The translations under genes were made by a program, and so were the position numbers. The notes under the pieces were generated by a model. That model had not been told where the DNA came from and ran no database searches. It saw nothing but the letters and a program-made list of their open reading frames with translations. 9,230 nt of DNA from the IMG/VR virus record IMGVR_UViG_2582580966_000002; one strand, written 5' to 3'. This document shows, one piece after another, positions 1 through 9,230 of this stretch (positions are counted from its first letter, which is position 1; each line of letters starts with the position of its first letter). Source of the DNA: a virus (lineage: Duplodnaviria; Heunggongvirae; Uroviricota; Caudoviricetes).

Positions 1-12
1 CCATGACCTCCT

Positions 13-1296
13 CTATGATATGCGCTGAAATAATCCTGCCTGTCTGATACCCGGAGATGATGTCCATAGCATCGGACCACATGCACGCCACGTGCCCGGT
101 AAACGGGTCTCCCCCACATTACCGGAAGCAACCAGGGGAGTACCATCCGAAAGGCAACATGCAGACAGTGATGAGCCGGCAATGGCTGAGCCCGGTGCCA
201 TATCCCCCGAATAACTCGTCGCATAATATGCCGCAAGGACAAAAGAACCGACACCAAACAGTCCGCTGTCAGGACTTCCTGACGGTCCCTGAGGTCCTGC
301 CGGACCTGCGGCTCCCGTATCTCCTTTTGGCCCCTGAGGCCCTGCCTGACCTGCGGCTCCCGTATCCCCTTTTGGCCCCTGTGGTCCTGCCGGGCCTGCA
401 GCTCCCGTATCTCCCTTTGGCCCCTGAGGTCCTGCCGGACCTGCGGCTCCCGTATCTCCTTTTGGCCCCTGAGGTCCTGCCGGACCTGCGGCTCCCGTAT
501 CTCCTTTTGGCCCCTGAGGTCCTGCCGGGCCTGCAGCTCCCGTATCTCCCTTTGGCCCCTGAGGTCCTGCCGGACCTGCGGCTCCCGTATCTCCTTTTGG
601 CCCCTGAGGCCCTGCCTGACCTGCGGCTCCCGTATCCCCTTTTGGCCCCTGAGGCCCTGCCGGGCCTGCGGCTCCCGTATCCCCTTTTGGCCCCTGAAGC
701 CCTGCCGGGCCTGTATCCCCCTTGTCGCCCTTCGGTCCCAGTGGTCCGCCCGGATCGCCCTGCTCACCTTTCGGACCTGTATCCCCCTTATCGCCCTTGT
801 CACCTTTATCCCCTTTCGGCCCCGGTGGCCCTGCCGGGCCTGTATCGCCCTTGTCCCCCTTCTGTCCCTGTGGACCAGTTGCTCCGGTGTCGCCTTTCAG
901 TCCCTGTGGCCCCACGGCAGTTTCGGCTTTCTCAGCAGCTTCTCGCGCCCTGCGCACAGCCTCATCCGCCGCCGCTTCCAGCTTCTTCAGTGCATCAGGA
1001 TAATACGCTGCATCCGTTTCACGGAGCAGAAAGGCATTCAGGGTGCCCGGTTCGTCGTCGGCCATGACATCAATCTCGCCGGCGCATGCCGGCTGACGAC
1101 CTTCCACGCACAAGGTCACACGATAACGCCCCGGCTCAACCTGCATGCTGTAACTGCCCGTTTCGCCTGGCTGGTGCTCTGCCACCGTGGTGACTATCAC
1201 CGTCTCACTCGTTCGCGTGGCTTTCAGCTCTATGGTGCAGTCCGGTACCGGTTTTCCTGTACCATCCTTCAGCACACCTGAAATCTGTACTGACAT
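13..1296 (-). CDS. stf: Side tail fibre protein: lambda Stf-like N-terminal domain (~110 aa), collagen-like Gly-X-Y repeat region (~210 aa), short C-terminal domain (~90 aa)
   Basis: The N-terminus [43 protein letters not shown]... resembles lambda Stf ([26 protein letters not shown]...). It is followed by uninterrupted GXY triplets ([15 protein letters not shown]...). ATG at 1296-1294 verified; stop TAG at 13-15. Confidence 0.8.
286..690. repeat. Tandem array of nine 45-bp repeats (consensus cccctgaggtcctgccggacctgcggctcccgtatctccttttgg), each encoding a 15-aa collagen-like unit of the tail fibre
   Basis: Copies at 286, 331, 376, 421, 466, 511, 556, 601 and 646, read directly from the sequence. 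Copies 4, 5 and 7 are identical; copy 2 equals copy 8; copies 3 and 6 differ from each other by one base. More degenerate 9-bp Gly-X-Y periodicity continues to about 910. Confidence 0.95.
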
Positions 1297-2069
1297 ATTC
1301 CCCCCACAAAAAAGCCCACCAGAACCGGCGGGCTGTCATAACTCTGTGTTACCTGGCTATGGTAGTTCACCGTCATCTGCTGACCACCAAACTGCTCCGC
1401 ATCCACCTGCATCCCCACAATGGCCGTGTTCGGGTAGCACTGTTTCACATCGATGATTTCGGTGTATGACGACCACAGCGTTCTGTTCTGCAGCTGGTCC
1501 GTGGTGCTGTCCGCCGTCTCCCTGACCATCCGGATGTTAAAGGGGCGGGGAGGCAGATTATCCAGAATCACCGAGGCCAGGAACTGTGAGGTGGTCTTGC
1601 CGTTAATGGTGACATCCTTTTCTGTCACCCAGTTACCGTTACGCTGTAACTGAATCAGCAGACGGACAGAGGACGGATTACGGTCACCCTTTGACGTGGT
1701 CTCCACCAGTGACTGCACCCCGAAGGTCACCCGCAGGCGGTCAATGTTCGCTGACGTAATGGTGCGTGTTACCGGTTTTGCCCTGGTCACTTCGACACCC
1801 AGTACAGTTTCAGAGCCGGAGGACTCAAAGCCTTCCGGTGGTGTCTGCTCCTGCTCCCCGGCACGCCAGACCGCGGTCACACCGTGTATCACGGGATTAC
1901 CGTCCGTGTCCGTCAGCGGGGTTTTGTTCACCAGAATACTCTGCAGGCTTTTCACCGGGCCTTCTATCGGTCCCTCACCAATCGCATCAATCACGCTCAT
2001 CATCTGCGTGGATTTGAGATTGTCTTTCGCCTCACGAGGCGTGTGTGCCTTACCGCCACCTTTTCCCAT
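1269..2069 (-). pseudogene. J: Tail tip / host-specificity protein gpJ, N-terminal fragment only (~237 native codons of ~1130), then 29 codons of non-J sequence
   Basis: MGKGGGKAHTPREAKDNLKSTQMMSVIDAIGEGPIEGP...NLPPRPFNIRM...CYPNTAIVGMQVDAEQFGGQQ matches the lambda gpJ N-terminus. The remaining reading frame crosses the stf terminator and start codon and stops at 1269-1271. The ATG at 2069 is preceded by GGGAAGG. Confidence 0.85.
1308..1334 (-). terminator. Intrinsic terminator immediately upstream of the stf start (minus-strand stem AGCCCGCC/GGTGGGCT, loop GGTTCT, T6 tract)
   Basis: Minus-strand sequence agcccgccggttctggtgggctttttt read off the reverse complement of 1308-1334. The stem is 8 bp including one G-U pair. 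It is followed by GTGGGGGGAAT and the stf ATG. Confidence 0.55.
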
Positions 2070-2172
2070 ACAGCCTTCCCCTGAATAAATTAACCGCCAC
2101 TTGCCATTCCGTACAGAAGTCGGATATCCTTCGCCCGAAAAGCATGAAACACATTTCTGCCATGCTAAAGAG

Positions 2173-2202
2173 AAACCCCGGTATCAGCAGATACCGGGGT
2201 TT
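2173..2202. terminator. Bidirectional intrinsic terminator-like hairpin: perfect 12-bp stem AAACCCCGGTAT/ATACCGGGGTTT, 6-nt loop CAGCAG
   Basis: Perfect inverted repeat at 2173-2184 and 2191-2202. It is followed by TCTTTC on the plus strand and by TTTCTCTTT on the minus strand, so it could terminate in both directions. Confidence 0.6.
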
Positions 2203-2274
2203 TCTTTCATGCCCACCGATAATCCTGTTGGTTAAAACCGGTAATGGCATAAAAATTCTGAATATCTTCACATT

Positions 2275-2302
2275 TTCACAAACTGACCGTGGCGCGTATA
2301 AT
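2275..2302 (+). promoter_or_regulatory. Sigma70-type promoter: -35 TTCACA (2275-2280), 16-bp spacer, -10 TATAAT (2297-2302); AT-rich UP-like tract upstream (2246-2268)
   Basis: Hexamers read directly from the sequence: a perfect consensus -10 and a 5/6 match at -35. Predicted transcription start around 2309-2311. Confidence 0.6.
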
Positions 2303-2308
2303 TTCTCT

Positions 2309-2405
2309 GCGTTAATTTTTTTTTCGTGATATAAGAATAATTCCTTACACTTAATCTTCGTAACTCTCCCGCAGTTCCTGTCCGCGATCACTGCGGGATT
2401 TTTTT
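2309..2405 (+). ncRNA. Candidate small non-coding RNA (~95 nt) from the promoter at 2275-2302 to the terminator at 2367-2405
   Basis: Strong promoter and intrinsic terminator about 100 bp apart on the same strand. The interval has no plausible ORF (only GTG-ATA-TAA), is AU-rich, and ends in a hairpin plus U-tail, as Hfq-dependent sRNAs typically do. It runs opposite to all flanking phage genes. Confidence 0.45.
2367..2405 (+). terminator. Intrinsic terminator: 9-bp perfect stem TCCCGCAGT/ACTGCGGGA (2367-2375 / 2390-2398), 14-nt loop, T7 tract 2399-2405
   Basis: Read directly from the sequence. The T-tract is only on the plus-strand side, so it is unidirectional. The loop is longer than in typical terminators. 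Confidence 0.6.
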
Positions 2406-2412
2406 ATTCTTT

Positions 2413-3042
2413 TTACCCCTGCCGCCCGATAACCACGACCTTTCCGCCCCCGCCTTCATCACGGGTGCTGATGTCCTGGGATATACGGCGGGAGCCAACC
2501 AGCATTTCCCCGTAAGGCACCGGCATCGGGTTCCCCTGGGCAATCATGTTATCCAGCGAGGAAAAGTACGTGTTCTGTCTGCCGTTATCCGTTGCGCGGT
2601 AATCCGGTGTTTTTGCCTTCGGGGCCAGCATCTGGGCCACACCGCCCAGTATCATGCTGGCACCCAGTGAAAACAGCATCGTGGTGGCAGAAAAACCACC
2701 GGCACTCAGGGCTGTACCCCATAACGCCATCGAGCCTCCGGCCGTGAAGAAAGAGCCCACGATGGCTGCCGCCCCCAACACAATCTGCAGTCCACCCTTT
2801 CCGGCCCCGGCCAGTCGCGGCACAATGTGGATGACCGTTCCCTCACCCAGCTGTTCGTGAAGGCGGGCGTACACCACCTCCGGTGCCGTGTCTTCACCGG
2901 CAATACGTATCTGGTACCAGCCTTCGTTCATCTGAAGGCGAAAGCCCGGCATCTGCATCGACAGGGCGCGAATGGCTTCCGCTGCCGTGTTCACATACAG
3001 GCTGAGGCGGCGGCCAAATCGTTGTAAATCCCCGTGGTTGCC
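2413..3042 (-). pseudogene. I: Tail assembly protein gpI lacking its native N-terminus (~20 codons) and start codon
   Basis: ORF 2413..3078: ...GDLQRFGRRLSLYVNTAAEAIRAL...QNTYFSSLDNMIAQGN...GGGKVVVIGRQG matches lambda gpI from about residue 21 to the end. The first 15 residues of the track ORF (MMVEAVISGSTVGNH) are FII DNA in another frame. Confidence 0.85.
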
Positions 3043-3364
3043 CACGGTTGAGCCAGAGATAACAGCTTCCACCATCATCCGGCGAAACCCGGTCTATCCA
3101 GAAGTTTTCCTCACCGATGGTCAGCGTGTCTCCACGCCGCAGTTGCCGCACATCATCAGTCCGGACAAACAGGGACGGGCTGGAGCCTTCAACGCGCACG
3201 CCCTGTCCGGCATAGCTGATATTTTCAGGGTCATCAAAAACACCACGTATTACTGCGCCGGACTGCTCACCGGATGTCATGGTGGCTGACGTTCCCATGT
3301 ACCCGCGTATCGTTTCATCGGCGCGGGCAATGGCAGCATCGAACAGGTTATCGAAATCAGCCAC
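2894..3364 (-). pseudogene. FII: Head-tail connector gpFII with altered C-terminus: native residues 1 to ~108, then read-through into I-derived DNA in the wrong frame (48 foreign residues)
   Basis: ORF begins MADFDNLFDAAIARADETIRGYMGTSAT...DRVSPDDGGSCYLWLNRG, matching lambda gpFII (117 aa) up to about residue 108; the following sequence QPRGFTTIWPPPQPV... is not FII. Junction lies near 3037-3042. Confidence 0.8.
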
Positions 3365-3375
3365 AGCGCCTCCCG

Positions 3376-3771
3376 TTATTGCATTCTGGCCAGGCCGCGC
3401 TCTGTCATTTCAGCTGCCACACCGGCAGAGACACGGAACGCCGTTCCCGGCAGCACAAATGCCACAGTGTCATCCCGCGTGGCGTGAAGTGCATCAGTAT
3501 GCAGCGTCACCAGTGCCACGACCGTGACCAGAGCAGCCGTATCAATCACGGTATCCGGCTGCGCTGATACCACCTCATTTTCATGTCCGGTCAGCGCATT
3601 TTCCGGGCTGACAGATGTGTCCTGACCGGCAGCGTCATCCGTGTCATCAAGCTCCTCTTCCAGCTCTGCCACACGGAGCACCAGTTCTTCTTTCGTCCCC
3701 GTCAGGCTGACATCACGGTTCAGTTGCTCACCCAGCACCTGAAGACGGGCAATCAGTTCATCTTTCGTCAT
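3376..3771 (-). CDS. FI: DNA packaging / head completion protein gpFI
   Basis: Within ORF 3376..3810, MTKDELIARLQVLGEQLNRDVSLTGTKEEL...AAEMTERGLARMQ matches lambda gpFI; the start is the Met at residue 14 of the track ORF. Confidence 0.88.
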   Translation of the reverse strand: MTKDELIARLQVLGEQLNRDVSLTGTKEELVLRVAELEEELDDTDDAAGQDTSVSPENALTGHENEVVSAQPDTVIDTAALVTVVALVTLHTDALHATRDDTVAFVLPGTAFRVSAGVAAEMTERGLARMQ

Positions 3772-3812
3772 GGACTCCTCCACAGAGAGAAAATGGCCCC
3801 GAAGGGCCATGA

Positions 3813-4838
3813 TTACGCCAGTTGTACGGACACGAACGCATCAGGATCAGCCAGCAGCATCAGCGGTGCTGACTGAATCATGGTGAACTCACGCGCCGGA
3901 TCGCCGGTGGTCACCCAGTTTTTCGGGTAGCGGGCAGAGGCGTTAATACCTTCGCGCTGTGCGTCCGCATCCTGAATGCAGCCATAGGTGCGCAGACCGC
4001 GTGCCTGAGTGTTCCCCAGCACCATCGTGTTGTCCGGCAGGAAGTTCTTTTTGACGTCGTTTTCCACGTACTGTCCGGAATACACGACGATCGCCGTATC
4101 GCCATACATCCCCTTATAGGACACCGCTTCGCCCAGGTCTTTTACCGCTGTCTCCAGCTCGGAATTAGAGCCGCGACGGGTATCCAGCTTCTCCTTGACG
4201 GCTTTGAAGGAACGGAACAGCGCCCAGCCTTTCGGATCAAACACGATGATATTCACCACGCCGCTGGCGTTCAGCGCGTAGGCTTCGATATCGTCGGTCG
4301 GGTCATACGTGGACTTGTCACGCTTGCTCCACTCCGTGCCGCCGGACTGCGTGATGTTGTTCGCCGCACTGCGGCCCATATCCACCTCAACCGGATCGAA
4401 GGCTTCACCGGTCATGGTGTATTTGCCCTTGAGCACGGCAGAAACGGCCTGCATCTCTTCGACCTGAGCAATGGCCAGCTCTTCGTCACGCATGTTCTGC
4501 ATGATGATGCGACGGCGGCGGTAAGTCGGGTCCGCCAGATTCTGCGGATCTTCATCCGGCAGGCGACGCAGGGTCATCTGCGGATTCACTTCATGCTTGG
4601 GTTTGACATATCCCGGCGTAAATTCAGAGGTGGAGCCGCCACGGGAACGGATAACCTCACCGGAAACAATCGGCGAAACGTACAGCGCCATGTTTACCAG
4701 TCCCGGAATTTGTGAGAGATAGACTTTCTCCGTAGTGAAGGGATAGCTCTCACGGAAAAAGAGACGCAGAAACAGCGGATCAAACTTAAATTTCTGCTCA
4801 TTTGCCGCCAGCAGCTGGGCGGTTGTGTACATCGACAT
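3813..4838 (-). CDS. E: Major capsid protein gpE
   Basis: 341-aa ORF MSMYTTAQLLAANEQKFKFDPLFLRLFFRESYPF...DAFVSVQLA matches lambda gpE in length and sequence; ATG at 4838-4836 verified. Confidence 0.93.
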   Translation of the reverse strand: MSMYTTAQLLAANEQKFKFDPLFLRLFFRESYPFTTEKVYLSQIPGLVNMALYVSPIVSGEVIRSRGGSTSEFTPGYVKPKHEVNPQMTLRRLPDEDPQNLADPTYRRRRIIMQNMRDEELAIAQVEEMQAVSAVLKGKYTMTGEAFDPVEVDMGRSAANNITQSGGTEWSKRDKSTYDPTDDIEAYALNASGVVNIIVFDPKGWALFRSFKAVKEKLDTRRGSNSELETAVKDLGEAVSYKGMYGDTAIVVYSGQYVENDVKKNFLPDNTMVLGNTQARGLRTYGCIQDADAQREGINASARYPKNWVTTGDPAREFTMIQSAPLMLLADPDAFVSVQLA

Positions 4839-4893
4839 AAAAAAATCCCGTAAAAAAAGCCGAACAGGCGGCCTTTAGTGATGAAGGGTAAAG

Positions 4894-5226
4894 TTAAACG
4901 ATGCTGATTGCCGTTCCGGCAAACGCGGTCCGTTTTTTCGTCTCGTCGCTGGCAGCCTCCGGCCAGAGCACATCCTCATAACGGAACGTGCCGGACTTGT
5001 AGAACGTCAGCGTGGTGCTGGTCTGGTCAGCAGCAACCGCAAGAATGCCAACGGCAGCACCGTCGGTGGTGCCATCCCACGCAACCAGCTTACGGGTGGA
5101 GGTGTCCAGCATCAGCGGGGTCATTGCAGGCGCTTTCGCACTCAATCCGCCGGGCGCGGTTGCGGTATGAGCCGGGTCACTGTTGCCCAGCGGCTGGTAA
5201 TGGGTAAAGGTTTCTTTGCTCGTCAT
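4894..5226 (-). CDS. D: Head decoration protein gpD
   Basis: [27 protein letters not shown]...[10 protein letters not shown], 110 aa, matches lambda gpD. The track ORF starts two codons upstream (MFM...). Confidence 0.92.
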
Positions 5227-5235
5227 AAACATCCC

Positions 5236-5841
5236 TTACACTGGTGTGTTCAGCAAATCGTTAACGGCATCAGATGCCAGGTTACCTGCAGCCAGCGGTG
5301 CCGGTGCCCCCTGCATCAGACGATCCAGCGCAGTATCACTGCGCGCCTGTGCACTCTGTGGTGCTGCGGCCAGAATGCGGCGGGCCGTTTCCACGGTCAT
5401 ACCGGGGGGTTCTGCCAGCACGCGGGCCTGTTCTTCGCGTCCGTGAGCCTCCTCACAGTTGAGGATCCCCATAATGCGGCTGTTTTCTGCCGCAACCGCA
5501 GCGTTGATCTGCGCGTTCACGTCCGGCTGCGCCGCGCTGGCGTTTTCGCCCTCCATCGCTGGCACCACGCCAGTAACGTCAGCCTGCGAAGCAGTGGCTG
5601 AAACAGTTGTTGATTGAGTCTCTTTGGTCATTCGCCCTCCTGAGAGACGGGATTTACGTGCATCCAGTGCATCACGCATGATGGTGATCGCATCGGTACT
5701 GTTAACAAGTTCATCAGCCAGTCCGGCATCAATGGCCTCCTGACCGCTGTACACTGCAGCCTCGGTATCCAGCACAGCCTGCACGGACAGGCCGGTATAT
5801 GCCGACACCTTCTGTGCAAACATCCGGCGGGTTGCATCCAT
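5236..5841 (-). CDS. Nu3: Scaffolding protein Nu3, in-frame internal start within C
   Basis: ATG at 5841-5839 (verified on the sequence) begins MDATRRMFAQKVSAYTGLSVQ... in the C frame; 201 codons to the shared stop, as for lambda Nu3. Confidence 0.75.
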   Translation of the reverse strand: MDATRRMFAQKVSAYTGLSVQAVLDTEAAVYSGQEAIDAGLADELVNSTDAITIMRDALDARKSRLSGGRMTKETQSTTVSATASQADVTGVVPAMEGENASAAQPDVNAQINAAVAAENSRIMGILNCEEAHGREEQARVLAEPPGMTVETARRILAAAPQSAQARSDTALDRLMQGAPAPLAAGNLASDAVNDLLNTPV

Positions 5842-6555
5842 CCGGGACTGCAGTGTTTCCCGGACATCATCCGGTAGATGGCTGTAGGGGTTGCCATCCA
5901 CCTTATGGCTGCCGCTGTAAATCAGCGTGATTTCCACGCCCTGTTTCTCCAGCGCAGCACCGTAATTACTGTGAGCCATCATGACGCCGATGGAGCCTGT
6001 CCGGGCGGTCTGCGTGACCAGACGCCGGGAGGCGGCACTGGCAAGCAGCTGACCTGCGCTGCAGTTCATGTCATTGGCCAGCGCCCATACCGGCTTTATG
6101 TCACGCACACGGGCGATGATGTCAGCGCAGTCAAATGCCCCTGCCACCATTCCGCCGGGCGTGTCCATATCCAGCAGAATGCCGTCCACCATCGGGTCGC
6201 TGGCAGCCTGTTGCAGACGGGCGATAATGCCGTTGTAACCAGTCATCCCCGAATACGGCTGCAGCGCCCGCGTCCGGCAGACCAGCGTGCCGGAAACCGG
6301 CAGCACGGCGATGCCGTTCATGACCTGATAACTGCGGGCCTGTCGTGGTCCGTCATCATTAACGGATAACGCCAGCTTCGCGGGTGCCTCTCCGGCAGTC
6401 AGGCTGTCACCGGACACCGCATCCGTCAGGCGGCTGATCCCAAGCTGGCCTGCAAGCGCACAAAAGAAAACCCGCGCATAGGCGGGTTCAAGCATAAGCG
6501 GCTCATTAAAGGCCATGCTGGCAATATGCGGGAGATTACGCAGCTCTGCTGTCAC
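5236..6555 (-). CDS. C: Head maturation protease / scaffold processing protein gpC
   Basis: ORF 5236..6690 contains VTAELRNLPHIASMAFNEPLMLEPAYARVFF...AVNDLLNTPV, matching lambda gpC (439 aa). The native start is the GTG at 6555-6553, giving 439 codons and a 20-nt overlap with the B stop; the upstream part of the track ORF is B read in another frame. Confidence 0.9.
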   Translation of the reverse strand: MTAELRNLPHIASMAFNEPLMLEPAYARVFFCALAGQLGISRLTDAVSGDSLTAGEAPAKLALSVNDDGPRQARSYQVMNGIAVLPVSGTLVCRTRALQPYSGMTGYNGIIARLQQAASDPMVDGILLDMDTPGGMVAGAFDCADIIARVRDIKPVWALANDMNCSAGQLLASAASRRLVTQTARTGSIGVMMAHSNYGAALEKQGVEITLIYSGSHKVDGNPYSHLPDDVRETLQSRMDATRRMFAQKVSAYTGLSVQAVLDTEAAVYSGQEAIDAGLADELVNSTDAITIMRDALDARKSRLSGGRMTKETQSTTVSATASQADVTGVVPAMEGENASAAQPDVNAQINAAVAAENSRIMGILNCEEAHGREEQARVLAEPPGMTVETARRILAAAPQSAQARSDTALDRLMQGAPAPLAAGNLASDAVNDLLNTPV

Positions 6556-7708
6556 TCTTCTCCTCCTCTGTTGATTGTCGCAGTCCGGATTCAAATGCCG
6601 CAGCCGCCCAGGCGGGCGGTTTAAGACCGGCTGCACGGCGCTCCATCGTTTCACGGACCTGCTGGGCAAAAATTTCCTGATAGTCGTCACCGCGTTTTGC
6701 GCACTCTTTCTCGTAGGTACTCAGTCCGGCTTCTATCAGCATCACCGCTTCCTGTACTTCTTTCAGACCATCGATGGCCATACGACCGGAGCCTATCCAG
6801 TCACAGTTCCCCCAGGCGCTGCGGGCTTCCTGAAAGCTGAAACGCGCTTTTGAAGGTAACGTCACCACGCGGCGAACGATGGCCTCTTCCAGCCAGCACA
6901 GAAACATCTGGCTCGCCTGACGGGATGCGACGAATTTTCGCCGCCCCATAAAGTACGCCCACGACTCGTTCGCACTGGCCCGTGCCGTGGAATAGCTCAT
7001 CTGGGCGTAATTCCGGGAAAGCTGCTCATACGAGACACCCAGCCCGGCAGCGATATACCGCAACAGTGACTGCTCAAACACGGAGTAGCCGTTATCCGTA
7101 TCCTGAGCCGTCTGCAGGTTCAGTGAGTCACCCGGCATCAGGTGCGGCACTTTTGCGCCTCCCAGCCGAACCGGTGCTGCGGCGTAATACGCGGCAATTT
7201 CACCAATCCAGCCGGTCAGCTTGTCCCGCTGCTCCTGACTGTTCGCGCCCAGAATAAAATCCATCGCTGACTGCGTATCCAGCTCACTCTCAATGGTGGC
7301 GGCATACATCGCCTTCACAATGGCGCTCTGCAGCTGCGTGTTCTGCAGCGTGTCGAGCATCTTCATCTGCTCCATCACGCTGTAAAACACATTTGCACCG
7401 CGGGTCTGCCCGTCCTCCACGGGTTCAAAAACGTGAATGAACGAGGCGCGCCCGCCGGGTAACTCACGGGGTATCCATGTCCATTTCTGCGGCATCCAGC
7501 CAGGATAGCCGTCCTCGCTGACGTAATATCCCAGCGCCGCACCGCTGTCATTAATCTGCACACCGGCACGGCAGTTCCGGCTGTCGCCGGTATTGTTCGG
7601 GTTGCTGATGCGCTTCGGGCTGACCATCCGGAACTGTGTCCGGAAAAGCCACGACGGACTGGTATCCCAGGTGGCCTGAACGAACAGTTCACCGTTAAAG
7701 GCGTGCAT
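6536..7708 (-). pseudogene. B: Portal protein gpB, N-terminally truncated (~140 codons missing; remnant begins at MHAFNGELFVQATWDT)
   Basis: ORF 6536..7732 (the track start is a TTG; first ATG at 7708-7706). The protein from MHAFNGELFV to ...STEEEKSDSRAA matches the C-terminal ~390 residues of lambda gpB (533 aa). It lacks its own start region and ribosome-binding site, and lies in the same frame as A immediately after the A stop codon. Confidence 0.85.
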
Positions 7709-7751
7709 GCAGTGCCGCACGGGCAGCGGCAAGTTCTTCCTGTCGCGTCAT
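7695..7751 (-). pseudogene. W: Head-tail joining gene W remnant: first 15 codons only ([15 protein letters not shown]), then 3 foreign codons and TAA
   Basis: Hand translation of the minus strand from ATG 7751-7749 gives [18 protein letters not shown]-stop. The first 15 residues equal the lambda gpW N-terminus ([21 protein letters not shown]...); sequence after codon 15 is B-derived, read out of frame. Confidence 0.8.
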
Positions 7752-9230
7752 TCATCCTCTCCGGATAAGGCACGGGCGTAATCTGCCAGTGTTTTCTTGT
7801 TGGTTGCTGCACCATCCTCTTCCTTCAGGCTCGCCAGCAGTGCACTGAGATCCAGCTGCCAGCGGGAAATACTGATGCGCAGCGCCGCCAGCGCATAAAC
7901 GAAGCAGTCGAGCGCCTCATTGCGTCGTTTTTTGCTGTCCCACAGTATTTTTTTCCTGCCATCCACCCATTTTTCGACCTGCTCTTCAGCCGTCAGCTGC
8001 TGCGCTTCGGTCAGATCAAAAATATCCGGGTTATTCGGGAAGTGAACGGCACCGGGAAGCGGTTCATCCCCTTCCGGCGTCAGTGTGAAGCGGTTATAAA
8101 TCTGCTCTTTCGCGGTATCCGTACCGATTTCGGTAAGGTAAACCCCGTTTTTGTTTCGCTTACGTGGCATGCTGGCCACCGGCTTTCCGTAGACGGATGC
8201 CCCTTTAATGGGGATCCCCCGGAACAGCCCATGTTTTTTCGAGCGTTCATACACGATGGTCGGGTCAATCCCGCCAGTATCCCAGCAGATACGGGATACC
8301 GACATTTCTGCACCATTCCGGCGGGTATAGGTTTTATTGATGGCCTCATCCACACGCAGCAGCGTCTGTTCATCGTCGTGGCGGCCCATAATAATCTGCC
8401 GATCAATCAGCCAGCTTTCCTCACCCGGCCCCCATCCCCATACGCGCATTTCGTAGCGATCCAGCTGGGAGTCGATACCGGCGGTCAGGTAAGCCACACG
8501 GTCAGGAACGGGCGCTGAATAATGCTCTTTCCGCTCTGCCATCACTTCAGCATCCGGACGTTCGCCAATTTTCGCCTCCCACGTCTCACCGAGCGTGGTG
8601 TTTACGAAGGTTTTACGTTTTCCCGTATCCCCTTTCGTTTTCATCCAGTCTTTGACAATCTGCACCCAGGTGGTGAACGGGCTGTACGCTGTCCAGATGT
8701 GAAAGGTCACACTGTCAGGTGGCTCAATCTCTTCACCGGATGACGAAAACCAGAGAATGCCATCACGGGTCCAGATCCCGGTCTTTTCGCAGATATAACG
8801 GGCATCAGTAAAGTCCAGCTCCTGCTGGCAGATGACGCAGGCATTATGCTCGCAGAGATAAAACACGCTGGAGGGGTCATCCGGCGTCCATTTGAGGCCA
8901 AACGGCGTCTCTTTGTCGCCAAATTTAAGATACTGCTCCTCCCCGCAGTGCGGGCAGGCAACATGAAAACGCATAAAATGCGGGGATTCACTGGCTGCAC
9001 GCTCAATCTGGCAGGTGCCTCTCACTTTGGGCGTGGAGCCACGGATGGACTTTGGCCAGACCGAGCCTTCAATACGCTTATCGCCCAGGAACGTCGGAGA
9101 GCCTTCCTGTTCAATATCCTCATCAAAGGCAGCAAGTTCATCATACCCCGCCACATCCACTGACTTTTCACGGTAGTTTTTTGCCGCTTTACCGCCCAGG
9201 CACCAGAAGCCACGACCATTGGAAAAACGC
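7748..9230 (-). CDS. A: Terminase large subunit gpA, 3' portion (N-terminal ~150 codons lie beyond the window edge)
   Basis: ORF 7748..9160 and its open upstream extension to the window edge (frame hand-translated to ...RFSNGRGFWCLGGKAAKNYREKS before the GTG at 9160). The C-terminus ...KKTLADYARALSGEDE matches lambda gpA as I recall it. Stop TGA at 7748-7750 overlaps the W ATG (7749-7751) as in lambda. Confidence 0.9.
   Translation of the reverse strand, partial: RFSNGRGFWCLGGKAAKNYREKSVDVAGYDELAAFDEDIEQEGSPTFLGDKRIEGSVWPKSIRGSTPKVRGTCQIERAASESPHFMRFHVACPHCGEEQYLKFGDKETPFGLKWTPDDPSSVFYLCEHNACVICQQELDFTDARYICEKTGIWTRDGILWFSSSGEEIEPPDSVTFHIWTAYSPFTTWVQIVKDWMKTKGDTGKRKTFVNTTLGETWEAKIGERPDAEVMAERKEHYSAPVPDRVAYLTAGIDSQLDRYEMRVWGWGPGEESWLIDRQIIMGRHDDEQTLLRVDEAINKTYTRRNGAEMSVSRICWDTGGIDPTIVYERSKKHGLFRGIPIKGASVYGKPVASMPRKRNKNGVYLTEIGTDTAKEQIYNRFTLTPEGDEPLPGAVHFPNNPDIFDLTEAQQLTAEEQVEKWVDGRKKILWDSKKRRNEALDCFVYALAALRISISRWQLDLSALLASLKEEDGAATNKKTLADYARALSGEDE

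Follow-up and report, generated by a model that had tools for sequence, protein, structure and literature searches.

A probable deletion scar between the tail-tip gene J and the side tail fibre gene stf in a defective lambdoid prophage of Escherichia coli

The join between a shortened tail-tip gene J and the side tail fibre gene stf described here was most probably (probability about 0.9) left by a deletion in a defective lambdoid prophage of a commensal E. coli. The pattern is an ordinary and already known one, the early stage of a prophage decaying through deletions. The stretch of DNA analysed (the window) is the whole 9,230-base contig JMGU01000151.1 of the draft E. coli assembly GCA_000687025.1, taken in reversed orientation. 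It ends within gene A, while a longer sister contig, L005, ends within Nu1. All late genes of the prophage in the window lie on the minus strand, in a lambda-like late operon (Table 1). The remnant open reading frame of J is referred to below as J′.

BLASTP aligned J′ residues 1–237 with residues 1–237 of lambda J at 79% identity (E = 1e-133), and no lambda J match was found beyond ...QFGGQQMTVNYH. Alignment to lambda J had been proposed in the first-pass annotation as the way to place the breakpoint, and the match is indeed confined to these residues. Against the 1157-residue J of E. coli S1-CAM-01-A, J′ is colinear and near-identical up to ...QFGGQQMTVNYH237, past which BLASTP gives merely a gapped chance match; the solved lambda gpJ chain (PDB 8iyk_J) is matched over residues 1–238. 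No frameshift or stop interrupts the 237 J-derived codons, and every assembly has a gene call for the ORF. The last 29 of the 266 codons come from the lom–stf spacer and from stf read out of frame, and the frame closes 25 nt within stf. As judged from the alignments, the J homology breakpoints are strong and do not reflect chance resemblance.

At the DNA level, megablast against complete E. coli genomes showed J homology stopping at window position 1358 and lom–stf spacer homology beginning at 1359. In a three-way alignment, with a slash at the junction, the J side reads ...AACTACCATA/TCCGCGG and the lom side ...TTCTGATTA/GCC..., the end of lom being ...AAATTCTGATTA/GCCAGG; the window itself reads ...AACTACCATAGCCAGG. 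The crossover falls in a 2-bp TA microhomology, 2 nt beyond the lom stop codon. Relatives with an uninterrupted tail-tip region carry full-length J, then Ail/Lom, then stf. Compared with S1-CAM-01-A, the lost segment comprises J codons 238–1157 (920 codons) and the whole 199-codon lom; compared with EC100, whose J is shorter, 3,348 bp are missing. The first-pass annotation had J cut after about 237 codons and joined to the terminator and stf start, with some 900 J codons and lom absent. BLASTP and DNA alignment bear out its coordinates and its description alike.

Table 1. Positions of the prophage features and deletion junctions in the 9,230-base window.
Feature	Position	Strand	Details
stf, side tail fibre	13..1296	minus	427 aa, ORF intact; ATG at 1296-1294
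45-bp tandem repeat	287..713		9.5 copies; encodes the collagen-like G-X-Y units of stf
J′ remnant ORF	1269-2069	minus	266 aa
J′ stop codon	1271-1269	minus	TGA
J′ codons 238-266	1359-1272	minus	lom–stf spacer and out-of-frame stf
J′ codons 1-237	2069-1359	minus	origin in tail-tip gene J
Retained native lom–stf spacer	1297..1357	minus	starts 2 nt past the would-be lom stop; 64-nt spacer
G-run	1305-1300	minus	GGGGGG; Shine-Dalgarno-like, 3 nt before the stf ATG
T-run	1313-1308	minus	TTTTTT; first T closes the stem; followed by GT at 1307-1306
Intrinsic-terminator-like hairpin	1334-1313	minus	AGCCCGCCG-GTTC-TGGTGGGCT
J/lom deletion junction	1358..1359		microhomology TA, common to both sides; J codon 238 first base to 2 nt past lom stop; 3,432 bp missing
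Native I–J spacer	2070..2412		343 bp
I–J spacer hairpin	about 2165-2200		strong, bidirectional, terminator-like; -32 kcal/mol, z -6.4
K end and I	2413-2994	minus	
FII′	2894-3364	minus	
FII-to-K junction	3034..3036		microhomology CAC; FII codon 111 to K codon 233; 6,969 bp missing
Major capsid E, then FI	3813-4838 (E)	minus	
W/B junction	7706..7709		microhomology CATG; W codon 16 to portal gene B codon 143; 589 bp missing
Terminase A, truncated portal gene, protease C, D		minus	late operon

The domain content of J′ is correspondingly small. Pfam assigned it a single family, FNIII-A_GpJ (PF24801; residues 86–207, E = 3.8e-41), that is, one of the six gpJ domain families, whereas the full-length relative gives all six (FNIII-A, Phage-tail_3, Ig_J, Ig_J_second, Phage_Tail_Tip and Ig_GpJ_C) together with a sub-threshold Y_Y_Y match. 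PF13550, PF24421 and PF24489, which correspond to hub domains HDIII/HDIV (Phage-tail_3) and to the FNIII-1/FNIII-2 Ig domains, together closing the tail tip, are absent from J′ and present in the full-length relative, and the same holds for PF09327 and PF12421 (central fibre and C-terminal receptor-binding domain) in comparison with the 1157-residue protein. Lambda gpJ is ordered HDII, HDII-insertion, HDIII, HDIV, FNIII-1, FNIII-2, central fibre and receptor-binding domain, with the Ig-like insertion occupying residues 72–215 within HDII (PMC10721106). J′ contains the gpJ N-terminal arrangement of an HDII region with an inserted FNIII-A Ig-like domain, and ends shortly past that insertion. It is probably a gene fragment from the gpJ family and no functional member of it: a pseudogene that retains the HDII start and FNIII-A only and would be unable to build a tail tip. 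This assignment follows also from the loss of Z, U, V, G, T, H, M and L and of all but the last codons of K, given which no tail can be built. The 266-residue “host specificity J domain protein” of these assemblies should accordingly be annotated as a fragment of a pseudogene, and the whole element should be recorded as defective.

A near-intact copy of the same prophage was found in E. coli S1-CAM-01-A (NZ_CP145714.1, 2,728–2,750 kb), adjoining potB. Its genes run Nu1, A, W, B, C, D, E, FI, FII, Z, U, V, G, T, H, M, L, K and I, followed by the 343-bp spacer (99.7% identity), J of 1157 residues, lom of 199 residues, stf, a DUF4376 gene and a YkgJ-family gene; the sole annotated lesion is a frameshift in the protease gene C. 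From A to J codon 237 the head–tail cluster of the window is 97.3–99.8% identical to it. The S1-CAM-01-A prophage differs in keeping W, B, the FII–K segment, full-length J and lom, and in an stf allele that is only about 90% identical. Since the YkgJ-potB-potA-pepT downstream flank is common to S1-CAM-01-A and to the sister contig L003, the remnant and the S1-CAM-01-A prophage appear to be inserted at one and the same place in the chromosome.

BLAST of the window against this copy returned five colinear blocks separated by four breaks, of which one falls inside the repeat-rich, diverged body of stf and the other three are clean deletion junctions. Microhomology is present at all three: TA (2 bp) at J/lom, CAC (3 bp) at FII-to-K and CATG (4 bp) at W/B. 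The FII-to-K deletion took Z, U, V, G, T, H, M and L plus most of K. With the W/B′, FII′-K′ and J′-lom deletions, and with chromosomal flanks seen in sister contigs, the element is a defective prophage; the sister strains have a fourth deletion. The surviving genes in the window show no frameshifts and no point-mutation decay.

The history that would account for these observations is a simple one. An ancestral prophage with the standard I-J-lom-stf order would have lost about 3.4 kb, starting with the first base of J codon 238 and reaching 2 nt beyond the end of lom, in one event of illegitimate recombination or replication slippage between two TA copies, a mechanism we infer from the junction. 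The J′ frame now runs through the untouched lom–stf spacer and ends 25 nt into stf, with the terminator and the stf ribosome-binding context inherited and not made by the deletion. The two further microhomology deletions, W/B and FII-to-K, show an element in decay by serial deletion that is no longer able to make heads or tails.

No sampled genome carries both flanks of the junction at 98% identity or higher within one prophage, so the exact parent is unsampled. The nearest match is NCCP15648 (99.4%) for the J side, but EC100 (98.7%) for the stf side. These differing closest relatives are what one might expect if, instead of a simple deletion, illegitimate recombination had joined two resident lambdoid prophages, one donating the J side and the other lom–stf. 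Strain 2017.17.03CC has its best J-like match in one prophage and its best stf-like match in another, and the sister contigs L003 and L004 put the remnant beside potB in one strain and beside intS/yfdC in the other, which hints at exchange between prophages. Lambdoid tail-fibre regions are mosaic anyway, however, and differing best matches need not mean two parents; the genes keep precisely the order and orientation that one prophage would have, and the intact prophage of S1-CAM-01-A has the potB flank as well. We consider a two-prophage origin unlikely, and a J pseudogene results either way.

The sequence between J′ and stf is ancestral, and this bears on the expression of stf. The spacer is identical to EC100 L001:6001-6063, from an apparently intact prophage, and aligns near-identically with lambda positions 19586–19649 (lambda sequence TGATTAGCCAGGTAACACAGTGTTATGACAGCCCGCCGGAACCGGTGGGCTTTTTTGTGGGGTGAATATG) and with PV0838. 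It contains a 9-bp stem (6 G-C pairs) with a 4-nt loop, a G+C-rich hairpin followed by a U-tract and hence a predicted intrinsic terminator. The hairpin is kept in lambda, EC100 and PV0838, the changes being in the loop or from wobble to Watson–Crick pairs. The whole 69-nt segment folds no better than shuffled controls (z = -0.89), as expected of a short local hairpin. On this comparative evidence, the hairpin is a predicted ancestral terminator downstream of lom that is now inside the J′ frame.

Lambdoid late transcripts begin at pR′ and are made terminator-resistant by Q, and intact phages cross these terminators. The first-pass annotation had suggested that upstream terminators and deletions cut stf off from late-operon read-through. 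This suggestion is not supported: the lom–stf terminator is native to the spacer, as EC100, lambda and PV0838 show, and was not brought by the deletion; the strong hairpin of the I–J spacer is native too, that spacer being present in 1,445 of 5,426 E. coli genomes; and the internal deletions do not sever stf from pR′ but bring it about 11 kb closer. The sister strains retain a Q gene 5.3 kb upstream of stf, in the same orientation, with a terminator-like site after it. In published measurements, an intrinsic terminator lost nearly all its activity once ribosomes came to within a few bases of it (PMC4824070). The hairpin has come to lie within the J′ frame, and if J′ is translated, the deletion should therefore weaken termination before stf and not strengthen it.

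The short spacing between the G-run and the ATG had also been taken as a reason to doubt efficient translation of stf. The same start context (GGGGxGAATATG) is found in lambda (GGGGTGAATATG) and in EC100 (GGGGGGAATATG), which identifies it as ancestral and as no defect of this locus. The case is a warning against taking native late-operon terminators and start contexts for lesions. A scan of minus-strand positions 1–3500, a range that reaches 2.2 kb upstream of stf, gave no sigma-70-like promoter, and on this prediction stf would not be expected to be expressed in an uninduced lysogen, as in an intact prophage. Its transcription would depend on Q-antiterminated read-through from pR′ after induction, again as in an intact phage.

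The stf gene itself has the build of a lambdoid Stf, with a prophage tail fibre N-terminal domain (PF08400, E = 1.1e-40) followed by a fibrous body of collagen repeats (E = 9e-33), downstream of J/lom. It is colinear over its full length with the 397-residue stf of EC100, a prophage that keeps full-length J and lom, with two 15-residue units in addition. Among sister strains the protein has 397, 412, 427 or 442 residues, the differences being whole 15-residue units only. A plus-strand ORF at 57–1067 was rejected as a gene, since it arises from reading the 45-bp collagen repeat on the opposite strand.

An intact stf that varies only by whole units among sister strains, together with remaining genes free of point-mutation decay, would also suit a domesticated remnant, in which J′ and/or stf-DUF4376 are kept for the benefit of the host. 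The remnant might, for instance, interfere with tail assembly when another lambdoid phage superinfects, or might store tail-fibre alleles for later recombination. Recent deletions predict intact ORFs equally well, however, in strains that are about 99.8% identical, and there is no promoter-like site upstream; we hold domestication to be very unlikely. It would be a similarly slim prospect that J′ acts as a decoy that poisons the tail-tip assembly of superinfecting lambdoid phages, or that stf-DUF4376 is expressed after induction through J′ translation disabling the lom terminator.

We next turn to the distribution of the junction. A junction-spanning query at 80% coverage or above found no place in 5,426 complete E. 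coli genomes and none in 50,697 phage records, and exact-pattern scans of GTDB species representatives and JGI metagenome contigs gave no match. The junction recurs in seven draft assemblies, all of them short-read drafts. The exact 266-residue product was found on eight contigs (seven places among the matches listed) from six NCBI draft assemblies of differently named isolates, and the strains sharing it include E. coli 3-073-06_S3_C1 and 2-011-08_S3_C2. Strains carrying the remnant are about 99.8% identical. Junction and product are also present on a Logan contig re-assembled from SRA reads, in seven samples.

Given this recurrence in separate drafts and in independently assembled read sets, the junction is a real, rare and lineage-restricted scar. 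That the window corresponds to one entire short-read contig of 9.2 kb, from a part of the prophage rich in repeats, might raise the question of an assembly chimera of J reads and stf reads, but the two sides share only 2 nt, so that an assembler has no reason to make the join and an assembly-graph artefact is not expected; moreover, the junction and the exact product recur in six NCBI assemblies and on the Logan contig. A chimera is extremely unlikely.

Scarcely credible is a naturally short, functional variant of J in which the 266-residue protein replaces the full-length one: the 237 J codons are free of frameshifts and stops and a gene is called in all assemblies, but the junction occurs in no complete genome or phage record (none of 5,426 and 50,697, respectively, a search that also answers the first-pass annotation's own proposal that intact phages with such a short J would overturn its reading), the last 29 codons stem from a conserved spacer that is non-coding and from stf in the wrong frame, only one of the six gpJ domain families is present, and with Z–K and W/B also deleted there is no tail for the protein to serve.

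As a deletion scar, the locus can be set against known systems. It shares with the lambda J-lom-stf region (NC_001416, 15505–20855) its gene order and orientation, J residues 1–237, the spacer hairpin and the GGGGxGAATATG start, and differs from it in the deletion of J from codon 238 onwards and of the whole of lom. Whereas lambda has tfa after stf, the gene next to stf here is the DUF4376 gene, and the body of stf is built of collagen-like repeats. Cryptic or defective lambdoid prophages are well known, among them Rac, Qin, DLP12, e14 and CPS-53 of K-12 and many Sp prophages of O157:H7 Sakai, in which internal deletions leave truncated structural genes next to intact tail-fibre genes. In contrast to these, the present remnant is young, with three clean microhomology deletions, ORFs that are otherwise uninterrupted and a near-intact counterpart in circulation. 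The locus thus offers a worked example of stepwise prophage decay, and its importance beyond annotation is small.

Separately, the I–J spacer was observed to contain a predicted antisense promoter–terminator unit that is conserved and unannotated. Rfam gave no match over the whole window at the gathering threshold, and in E-value mode over positions 1200–2500 returned sub-threshold noise only; a literature search with the sequence string of the unit yielded only irrelevant matches. An identity with AgvB or AsxR, sRNAs of EHEC prophages, was rejected, both being located at the pR′ moron site. The Pas sRNA was set aside as well, its preprint not describing the I–J spacer position. The complementarity of the antisense candidate to the hha ribosome-binding site is minimal. 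HnrS/EcOnc10-12, another sRNA considered for the unit, is described as residing among the late genes.

The spacer between gene I and the truncated J' ORF holds an unannotated, conserved promoter-terminator unit that runs antisense to the late operon. It contains no ORF, and an Rfam search over the window matched no family. We aligned the unit across nine sequences (70-97% identity), among them those of Stx1, Stx2a and Stx2c phages. Retained in the alignment are both promoter elements (-35 block and -10 element), the terminator stem CCCGCAG/CTGCGGG and two further blocks, AACTCCTTA and TAATCTTC; variation falls in the loop and in the middle of the unit. Judged by its sequence, the unit is a candidate sRNA gene, with a predicted transcript of ~95 nt, and it may correspond to HnrS/EcOnc10-12, a published EHEC prophage sRNA. 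Coordinates of this unit and of the other features described here are collected in the table.

Features of the prophage window and their positions
Feature	Position	Strand	Details
Promoter-terminator unit, unannotated, conserved	2262-2405	+ (antisense to late operon)	inside I-J spacer 2070-2412
Sigma-70-like promoter	2275-2302	+	TTCACA-16-TATAAT; 11/12 consensus matches
Terminator of the unit	2381-2405	+	TCCGCGATCACTGCGGG+T7; ~80 nt past the promoter
Perfect long hairpin	2165-2200	both	AAACCCCGGTATC-AGCA-GATACCGGGGTTT; T- and A-runs on its sides
FII-to-K deletion scar	3034-3036		joins FII codon 111 with K codon 233; 6,969-bp deletion; CAC microhomology
W/B deletion scar	7706-7709		joins W codon 16 with portal codon 143; 589-bp deletion; CATG microhomology
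45-bp tandem repeat	287-713		9.5 copies; encodes collagen-like part of stf

The same spacer carries a perfect long hairpin, placed in the late operon with I on one side and J on the other. Its folding energies on the two strands are -32 and -29 kcal/mol (z = -6.4 and -6.8), and because T- and A-runs flank the stem it is terminator-like in both directions. As the I-J spacer is carried by 1,445 of 5,426 complete genomes, the hairpin is native to the phage lineage.

Two further deletion scars, sized against the near-intact prophage of E. coli S1-CAM-01-A, lie elsewhere in the window, and the larger of these removed Z-U-V-G-T-H-M-L together with most of K. This FII/K junction and the J/lom junction also occur in two sister strains (draft contigs L003:1-9300 and L004:1-6600), both of which bear a fourth deletion in addition. 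There, the region past the DNA methyltransferase and tRNA cluster, downstream of Q, is joined to the major capsid gene E at window position 3986, leaving an E' of 62 aa. Downstream of a shared YkgJ-family gene the two contigs part ways, L003 continuing into potB-potA-pepT and L004 into intS-yfdC-mlaA (the argW site), which suggests either that prophages have rearranged with each other or that there is a second site of integration.

Across the sister assemblies, including the stf genes of L003, L004 and a further contig, L008, the stf product measures 397, 412, 427 or 442 aa, successive lengths differing by a single 15-aa unit. These differences reflect either real copy-number variation or collapse of the repeat in short-read assemblies. 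A 336-aa ORF at 57-1067 (+) was rejected as a gene, being merely the reverse reading of the 45-bp repeat.

The window ends directly past the stf stop (1-13) and, on the other side, within terminase gene A (9160-9230). In a longer sister contig, L005, A is complete at 641 aa, and L005 in turn breaks off within Nu1. Repeats shared by the resident lambdoid prophages are the probable sites of these breaks.

Follow-up and report, generated by a model that had tools for sequence, protein, structure and literature searches.

The closest described relatives of the fibre reported here are the EPclP proteins of Ghosh et al. (2012, PLoS One 7:e37872, PMC3368898), which occupy the fibre position of lambdoid prophages and begin with a PfN domain (PF08400). 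In types A, B and D a PCoil domain of 88 to 116 aa lies between PfN and the collagen domain Col, and PCoil is often absent in type C. A PfC domain (PF06820) defines types A and B, and the C-termini of types C and D are unrelated to PfC (PMC3368898). For EPclA, both the trimer and the triple helix have been shown experimentally by AUC, MALLS, CD and EM, and collagen lengths differ between EPclP copies in multiples of three residues (PMC3368898).

A second related system is the side tail fibre Stf of Ur-lambda (PDB 9e7m; Yu et al. 2025, PMC12617516), where 12 copies of the N-terminal domain form a collar at the gpV-gpM junction that feeds four trimeric fibres. These fibres speed or extend adsorption, which we count as a likeness to the fibre described below, and their gene follows J and lom. 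More distant parallels are the antireceptors of Streptococcus thermophilus phages and ORF8 of the Sputnik and Guarani virophages, which likewise carry in-frame tandem Gly-X-Y repeats in an attachment protein. In S. thermophilus phages the collagen repeats separate exchangeable domains (PMC5601072), and in Guarani ORF8 the spontaneous loss of an 81-nt repeat accompanied a change in host range (PMC7242381). These proteins and their hosts are unrelated to ours, and their units are shorter (27 nt in Guarani compared with 45 bp here).

We examined a collagen-like fibre gene in a stretch of 9,230 bp (hereafter the window), which is the whole of draft contig JMGU01000151.1 of NCBI assembly GCA_000687025.1. 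The ORF list and the translation place the gene on the minus strand, which corrects the strand in a preliminary description of this DNA. The features of the gene are as follows.

13..1296, minus strand: intact side-tail-fibre gene, 427 aa plus a stop codon at 13-15 (ORF list, translation, Pfam, PHROG)
913..1296, minus strand: PfN / Stf collar domain and short helical neck, aa 1-128 (PF08400, PDB 9e7m_Ta)
271..912, minus strand: collagen-like Gly-X-Y region, aa 129-342 (PF01391, triplet count)
748..750, minus strand: extra glycine, aa 183, within GDPGGPLG (aa 180-187), a G-X-P-G-G-P-X-G interruption
16..270, minus strand: C-terminal non-collagen domain, aa 343-427 (85 aa), with conserved GTW...LFxRI
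287..713, no strand assigned: 45-bp tandem array, nine close copies and the start of a tenth (TRF, unit tables, shuffle control, exact repeats)

The identification as a tail fibre had been made from the letters alone, and database searches bore it out. The N-terminal part, aa 1-127, scored 139 bits with PF08400 (cut-off 26.6; E 1.1e-40), the collagen triple-helix model PF01391 matched at E 9e-33, and the top PHROG families were all tail-fibre families, including phrog_366, tail fiber protein, at E 3e-91. In a phmmer search aa 1-91 matched the collar domain of Ur-lambda Stf (PDB 9e7m chain Ta, E 8.6e-28). Thus both domains proposed earlier, the collagen repeats and the Stf-type collar, are present. 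The Gly-X-Y region was described at first as the central third of the protein and as uninterrupted; the Gly-X-Y character stands, whereas its extent is half of the protein (214 of 427 residues), made up of 18 triplets, the extra glycine and then 53 triplets, 71 triplets in total. Every orthologue examined has this interruption. The X position is occupied by proline in 49% of triplets and by aspartate or glutamate in 28%, and the Y position by lysine (27%), alanine (28%), glutamine (18%), threonine (20%) and proline (4%).

Collagen-like sequence also occurs in bacterial surface adhesins of the Scl or Lcl kind, and the NCBIfam models for Lcl, SclA and SclB did match the protein with E-values from 3e-73 to 5e-35. 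These matches, however, cover the Gly-X-Y region only, and their scores fall far under the curated cut-offs (247 against 500, 133 against 400 and 121 against 325 bits). The protein begins with a phage collar domain, a homologue of which has been solved on the lambda tail; the gene sits past J and lom at the prophage end, and the C-terminus is of fibre type, the translation showing no LPXTG-type anchor. We consider it highly improbable that the gene encodes an adhesin and not a phage part.

Several features tie the protein to the EPclP family. In addition to the PfN N-terminus, the fibre shares with EPclP the G-X-P-G-G-P-X-G interruption, here GDPGGPLG, the motif GPQ-GPK-GD (published as GP(Q/P)-GPK-G(D/E)) and the residue preferences at X and Y. 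It also shares the fibre position in a lambdoid prophage and differences in collagen length from copy to copy. The Gly-X-Y region begins at aa 129, directly behind the PF08400 match, with no PCoil between them, which rules out types A, B and D and agrees with type C. PfC is likewise absent, consistent with types C and D. A fibre of E. coli O104:H4 that does contain PCoil carries this C-terminal domain too, at 93% identity, in keeping with the 'EPclC*' architecture that PMC3368898 gives for the related strain 55989. By its architecture and this O104:H4 relative, rather than by direct comparison with published EPclC sequences, the fibre is closest to the EPclC type. RefSeq calls the fibre gene of E. 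coli O104:H4 2011C-3493 (our locus L040) an incomplete pseudogene; one frame is still uninterrupted there and reads PfN, PCoil, Col and the C-terminal domain found in the window's fibre.

There are also differences from the described proteins. EPclC has two collagen domains split by a globular insert, whereas the fibre in the window has one long, interrupted domain (54 + 159 residues). At 214 residues this domain is longer than that of any EPcl protein in the tables of PMC3368898 except the Stx2-86 one (322 residues). The shaft of lambda Stf consists of coiled-coil and gp37-like segments with Pf2 repeats, whereas here the shaft is collagen-like and a Pfam search of the fibre gave no match to the Pf2 model PF03406. 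Finally, the gene next to lambda stf encodes the chaperone Tfa, and the gene next to the fibre here is a DUF4376 gene.

The C-terminal domain is presumed to serve for trimerisation and for distal contact with a receptor or a partner. Its monomer model is of medium confidence (pLDDT 73), and the structural matches to that model are predicted structures and not solved ones. The last 89 residues gave no Pfam match even at E <= 10, and NCBIfam likewise had none for the last 85. A tblastn search of 50,697 phage records with the domain matched nothing, a word-indexed protein search returned 5 fragments only, and phmmer over 1.84 billion representatives returned only 8 matches, mostly fragments or low-complexity sequence. 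A scan of genome contigs gave one weak and irrelevant match in Chloroflexota. The exact 427-aa protein is absent from a table of 15 billion clustered proteins.

We then analysed the repeat itself. TRF reported a single tandem array in the window at 287-713, with a period of 45 bp, 9.5 copies, 93% matches, no indels and a score of 721. The consensus unit, allowing at most 3 mismatches, matched 8 times in the window and not once in 200 dinucleotide-preserving shuffles. On the plus strand the units start at a(287), b(332), c(377), a(422), a(467), c'(512), a(557), b(602) and b'(647), which is exactly the order first proposed, and a partial, diverged tenth unit begins at 692. The units c and c' differ by 1 nt, and b and b' by 2 nt. 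In codon register the unit encodes [13 protein letters not shown](P/Q)A, the full unit being [15 protein letters not shown]. The higher-order copy structure claimed for the array proved real, with exact internal repeats of 95 bp (287-381 = 557-651, offset 270), 92 bp (383-474 = 518-609, offset 135) and 68 bp (offset 45).

Two further claims needed adjustment. Copy identity had been put at 90 to 100 percent; relative to the commonest unit it is 91-100%, and some pairs are lower, b and c being about 84% identical. The array had been given as 286-910, but only 287-713 is built of 45-bp units. The remainder, 714-912, is degenerate Gly-X-Y coding with a weak 9-bp periodicity in TRF, and it is older than the array.

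The preliminary description had singled out the preserved reading frame of the array as its point of interest, and here we disagree. A unit of 45 bp is 15 codons, or five Gly-X-Y triplets, so that changes by whole units keep the frame. In addition, an open frame across the array means little because five of the six frames are stop-free there. The same property disposes of an apparent antisense gene at 57..1067 on the plus strand (336 aa), which we rejected as a mere consequence of the repeat; this frame is predicted by a gene caller as well, as 328 aa with no Pfam match. We likewise rejected phase variation, or on-off contingency switching, since in-frame units cannot turn the gene off.

The fibre length had been predicted to vary between isolates, and it does. 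In nine complete E. coli genomes the orthologues are 352, 367, 382, 397, 397, 412, 415, 427 and 442 aa long, with steps of 15 aa, and they hold 5-11 units between the interruption and the terminal GPQGPSGSP. The 427-aa allele, equal in length to that of the window, belongs to the complete genome 14EC001. Some of the varying alleles are nearly identical outside the array. Between L005 and L008 the two flanks show 99.8% and 100% identity, and the arrays measure 495 and 315 bp, a difference of 180 bp or 4 units. Between L009 and L010 flank identity is 99.6% and 100%, and the arrays, at 270 and 225 bp, differ by 45 bp or 1 unit.

The closest comparison comes from three sister contigs in IMG/VR (L013, L014 and L017), which share the deletion junction between a J remnant and the fibre gene that is found in the window. 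These contigs carry 8, 9 and 11 units compared with 10 in the window. All of them agree with it at 100% over the 124 nt upstream and over the 549-nt N-flank, and the flank of about 2.3-2.4 kb holds at most 2 mismatches. Written in codon register, the arrays are ABCDEFFEGD (the window, 10 units), HBCDEFEFEGD (11), HBCDEFEGD (9) and ABCIFEGD (8). From the 9-unit form the others are one step away, by the gain of F, by the gain of EF, or by the loss of one unit with the formation of I. Unit I, in L014, matches D at its 5' end and E at its 3' end, with D-specific and E-specific bases 15 nt apart, and is the product expected from an unequal crossover. We conclude that the variation by whole units is real and that the locus is an in-frame coding VNTR, the unit being a multiple of three and the copy number polymorphic between near-identical alleles. 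The pattern of alleles suggests that units change through unequal recombination or slippage.

Five further IMG/VR contigs (L015, L016, L018, L019 and L020) carry a related fibre with an N-terminus 7 aa longer and a C-terminal domain 99% identical, in forms of 464, 404 and 357 aa. In the 464-aa form the units run 8-6-9-10-8-6-9-10-11-12, a higher-order duplication of four units (180 bp). This four-unit duplication occurs among the relatives L015, L016 and L018.

The number of units in this particular window is a separate matter, and the early warning that an assembly could collapse the repeat was apt. All four assemblies of the remnant prophage are drafts, so some of the copy-number difference between them could be assembler noise. 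Reads of 100 nt could not settle the copy count because of the exact repeats of 92-95 bp in the array, and the adjacent F-F pair, as reckoned from the unit sequences, needs reads of at least about 116 nt to confirm it. The sister drafts with near-identical flanks differ mainly in their number of E and F units, which form the looping part of an assembly graph. Moreover, three protein clusters (P0121, P0122 and P0123) hold 122 'partial' phage tail or collagen-like database proteins that start inside the array and end in this C-terminal domain, indicating that draft assemblies commonly break in the repeat. These observations raise the possibility that the gene is real and the copy number and unit order of the window are an artefact, one of several paths through the repeat. 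Against this, whole-unit variation is also seen between near-identical alleles of complete, mostly long-read genomes. In addition, the chimeric unit I joins bases only 15 nt apart and must occur in reads at the usual k-mer sizes, and an allele of equal length occurs in a complete genome. We regard an artefact in the window as possible, though doubtful, and treat the exact copy number there as unverified.

We next consider the surroundings of the gene, which has lost much of its prophage. The features that border it are as follows.

1..12, minus strand: ribosome-binding site (AGGAGG, 7-12) and start codon (4..2) of the downstream DUF4376 gene (sequence, gene order of relatives)
1313..1334, minus strand: terminator-like hairpin, 9-bp stem and T run, 17 nt upstream of the fibre start codon
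1335..2069, minus strand: remnant of the tail-tip gene J, aa 1-250 of about 1158 (tblastn; PF24801; E. coli matches split at 1358/1359)

In nine complete E. coli genomes the gene order is J, lom, fibre, DUF4376 gene and prophage end. In the window, tblastn found the J remnant directly upstream of the fibre and lom deleted, and homology to intact loci stops at position 1359. We assessed the state of the prophage by searching the window (tblastn) with proteins from L011 (E. coli PV0838), a relative that is more complete. Three internal deletions were found. At about 1335-1359 the sequence passes from J aa 250 to the end of lom; at 2995-3035 FII aa 110 is joined to a point about 41 bp before gene I, with the tail-tube, tape-measure and tip genes Z, U, V, G, T, H, M, L and K absent; and at 7708-7751 W and portal aa 1-143 are missing. 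The genes C, D, E and FI are intact. None of the 5,426 complete E. coli genomes searched matched the window over its full length; the best matches span 82% of it and are without the fibre part. These results agree with the earlier view of a decayed prophage. We considered and rejected a frameshift in the large terminase gene, which simply runs off the contig end.

Some smaller features of the region were also recorded. Gene I diverges from the L011 reference past aa 180. Between the gene I stop and the J start lies an AT-rich spacer of 343 bp (2070-2412) with two hairpins and, at 2275-2302 on the plus strand, a strong promoter-like site (11/12 matches); the corresponding gap in the fuller relative is 235 bp. 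Rfam identified no RNA family in the window, this spacer included. Two copies of a 21-bp tandem repeat (8882-8923, 80% matches) inside the large terminase gene are probably chance or trivial.

Because the remnant prophage cannot build a tail, the collar domain is without a docking partner of its own, and no virion made by this prophage can carry the fibre. The coding sequence is nevertheless intact. The DUF4376 tail-fibre-associated gene downstream, cut by the contig end in the window, is complete at 202 aa in the sister contig L013 (2779-3387), and its product matches PF14301 (E 1e-16) and phrog_1141 (E 1e-79). Past this gene L013 carries a YkgJ-like gene and a separate phage-type integrase. 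Taken together, we conclude with considerable confidence that the gene encodes the presumably homotrimeric side fibre of a lambda-like siphophage, of the EPclP type and with an in-frame VNTR shaft, now orphaned in a remnant prophage. Most likely the gene was orphaned recently, is still intact and goes on gaining and losing units.

An intact gene in a prophage of this kind could also mean that the fibre is still in use, that is, expressed and supplied in trans to the virions or tail-like particles of co-resident lambdoid phages, with selection keeping the gene and the units diversifying adsorption. The open reading frame is intact and its N-flank identical in four assemblies despite three large deletions around it, and the DUF4376 partner gene is intact in L013. 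Many E. coli genomes hold several lambdoid prophages with a compatible PfN, with a median of 5 matching places among genomes with any match, and Ghosh et al. (PMC3368898) cite work showing that EHEC prophages, although defective, can be induced and interact among themselves. On the other hand, the terminator-like hairpin lies immediately upstream, at a position that corresponds to the lom-fibre intergenic spacer of intact relatives. No late promoter was found within the window, the late promoter region being outside it. Furthermore, with no more than 2 SNPs in about 2.3-2.4 kb, the deletions may be too recent for decay to be visible. We judge continued use in trans to be unlikely. Still more improbable, in our estimate, is the stronger proposal that the array is a hypermutable locus, with four alleles in four nearly clonal isolates, each a single unequal-crossover step away from a shared form, and that the orphan fibre and its DUF4376 partner are kept for supply in trans. 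If it were true, a 'dead' prophage would, by varying the length of its fibre, diversify the range over which live ones adsorb.

For the preferred reading, an orphaned EPclP-type fibre, homologues suggest how the protein would have worked in an intact phage. The N-terminal domain of 91 residues, homologous to the Ur-lambda collar, would dock as a collar round the tail tube / tail tip junction, probably the gpV/gpM junction as in Ur-lambda (PMC12617516). A short helical neck would then lead into a collagen triple helix, as expected by analogy with EPclA, acting as a stiff spacer. At about 0.288 nm per residue the shaft would be about 61 nm long in all, with about 4.3 nm for each unit. The C-terminal beta domain of 85 residues would trimerise the chains and make the distal contact, either with the host surface directly or with the product of the downstream DUF4376 gene.

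The 45-bp array encodes two-thirds of this shaft. Whole units would be gained or lost through unequal homologous recombination between them or through replication slippage. A change by whole units keeps both the frame and the glycine register, and the length of the fibre thus shifts in steps of 4.3 nm. In its present setting the orphan gene may be usable only as recombination material, or possibly as a part supplied in trans, for co-resident lambdoid phages. Infecting lambdoid phages are known to take up sequence from defective prophages, stf regions among it, through relaxed homologous recombination (PMC3945230).

The finding amounts to a further allele in a family already known, and its property is known as well, since variable collagen length is already published (PMC3368898). 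With family, architecture and variable length all in the literature, it holds little surprise for the specialist, and its main value is practical. Fast turnover of units causes draft assemblies to break or to be mis-sized at the array, so fibre length is not to be read from short-read data, and the array could serve as a high-resolution typing marker. For the biology of the family, our results indicate that collagen-type fibre genes in prophages of the E. coli/Shigella type are fast in-frame VNTRs, with copy number shifting while a flank of about 2.3-2.4 kb gains at most 2 SNPs. Hypothetically, a change in the shaft of about 4.3 nm per unit could tune the reach of the fibre through O-antigen or capsule.

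What the first reader, a model, noticed from the sequence alone, without database searches (positions are those of the whole stretch)
2070..2412. About 340-bp insert between I and J carrying a self-contained promoter-to-terminator unit: candidate prophage-encoded sRNA moron
As I recall, lambda has only about 60 bp between I and J; here there are 343 bp. The insert contains a near-consensus sigma70 promoter on the strand opposite to every phage gene (TTCACA, 16 bp, TATAAT) with an AT-rich UP-like tract, then about 95 nt of AU-rich sequence with no ORF, ending in a hairpin with a U7 tail. That is the architecture of an autonomously expressed, Hfq-type small RNA carried as a moron. Its promoter would stay active in a lysogen, where the late operon is silent, so it could regulate host genes. 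I cannot name it from sequence alone; it may or may not correspond to a known prophage sRNA family.
Basis: partly seen in the sequence, partly recalled or inferred. Interest (0 to 1): 0.75.

Follow-up and report, generated by a model that had tools for sequence, protein, structure and literature searches.

The report
PasB-family prophage small RNA gene
The insert between tail genes I and J is a real small-RNA gene with its own promoter and terminator, but it belongs to a family already detected by experiment (PasB in EPEC, EcOnc22/23/24 in EHEC), so it is an unannotated variant of a known regulator and not a new one.

Summary
There is a 343-bp I-J spacer at 2070-2412, against 60 bp in lambda. 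On the + strand it carries the only 11-of-12 sigma-70 promoter match in the 9.2-kb window (TTCACA-16-TATAAT, 2275-2302). An ORF-free, AU-rich stretch follows, then a terminator hairpin (2367-2398) and a U7 tail (2399-2405).

The interpretation also holds, and the RNA can be named. PasB of EPEC E2348/69 (83 nt, Northern-validated, Hfq-stabilised, 37 RIL-seq partners) lies in the same I-J spacer, on the strand opposite the tail genes. It has the same promoter hexamers and an identical terminator 3' half. EcOnc22/23/24 of EHEC Sakai (Hfq-CRAC, ~85 nt, destabilised without Hfq) occupy the same position in prophages Sp15, Sp14 and Sp11.

A covariance model built only from those other alleles finds window 2303-2405 at 69 bits (E about 6e-15). 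About a third of complete E. coli genomes (1780 of 5426) carry a family member. None of the 50 hits listed is annotated, and Rfam has no model.

The window allele is one base from the commonest allele. It is only about 72% identical to the PasB that was studied, and it differs in the proposed seed. The published 5' ends map to about 2324, not to the promoter-predicted 2309. Targets and function remain unknown. The host prophage is a deletion remnant. Verdict: real and correctly read, but already known; low to moderate interest.

The parts
2249..2274 (+). AT-rich tract upstream of the -35 hexamer (possible UP element)
   Evidence: Read directly from the sequence. Largely conserved across the 44 alleles. 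The promoter block 2249-2302 is 93% identical to the PasB locus of E2348/69. UP-element function is inferred, not tested.
2275..2280 (+). -35 hexamer TTCACA
   Evidence: Identical in E2348/69 PP6. Part of the 24-mer used to fetch the IMG/VR loci, so its invariance in that set is by construction. It is not kept in the Sakai copies, which have TTCCGG.
2297..2302 (+). -10 hexamer TATAAT, 16 bp after the -35
   Evidence: the only 11/12 promoter match in the window. Other alleles have TATAAT, AATAAT or GATAAT at this position.
2309..2405 (+). Predicted primary transcript (about 97 nt) if transcription starts 7 nt after the -10
   Evidence: Inferred from the promoter geometry. The 5' leader GCGUUAAU plus a U-run (2309-2324) is conserved among alleles, 86% identical to E2348/69 over 2303-2324. 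No transcription start site data were available.
2324..2405 (+). Stretch homologous to mature PasB (83 nt in E2348/69), about 82 nt here
   Evidence: The published PasB coordinates NC_011601 1466343..1466261, mapped through alignment A1, give window 2324-2405. The Sakai Hfq-CRAC clusters, after the shift between record versions that I inferred, also begin just after the U-run.
2341..2361 (+). Partly conserved single-stranded core UUCCUUACACUUAAUCUUCGU, the putative seed, containing a CU-rich anti-Shine-Dalgarno-like motif
   Evidence: This is the most conserved block of the RNA body (UCCUU..AC..UU.AUCUU) across alleles. It is unpaired in the centroid fold of the mature form. Zhu et al. [quoted passage not shown] It is 67% identical to E2348/69 PasB.
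2367..2398 (+). Rho-independent terminator hairpin
   Evidence: The stem CCCGCAG/CUGCGGG is the same in nearly all alleles, while the loop varies in length and sequence. The PasB Northern probe lies on its 3' half, matching 20 of 23 nt here.
2399..2405 (+). U7 tail (3' end, expected Hfq proximal-face binding site)
   Evidence: RIL-seq lists a longest U tract of 7 for PasB. Alleles carry U6 to U8.
2174..2206 (.). Strong GC-rich hairpin flanked by an A-run and a T-run, terminator-like in both directions, upstream of the sRNA promoter. Its role is unexplained.
   Evidence: Folds at -28.7 kcal/mol (+ strand) and -29.9 kcal/mol (- strand), z = -7.4 and -6.5. Lambda and E2348/69 PP6 have a hairpin plus T-run, oriented with the late operon, at the same place before J.
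2070..2173 (.). Left part of the spacer, present only in the long (~333-341 bp) class. It includes the ribosome-binding site of J on the - strand.
   Evidence: Spacer lengths fall into two groups. This part has no counterpart in E2348/69. No convincing ORF.
2413..2994 (-). Tail assembly gene I (the listed ORF 2413-3078 runs further upstream across a deletion junction)
   Evidence: Pfam Lambda_tail_I. Colinear at 97% with the I gene of an intact prophage. Called as a 193-aa product in the same contig.
1269..2069 (-). Truncated J (N-terminal fragment, 266 aa) fused to the sequence upstream of stf
   Evidence: Pfam FNIII-A_GpJ. Only the first ~715 nt of J align with the intact prophage.

Best explanation
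Window 2275-2405 (+) is a gene for a PasB-family small RNA, known as PasB in EPEC and EcOnc22/23/24 in EHEC. It is a stand-alone transcription unit inserted between the stop codon of tail gene I and the hairpin that precedes J, and it points against the late operon.

A near-consensus sigma-70 promoter drives it independently of the phage late promoter, so it can be made in a lysogen. Transcription ends at an intrinsic terminator with a U7 tail. The stable RNA is about 82 nt (2324-2405). It is either cut out of a ~97-nt primary transcript that starts near 2309, or it starts after the U-run.

The RNA binds Hfq through the terminator and U-tail. It uses the single-stranded, CU-rich core just upstream of the terminator (2341-2361) to pair with mRNAs, mostly host core-genome coding regions and 5'UTRs, and so changes their translation or stability.

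Shown for homologues: expression, size, Hfq binding, Hfq-dependent stability, and many mRNA partners.

Shown here: homology, position, and an intact promoter and terminator.

Inferred: that this allele is expressed and works the same way, where its seed lies, and the direction of regulation. The regulon is unknown, and may differ from that of EPEC PasB because the core differs at 7 of 21 positions.
For: Same locus and strand. PasB lies at NC_011601 1466261-1466343 (-), between tail assembly gene I and gpJ of prophage PP6.

Alignment with E2348/69. Both promoter hexamers are identical, the promoter block is 93% identical, the terminator 3' half plus U-tail is 100% identical, and the body is 37-67% identical.

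Probes. The PasB Northern probe maps to window 2380-2402 with 20 of 23 matches. The EcOnc22/23/24 probe and coordinates place those RNAs in the I-J spacers of Sakai Sp15, Sp14 and Sp11.

Model test. Covariance model R1, built from 14 alleles that are not of the window type, hits window 2303-2405 (+) at 69 bits, E 5.7e-15. The next hits have E of 0.39 or worse.

Intermediate alleles. Mosaic alleles connect the window type and the E2348 type.

Experiments on homologues. PasB has 37 RIL-seq partners, 30 of them CDS or 5'UTR. It is the second RNA in 99-100% of its chimeric fragments, and more than 98% of fragments involve core-genome partners. Its level is log2 -6.8 and -2.4 in the hfq deletion strain, and it was confirmed by Northern blot. 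EcOnc22 is ~85 nt and listed as 'destabilised', in what I read as the hfq-mutant column.

Distribution and retention. 1780 of 5426 complete E. coli genomes carry a family member. The unit is intact, with at most 1 mismatch, in five independently assembled copies of this decayed prophage.
Against: No expression data exist for the window-type allele itself.

It is only 72.5% identical to the studied PasB over 103 nt and differs in the proposed seed. Targets therefore cannot be transferred from PasB.

The experimentally inferred 5' ends lie about 21 nt after the -10 hexamer rather than the usual ~7 nt. Either processing occurs or the obvious promoter is not the one used.

The terminator stem never varies, so covariation gives no support for the structure.

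No regulatory outcome on any target has been reported for any family member.
Confidence: 0.88

Rival explanations
1. The RNA acts mainly in cis or against phages. It is perfectly complementary to the I-J spacer of the late polycistronic mRNA. It could pair with late transcripts of its own prophage after induction, or of superinfecting relatives that carry the same spacer. That could trigger cleavage or reduce J expression, giving a brake on tail production or a form of exclusion.
For: The gene lies antisense to the late operon, 7 nt from the I stop codon. The arrangement is kept in every locus examined. Many genomes carry several related prophages, with up to 8 copies of the family per genome.
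Against: It overlaps no coding sequence or ribosome-binding site; the RBS of J is about 240 nt away. In EPEC more than 98% of its chimeric fragments are with core-genome RNAs, and it behaves like a classical trans-acting sRNA, being the second RNA in its chimeras. Those experiments were done without phage induction, so they do not exclude this role. A search of the late-strand RNA of the window for trans sites found nothing better than shuffled controls.
Confidence: 0.12
2. In this particular window the unit is an inert relic. The prophage is a deletion remnant, and the sRNA gene has simply not yet been deleted or mutated. It has no current role in this host.
For: The prophage has lost genes Z to K and most of J plus lom. 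Sister assemblies show further decay. The window allele carries a private G-to-T change at 2323 that lengthens the U-run; the best match in complete genomes is 99.0%.
Against: Promoter, core, terminator and U-tail are all intact. The single change lies outside them. The unit is unchanged, with at most 1 mismatch, in five remnant copies whose flanks have decayed to different extents. Zhu et al. report that PasB lies outside recognisable prophage regions more often than the other Pas sRNAs, which fits retention. None of this is a formal test of selection.
Confidence: 0.15
3. The near-consensus promoter is not the one that makes the stable RNA. Transcription instead starts just after the U-run (about 2324-2326) from a weak TAnnnT -10 element (TAATTT, 2313-2318). 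In that case TTCACA-16-TATAAT serves another purpose or is incidental.
For: Two independent data sets place the 5' end just after the U-run. One is the 83-nt PasB annotation from RNA-seq and Northern blotting. The other is the Sakai Hfq-CRAC clusters, once the shift between record versions is allowed for. A TAnnnT hexamer sits 6-7 nt upstream of that point in all three allele types (read directly).
Against: The alternative has a poor -35 (TGGCGC, 3 of 6) and no extended -10. The strong promoter is conserved far better than the RNA body, 93% against 37-67%, as expected if it is used. 5' ends drawn from read coverage or from crosslink clusters are not mapped start sites, and reads through a 7-9 nt U-run map poorly. 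Cleavage of an AU-rich 5' leader would give the same picture.
Confidence: 0.2
4. The promoter and terminator are chance matches in ordinary intergenic DNA, and nothing is made from them.
For: Consensus scans alone are weak evidence. Five promoter-like sites were found in the window against 3.8 expected.
Against: This is the only 11/12 match in the window. It is followed at the right distance by a terminator. The pair is conserved across dozens of alleles. Homologous units give abundant Hfq-bound RNAs in two strains.
Confidence: 0.02

Closest known systems
PasB sRNA of EPEC O127:H6 E2348/69 (Pearl Mizrahi et al. 2021, PMC8550237; distribution study by Zhu, Shabalina and Storz 2026, bioRxiv 10.64898/2026.05.13.724894)
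   Same: Same position (I-J spacer of a lambdoid prophage) and same strand (against the tail genes). Identical -35 and -10 hexamers with the same spacing. Identical terminator 3' half and U7 tail. Shared core blocks UCCUU and UU.AUCUUC. Similar length.
   Different: The window allele is 72.5% identical over 103 nt. The 5' body, the linker and 7 of 21 core positions differ. The spacer here is 343 bp rather than 240 bp, with an unrelated left part. With the 28-nt BLAST word used for bacterial genomes in the 2026 survey, this allele may not have been picked up: the longest exact stretch it shares with the 83-nt PasB query is 25 nt. That is my inference and was not checked against their tables.
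EcOnc22/EcOnc23/EcOnc24 of EHEC O157:H7 Sakai, prophages Sp15 (Stx1), Sp14 and Sp11 (Tree et al. 2014, PMC4104026)
   Same: Same I-J spacer position and strand. Same terminator stem and U7 tail. Shared core UUAAUCUUC. Size about 85 nt. Bound by Hfq and listed as 'destabilised', in what I read as the hfq-mutant column.
   Different: The promoter is more diverged (TTCCGG at the -35, AATAAT at the -10). The body and terminator loop differ. Function is listed as unknown. I found no paper among those searched that links EcOnc22-24 to PasB.
AgvB/AsxR anti-sRNA family (EcOnc01-03; Rfam RF02702 and RF02703)
   Same: Prophage-encoded, Hfq-bound short RNAs. They exist as families of alleles with a conserved 3' part and a variable pairing region, at a fixed position in lambdoid prophages.
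   Different: They have a different location (downstream of PR', next to the stx or moron site), a different sequence, and are shorter at 51-60 nt. They act as sponges of the host sRNAs GcvB and FnrS. No Rfam match was found here.
Classical lambdoid morons such as lom and bor (Juhala et al. 2000, as cited in PMC4104026)
   Same: Extra DNA between conserved late genes with its own promoter and terminator, expressed from the prophage (for the concept; for the anatomy here).
   Different: The product is an RNA, not a protein. The unit points against the operon that flanks it.

Membership tests
PasB / EcOnc22-24 sRNA family | Located in the spacer between tail genes I and J of a lambdoid prophage, on the strand opposite those genes, with its 3' end next to the I stop codon | tested here: met
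   In the window the U-tail ends at 2405 and the I stop codon is at 2413-2415. The layout is the same in E2348/69 PP6 and in Sakai Sp15, Sp14 and Sp11.
PasB / EcOnc22-24 sRNA family | Sequence and structure homology to the experimentally defined RNAs | tested here: met
   A covariance model built from PasB, its close variants and Sakai EcOnc22, with no window-type sequence, scores window 2303-2405 (+) at 69 bits, E 5.7e-15. blastn gives 72.5% identity over 103 nt, E 3e-6. Intermediate mosaic alleles exist.
PasB / EcOnc22-24 sRNA family | Own sigma-70 promoter immediately upstream | tested here: met
   TTCACA-16-TATAAT, 11/12, with the same hexamers as at the E2348/69 locus. Promoter activity itself was not tested.
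PasB / EcOnc22-24 sRNA family | Rho-independent terminator with stem CCCGCAG/CUGCGGG and a U6-U8 tail | tested here: met
PasB / EcOnc22-24 sRNA family | Expressed as a stable RNA of about 83-85 nt | not testable with these tools
   Shown only for the E2348/69 and Sakai alleles. No transcript data for the window allele.
PasB / EcOnc22-24 sRNA family | Binds Hfq, depends on it for stability, and forms chimeras with many mRNAs | not testable with these tools
   Shown for PasB and EcOnc22. For the window allele it is inferred from the conserved terminator and U7 tail and the U/A-rich body.
Any Rfam 15 family (including AgvB, AsxR, Esr41, STnc100, IsrG, DicF) | Score at or above the family's gathering threshold | tested here: not met
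   No match at gathering thresholds anywhere in the window. In the permissive search the best overlapping hits score 17-18 bits against thresholds of 44-100.
Moron (autonomous insert in the lambdoid late region) | Extra DNA relative to related phages, flanked by its own promoter and terminator | tested here: met
   343 bp against 60 bp in lambda. Promoter and terminator present. Autonomous expression in a lysogen was shown only for homologues.

The most novel reading that the evidence does not exclude
The window-type allele is the commonest form of the family: 612 of 5426 complete E. coli genomes carry it at 99% identity or better, including human and poultry isolates, while 450 have the EPEC PasB type as their best match. 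It may be a functionally distinct regulator. Its pairing core has diverged, so it could control a different set of host genes from EPEC PasB or EHEC EcOnc22-24. It may also have been domesticated, being kept intact while the surrounding prophage decays. If so, the I-J spacer would be a cassette-like site where lambdoid phages exchange sRNA 'specificities' between a fixed promoter and a fixed terminator.
Probability: 0.3. Interest if true: 0.45.

Novelty: already known. Interest (0 to 1): 0.25.

Why it matters
The finding shows that a sequence-only reading can recover a genuine regulatory RNA gene that genome annotation and Rfam both miss. None of the 50 hits listed across two searches carries an annotation, and Rfam has no match.

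Three practical points follow. First, PasB of EPEC and EcOnc22/23/24 of EHEC are the same family, a link I did not find stated in the papers searched. Second, the family is present in about a third of complete E. coli genomes, and its most frequent allele has never been studied. Third, its 5' end and its targets are unresolved.

None of this changes how prophage sRNAs are understood. The value lies in annotation (an Rfam model could be built) and in choosing which allele to study next.

Tried and rejected
1. Rfam. Both a gathering-threshold search and a permissive search found nothing meaningful.

2. AgvB/AsxR identity, my first recollection. Rejected: those genes sit downstream of PR', not between I and J.

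3. Full-text search for the terminator sequence in papers. No hits.

4. A small protein. There is no ATG in the transcript, and the listed ORFs that overlap the unit all begin outside it. Rejected.

5. A phage mRNA target in trans. I computed duplex energies of the unstructured sRNA body against the late-strand RNA of the whole window. The best hit on a translation start region is the Shine-Dalgarno region of head gene D (5232-5242, 11 contiguous pairs, -23.8 kcal/mol). Shuffled sRNAs reach equal or better energies (mean best -25.5). Other phages with the same sRNA allele have an unrelated D start region. Rejected as chance.

6. A second sRNA or promoter in the left part of the spacer. There is only a 9/12 promoter-like site at 2101-2130. 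No promoter-like site on the - strand reached the threshold in 1800-2700. Unresolved, and not pursued further.

7. Covariation support for the terminator. The stem is invariant, so this is uninformative.

8. Listing the individual RIL-seq partners of PasB. The table is too large to read within the look-up cap, so only summary counts are used.

9. A 5'-leader/core stem proposed by RNAalifold for the E2348-type alleles. It is not reproduced in the window allele's own fold, so I do not rely on it.
Full report
WHAT IS IN THE SEQUENCE

All sizeable genes of the window lie on the - strand. By Pfam they form a lambda-like late region: terminase large subunit, portal, S49 protease, D, E, FI, FII, an I-like ORF (2413-3078), a 266-aa J-like ORF (1269-2069) and a tail-fibre N-terminal ORF (13-1296).

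The stretch between the I stop codon (2413-2415) and the J start codon (2069) is 2070-2412, 343 bp. Lambda has 60 bp there, at 15445-15504.

On the + strand the scan finds TTCACA (2275-2280), 16 bp, then TATAAT (2297-2302). This is 11 of 12 matches and the best promoter-like site in the whole 9.2-kb window on either strand.

About 65 nt downstream lies a hairpin, CCCGCAGU (2368-2375) paired with ACUGCGGG (2390-2397). One A and then seven U follow, at 2399-2405.

Between promoter and terminator there is no ATG. The only GTG opens a two-codon frame. The ORFs of 20 aa or more that overlap the unit all begin outside it.

WHAT IT IS

Rfam 15 has no match, either at gathering thresholds or in a permissive search.

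DNA searches show that the spacer is common. The 343 bp match 1659 of 5426 complete E. coli genomes. The 103-nt transcribed part matches 1780 of them. None of the 50 hits listed in those two searches has an annotated feature under the match.

In an intact prophage that is 99.7% identical over the spacer, the flanking genes are annotated 'tail assembly protein' and 'gpJ'.

The literature supplied the name. Pearl Mizrahi et al. 2021 (PMC8550237) found five prophage sRNAs in EPEC E2348/69 by RIL-seq on Hfq. Their Table S6 places PasB at NC_011601 1466343..1466261 (- strand, 83 nt, prophage PP6) and gives the Northern probe AATCCCGCAGTGATCGCGGAGCT.

In the RefSeq record that interval lies between the tail assembly gene (which ends at 1466255) and gpJ (which starts at 1466496), on the strand opposite both.

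Aligned to the window, the two loci share both promoter hexamers and their spacing. They share the sequence just after the -10, a central block, and the 3' half of the terminator with its U-tail. The reverse complement of the probe falls on window 2380-2402 with 20 of 23 matches. Through the alignment, PasB maps to window 2324-2405.

A second, older data set describes the same family. Tree et al. 2014 (PMC4104026) list EcOnc22 (Sp15), EcOnc23 (Sp14) and EcOnc24 (Sp11) of EHEC Sakai as homologous Hfq-CRAC clusters. EcOnc22 gives a ~85-nt Northern band and is listed as 'destabilised', in a column I read as the hfq-mutant comparison.

All three coordinates fall in spacers between a tail assembly gene and a 'host specificity protein' (J) gene.

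The probe's reverse complement matches the Sakai spacer RNA over 23 contiguous nt. The published coordinates refer to an earlier version of the record. I infer a shift of about 127 nt, the same for all three copies, which puts the clusters on the RNA body just after the U-run.

I found no paper that links EcOnc22-24 with PasB. The 2026 survey of Pas sRNAs does not mention EcOnc names. The only other paper that holds them lists the function as unknown.

MEMBERSHIP TEST

As a test that does not depend on reading alignments by eye, I built a covariance model from 14 alleles that are not of the window type. These were PasB, its near variants, more distant IMG/VR alleles and Sakai EcOnc22.

Scanning the whole window with filters off gives one significant hit, 2303-2405 (+), at 69 bits and E 5.7e-15. 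The next hits have E of 0.39 and 0.71.

Mosaic intermediates between the window type and the E2348 type also exist among 44 distinct alleles collected from viral contigs. Homology is therefore secure.

Hfq binding and expression of this particular allele cannot be tested with these tools.

ANATOMY OF THE FAMILY

Across the alleles, the conserved parts are:
- the promoter region, partly by construction because a 24-mer from it was one of the two search patterns;
- the first ~20 transcribed nucleotides, CUGCGUUA followed by a U-run;
- a central block, UCCUU..AC..UU.AUCUU;
- the terminator stem and U-tail.

The variable parts are the 5' body, the linker before the terminator, and the terminator loop, which ranges from a few nucleotides to about 14.

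Segment identities between the window and E2348/69 are as follows:
- promoter: 93%
- leader: 86%
- 5' body: 62%
- core: 67%
- linker: 37%
- terminator 3' half plus U-tail: 100%

The flanking I and J sequences are 93-94% identical between the same two phages. The RNA body is thus the most diverged part of the neighbourhood, set between fixed expression signals.

Zhu et al. [quoted passage not shown] That corresponds to the conserved block at window 2341-2361. In the window allele this block is unpaired in the centroid fold of the mature form. It contains UUCCUU, which is complementary to Shine-Dalgarno-like AAGGAA. The anti-Shine-Dalgarno reading is my inference.

HOW IT MOST LIKELY WORKS

For PasB the published data show the following:
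- 37 distinct RNA partners, of which 30 are CDS or 5'UTR;
- 258 chimeric fragments in the activating condition and 1820 in the non-activating condition;
- PasB as the second RNA of the chimera in 100% and 98.7% of fragments, the signature of a bona fide sRNA;
- more than 98% of fragments with core-genome partners;
- a longest U tract of 7;
- levels lowered by 6.8 and 2.4 log2 units in the hfq deletion strain;
- Northern confirmation, and higher expression in the non-activating condition.

The best-supported mechanism is therefore a classical Hfq-dependent, trans-acting, base-pairing sRNA. It is transcribed from its own promoter in the lysogen and acts mainly on host mRNAs. No target has been validated and no phenotype reported. 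The window allele's core differs from that of PasB at 7 of 21 positions, so its regulon cannot be read across.

THE 5' END

The promoter predicts a start near 2309 and a ~97-nt RNA. Both experimental data sets point instead to an RNA of about 83-85 nt that begins just after the U-run, at window ~2324.

Either the AU-rich leader is removed, or transcription starts from a weak TAnnnT element within the leader. I favour processing, or imprecise end calling, because the strong promoter is far better conserved than the RNA body. Only 5' RACE or dRNA-seq with exonuclease treatment can decide.

SURROUNDINGS

The window prophage is a remnant. Window 1355-3036 is colinear (97%) with an intact prophage, from the first ~715 nt of J through the spacer and I to the last 42 nt of K. 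Upstream of 3036 the sequence jumps to FII. Downstream of ~1355 it jumps to the region upstream of stf. So genes Z to K, and most of J plus lom, are gone.

No complete E. coli genome has this arrangement. The window is identical to the 9230-bp contig JMGU01000151.1 of assembly GCA_000687025.1. Four other draft assemblies carry the same remnant, two of them with further loss of head genes. In all five the 167-nt sRNA unit has at most one mismatch.

This fits Zhu et al.'s remark that PasB is found outside recognisable prophages more often than the other Pas sRNAs. It is not a formal test of selection.

The rest of the spacer is not explained. A strong hairpin at 2174-2206, flanked by an A-run and a T-run, folds at about -29 kcal/mol on either strand (z = -7.4 and -6.5). 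Lambda's 60-bp spacer and the E2348/69 spacer each have a hairpin followed by a T-run, oriented with the late operon, at the same place before J.

The sRNA unit thus looks like an insertion between the I stop codon and a pre-existing hairpin. Spacers fall into two length classes, about 231-251 bp and about 333-341 bp. The window belongs to the long class, which was the more common in the sample.

DISTRIBUTION

Among species-representative genomes, the exact terminator 24-mer occurs only in Escherichia albertii and in one short contig labelled Streptomyces, which is probably contamination. This agrees with the Escherichia/Shigella restriction reported by Zhu et al..

In complete E. coli genomes the best-hit identity to the window allele is distributed as follows:
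- 99% or more: 612 records
- 95-99%: 38 records
- 90-95%: 588 records (the listed examples include O157:H7 strains)
- 80-90%: 100 records
- 60-80%: 450 records (the listed examples of this band are 72.5% identical)

The window allele itself differs from the commonest allele by one G-to-T change at 2323 in the U-run.

VERDICT

The object is a member of a published, experimentally detected sRNA family, so novelty is 'already known'.

What remains of interest is modest. The family is unannotated and absent from Rfam. Its two published names have apparently not been connected. Its commonest allele, its 5' end and its targets are unstudied.

Noticed in passing
window ~3036 and ~1355-1359: The prophage is a deletion remnant. 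FII is joined to the last 42 nt of K, so genes Z to K are missing. The first ~715 nt of J are joined to the region upstream of stf, so the rest of J and lom are missing. As a result the listed 'I' ORF (2413-3078) and the FII ORF (2894-3364) overlap. No complete E. coli genome shows this arrangement.
   Followed up: partly
L156-L160 (draft assemblies GCA_000704885.1, GCA_000704905.1, GCA_000703845.1, GCA_000704585.1, GCA_000687025.1): The same FII-I-sRNA-J'-stf remnant occurs in five assemblies, and L160 is the window's own contig. In L156 and L157 the head genes are further truncated (capsid E reduced to 62 aa) and the neighbouring genes differ. The 167-nt sRNA unit has at most 1 mismatch in all five.
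   Followed up: partly
window 2174-2206; lambda L161 about 775-800; L002 about 2395-2440: A strong hairpin with an A-run on one side and a T-run on the other lies upstream of the sRNA promoter. Lambda and E2348/69 PP6 also have a terminator-like hairpin, oriented with the late operon, just before J. Its role is unknown; it could be a Q-overridden terminator, an mRNA 3' stabiliser, or an insulator.
   Followed up: partly
Sakai NC_002695.2: L153 about 1340-1427, L154, L155: EcOnc22/23/24 (Tree et al. 2014) are the same family as PasB (Pearl Mizrahi et al. 2021). The published coordinates appear to be offset by about 127 nt from the current RefSeq version. The middle of the published probe differs from the genome sequence by a few bases. 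No paper searched states the link.
   Followed up: yes
L004 (NZ_JBHTEB010000006.1, labelled Streptomyces flavalbus, 3408 bp): A short contig in a Streptomyces assembly carries an E. coli-type I-J spacer with a mosaic PasB allele. It is most likely contamination of that assembly.
   Followed up: no
L126 positions 956-1125: One viral contig has the exact 24-nt promoter-region sequence followed by unrelated sequence instead of the sRNA. This may be a recombination breakpoint inside the promoter.
   Followed up: no
window 5232-5242 (- strand): The Shine-Dalgarno region of head decoration gene D is complementary to the sRNA core over 11 contiguous pairs. The energy is no better than for shuffled sRNAs, and the site is absent from other phages with the same sRNA allele, so it is probably chance.
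   Followed up: yes
window 1313-1334 (- strand): A good intrinsic terminator (9-bp stem followed by TTTTTGTGGG) sits between the J fragment and stf, in sequence that corresponds to the lom-stf intergenic region of the intact prophage.
   Followed up: no
window 307-589 (+ strand coordinates): The same 23-nt motif (TGCGGCTCCCGTATCTCCTTTTG) recurs four times at spacings of 135, 45 and 90 nt. It lies inside the collagen-repeat part of the tail-fibre gene, consistent with internal repeats of that gene.
   Followed up: no

Follow-up and report, generated by a model that had tools for sequence, protein, structure and literature searches.

The perfect palindrome at 2173-2202, which lies between the tail genes I and J of a lambda-like prophage, is probably one allele (class A below) of a conserved Rho-independent terminator that reads in the sense of J and occupies the I-J gap of lambda-like phages. 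It belongs with J and not with the small RNA gene inserted beside it, and that small RNA has already been described as PasB. Comparison of the loci shows that the position of the hairpin is conserved and that it is independent of pasB; termination itself, and the strand on which it matters, we infer from sequence.

The palindrome and its setting in the prophage

The window, by which we mean the whole analysed stretch of 9230 nucleotides, derives from a lambda-like prophage with internal deletions, in which every substantial gene lies on the minus strand. In the order of these genes along that strand, it carries a terminase large subunit fragment (7748-9160), the portal gene (6536-7732), the protease gene (5236-6690), D (4894-5232), the major capsid gene E (3813-4838), FI (3376-3810), an FII-like ORF (2894-3364) that runs into the tail assembly gene I (2413-3078) and, beyond a non-coding I-J spacer of 343 bp (2070-2412), an N-terminal remnant of 266 aa of the tail tip protein J with an FNIII-A_GpJ domain (1269-2069) and a tail-fibre gene (13-1296). 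The prophage in the window is a deletion remnant: the FII-like ORF and gene I share about 185 nt, so that the genes Z through K appear to be missing. J ends after 266 codons, where it abuts the tail-fibre gene with its collagen repeats. Intact relatives, an ST131 chromosome among them, have this spacer between undeleted I and J genes as part of a full tail cluster.

Within the spacer, the palindrome is found where the first-pass annotation had placed it, between the J start (2069, minus strand) and a promoter-like site of the plus strand (TTCACA-16-TATAAT, 11/12, 2275-2302). On its J side it adjoins a J leader (2070-2172, minus strand), to which it is constantly linked in the spacer allele that we call class A. 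On its I side, a conserved A/T-rich box that begins at about 2245 precedes the promoter-like site, and this is followed by the PasB homologue (2322-2405, plus strand), a variant whose 5' end is approximate and whose 3' end is taken as the end of a run of seven T. The terminator hairpin of PasB (2367-2398, plus strand, then TTTTTTT) is unidirectional.

The palindrome itself reads AAACCCCGGTATCAGCAGATACCGGGGTTT and consists of two arms of 13 nt (2173-2185 and 2190-2202), which a repeat finder reported as 100% complementary with 4 nt between them (loop AGCA, 2186-2189); the 12-bp stem with a 6-nt loop that had been described before is the same object, one pair short. Its core (2176-2199) is a G/C-rich stem of 10 bp (CCCCGGTATC/GATACCGGGG, dG -18.5 / -19.1 kcal/mol) that can be extended to the 13 perfect pairs. 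This structure is not a product of chance. Among 2000 dinucleotide-preserving shuffles of the whole 9230-bp window, with loops of 3-8 nt, a perfect stem of at least 13 bp arose in 0.05% (1/2000) and one of at least 12 bp in 0.4%. In a context of 56 nt, the RNA folds with -28.7 kcal/mol on the plus strand (z = -7.4) and with -29.9 kcal/mol on the minus strand (z = -6.5), and on either strand none of 200 shuffles was equally stable.

Stem and loop fall within the range of intrinsic terminators (a G/C-rich stem of about 5-14 bp and a loop of 3-8 nt), and the hairpin sits in non-coding DNA at a cistron boundary. The U-rich flanks that had been noted on both strands are indeed present, as GGGG/TTTTCTTTC on the plus strand and GGGG/TTTCTCTTT on the minus strand. 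Read in the sense of pasB, the G/C core is followed by the T tract TTTTCTTTC (2200-2208, plus strand), and read in the sense of J by TTTCTCTTTAGC (2164-2175, minus strand); the U tracts TTTTCTTT and TTTCTCTT hold 7/8 T on the plus strand and 6/8 T on the minus strand, respectively. Terminators were ranked by a d'Aubenton-Carafa type score d, in an own implementation that is a rough yardstick and in which the stem is trimmed to the last G-C pair before scoring. By this measure the palindrome reaches d = 32.9 on the plus strand and d = 22.3 on the minus strand, and PasB's own terminator reaches 30.1. In the trimmed-stem scan of the 9.2-kb window, the palindrome is the sole plus-strand match above 10 and one of three on the minus strand (2199-2176). 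A simple terminator scan of the window does not list it, because there the stem was extended into the A/T flanks and too few T were left in the tail. The anatomy supports a strong intrinsic terminator, predicted on both strands.

Features of a bidirectional terminator are thus present on both strands. Such terminators of E. coli are said, from SEnd-seq work, to be symmetric hairpins with A and T tracts between convergent genes, and the palindrome is like them in its mirror-image A/T tracts around a G/C stem and in its positive scores on both strands. However, two convergent transcription units that it could separate are lacking: all genes of the window are on the minus strand, pasB starts downstream of the palindrome, and no known plus-strand gene ends there.

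Several further hairpins were seen in the window. Just upstream of the tail-fibre gene start (1296), a strong sense-strand terminator-like hairpin at 1333-1314 (minus strand; GCCCGCCGGTTCTGGTGGGC then TTTTTTGTGG, d = 30) has the same layout, a terminator in front of a late gene, as the pre-J hairpin. At the E/FI junction, a hairpin at 3810-3793 (minus strand; ATGGCCC-TTCG-GGGCCAT then TTTCTCTC) overlaps the FI start codon and may serve to stabilise or attenuate the mRNA behind the capsid gene. Four identical terminator-like matches of the plus strand (TGCGGCTCCCGTA TCTCCTTTTG; 307-319, 442-454, 487-499 and 577-589) derive from the collagen-like repeat in the tail-fibre gene, of which they are antisense copies, and make the terminator count of the simple scan too high. 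The class A leader contains a small inverted repeat, AGCATG-N14-CATGCT, at 2137-2166 (plus strand), which adjoins the main hairpin, as well as GGATATCC at about 2123-2130.

PasB, the small RNA encoded next to the palindrome

The candidate small RNA unit of the first-pass annotation turned out to be a genuine sRNA gene that encodes a variant of PasB, with a match in published locus, probe and orientation. PasB is an Hfq-dependent sRNA of 83 nt that is known from RIL-seq of the EPEC strain E2348/69 and is encoded in its prophage PP6 (PMC8550237, table S6), where the gene is flanked by E2348C_1436 (I) and E2348C_1437 (J) and runs antisense to the two of them (PMC8550237). According to a 2026 preprint, PasB sits within a phage structural-gene operon and is widespread in E. 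coli (10.64898/2026.05.13.724894). The E2348/69 gene (NC_011601 1466261-1466343) was aligned to 2325-2405 of the window with 63 identical positions; its 3' 25 nt are identical to the window and the body diverges. Within the identical 3' stretch fall 19 of the 23 bases of the PasB probe, and the 5'-most four (AGCT) are CTGT in the window. The window gene, too, is transcribed antisense to the tail genes I and J. The published 5' end of PasB maps about 20 nt downstream of the start expected from the TATAAT box, and either the RNA is processed or this RNA-seq-based end is approximate. A search of the whole window against Rfam 15 (E <= 1), which holds no PasB model, returned nothing in 2070-2412 and two chance matches near 5700-5800. 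In EPEC RNA-seq data, the base means of PasB are 482 and 1082 in two comparisons, and those of I and J are 5 and 15; PasB drops strongly in the comparison with a pasB log2FC of -6.8.

Three Hfq-CRAC peaks of O157 Sakai, EcOnc22, EcOnc23 and EcOnc24, lie in the I-J spacers of the prophages Sp15, Sp14 and Sp11, respectively, and EcOnc22 gives a band of about 85 nt that is destabilised without Hfq (Tree et al. 2014). By their published coordinates, 22-84 nt from the J starts, these peaks could overlap the hairpin region. This was rejected once their coordinates had been moved from NC_002695.1 to NC_002695.2 by about +137 to +146 nt, a shift calibrated on AgvB at 1.94 Mb; the three peaks then coincide with the PasB homologue. 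The PasB of the window thus probably corresponds to EcOnc22-24 of O157 Sakai. In the accessible parts of the literature on these sRNAs, we found neither a statement of this equivalence nor, for PasB or EcOnc22-24, a mention of the palindrome. The hairpin was also considered as the end of HnrS/EcOnc10-12 (HnrS is a 66-nt EHEC prophage sRNA) and rejected as such, as those are encoded upstream of packaging genes, for example at 2234239-2234287 in Sp12.

Spacer alleles and hairpins in phages without pasB

Of 5426 complete E. coli genomes, 1659 contain the whole 343-bp spacer, 1445 of them at a coverage of at least 80%, and 615 records are at least 99% identical to it. The class A module is present and 100% identical in 13 GenBank phages, and a distant blastn search of 50,697 phage records with this module returned only these 13 identical copies and no other relatives. 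The exact 30-mer has 112 copies in IMG/VR. In all 112 the left context, which is the J leader, is identical, and the right context, which is the pasB promoter box, is identical except in two loci. One of these (L152) has a rearrangement at the pasB promoter. In the other (L099; IMG/VR 2541047932_000014), a putative IS insertion, whose translation resembles an IS transposase, begins 18 nt from the hairpin on the pasB side; it leaves the hairpin and the J leader intact and cuts them off from pasB. A recurrence of the palindrome outside this context was not borne out: across species-representative genomes, the stem with any loop was found only as the same module in E. albertii and as chance matches in unrelated MAGs. 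Each prophage contains the palindrome once, in constant context. Class A varies by single-base length changes in the flanking A and T runs and is otherwise essentially invariant, so that it offers no covariation of its own.

Spacers were taken from 80 IMG/VR loci picked by the J N-terminus, of which nine without a gene I anchor were left out of the classes. The remainder fall into class A with about 340 bp (20 loci), which carries the hairpin of the window, class B with 234-260 bp (44 loci), which carries a different hairpin in the same slot, and a sodC class with 851 bp (7 loci), in which sodC, oriented like pasB, stands in place of the hairpin and the promoter of pasB. The pasB terminator is common to all three classes and the conserved promoter box is common to A and B; just J-ward of this box, the sequences of A and B are wholly different. 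In the 851-bp class, the inserted gene encodes a Cu/Zn superoxide dismutase (Pfam Sod_Cu), and behind sodC and its own hairpin, the body and terminator of pasB are still present; PasB might here be made by read-through from sodC, or might be silent.

The class B hairpin reads ACAGGCAYCC-TCCG-GGRTGCCTGT then TGTTTTTGTG in the sense of J. It scores d = 5 to 25 in this sense and -13 to -62 on the other strand, as expected of a terminator in the J-sense only. Like the class A hairpin, it lies immediately J-ward of the pasB promoter box and is followed by a T tract in the sense of J (E2348/69 PP6; Sakai Sp11, Sp14 and Sp15; PhiR5_1), but it differs in its unrelated sequence, its stem of 8-10 bp, the restriction of the T tract to the J-sense and its compensatory variation. 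Across 14 distinct class B sequences, 98.6% of the cells are paired, one pair alternates between U-A (6), U.G (2) and C-G (5), and eight G.U cells would be mismatches if they were read on the opposite strand. This covariation is modest, as one pair is changed on both sides, the score was reached by 31 of 500 shuffles, and one variant contains a C.A mismatch in the sense of J. The spacers of E2348/69 and of Sakai Sp11, Sp14 and Sp15 have the class B length, with 240 bp; in E2348/69 and Sp11, the hairpin, too, was seen to be that of class B.

The type of hairpin follows the J leader and not the PasB variant. Class A comes with the J leader that ends with CAGGGGAAGGCTGT in all loci examined here, and it is combined with at least four variants of the PasB body, which are in turn found with class B and with other J leaders; the linkage counts include contigs that were fetched twice, and only their pattern is used here. 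This pattern places the recombination boundary in the stretch that separates the pasB promoter box from the hairpin. Among the PasB-type loci, a J-sense match is found within 500 nt before J in 49/64, and opposite-strand matches occur only in class A, for which all 18 loci scanned have one. The hairpin is thus not inherited together with pasB, and the earlier proposal of an insulated cassette that is bracketed by two terminators finds no support here, all the more since like hairpins occur in phages that have no pasB.

Seven such phages were found with a hairpin in the I-J gap, in each case in the sense of J and with d = 18.6-39.5. These are lambda (60-bp gap; GAAACCGCC-TGCG-GGCGGTTTTGTCATTT, J02459 ~15467-15489), HK629 (60-bp gap; hairpin as in lambda), PhiR42_1 (59-bp gap; CCGCC-TCCG-GGCGG TTTTGTCG), mEp235 (52-bp gap; GGCCACC-TTCG-GGTGGC TTTTTT), mEp237 (52-bp gap; GGCCACC-TCAG-GGTGGCC TTTTTT), phiES15 (50-bp gap; GGCCGCC-TCCG-GGCGGC TTTTTT) and LF82-10 (77-bp gap; GCCCGC-CTTGC-GCGGG TTTTTTTT). 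The hairpin does not disappear where the inserted gene is absent, and it therefore appears to predate the sRNA insertion. In ES18, the I-J gap of 9 bp contains no hairpin.

The same position is seen in HK022/mEp235-like loci of IMG/VR, where 78 sense-strand matches in 81 loci lie within 100 nt upstream of J. Elsewhere in these 3.7-kb loci there are almost no matches, save for another group of sense-strand terminator-like hairpins, which lies near the K/I boundary, about 700 nt before J, in 38/81 loci. Several of the loci contain unrelated DNA between I and the hairpin, and the hairpin still adjoins J. The palindrome of the window likewise forms a J-sense hairpin that is followed by a T tract and placed after the I stop and before the J start, with foreign DNA on the I side, and it is like the lambda-type hairpins in position, orientation and build, which comprises a G/C stem, a tetraloop, a T tract and often an upstream A run. 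It differs from them in that its stem has 13 perfect pairs and not 5-8, in that it lies 103 nt and not 10-20 nt from the J start, and in that a good T tract follows its stem on the other strand as well. Sequence similarity to other pre-J hairpins is absent outside the class A module, and membership in the pre-J terminator group of lambda-like tail operons, a grouping that we propose here, is positional and architectural only. In the literature searched, of which the classical lambda literature is largely not a part, no I-J terminator was found to be named or tested in lambda.

Proposed termination before J and competing explanations

One rival explanation is a selected bidirectional insulator of the pasB unit. 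Its plus-strand stop would shield the pasB promoter from occlusion by transcription antisense to J and would bracket, together with the PasB terminator, an autonomous cassette. The higher score of the plus strand (32.9), the nearly mirror-symmetric flanks, the Sakai Sp12 palindrome at NC_002695.2 2217489-2217528, which a length change in the flanking runs makes perfect over 18 bp including the A/T tracts, and the antisense-strand match in all 18 class A loci scanned speak for this. We nevertheless consider it rather unlikely, as the hairpin is inherited along with the J leader rather than with pasB, equivalent hairpins occur in phages without pasB, and class B serves the same pasB promoter without a plus-strand T tract (d = -13 to -62). 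The window also has no convergent plus-strand gene and no strong plus-strand promoter upstream, the only candidate being a 9/12 match at 2101-2130. Moreover, one-way terminators, too, are known to be enhanced by an A tract upstream. A role in the stability or processing of the late mRNA, once Q-modified polymerase has passed the hairpin, either as a 3'-exonuclease barrier that guards M-L-K-I or as a cleavage site that uncouples J, would be in line with the cistron-boundary position, which is conserved in many lambda-like phages, and with the further sense-strand hairpins at gene junctions, namely at 1333-1314 before the tail-fibre gene and at 3810-3793 between E and FI. In every allele, however, a T tract directly follows the stem, which is needed for termination and not for an exonuclease barrier, and we regard this role as a reasonable but rather unlikely rival.

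The remaining explanations are far less probable. The palindrome could terminate an unrecognised plus-strand small RNA of about 70 nt that starts at about 2138 from a weak promoter at 2101-2130 (TTGCCA-18-TATCCT), and the predicted RNA (2130-2215) does have a 5' hairpin and a terminator. This is quite improbable, as the promoter-like match (9/12) is at shuffle level, with 5 such sites against a shuffle mean of 3.8; for the Sp12 class A hairpin, moreover, no Hfq-bound peak is listed (Tree et al. 2014, table S2), a weak argument insofar as the Sp12 copy of pasB is unlisted there, too. The first-pass annotation had also raised a protein-binding site, and the perfect dyad symmetry of 13 + 13 bp could fit a dimeric repressor, recombinase or nucleoid protein. 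This is very improbable: the palindrome occurs once per prophage in constant context, the genome scan found only the same module in E. albertii and chance matches, and in other alleles unrelated sequences with the same RNA architecture of hairpin and T tract take its place, with G.U pairs that are sensible only in RNA. Finally, that the palindrome is part of a small protein-coding gene is hardly credible, even though a 'hypothetical protein' gp9c of 66 aa (phage ASU11) and a 'tail fiber protein' of 77 aa (vB_EcoS-569R3) are annotated and the frame is open in most copies. These copies are near-identical, so that an open frame is no argument; in several loci, indels of one base in the A/T tracts shorten the frame to 29 aa or join it to J, the tracts of Sakai Sp12 also contain a 1-nt indel, and there is neither a Shine-Dalgarno sequence nor a Pfam family. 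The ORF annotated across the hairpin was accordingly rejected as a gene.

In lambda, late transcription starts at pR', and the Q-modified polymerase that carries it out is not stopped by intrinsic terminators, whereas unmodified polymerase is. If the palindrome is a J-sense terminator, as we favour, the nascent J-sense RNA would fold the 10-bp G/C core directly ahead of UUUCUCUUU, and unmodified RNA polymerase would be released. In the lysogen, stray or moron-derived transcription past gene I, which here would also run antisense to pasB, would be kept out of J and beyond, and in lytic growth the Q-modified polymerase would read through the hairpin. As a promoter scan of the window found no promoter-like site between the palindrome and J, J would need this read-through, and the hairpin would act as a conditional gate that is closed in the lysogen and open in lytic growth. 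The claim that the palindrome stops late-operon read-through before J can thus be kept as far as a J-sense terminator is predicted, but J must be transcribed through it, and the block would hold for unmodified polymerase only. A tested terminator of a mobile element, although from another element and another host, likewise bars outside or premature transcription until antitermination; the function was tested there and is predicted here.

A stop for plus-strand transcripts that come from the J side had been suggested as well, and it is indeed predicted for class A (d = 32.9), where the near mirror-image A and T tracts would also halt plus-strand transcription that leaves J toward the pasB promoter. 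The plus-strand T tract has no counterpart in class B, though, and as class B has its T tract in the J-sense only, the conserved function would be the J-sense one. The plus-strand activity may therefore be specific to the class A allele and possibly incidental, and termination on this strand may be a by-product of the upstream A tract; that it has been selected is possible rather than demonstrated. Several points count against the J-sense terminator: class A offers no covariation and that of class B is modest, the J-sense transcription to be stopped in a lysogen is hypothetical, with base means of 5 and 15 for I and J in EPEC RNA-seq, the sodC class (851 bp) and ES18 lack the hairpin, which is thus not indispensable, and on sequence alone the plus strand scores above the minus strand.

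The pasB gene, and in other alleles sodC or other DNA, would have been inserted between I and the pre-existing hairpin. Morons of lambdoid phages are units of promoter, gene and terminator that have been inserted among the late genes (Juhala et al. 2000, cited by PMC4104026 and PMC3594210), and the I-J junction likewise holds autonomous units, pasB and sodC, with their own promoter and terminator. However, the palindrome is not the terminator of a moron, as it lies upstream of the moron promoter, is inherited with J and is present without the moron. A speculative and improbable extension is that J-sense transcripts which cross pasB and stop at the hairpin form discrete RNAs with a hairpin and U tail at the end and full complementarity to PasB, which act as an anti-PasB sponge or RNase III substrate, that PasB in turn limits J, and that the Q-dependent gate makes the I-J junction a preferred docking site for morons. 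If such pairing took place, leaky or induced late transcription would titrate PasB.

These findings correct the picture of the PasB locus: the sRNA gene lies between I and a stop signal that appears to be older, and the two recombine independently of each other. In this spacer form, about a quarter of complete E. coli genomes (1445/5426) contain PasB. A predicted sense-strand terminator before J recurs across otherwise unrelated lambda-like tail operons, with foreign DNA such as pasB, sodC and others on the I side. If J is truly gated by Q antitermination, this would help to explain why lysogenic-conversion cargo gathers at the I-J junction, and how such cargo can be expressed without switching on the tail genes.

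Follow-up and report, generated by a model that had tools for sequence, protein, structure and literature searches.

We have analysed a stretch of 9,230 nt (the window) in which the 5' part of a lambda-type FII gene runs directly into the 3' part of gene I, and our data support that this FII::I junction is the mark of one single deletion of ~7 kb. Taken overall, the best explanation, and one that we hold with high confidence, is that the junction is a microhomology-deletion scar in a defective prophage specific to one Escherichia coli clone. The window corresponds to the entire contig JMGU01000151.1 of assembly GCA_000687025.1, from the commensal E. coli strain 2_011_08_S3_C2, a faecal isolate of a Tanzanian child aged 2 years (Table S1 of Richter et al., mSphere 2018, PMC6222053).

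According to the six-frame ORF list and the comparison with lambda (NC_001416), the gene set of the window is that of a lambda-type late operon on the minus strand, and the window contains late genes only. Both sources identify the 3' part of A (9160..7748), a fragment of the portal gene B (7732..6536), C/Nu3 (6690..5236), D (5232..4894), E (4838..3813) and FI (3810..3376). These are followed, on the same strand, by the FII::I fusion ORF, the remnant of I, an I-J spacer, a truncated J and an intact stf with collagen-like repeats (13..1296, ORF list and Pfam). The reading frames of A, C/Nu3, D, E, FI, stf and the I remnant are intact. The window shares with lambda the order A-(W)-B-C-Nu3-D-E-FI-FII ... 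I-J-stf and a head module that is 97-98% identical at the DNA level. Three segments of lambda are missing from it, namely W with the 5' end of B, the stretch Z to K, and lom with the 3' part of J. At the DNA level its alleles of I, J and stf reach only 70-79% identity with lambda, and its I-J spacer has 343 nt compared with 60 nt in lambda.

Undeleted counterparts of this operon exist. The prophages of S1-CAM-01-A (NZ_CP145714.1) and 23CRST047 (NZ_AP045820.1) occupy the same ykgJ-potB site and align collinearly with the window at 97-99.8% identity; unlike the window, they still have the nine tail genes, W and lom, and their B and J are full-length, with stf also present. The chromosomal site is seen in the clone-mate locus L009, where the remnant is followed by ykgJ-potB-potA-pepT-roxA-phoQ in a flank that is 99.9% identical to 23CRST047 and 98.8% identical to S1-CAM-01-A, and where ordinary lambdoid NinE-RusA-Q genes lie upstream. 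The window is collinear in three blocks with the intact prophage at this site: positions 7709..3034 correspond to 14111..18776 of the S1-CAM-01-A prophage (locus L003), and positions 3036..1355 correspond, without gaps, to 25743..27424.

The window and the S1-CAM-01-A prophage are 100% identical on either side of the junction, for 97 nt towards FII and for 77 nt towards K/I, and the two matches overlap by 3 nt, CAC. Since the flanking matches have E = 0 and the two flanks are identical to one parent, this pattern lies far beyond chance. The FII parent reads ...GGGCAACCAC up to the breakpoint and CCGCTG... after it, the K/I parent reads ...TGCCTTCAC and then GGGGAT..., and the window reads ...GGGCAACCACGGGGAT... 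across the join; the 28-nt junction sequence is CCGTGGGCAACCACGGGGATTTACAACG. An earlier, sequence-only reading of this DNA had set the breakpoint near 3037-3042 and proposed an alignment that would locate it and reveal any microhomology. The parental alignment does so: the breakpoint lies at 3036-3034, in the CAC shared by both parents, which is also the His20 codon of I. The deletion measures 6,969 bp against the S1-CAM-01-A prophage and 6,965 bp against that of 23CRST047, both sizes being relative to these relatives, as the closest intact prophages show 1-3% divergence from the window beyond the junction flanks and the true parent is therefore unsampled. Measured against lambda, the deletion amounts to ~6.9 kb.

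Lost in the deletion are the last seven codons of FII, eight complete genes (Z, U, V, G, T, H, M and L), K apart from 43 nt at its 3' end and, from I, the native ATG with the first 19 codons. The 3' end of K (last 14 codons plus stop, 2991..3033, minus strand, from the alignment with relatives) survives because K overlaps I, and the native start and 19 codons of I are gone because the CAC microhomology is the His20 codon. In agreement with this, tblastn with the proteins of the 23CRST047 prophage found in the window FII residues 1-110 (100% identity), the whole 193-aa I annotated by PGAP, J residues 7-250 and B residues 144-533, and Z, U, V, G, T, H, M, L, K, W and lom were undetectable. The FII gene of lambda ends at 7965 and is separated from I, which starts at 14773, by exactly nine genes (Z, U, V, G, T, H, M, L and K); this bears out the nine genes and roughly 7 kb given in the sequence-only reading. 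None of the nine was found as a gene, as had been claimed, but the 43-nt stub of K is still there; likewise, the loss had been described as that of the tail-shaft module, and the genes are indeed gone, but M, L and K are tail-tip genes and not part of the shaft. The homology to lambda (97%) stops within FII at window position 3051 (lambda 7925) and restarts in the K/I overlap at 3035 (lambda 14831), with 70% identity. The 15 nt that do not align to lambda (3050-3036) were considered as filler DNA, a possibility that we rejected because they are the FII 3' allele of the lineage, 100% identical to S1-CAM-01-A.

The fusion ORF had been correctly described at 2894..3364 on the minus strand; in the ORF list it has 156 aa and starts with GTG. 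The proposal that FII is native and then runs out of frame also stands, although the counts of about 108 native codons and a new tail of 48 residues have to be replaced by 110 and 46, respectively. The 110 native residues (3035..3364, minus strand, tblastn) end in ...CYLWLNRGQP and are 100% identical to FII of the intact relatives. Full-length FII has 117 aa, and its native C-terminus PAVNRRR (seven codons) is replaced by 46 out-of-frame residues, read in a third frame that is neither that of K nor that of I and that stops at 2894. The fusion ORF matches PF05354 (Phage_attach) over residues 8-105 with 70.2 bits (cut-off 26) and aligns to residues 1-111 of lambda gpFII (1K0H) with E = 4.5e-68. 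This ORF is a by-product of the deletion, and we see no reason to expect it to be functional.

On the other side of the junction, the I remnant runs from His20 to the stop codon (2413..3036, minus strand). It matches PF06805 (Lambda_tail_I) over profile positions 9-83 of 83 with 54.3 bits (cut-off 23.8) and lambda gpI (8IYK chain I) from residue 19-20 to 223 with E = 9e-87, and it lacks the native start codon and a complete N-terminal domain. The sequence downstream of FII had been read as I-derived from about residue 21, and His20/Gly21 is indeed where I begins. In the intact relatives, the lambda-type ATG of I lies inside K and the frame reads MATTNAFCLASPPLARICLH-GDLQRFGRR..., to be compared with MAATHTLPLASPGMARICLY-GDLQRFGRR... 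in lambda. The statement that I has no start codon of its own is right for the native ATG, which was deleted, but in-frame surrogates are present: upstream of the remnant, the I frame has no stop codon before an ATG-ATG pair at 3078/3075, in DNA that comes from FII, and there is a GTG at 2994. The former gives a chimeric ORF of 221 aa (2413..3078, minus strand, ORF list and translation against the relatives) that begins with 14 residues, MMVEAVISGSTVGN, encoded by FII-derived DNA in another frame, and continues with I from residue 20, HGDLQRF. Gene callers start I at the GTG at 2994 (193 aa) in deleted and intact prophages alike.

The RefSeq/PGAP annotation of the intact relatives likewise places a 193-aa I at a GTG at the K stop codon (position 25785 in L003, 12043 in L004 and 33782 in L015). 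We considered taking this 193-aa product as a sign of an intact I and rejected it, given that the relatives have a conserved lambda-type ATG 30 codons upstream and that their N-terminal residues match lambda gpI. As these upstream residues are conserved with lambda gpI (223 aa), the comparisons indicate that the GTG-started protein is an under-call and that the annotated start lies too far downstream. Neither the 156-aa "tail attachment domain protein" (KDA76773.1 and others) nor the I ORF of the window is a new protein; both are deletion artefacts.

Two further deletions affect the same operon. The matches of the head module cover 6,180 bases of the window against a span of 6,769 bases in the relatives, and the 589 bp that are gone extend from codon 16 of W to codon 144 of B, that is, they include the first ~143 codons of the portal gene. 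This W/B junction (7706..7709; parental alignment, tblastn and Pfam) carries the microhomology CATG, and the remaining portal ORF of 390-398 aa matches only positions 110-354 of the Pfam portal model. The other deletion, of ~3.3 kb (3,345 bp against strain 14EC001), took J after codon ~238-250 and all of lom. Its junction, with the microhomology TA (1357..1358; comparison with relatives and tblastn), fuses the truncated J to a point 2-3 nt past the lom stop codon and 63 nt upstream of stf, giving a 266-aa ORF of ~238 native J codons plus an out-of-frame tail (1269..2069, minus strand; ORF list, tblastn and Pfam); it is absent from all the complete E. coli genomes examined. These additional deletions have thus destroyed the portal and the tail tip too. 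With three deletions in the window, a point missed in the sequence-only reading, the element is plainly a multiply defective remnant.

The distribution of the FII::I junction is very narrow. It is absent from 50,697 phage records and from 5,426 complete E. coli genomes, none of which reached the presence criterion (at least 80% coverage of window positions 2400-3400 at one place), and the 28-nt junction probe has no match in the GTDB species representatives or the JGI metagenome contigs; a natural FII-I arrangement, which we considered as an alternative, was found in none of these collections. The probe matches four IMG/VR contigs, and the exact 156-aa fusion protein occurs on only seven contigs (NCBI) in a collection of 15 billion proteins, each belonging to an E. 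coli draft genome of this one Tanzanian cohort. All five of the carriers that Table S1 lists (JMGU, JNRH, JNRI, JNRL and JNRW) are recorded there as 43/A/NT:H10 and come from three children sampled on 17-24 April 2009 (PMC6222053); we have taken these columns as MLST ST43, phylogroup A and serotype NT:H10. The carriers are identical over window positions 3986..1358 (and on to 900 in nine of the ten loci), save at position 2323. This position, which sits in an AT-rich spacer, is the only one in 3986..900 at which the window differs from all nine other carrier loci, and it is either a private SNP or a sequencing error. Because the carriers are identical across the junction and restricted to one ST43 clone, the FII::I deletion is one event inherited in one clone, neither recurrent nor widely fixed. 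A comparison with related prophages had been suggested in the sequence-only reading as a way of telling a deletion fixed in a lineage from a strain-specific one, and it shows a clone-specific deletion with intact prophages at the same site elsewhere. The two findings named there as contrary to a deletion did not appear either: the sequence downstream of FII is derived from I, and no phage record or complete genome has the FII-I arrangement naturally.

Regarding the mechanism, all three junctions are seamless and carry microhomologies of 2-4 nt. For random blunt joins the expected distribution (Roth-Wilson) is P(k) = (k+1)(1/4)^k(3/4)^2, from which we calculated chances of ~0.016, 0.05 and 0.16 of finding at least 4, 3 and 2 nt, respectively; given these probabilities, the set of junctions is enriched for microhomology, the pattern that characterizes RecA-independent illegitimate recombination. 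At each junction a short sequence is present at both breakpoints and one copy is kept, and at the FII::I junction there is no long homology, IS or site-specific recombination site. We therefore looked upon the window as follows. A lambda-like prophage next to ykgJ-potB is decaying by deletion, and one event of RecA-independent illegitimate recombination between two CACs 6,969 bp apart, with one copy kept, joined FII to I; for the molecular pathway we infer either replication slippage or microhomology-mediated end joining. By this event the tail genes from Z to K were lost, the head-completion protein FII acquired a different C-terminus, and the tail-tip assembly protein I was deprived of its start and its first beta-strand region. 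In the same late operon, two more microhomology deletions took W together with the 5' end of B, and lom together with the 3' part of J. With all three deletions neither heads nor tails would be made, and the production of virions of its own has probably been lost.

Other origins of the junction have to be weighed against this one. A chimeric contig that misjoined FII to I would produce the same sequence, and the window is in fact a short contig of 9.2 kb, while every carrier is a draft assembled from short reads within a single sequencing project, which limits the independence of the assemblies. However, the identical junction is found in at least seven separate assemblies, of isolates from three children, and in three upstream contexts, two of the carriers lying within contigs of 34 kb and 86 kb with chromosomal flanks; besides, the 3 nt shared by both sides are far too short for a repeat-induced misjoin, and we regard an assembly artefact as extremely unlikely. 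A real deletion could in turn have arisen by unequal homologous recombination, or by an IS-mediated adjacent deletion, between two prophages. E. coli genomes harbour several lambdoid prophages whose tail genes are similar (with a median of three matching places per genome), and the remnant of L010 lies beside a different flank (int-yfdC-mlaA-fadL), suggesting prophage-prophage rearrangement elsewhere in the clone. Against this route, the parental alignment shows no homology between FII and the K/I overlap beyond CAC, both sides of the junction match one and the same prophage, and its surroundings (window 2700-3400) contain neither repeats, direct or inverted, nor remnants of an IS, for which reason an IS- or repeat-mediated deletion was rejected; that two prophages recombined in this way is hardly probable.

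A different kind of proposal takes the tail-less state as natural, the element being a satellite like the capsid-forming PICIs, or a complementable head-only prophage, that packages itself and borrows the tails of a co-resident lambdoid phage. Lambda heads and tails are made separately and can join, and the ORFs of terminase A, C/Nu3, D, E and FI are intact in the window. Moreover, capsid-forming PICIs that use helper tails exist (bioRxiv 10.1101/2025.02.11.637232), and the window resembles them in having head and packaging genes without tail genes. A complete head, portal and connector module would be expected of such an element, whereas here the portal lacks its first ~143 residues, W is deleted and FII, the tail-docking protein, is truncated and frame-shifted, which is not how a satellite is built. 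The window lacks its tail genes through a scar in what was a full prophage: its flanks match an ordinary, full-length prophage of the same att site with 100% identity, the clone-mates went on to lose most of the head module, and the element is limited to one clone. A natural tail-less element is thus exceedingly improbable. The surviving intact late genes may still be expressed or retained for some use. It is nevertheless very unlikely that the remnant late genes (terminase A, C/Nu3, D, E, FI, the chimeric I', stf and tfa) are kept for use, be it as spare parts for co-resident lambdoid prophages, through recombination or complementation, or, in an ancestor with the FII::I deletion only, through tail-less filled heads rescued by the tails of another phage.

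In the clone-mates, decay has gone further. The loci L009 and L010 (with L007 and L005 as their IMG/VR counterparts) have lost the segment from the 5' end of a SASA-family esterase gene to codon ~280 of E, and in L006 codon ~82 of A is joined to the same E position and the truncated J is joined directly to the tfa region, without stf. As all these variants share the FII::I junction, this deletion predates them. The joins of the head deletions are located at 3590-4065 in L009, 788-1264 in L010 and 1-307 in L006, and the J'-tfa join of L006 uses the same J breakpoint. Two different left partners, the esterase gene and A, are thus joined to E at the same nucleotide (window 3986-3988, ...TATGGCTGC), which suggests either successive deletions re-using an old junction or a local hotspot. 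In L010 (5700-8988) and L006 (2931-6621), the remnant adjoins an integrase gene and yfdC-mlaA-fadL and not ykgJ-potB; this altered flank implies an inversion, a prophage-prophage exchange or a second copy.

Defective or cryptic lambdoid prophages, such as DLP12, Rac and Qin of K-12 and the pool of O157:H7, have been inactivated by internal deletions, with scattered late genes left intact. The remnant described here has the same features, being collinear with an intact prophage at the same site and having lost genes essential for the virion. It differs from the DLP12/Rac/Qin type in being young and limited to one clone, and in that its undeleted counterpart is still found at the same site in other strains, allowing the deletions to be mapped to the base.

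The window has some other features that touch on its non-coding and repetitive DNA. The I-J spacer (2070-2412, 343 nt, minus strand) was considered as an insertion and rejected as such, since it is gap-free and collinear with the intact relatives (L003 among them) and hence native to the lineage; it is conserved in these relatives and absent from lambda. On the plus strand at 2275-2407 it contains a near-consensus sigma-70 promoter-like sequence, TTCACA-16-TATAAT (11 of 12 matches), antisense to the late operon, with a terminator-like hairpin and T-run at 2381-2407, ~80 nt downstream of it. A putative small antisense transcript of ~100 nt is possible from these motifs; the region has no Rfam match and a fold z-score of -2.2, and the Rfam scan of the whole window gave nothing at gathering scores, with chance-level matches only, in the spacer. 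The spacer also holds a perfect 13-nt inverted repeat with a 4-nt loop (2173-2202; AAACCCCGGTATC / GATACCGGGGTTT), which, because CTCTTT follows it on the late-operon strand, may be a weak terminator or processing site. In stf, a 45-bp tandem repeat at 287-713 (9.5 copies, 93% matches) encodes collagen-like Gly-X-Y of Stf, and the Stf ORFs of the clone-mates (397, 412, 427 and 442 aa) differ from each other by whole units of 15 aa; these length differences are either real variation in copy number or the collapse of repeats in short-read assemblies.

Finally, the FII::I deletion is a real but ordinary step of prophage decay, in an object of a well-known kind, and it has little significance beyond annotation, where the contig should be read as a multiply deleted prophage remnant. 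What it offers is a base-resolved example of stepwise prophage decay inside one gut clone. With at least 4-5 distinct microhomology deletions among isolates from three children within one month, it could serve as a small data point on the rate and mechanism of prophage erosion in nature.

Follow-up and report, generated by a model that had tools for sequence, protein, structure and literature searches.

The analysis of the window, a stretch of 9,230 nt that is the whole of draft contig JMGU01000151.1 from a stool E. coli, showed that it very probably represents the late genes of a lambda-type prophage that has become defective, under recent and still ongoing neutral decay in a commensal or diarrhoeal E. 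coli clone. With high confidence, the head gene block C/Nu3-D-E-FI is unbroken because the deletions on its sides are very young on the scale of sequence divergence and by chance fell outside it. No evidence points to retention of a capsid-forming capacity. The original prediction had also considered recent decay likelier than retained capsid capacity, and this preference is reinforced by six near-identical clonal assemblies, an intact relative at 99.87% identity and two sister isolates that lack C, D and five sixths of E.

Gene-by-gene comparison was performed with lambda (NC_001416) as reference. The head genes had been described as having full length, native start codons and native spacings, and this was confirmed for the exact span 3376-6555. 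No premature stops or frameshifts were found within C, Nu3, D, E and FI on alignment to lambda, and the intergenic spacings in the block (9, 55, 41 and 11 nt) are exactly those of lambda. Gene C differs from its lambda counterpart by 16 amino acids, and the 25-nt upstream region with the Shine-Dalgarno sequence is identical. The one-codon shortening of FI was ruled out as a lesion, since isolated phages such as PhiR29_1 and intact prophages also carry this 131-aa allele. The exact C protein was found on only three contigs in a collection of 15 billion proteins, the exact D protein on at least 1000, and an identical E protein is also encoded by the intact prophage contigs L017-L022. The Pfam families GpA, Phage_portal_2, Peptidase_S49, HDPD, Phage_cap_E, Packaging_FI and Phage_attach are all present, and the genes are collinear with the lambda-type head module A-W-B-C/Nu3-D-E-FI-FII, with 97-98% nucleotide identity in two collinear blocks. 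A packaging-competent head set would include full portal B, W and FII, and all three are cut. Because these are missing in full-length form, the remnant alone would presumably be unable to build a DNA-packaging head.

Table 1. Genes, gene remnants, deletion junctions and predicted small RNA gene in the window.
Feature	Position	Strand	Description
Side tail fibre gene	13..1296	-	Collagen-like 45-bp x 9.5 tandem repeat at 287-713
J remnant	1269..2069	-	~238 native codons, then out of frame; 266-aa ORF
Deletion junction 3	1355..1359	.	J at ~codon 238 joined just upstream of side tail fibre gene
PasB-type small RNA gene (predicted)	2309..2405	+	In 343-nt I-J spacer, antisense to late genes
Tail assembly gene I	2413..2994	-	193-aa reading
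FII chimera	2894..3364	-	Cut 23 nt before FII stop, reads into K/I region; 156-aa ORF
Deletion junction 2	3034..3036	.	FII end joined to last 46 nt of K; CAC microhomology; ~6.96 kb in relative L008
Gene FI (packaging chaperone)	3376..3771	-	131 aa, one codon less than lambda
Gene E (major capsid protein)	3813..4838	-	341 aa, 7 aa differences from lambda
Gene D (head decoration)	4894..5226	-	110 aa, 2 aa differences from lambda
Nu3 scaffold	5236..5841	-	201 aa, ATG start, nested in frame inside C
Gene C (S49 head protease/scaffold)	5236..6555	-	439 aa, GTG start as in lambda; Pfam Peptidase_S49
Portal gene B remnant	6536..7708	-	Codons 144-533, 390 codons, open, starts at native Met143 codon; Pfam Phage_portal_2
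W remnant	7695..7751	-	15 native codons, then out-of-frame portal sequence; 18-codon ORF
Deletion junction 1	7706..7709	.	CATG microhomology; lambda 2679-3263, 585 bp
Terminase large subunit gene A	7748..9230	-	Codons 149-641, open, runs off contig end

The extent of the three deletions could be defined by the same comparison. The portal had been reported as deleted, but an open B remnant of 390 codons stays (533 aa in intact relatives); what is lost at junction 1, here and in sister contigs L004, L005 and L007, is codons 1-143 of B and the part of W beyond codon 15. The tail genes are likewise only partly lost: the stretch from the FII end to K is gone, together with most of J and lom, but I, an initial ~238 codons of J and the side tail fibre gene are still in place. 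At junction 2, FII has lost its last 7 codons and is joined to foreign sequence, and Z through K are missing; gene I lacks its first 3-19 codons if translation really begins further upstream, at the start used in lambda or in the L018 call of 210 aa. Deletion 3 covers ~3.4 kb in lambda terms, including the remainder of J and lom. The part of A in the window aligns to lambda 1154-2636 without gaps (98.4%, 6 amino acid differences, no stop), and the complete 641-aa A is carried by sister contigs L004 and L005. An ORF list beginning at 9160 had suggested that A stops prematurely; this was ruled out, as in-frame translation is open from the contig end.

Comparison of orthologous loci across strains had been proposed for dating the deletions; the junctions proved to be clonal and a near-identical intact relative was found, which indicates that the deletions are young. 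The same FII chimera is present in five further assemblies, which show 0-3 SNPs against the window outside the tail-fibre repeat, and six assemblies of one clone have the junctions in common. No paper was found by literature search with the assembly accessions. The remnant can be considered both rare and young, since junction 2 was not found among 5,426 complete E. coli genomes and the chimeric ORFs occur on only 7 contigs (7 for the exact FII chimera and 7 for the exact J chimera in the 15-billion-protein collection). Intact prophage contig L018 differs from the remnant by 4 nt in 3,138 (C codon 129 to FII), only 2 of which are derived on the remnant side.

Two sister contigs, L002 and L003, carry junctions 2 and 3 plus a fourth deletion, which extends from the 5' part of a nanS-type esterase gene to E codon ~284 and takes the lysis genes, Nu1, A, the B remnant, C, D and most of E. 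In L002 the remnant adjoins ykgJ-like, potB, potA, pepT, roxA and phoQ genes (99.9-100% to E. coli), and its surroundings are ordinary lambdoid nin/Q/late DNA with ninE, rusA, Q, tRNAs and the nanS-type esterase gene. An intact relative is situated at the same potB-side site in strain 23CRST047. The position of phage genes beside chromosomal core genes and the loss or disruption of essential virion genes by the three deletions are both characteristic of a cryptic prophage. In other lineages the same prophage type is broken elsewhere, with a frameshifted C in S1-CAM-01-A and a deleted tape-measure gene in PV0838. The contigs of the head-bearing isolates end inside Nu1 or A, at a different point in each assembly.

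Substitutions private to the remnant lineage were scored against a panel of 16 relatives, and five were found from A to FI, two in the head block and three in A. Three are non-synonymous and two synonymous, a proportion (3/5 against a purifying baseline, P = 0.14) based on too few changes for a test. All three non-synonymous changes are radical, i.e. R282C and V486G in A, which are private to the lineage or to the window, and T383P in C/Nu3. The last arose after the deletions, since sister L007 keeps Thr at this position, as do 16/16 panel sequences. Three other changes (E A105T, R163W in the B remnant and one in the D-E spacer) had seemed private against 10 relatives but were ruled out as post-deletion mutations, being common to intact prophage contigs.

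The unbroken frames are what neutrality would give, since with 2 random substitutions all five head ORFs stay open in 94% of trials. When three deletions of the observed sizes were placed at random, the 3.18-kb block was spared in 13% of placements within the late region alone and in up to 57% across the whole prophage. The dN/dS ratios, suggested earlier as a check, could be computed (medians of 0.14 for C, 0.22 for D, 0.09 for E and 0.35 for FI) and resemble those among seven isolated phages (lambda and six others), but they decide nothing on the post-deletion period, because nearly all divergence from lambda accrued while the ancestors were working phages.

The question had also been raised whether another phage could provide the missing functions in trans. 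According to this explanation, the head block and terminase are kept as a capsid-forming module, with Q, portal, W, FII and tails supplied by a helper lambdoid phage. All of C, Nu3, D, E and FI have open frames and native translation signals, as does A in the sisters, where it is fully open and contiguous with the head block. Such retention is nevertheless very unlikely: the intactness is already expected under neutrality, the block was lost in two sister isolates with no sign of compensation, the block has only two private changes, one of them the Thr-to-Pro exchange in the scaffold, fixed after the deletions, and the clone is rare. It is just as hard to credit that a co-resident or superinfecting helper triggers expression and that the remnant contributes to, or rides in, helper virions. 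In O157, even prophages that are defective in morphogenesis can be released in particle form and transferred, apparently via inter-prophage interactions (PMC2669165), and the contig breaks inside Nu1 or A would be compatible with another terminase region of similar sequence in the genome. However, a helper with a lambda-type head would bring its own near-identical C-FI, making the remnant copies redundant. There is similarly little probability that terminase and C-FI are kept for their usefulness on induction of a co-resident phage, whether as additional or variant capsid, scaffold and packaging proteins for mixed particles finished with helper portal and tails, or by interfering, through the portal and FII fragments, with the assembly of a superinfecting phage. 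Nothing supports trans-complementation, and every comparative observation fits neutral decay better. The signs looked for as marks of domestication (three non-synonymous to two synonymous changes, a maximum of seven contigs, two sisters without the block) point in the opposite direction, as a tendency with no statistical power at five changes. A limited literature search on 'petit lambda' and gpB found no paper.

Even less probable is a role as a defence element, in which truncated or chimeric products would poison the assembly of heads or tails by incoming lambda-like phages. The candidate products are all open (the 390-aa portal fragment, the 156-aa FII chimera and the 266-aa J fragment), and translation of the portal fragment could be coupled to that of the 18-codon W remnant, the end of which overlaps the native ATG of the fragment. 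On inspection of the sequence, however, no Shine-Dalgarno sequence was found upstream of this ATG; transcription of these ORFs would come only from the phage late promoter, and the portal fragment is deleted in sister isolates. Short-read artefacts, i.e. chimeric joins among several lambdoid prophages, could be suspected in a 9.2-kb draft contig with repeats at its ends and a tail-fibre repeat number that varies among assemblies, but are extremely unlikely as the source of the deletions, the same three junctions being seen again in independent assemblies whose isolates bear different sample names, the junction microhomologies of just 3-4 bp being well under any assembler k-mer, and the J chimera being found also in Logan assemblies of raw runs.

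In the favoured reading of neutral decay, a lambda-type prophage, which sister contigs place at the potB-side attachment site, was inactivated by three illegitimate deletions with microhomology of 0-4 bp. The first hit W and the 5' end of portal gene B, the second the stretch from the FII end to K, and the third most of J with lom. The head block would have survived between deletions 1 and 2 by chance and youth, without being kept, and a later fourth deletion took most of it in two sister isolates. The head genes are presumably selectively neutral by now, and their loss or breakage can be expected with time. The locus offers a clear and datable snapshot of stepwise prophage decay inside one E. 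coli clone, with three shared deletions followed by a fourth in some isolates and an almost identical intact relative at hand for comparison. Such a case could be used to illustrate how fast deletions outrun point mutations during prophage decay. It gives no reason to think that capsid genes were co-opted and has little importance beyond bookkeeping.

Separately from the head genes, a PasB-type small RNA gene was predicted in the I-J spacer. Positions 2275-2302 resemble a promoter (11/12 match), and the terminator at 2381-2397 has a T run behind it. The published PasB probe, taken as its reverse complement, aligns to the window at 2381-2400 (20/23 nt). In both sequence and position the predicted gene matches the experimentally validated PasB of EPEC E2348/69, which lies in the same place between I and J on the same opposite strand. 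Both have the same -10 box and terminator hairpin, and the central part is only ~70% identical, so that the window copy represents a sequence variant. A scan of the whole window against Rfam gave no family above threshold, and NC_049945, guessed to be the PasB-bearing reference phage of a preprint, was not among the matches of the I-J spacer in a phage-collection search; the identification is based on the E2348/69 coordinates and the probe. It has been remarked in the literature that PasB often outlives neighbouring phage genes, and the survival of this predicted gene between two deletions fits that remark.

The gene order of the remnant is that of lambda and its close relatives (Lambdavirus; PhiR29_1, ev207 and Kati), with 97-99% nucleotide identity and the same start codons (including the GTG of C), spacings and Pfam families. 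Unlike lambda, the remnant lacks W and portal codons 1-143, the end of FII, and Z through K. The cf-PICIs carry a complete small head module including portal and connectors, together with their own integrase and replication genes, and are without tail genes by design. The likeness to these satellites, capsid genes without a tail, is superficial; the remnant differs from them in its truncated portal, in the remaining pieces of I, J and stf and in its ordinary lambdoid nin/Q/late surroundings. As a chromosomal lambdoid prophage with several internal deletions in morphogenesis genes, it resembles defective lambdoid prophages such as those of the O157 Sakai Sp pool (PMC2669165). In incomplete prophages, tail-fibre genes have been reported to be enriched and packaging genes to be lost (PMC7744054), and the remnant follows this trend in keeping its tail-fibre genes. 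As in other defective lambdoid prophages, decay differs between closely related isolates. Cryptic lambdoid prophages of K-12 include Rac, Qin and DLP12, and the remnant is much younger than these, with 2 private substitutions in 3.2 kb and its intact relative so close at hand. The locus is an ordinary decaying lambdoid prophage.

The whole draft contig JMGU01000151.1 (9,230 bp, assembly GCA_000687025.1) is identical to the window, and E. coli 2-474-04_S3_C2, 2-005-03_S4_C1, 2-011-08_S3_C2 and 3-073-06_S3_C1 are among the source names of its proteins. All substantial open reading frames lie on the minus strand. Phage lambda (NC_001416) was used as the reference for alignment and gene mapping, and the window aligned to it in five collinear pieces. 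The genes C, Nu3, D, E and FI, when mapped from lambda, contain no internal stops, and the original prediction of full-length frames with native starts and spacings at 3376-6555 was right, coordinates included. The start codon of C is GTG, just as it is in lambda, and the preceding 25 nt are identical to those of lambda, while the other four genes start with ATG; in both sequences the C-D, D-E, E-FI and FI-FII gaps measure 9, 55, 41 and 11 nt. At 131 aa, FI represents a normal allele, also found in the isolated phages PhiR29_1 and PhiR34_1 and in intact prophage contigs. Longer mechanical calls (C 484 aa, FI 144, D 112) are mere upstream extensions to earlier start codons.

Features of the window, with differences from lambda where compared
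Feature	Position	Strand	Length	Remarks
Collinear piece 1	9230..7706			lambda 1154..2678; 98.4%, ungapped
Collinear piece 2	7709..3051			lambda 3264..7925; 97.2%, one 3-nt gap
Collinear piece 3	3035..2423			lambda I; 70%
Collinear piece 4	2069..1373			first 697 nt of J; 78%
Collinear piece 5	1359..1135			just upstream of and into side tail fibre gene (stf); 79%
C	6555..5236	minus	439 aa	16 aa differences
Nu3	5841..5236	minus	201 aa	9 aa differences
D	5226..4894	minus	110 aa	2 aa differences
E	4838..3813	minus	341 aa	7 aa differences
FI	3771..3376	minus	131 aa	16 substitutions, one codon missing
stf	13-1296	minus		
Tandem repeat in stf	287-713			collagen-like; 45-bp unit, 9.5 copies, 93% match
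I-J spacer	2070-2412		343 nt	
Putative PasB-type Hfq-dependent sRNA gene	2275-2405	plus		in I-J spacer, antisense to late operon; from sequence
Predicted promoter	2275-2302	plus		near-consensus TTCACA-16-TATAAT
Predicted intrinsic terminator hairpin	2381-2397			plus strand; followed by T run
GC-rich hairpin	2166-2210	both		AAACCCCGGTATC...GATACCGGGGTTT
Private base, A Gly176				synonymous; window only
Private base, A R282C	8830			remnant lineage
Private base, A V486G	8217			window only
Private base, C Thr105				synonymous
Private base, C T383P	5409			

The window contains three deletions. The part of gene A on the contig (codons 149-641) reads through to its stop without interruption and has 6 aa differences from lambda; the full 641-aa A with part of Nu1 is present on sister contigs. 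Deletion 1 removed 585 bp (lambda 2679-3263) at a CATG microhomology (7706-7709); W keeps 15 codons before running out of frame into an 18-codon reading frame, and B, without codons 1-143, persists as an open 390-codon remnant from the native Met143 codon, before which no obvious ribosome-binding site was seen on inspection of the sequence. Deletion 2, best delimited against two intact relatives (L008, the prophage of E. coli 23CRST047, and contig L018), extends between points 23 nt short of the FII stop and 46 nt short of the end of K, with CAC as the junction microhomology; about 6.96 kb is lost, comprising Z, U, V, G, T, H, M, L and almost the whole of K. FII reads past this junction as a 156-aa chimera ending at 2894. 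Gene I persists as a 193-aa reading, the version of RefSeq; should translation really begin further upstream, as it does in lambda or in the 210-aa reading called for L018, 3 to 19 of its codons would be gone. The I-J spacer is native to this phage type. At deletion 3, J breaks off near codon 238 and is joined to sequence a short way upstream of stf; lom and the remainder of J are missing, some 3.4 kb on the lambda map. That portal and tail are deleted thus holds in substance but not literally, as the B remnant, I, some 238 codons of J and stf remain. The deletions are very unlikely to be assembly artefacts: several isolates bearing different names show these junctions in their assemblies, Logan assemblies also record the J chimera, and microhomologies of 3-4 bp are too short to mislead an assembler.

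In sister assemblies the stf frame measures 397, 412, 427 or 442 aa, in steps of 15 aa which may reflect either copy-number variation or repeat collapse in drafts. The stf repeat also holds nearly all inter-sister SNPs.

Between deletions 2 and 3 the I-J spacer retains a predicted sRNA gene. For the EPEC sRNA PasB, the published northern probe AATCCCGCAGTGATCGCGGAGCT (PMC8550237 supplement) is complementary to window 2381-2400. In E2348/69, PasB likewise lies between I and J in the same relative orientation and shares the -10 box and terminator, whereas the middle is only about 70% alike, and for this reason the window gene is classed, by sequence, as a putative PasB variant. It carries a private window SNP at 2323. 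A 2026 preprint (10.64898/2026.05.13.724894) places PasB inside a phage structural operon and notes that it often occurs away from any prophage that can be recognised, as though the genes around it had decayed. The strong hairpin at 2166-2210 has T or A runs to either side on both strands and resembles a bidirectional terminator, situated inside the late operon between PasB and the J start; Q-modified polymerase presumably reads through it in a working phage.

An exact-protein look-up with the FII chimera matched seven contigs, six of them displayed. Three sisters (L004, L005 and L007) share the window's architecture and differ from it by 3, 3 and 2 bases over 7.7-8.9 kb, the 45-bp stf repeat left out. 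The sole head-block difference among these four is position 5409, where L007 has ACC (Thr383 of C, Thr145 of Nu3) and the others CCC (Pro). The FII and J chimeras were found in only 7 contigs of a 15-billion-protein collection, and junction 2 in none of 5,426 complete E. coli genomes. An exact gpE look-up retrieved intact prophage contigs (L017-L022) with W, a 533-aa portal, a 117-aa FII and full tails. Over window 6171..3034, L018 shows 4 mismatches in 3,138 nt, two being its own changes and two the Thr-to-Pro change and a D-E spacer base common to other relatives. The remnant lineage was compared with 16 relatives, of which seven are isolated phages (lambda among them) and nine are prophage or contig sequences; no more than five bases from A to FII proved private to it, two of them in the 3.18-kb head block. 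Three are non-synonymous and two synonymous, a ratio which fits neutrality (P = 0.14 against a baseline of 28% non-synonymous, by our own arithmetic), the count being too small for a test. R282C and V486G are radical changes in the terminase large subunit, present in none of 15-16 relatives.

Median pairwise dN/dS for the window against seven isolated phages, and among those seven, was 0.14 (0.12-0.34) and 0.05 for C, 0.22 and 0.40 for D, 0.09 and 0.09 for E, 0.35 (up to 1.07 against lambda) and 0.32 (up to 0.90) for FI, and 0.10 and 0.06 for A, values that record the history of working phages and are silent on the short time after the deletions. The somewhat higher value for C stems from an N-terminal allele that the window has in common with the intact prophages L008 and L009, from which the window's C differs by only 3 and 6 changes.

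When random substitutions were simulated on the head block (transition/transversion ratio 2), all five frames stayed open in 94% of trials at 2 changes, 87% at 5 and 54% at 20. Three random non-overlapping deletions of the observed sizes missed the block in 13% of cases within the 22-kb late region and in 57% within a 46-kb prophage. The intactness of the head block is therefore not surprising.

Decay has gone further in two sisters, L002 and L003, which carry junctions 2 and 3 and an FI-FII-I-J segment identical to the window, truncations included. A fourth deletion of about 12 kb (L002 3814-4065, L003 1013-1264) has fused E, at about codon 284, to the 5' end region of a nanS-type (SASA) esterase gene, which follows Q, a DNA methylase and three tRNA genes; gone with it are the lysis genes, Nu1, A, the portal remnant, C, D and five sixths of E. 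The flank of L002 (ykgJ-like, potB, potA, pepT, roxA, phoQ) is 99.9-100% identical to E. coli chromosomes, and in strain 23CRST047 this site is occupied by a mostly complete prophage of the same type. Other prophages of the type bear single lesions elsewhere and are otherwise complete: a C frameshift in S1-CAM-01-A (L009 14194-15512) and a deleted T/H tape-measure region in PV0838 (L010 6304-6894). The right-hand flanks of the same remnant differ, with integrase, yfdC, mlaA and fadL in L003 (4627-12356) against ykgJ-like/potB/potA in L002 (7338-15157), and the distal tail-fibre/tfa parts are only 96.6% identical; this suggests recombination or inversion between two prophages in the L003 isolate.

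The window very probably represents a lambda-type prophage inactivated a short time ago by three illegitimate deletions, with its head genes still open by default. The earlier preference for recent decay is supported by the two private head-block changes, the near-identical L018 and the further deletion in sisters. Procapsid formation in lambda is known to be nucleated by the portal gpB, while completion of the head and attachment of tails require gpW and gpFII; alone, the element should thus be unable to make a packaging-competent head. At most, portal-less shells might form if the late operon were transcribed. Complementation by a helper phage is conceivable, as defective O157 prophages can be released and passed on, apparently by way of interactions between prophages (PMC2669165), but a helper with a lambda-type head would bring its own near-identical C-FI, and loss of the head block in sister isolates speaks against any need for it. 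The direction of decay matches surveys of incomplete prophages, which report preferential loss of genes for packaging and release alongside enrichment of those for tail fibres (PMC7744054). The remnant is an ordinary young defective prophage of a kind already known.

Follow-up and report, generated by a model that had tools for sequence, protein, structure and literature searches.

A 589-bp W-B deletion in a lambda-type Escherichia coli prophage and its probable place in stepwise prophage erosion

A deletion that joins codon 15 of gene W to the interior of the portal gene B was found in a lambda-type prophage of E. coli. The element that carries it has very probably arisen by stepwise erosion of such a prophage, in a natural E. 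coli isolate, through deletions at short microhomologies. The stretch of DNA analysed, hereafter the window, has 9,230 nucleotides and makes up all of contig JMGU01000151.1 (assembly GCA_000687025.1). The W-B deletion, which had been proposed in an initial annotation made from the sequence alone, is seen when the window is compared with lambda and also with its nearest intact counterpart among E. coli prophages, and it is taken as real but clonal. Prophage erosion by deletion is a well-known process (reviewed in PMC6379469); this W-B allele is undescribed.

Position and size of the W-B deletion

All genes of the window read on the minus strand. The reverse-complemented window was therefore compared with the lambda genome (J02459) using blastn, which returned two blocks: lambda 1154-2678 corresponds to window 7706-9230 (98.4% identity, ungapped) and lambda 3264-7925 to window 3051-7709 (97.2%). 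Because both flanking blocks are near-identical to lambda, the W-B junction is not a chance resemblance. Four bases, CATG at window 7706-7709, belong to both blocks. This motif is found in W at lambda 2675-2678 (codon 15 CAT plus G) and in B at lambda 3264-3267 (the last base of codon 143 plus the ATG of Met144), and the 589 bp of lambda absent from the window are 2679-3267, or 2675-3263 if CATG is given to the other side. In a base-by-base alignment with lambda and with the prophage of E. coli 23CRST047, the closest intact one, the window follows W as far as CATG and, beginning with CATG, follows B. A microhomology of at least 4 bp is expected at 1.6% of random junctions. The junction and the two reading frames that meet at it are:

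7706..7709, no strand: deletion junction 1 (W-B), CATG microhomology common to W and B, 589 bp gone
7695..7751, minus strand: W remnant (W'), consisting of W codons 1-15, three out-of-frame B-derived codons and TAA; 18 residues, as against 68 in gpW
6536..7708, minus strand: portal fragment (B'), 390 codons corresponding to lambda gpB 144-533, no Shine-Dalgarno sequence

The deletion removed W codons 16-68, the ribosome-binding site and start codon of B, and B codons 1-143. On the W side the ATGA overlap of the A stop and the W start is kept at 7751-7748, as in lambda, the W Shine-Dalgarno sequence (GGAGAGG) is intact, and codons 1-15 are identical to those of lambda; they are followed by Ala-Arg-Leu-stop, which closes an 18-codon ORF (7751-7695). 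Since 589 is not a multiple of three, B continues in another frame and W stops after 18 codons. The initial annotation had described an intact W start with 15 codons in an ORF at 7695-7751, then a switch about 140 codons into B, out of frame relative to W, within the string CATGCAC. Pairwise alignment with lambda W and B, the check that it had suggested, defined the exact breakpoint and bore out each of these points: the coordinates are exact, the codons match lambda, the B ATG lies 43 nt from the W ATG, the switch falls at codon 144 (Met144, MHAFNGELFV...), and the microhomology at 7706-7709 is the 4-bp CATG.

On the B side the frame is open from Met144 (ATG at 7708-7706) to the normal B stop at 6536, and 386 of its 390 residues are identical to lambda B 144-533. 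A search for GGAG, GAGG or AGGA within 25 nt upstream of the B' ATG found none. The B' ATG precedes the W' stop by 11 nt, and weak termination-reinitiation is therefore possible; through it B' could perhaps be translated at a low level.

Occurrence of the junction in other genomes

The 36-nt string across the W-B junction, together with an identical 390-aa product, was also found in JNRI01000098, JNRH01000099 and JNRL01000097, so that the junction is carried by four assemblies from two WGS accession series. Over 3 kb the four junction-bearing contigs are identical save for two G/T differences private to the window, and these assemblies may be one clone sampled several times and not independent events.

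A 45-mer across the W-B junction was absent from 5,426 complete E. coli genomes, as were the 45-mers across the two other junctions of the window (see below), while a control 45-mer just inside B matched 823 complete genomes, which demonstrates that the short-query search works. The W-B junction gave zero matches in the GTDB species representatives and in the JGI metagenomes. A single match was obtained in IMG/VR, and this was a copy of the JNRL contig (8,065 bases, equal junction position). The allele is therefore not widespread, given that its junction is missing from the complete genomes, the GTDB representatives and the JGI metagenomes.

The window stems from a short-read draft, and its contig is 9,230 bp long and ends in repeats (the collagen-like stf repeat and lambdoid terminase DNA), which would speak for a misjoin by the assembler of the two sides of a W-B region that is intact in the real genome. 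We consider such a misjoin highly improbable. The same junction was recovered in four assemblies from two accession series, the DNA on either side of it is single-copy in the contig, and the 4 bp shared lie far under any assembler k-mer. The two other deletions in the window bear the same signature, and their chimeric ORFs recur in at least seven contigs, an independent Logan assembly included. A misjoin of unique sequences through an overlap of 4 bp is not to be expected from an assembler, and the deletion was therefore taken as real.

A second alternative is that the window shows the natural gene order of another lambdoid phage, whose portal gene would be shorter and begin at this point and whose W would be absent or located elsewhere; B' does begin with ATG, and automatic annotation calls it as a 390-aa Phage_portal_2 gene. 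Up to the very breakpoint, however, the flanks match lambda with 97-98% identity, the ATG is the internal Met144 of B and lacks a Shine-Dalgarno sequence, and the match of B' to the Pfam model Phage_portal_2 (PF05136) covers profile positions 111-354 of 354, the first 110 being gone, whereas that of lambda gpB covers 2-354. In the phage collection 98 records matched a 2,831-base query, and 83 of them covered at least 80% of it. All 25 listed phage records align in two pieces that span 3,420 bases, so that W-B is continuous in each of them, and every listed E. coli record likewise shows a continuous W-B region. No listed record had a continuous natural gene of another phage at the junction, which the initial annotation had named as evidence that would speak against a deletion. 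No plaque-forming phage with the W'-B' layout was found, and the junction is missing from the genome and metagenome collections given above. A natural arrangement is thus extremely unlikely, and a deletion in a lambda-type prophage is the reading followed below.

Two further deletions beyond FII

Beyond FII the window is not collinear with lambda. The order there, according to PHROG, Pfam and phage BLAST assignments, is I, an N-terminal piece of J and a side-tail-fibre gene. Two deletions were defined in this part by alignment with the intact 23CRST047 prophage, a PPompW phage and lambda; the breakpoints relative to the 23CRST047 prophage were read from MAFFT alignments, and the sizes of the deletions were counted by hand. 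The features are:

3034..3036, no strand: deletion junction 2, CAC microhomology, FII codon 110 joined to the last ~14 codons of K
2894..3364, minus strand: FII chimera (FII'), 156 aa, FII 1-110 followed by 46 unrelated residues out of frame through K/I DNA
2413..2994, minus strand: I, tail tip assembly protein (PHROG 32, Pfam Lambda_tail_I, gene calls)
1358..1359, no strand: deletion junction 3, TA microhomology, J codon 237 joined to a point 1-3 nt past the lom stop
1269..2069, minus strand: J remnant (J'), 266 aa, J codons 1-237 of ~1,157 followed by 29 out-of-frame codons
13..1296, minus strand: 427-aa gene for an stf-like side tail fibre, with a tail-fibre domain at the N-terminus (PHROG 366; Pfam phage_tail_N and Collagen)

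Relative to the 23CRST047 prophage, deletion 2 took ~6,965 bp comprising Z, U, V, G, T, H, M, L and most of K. In FII' the first 110 residues are identical to lambda FII at 104 positions, the sequences diverge afterwards, and the Pfam domain Phage_attach spans residues 8-105. The C-terminal loop of FII consists of residues 108-117 (PMC10721106). FII is not intact, most of this loop being replaced after residue 110. I is complete in its 193-aa PGAP form; the 223-aa form of lambda would miss its first ~17 codons. Deletion 3 took ~3,432 bp relative to the 23CRST047 prophage, namely the rest of J and lom. J' was assigned through PHROG 31/1727 and Pfam FNIII-A_GpJ, and it lies directly upstream of the stf-like gene.

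The microhomologies at the three junctions (4, 3 and 2 bp) sum to 9 bp as against ~2 expected by chance (P ~0.002 under a uniform-base model). This excess over chance fits microhomology-mediated illegitimate recombination. On the explanation that we propose, the 589 bp would have been lost by illegitimate recombination at the 4-bp CATG microhomology. The FII-K and J-lom deletions, which have the same short-microhomology signature, together removed the tail tube, tape measure and tip genes. W, the N-terminus of B, Z-L and most of K and J are thus absent from the window, a loss of genes essential for virion production of the kind seen in defective prophages.

Retained head genes

Apart from W and B, the head genes of the window are:

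7748..9230, minus strand: A, terminase large subunit, codons 149-641; frame open, 5' part beyond the contig end
5236..6555, minus strand: C, protease/scaffold, 439 aa; intact, of equal length to lambda C and sharing 423 of 439 residues with it
5236-5841, minus strand: Nu3, nested in C; intact
4894..5226, minus strand: D, head decoration protein, 110 aa; intact, 108 of 110 residues identical to lambda
3813..4838, minus strand: E, major capsid protein, 341 aa; intact, 334 of 341 residues identical to lambda
3376..3771, minus strand: FI, 131 aa, a gene call; open, 115 of 131 residues identical to lambda FI

The translation of A differs from lambda A by six substitutions in 493 residues. The initial annotation had regarded A, C, Nu3, D, E and FI as intact, and this holds for C/Nu3, D, E and FI and for the part of A within the window: all are open, with 88-99% protein identity to lambda. 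The order A-W-B-C/Nu3-D-E-FI-FII is collinear with the lambda head module over the two blocks of 98.4 and 97.2% identity. Frameshifts and stops are lacking in the retained genes. B' likewise has no frameshifts and differs from lambda by 4 nonsynonymous and 14 synonymous changes (dN/dS 0.08), which resembles its neighbours. Since the retained genes are without frameshifts and stops and the differences in B' are like those of its neighbours, the data are consistent with a deletion that is recent relative to point-mutational decay. The stop-free state of the head genes is compatible with a recent deletion and also with selection to retain them.

The two differences private to the window contig relative to JNRI and JNRH are G-for-T changes at window 9146 and 8217. 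One is synonymous and the other turns FRVIP of terminase A into FRGIP. Both lengthen G runs, and they could be sequencing errors.

Predicted effects on portal and adaptor

In lambda, B is needed for packaging-competent proheads and W for the joining of gpFII and tails, and the loss of both is lethal for virion production. In conditional-lethal mutants of these genes, no portal means that no packaging-competent prohead is formed, and without gpW the filled heads cannot bind gpFII or tails. The same phenotype is predicted here; in contrast to a point (amber) mutation, a natural 589-bp deletion would take both functions at once.

Solved structures of the lambda portal exist (PDB 8k38 and others), and the domains of gpB have been delimited by cryo-EM as wing (24-249 and 368-452), stem (250-279 and 343-367), clip (280-342) and crown (453-511; PMC10721106). 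B' lacks the N-terminal propeptide and ~120 residues of the wing (24-143) and retains the stem, the clip, the tunnel-loop region and the crown. It therefore has neither the complete wing nor the native start and ribosome-binding site of a full-length lambda-family portal. It is not to be expected that a fragment lacking ~120 wing residues assembles into a working dodecamer. The adaptor gpW has 68 residues and is made up of a helix bundle, a beta-hairpin and a portal-binding C-arm (PMC10721106); W' supplies 15 native residues before a frameshifted stop, and on the predicted frame the gpW head-tail adaptor cannot be made.

The initial annotation had concluded that there is no functional portal. 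The structural part of this conclusion stands, B being without residues 1-143, and the functional part would be a prediction, as a 390-codon B' is open from Met144. Its further claim, that the element cannot produce particles on its own, is likewise supported, except that the W-B deletion is not the sole cause: two larger deletions lie in the same window. More generally, we infer how the recombination took place, that the portal has lost its function, and neutrality; the predicted loss of function is based on gene content.

Sister assemblies and chromosomal context

The assemblies JNRW and JNRX carry FII' and J' chimeric ORFs identical to those of the window, and junctions 2 and 3 are therefore common to them. 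Both have a fourth deletion (JNRW ~3990-4060, JNRX ~1190-1260) that fuses an esterase-like N-terminus to E ~60 codons before its stop; the esterase-like ORF lies downstream of the tRNA-Met/Arg/Arg cluster of the prophage. The fourth deletion removes the lysis genes, cos, Nu1, A, W', B', C, D and most of E. This extra deletion in the sister assemblies shows ongoing erosion.

The window contig itself is without chromosomal flank. In JNRW the element adjoins potB-potA-pepT-roxA-phoQP-purB, a flank that shares 99.8% identity with E. coli 23CRST047 (NZ_AP045820.1), in which an intact lambda-like prophage lies beside the same genes. In JNRX the element adjoins an integrase and genes of the argW region, and the differing placement in JNRX and JNRW may reflect either two copies or a recombinant.

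The sister assemblies also bear on whether the remnant has been kept for a selected function, B' or the A-C-D-E module hindering superinfecting lambda-like phages, or the whole being a satellite-like element mobilised by a helper. A, C/Nu3, D, E and FI are still open, the portal domains from stem and clip to tunnel-loop region and crown are retained in B', and the position of its ATG relative to the W' stop is a geometry that can permit termination-reinitiation, all of which would suit such a function. Yet only a few assemblies, nearly identical to one another, carry the allele. The head module, B' included, is entirely gone from sister assemblies, which argues against selection to keep it; no Shine-Dalgarno sequence precedes B'; and a recent event accounts equally well for the lack of point-mutational decay. 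A selected function is on this evidence very unlikely. Its more specific forms are still harder to credit, namely that gpB(144-533), produced via reinitiation, co-assembles with the portals of superinfecting phages and poisons prohead nucleation, or that a helper mobilises the retained A-C-D-E genes. If prohead nucleation were indeed poisoned in this way, the remnant would be an accidental superinfection-interference gene.

Two classifications were considered and rejected. A satellite or domesticated module as the main reading was discarded because sister strains delete the head module. Assignment to a PICI or capsid-forming PICI, for which one would look for a compact architecture recurring across many hosts with an integrase, a replication module and helper-interference genes of its own, does not fit either: the DNA is of ordinary lambda type, the junctions are absent from the 5,426 genomes, and further deletions have occurred in the sister assemblies.

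Comparison with known prophages

The element was compared with intact lambda-type forms and with defective prophages. With lambda and the 23CRST047 prophage it shares the gene order and, over the retained DNA, a nucleotide identity of 97-98% (lambda) and 98.6% (23CRST047). In contrast to the intact lambda-type forms it lacks 589 bp at W-B, ~7.0 kb from the 3' end of FII to K, and ~3.4 kb from J codon 238 to lom. It also differs from lambda in that its K-I-J part is of the PPompW/O157-prophage type (93-94% identity) and not of the lambda type.

Examples of defective prophages are DLP12, Rac, Qin and e14 of K-12 and the defective Sp prophages of O157 Sakai, and the cryptic prophages of K-12 are old and widely shared. 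Unlike the latter, the window element appears much younger, with no frameshifts or stops and with alleles that occur within one small group of isolates. It resembles the defective E. coli prophages termed 'cryptic' or 'grounded' (PMC6379469) in being lambdoid and in having lost essential morphogenetic genes by internal deletions while the neighbouring genes stayed open.

For annotation, the 390-aa portal, 156-aa FII, 193-aa and 266-aa J ORFs are deletion products or chimeras that should be marked as pseudogenes, and the element should not be counted among intact prophages; beyond annotation it is of little importance. It does offer a snapshot of early erosion, with three or four deletions at microhomologies of 2-4 bp, no point-mutational decay and related isolates at different stages, and it may serve as an example for studies on the rate and route of prophage inactivation.

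Other features of the window

The stf-like gene contains a 45-bp collagen-like tandem repeat of 9.5 copies (window 287-713). Among the sister assemblies the gene is called at 397, 412, 427 or 442 aa, each step being one 15-aa unit, and these steps reflect either real copy-number variation or short-read collapse. Antisense to the collagen-like repeats lies a 336-aa ORF (57-1067, plus strand) with no PHROG match, which most likely is no gene but a consequence of the periodic, GC-rich repeat.

No tRNA was found in the window by ARAGORN, and Rfam gave no family at the gathering threshold over the window, nor with relaxed thresholds over the gap between I and J. This gap is AT-rich and ~340 bp long (window 2070-2412). 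PPompW phages and the 23CRST047 prophage share it, whereas the gap of lambda measures only 60 bp. Antisense to the tail genes it contains, in the window, a near-consensus promoter-like sequence (TTCACA-16-TATAAT, 2275-2302) and a terminator-like hairpin (2381-2397), and on the gene strand a GC-rich hairpin at ~2200-2170. The I-J gap may be a small moron or an sRNA locus.
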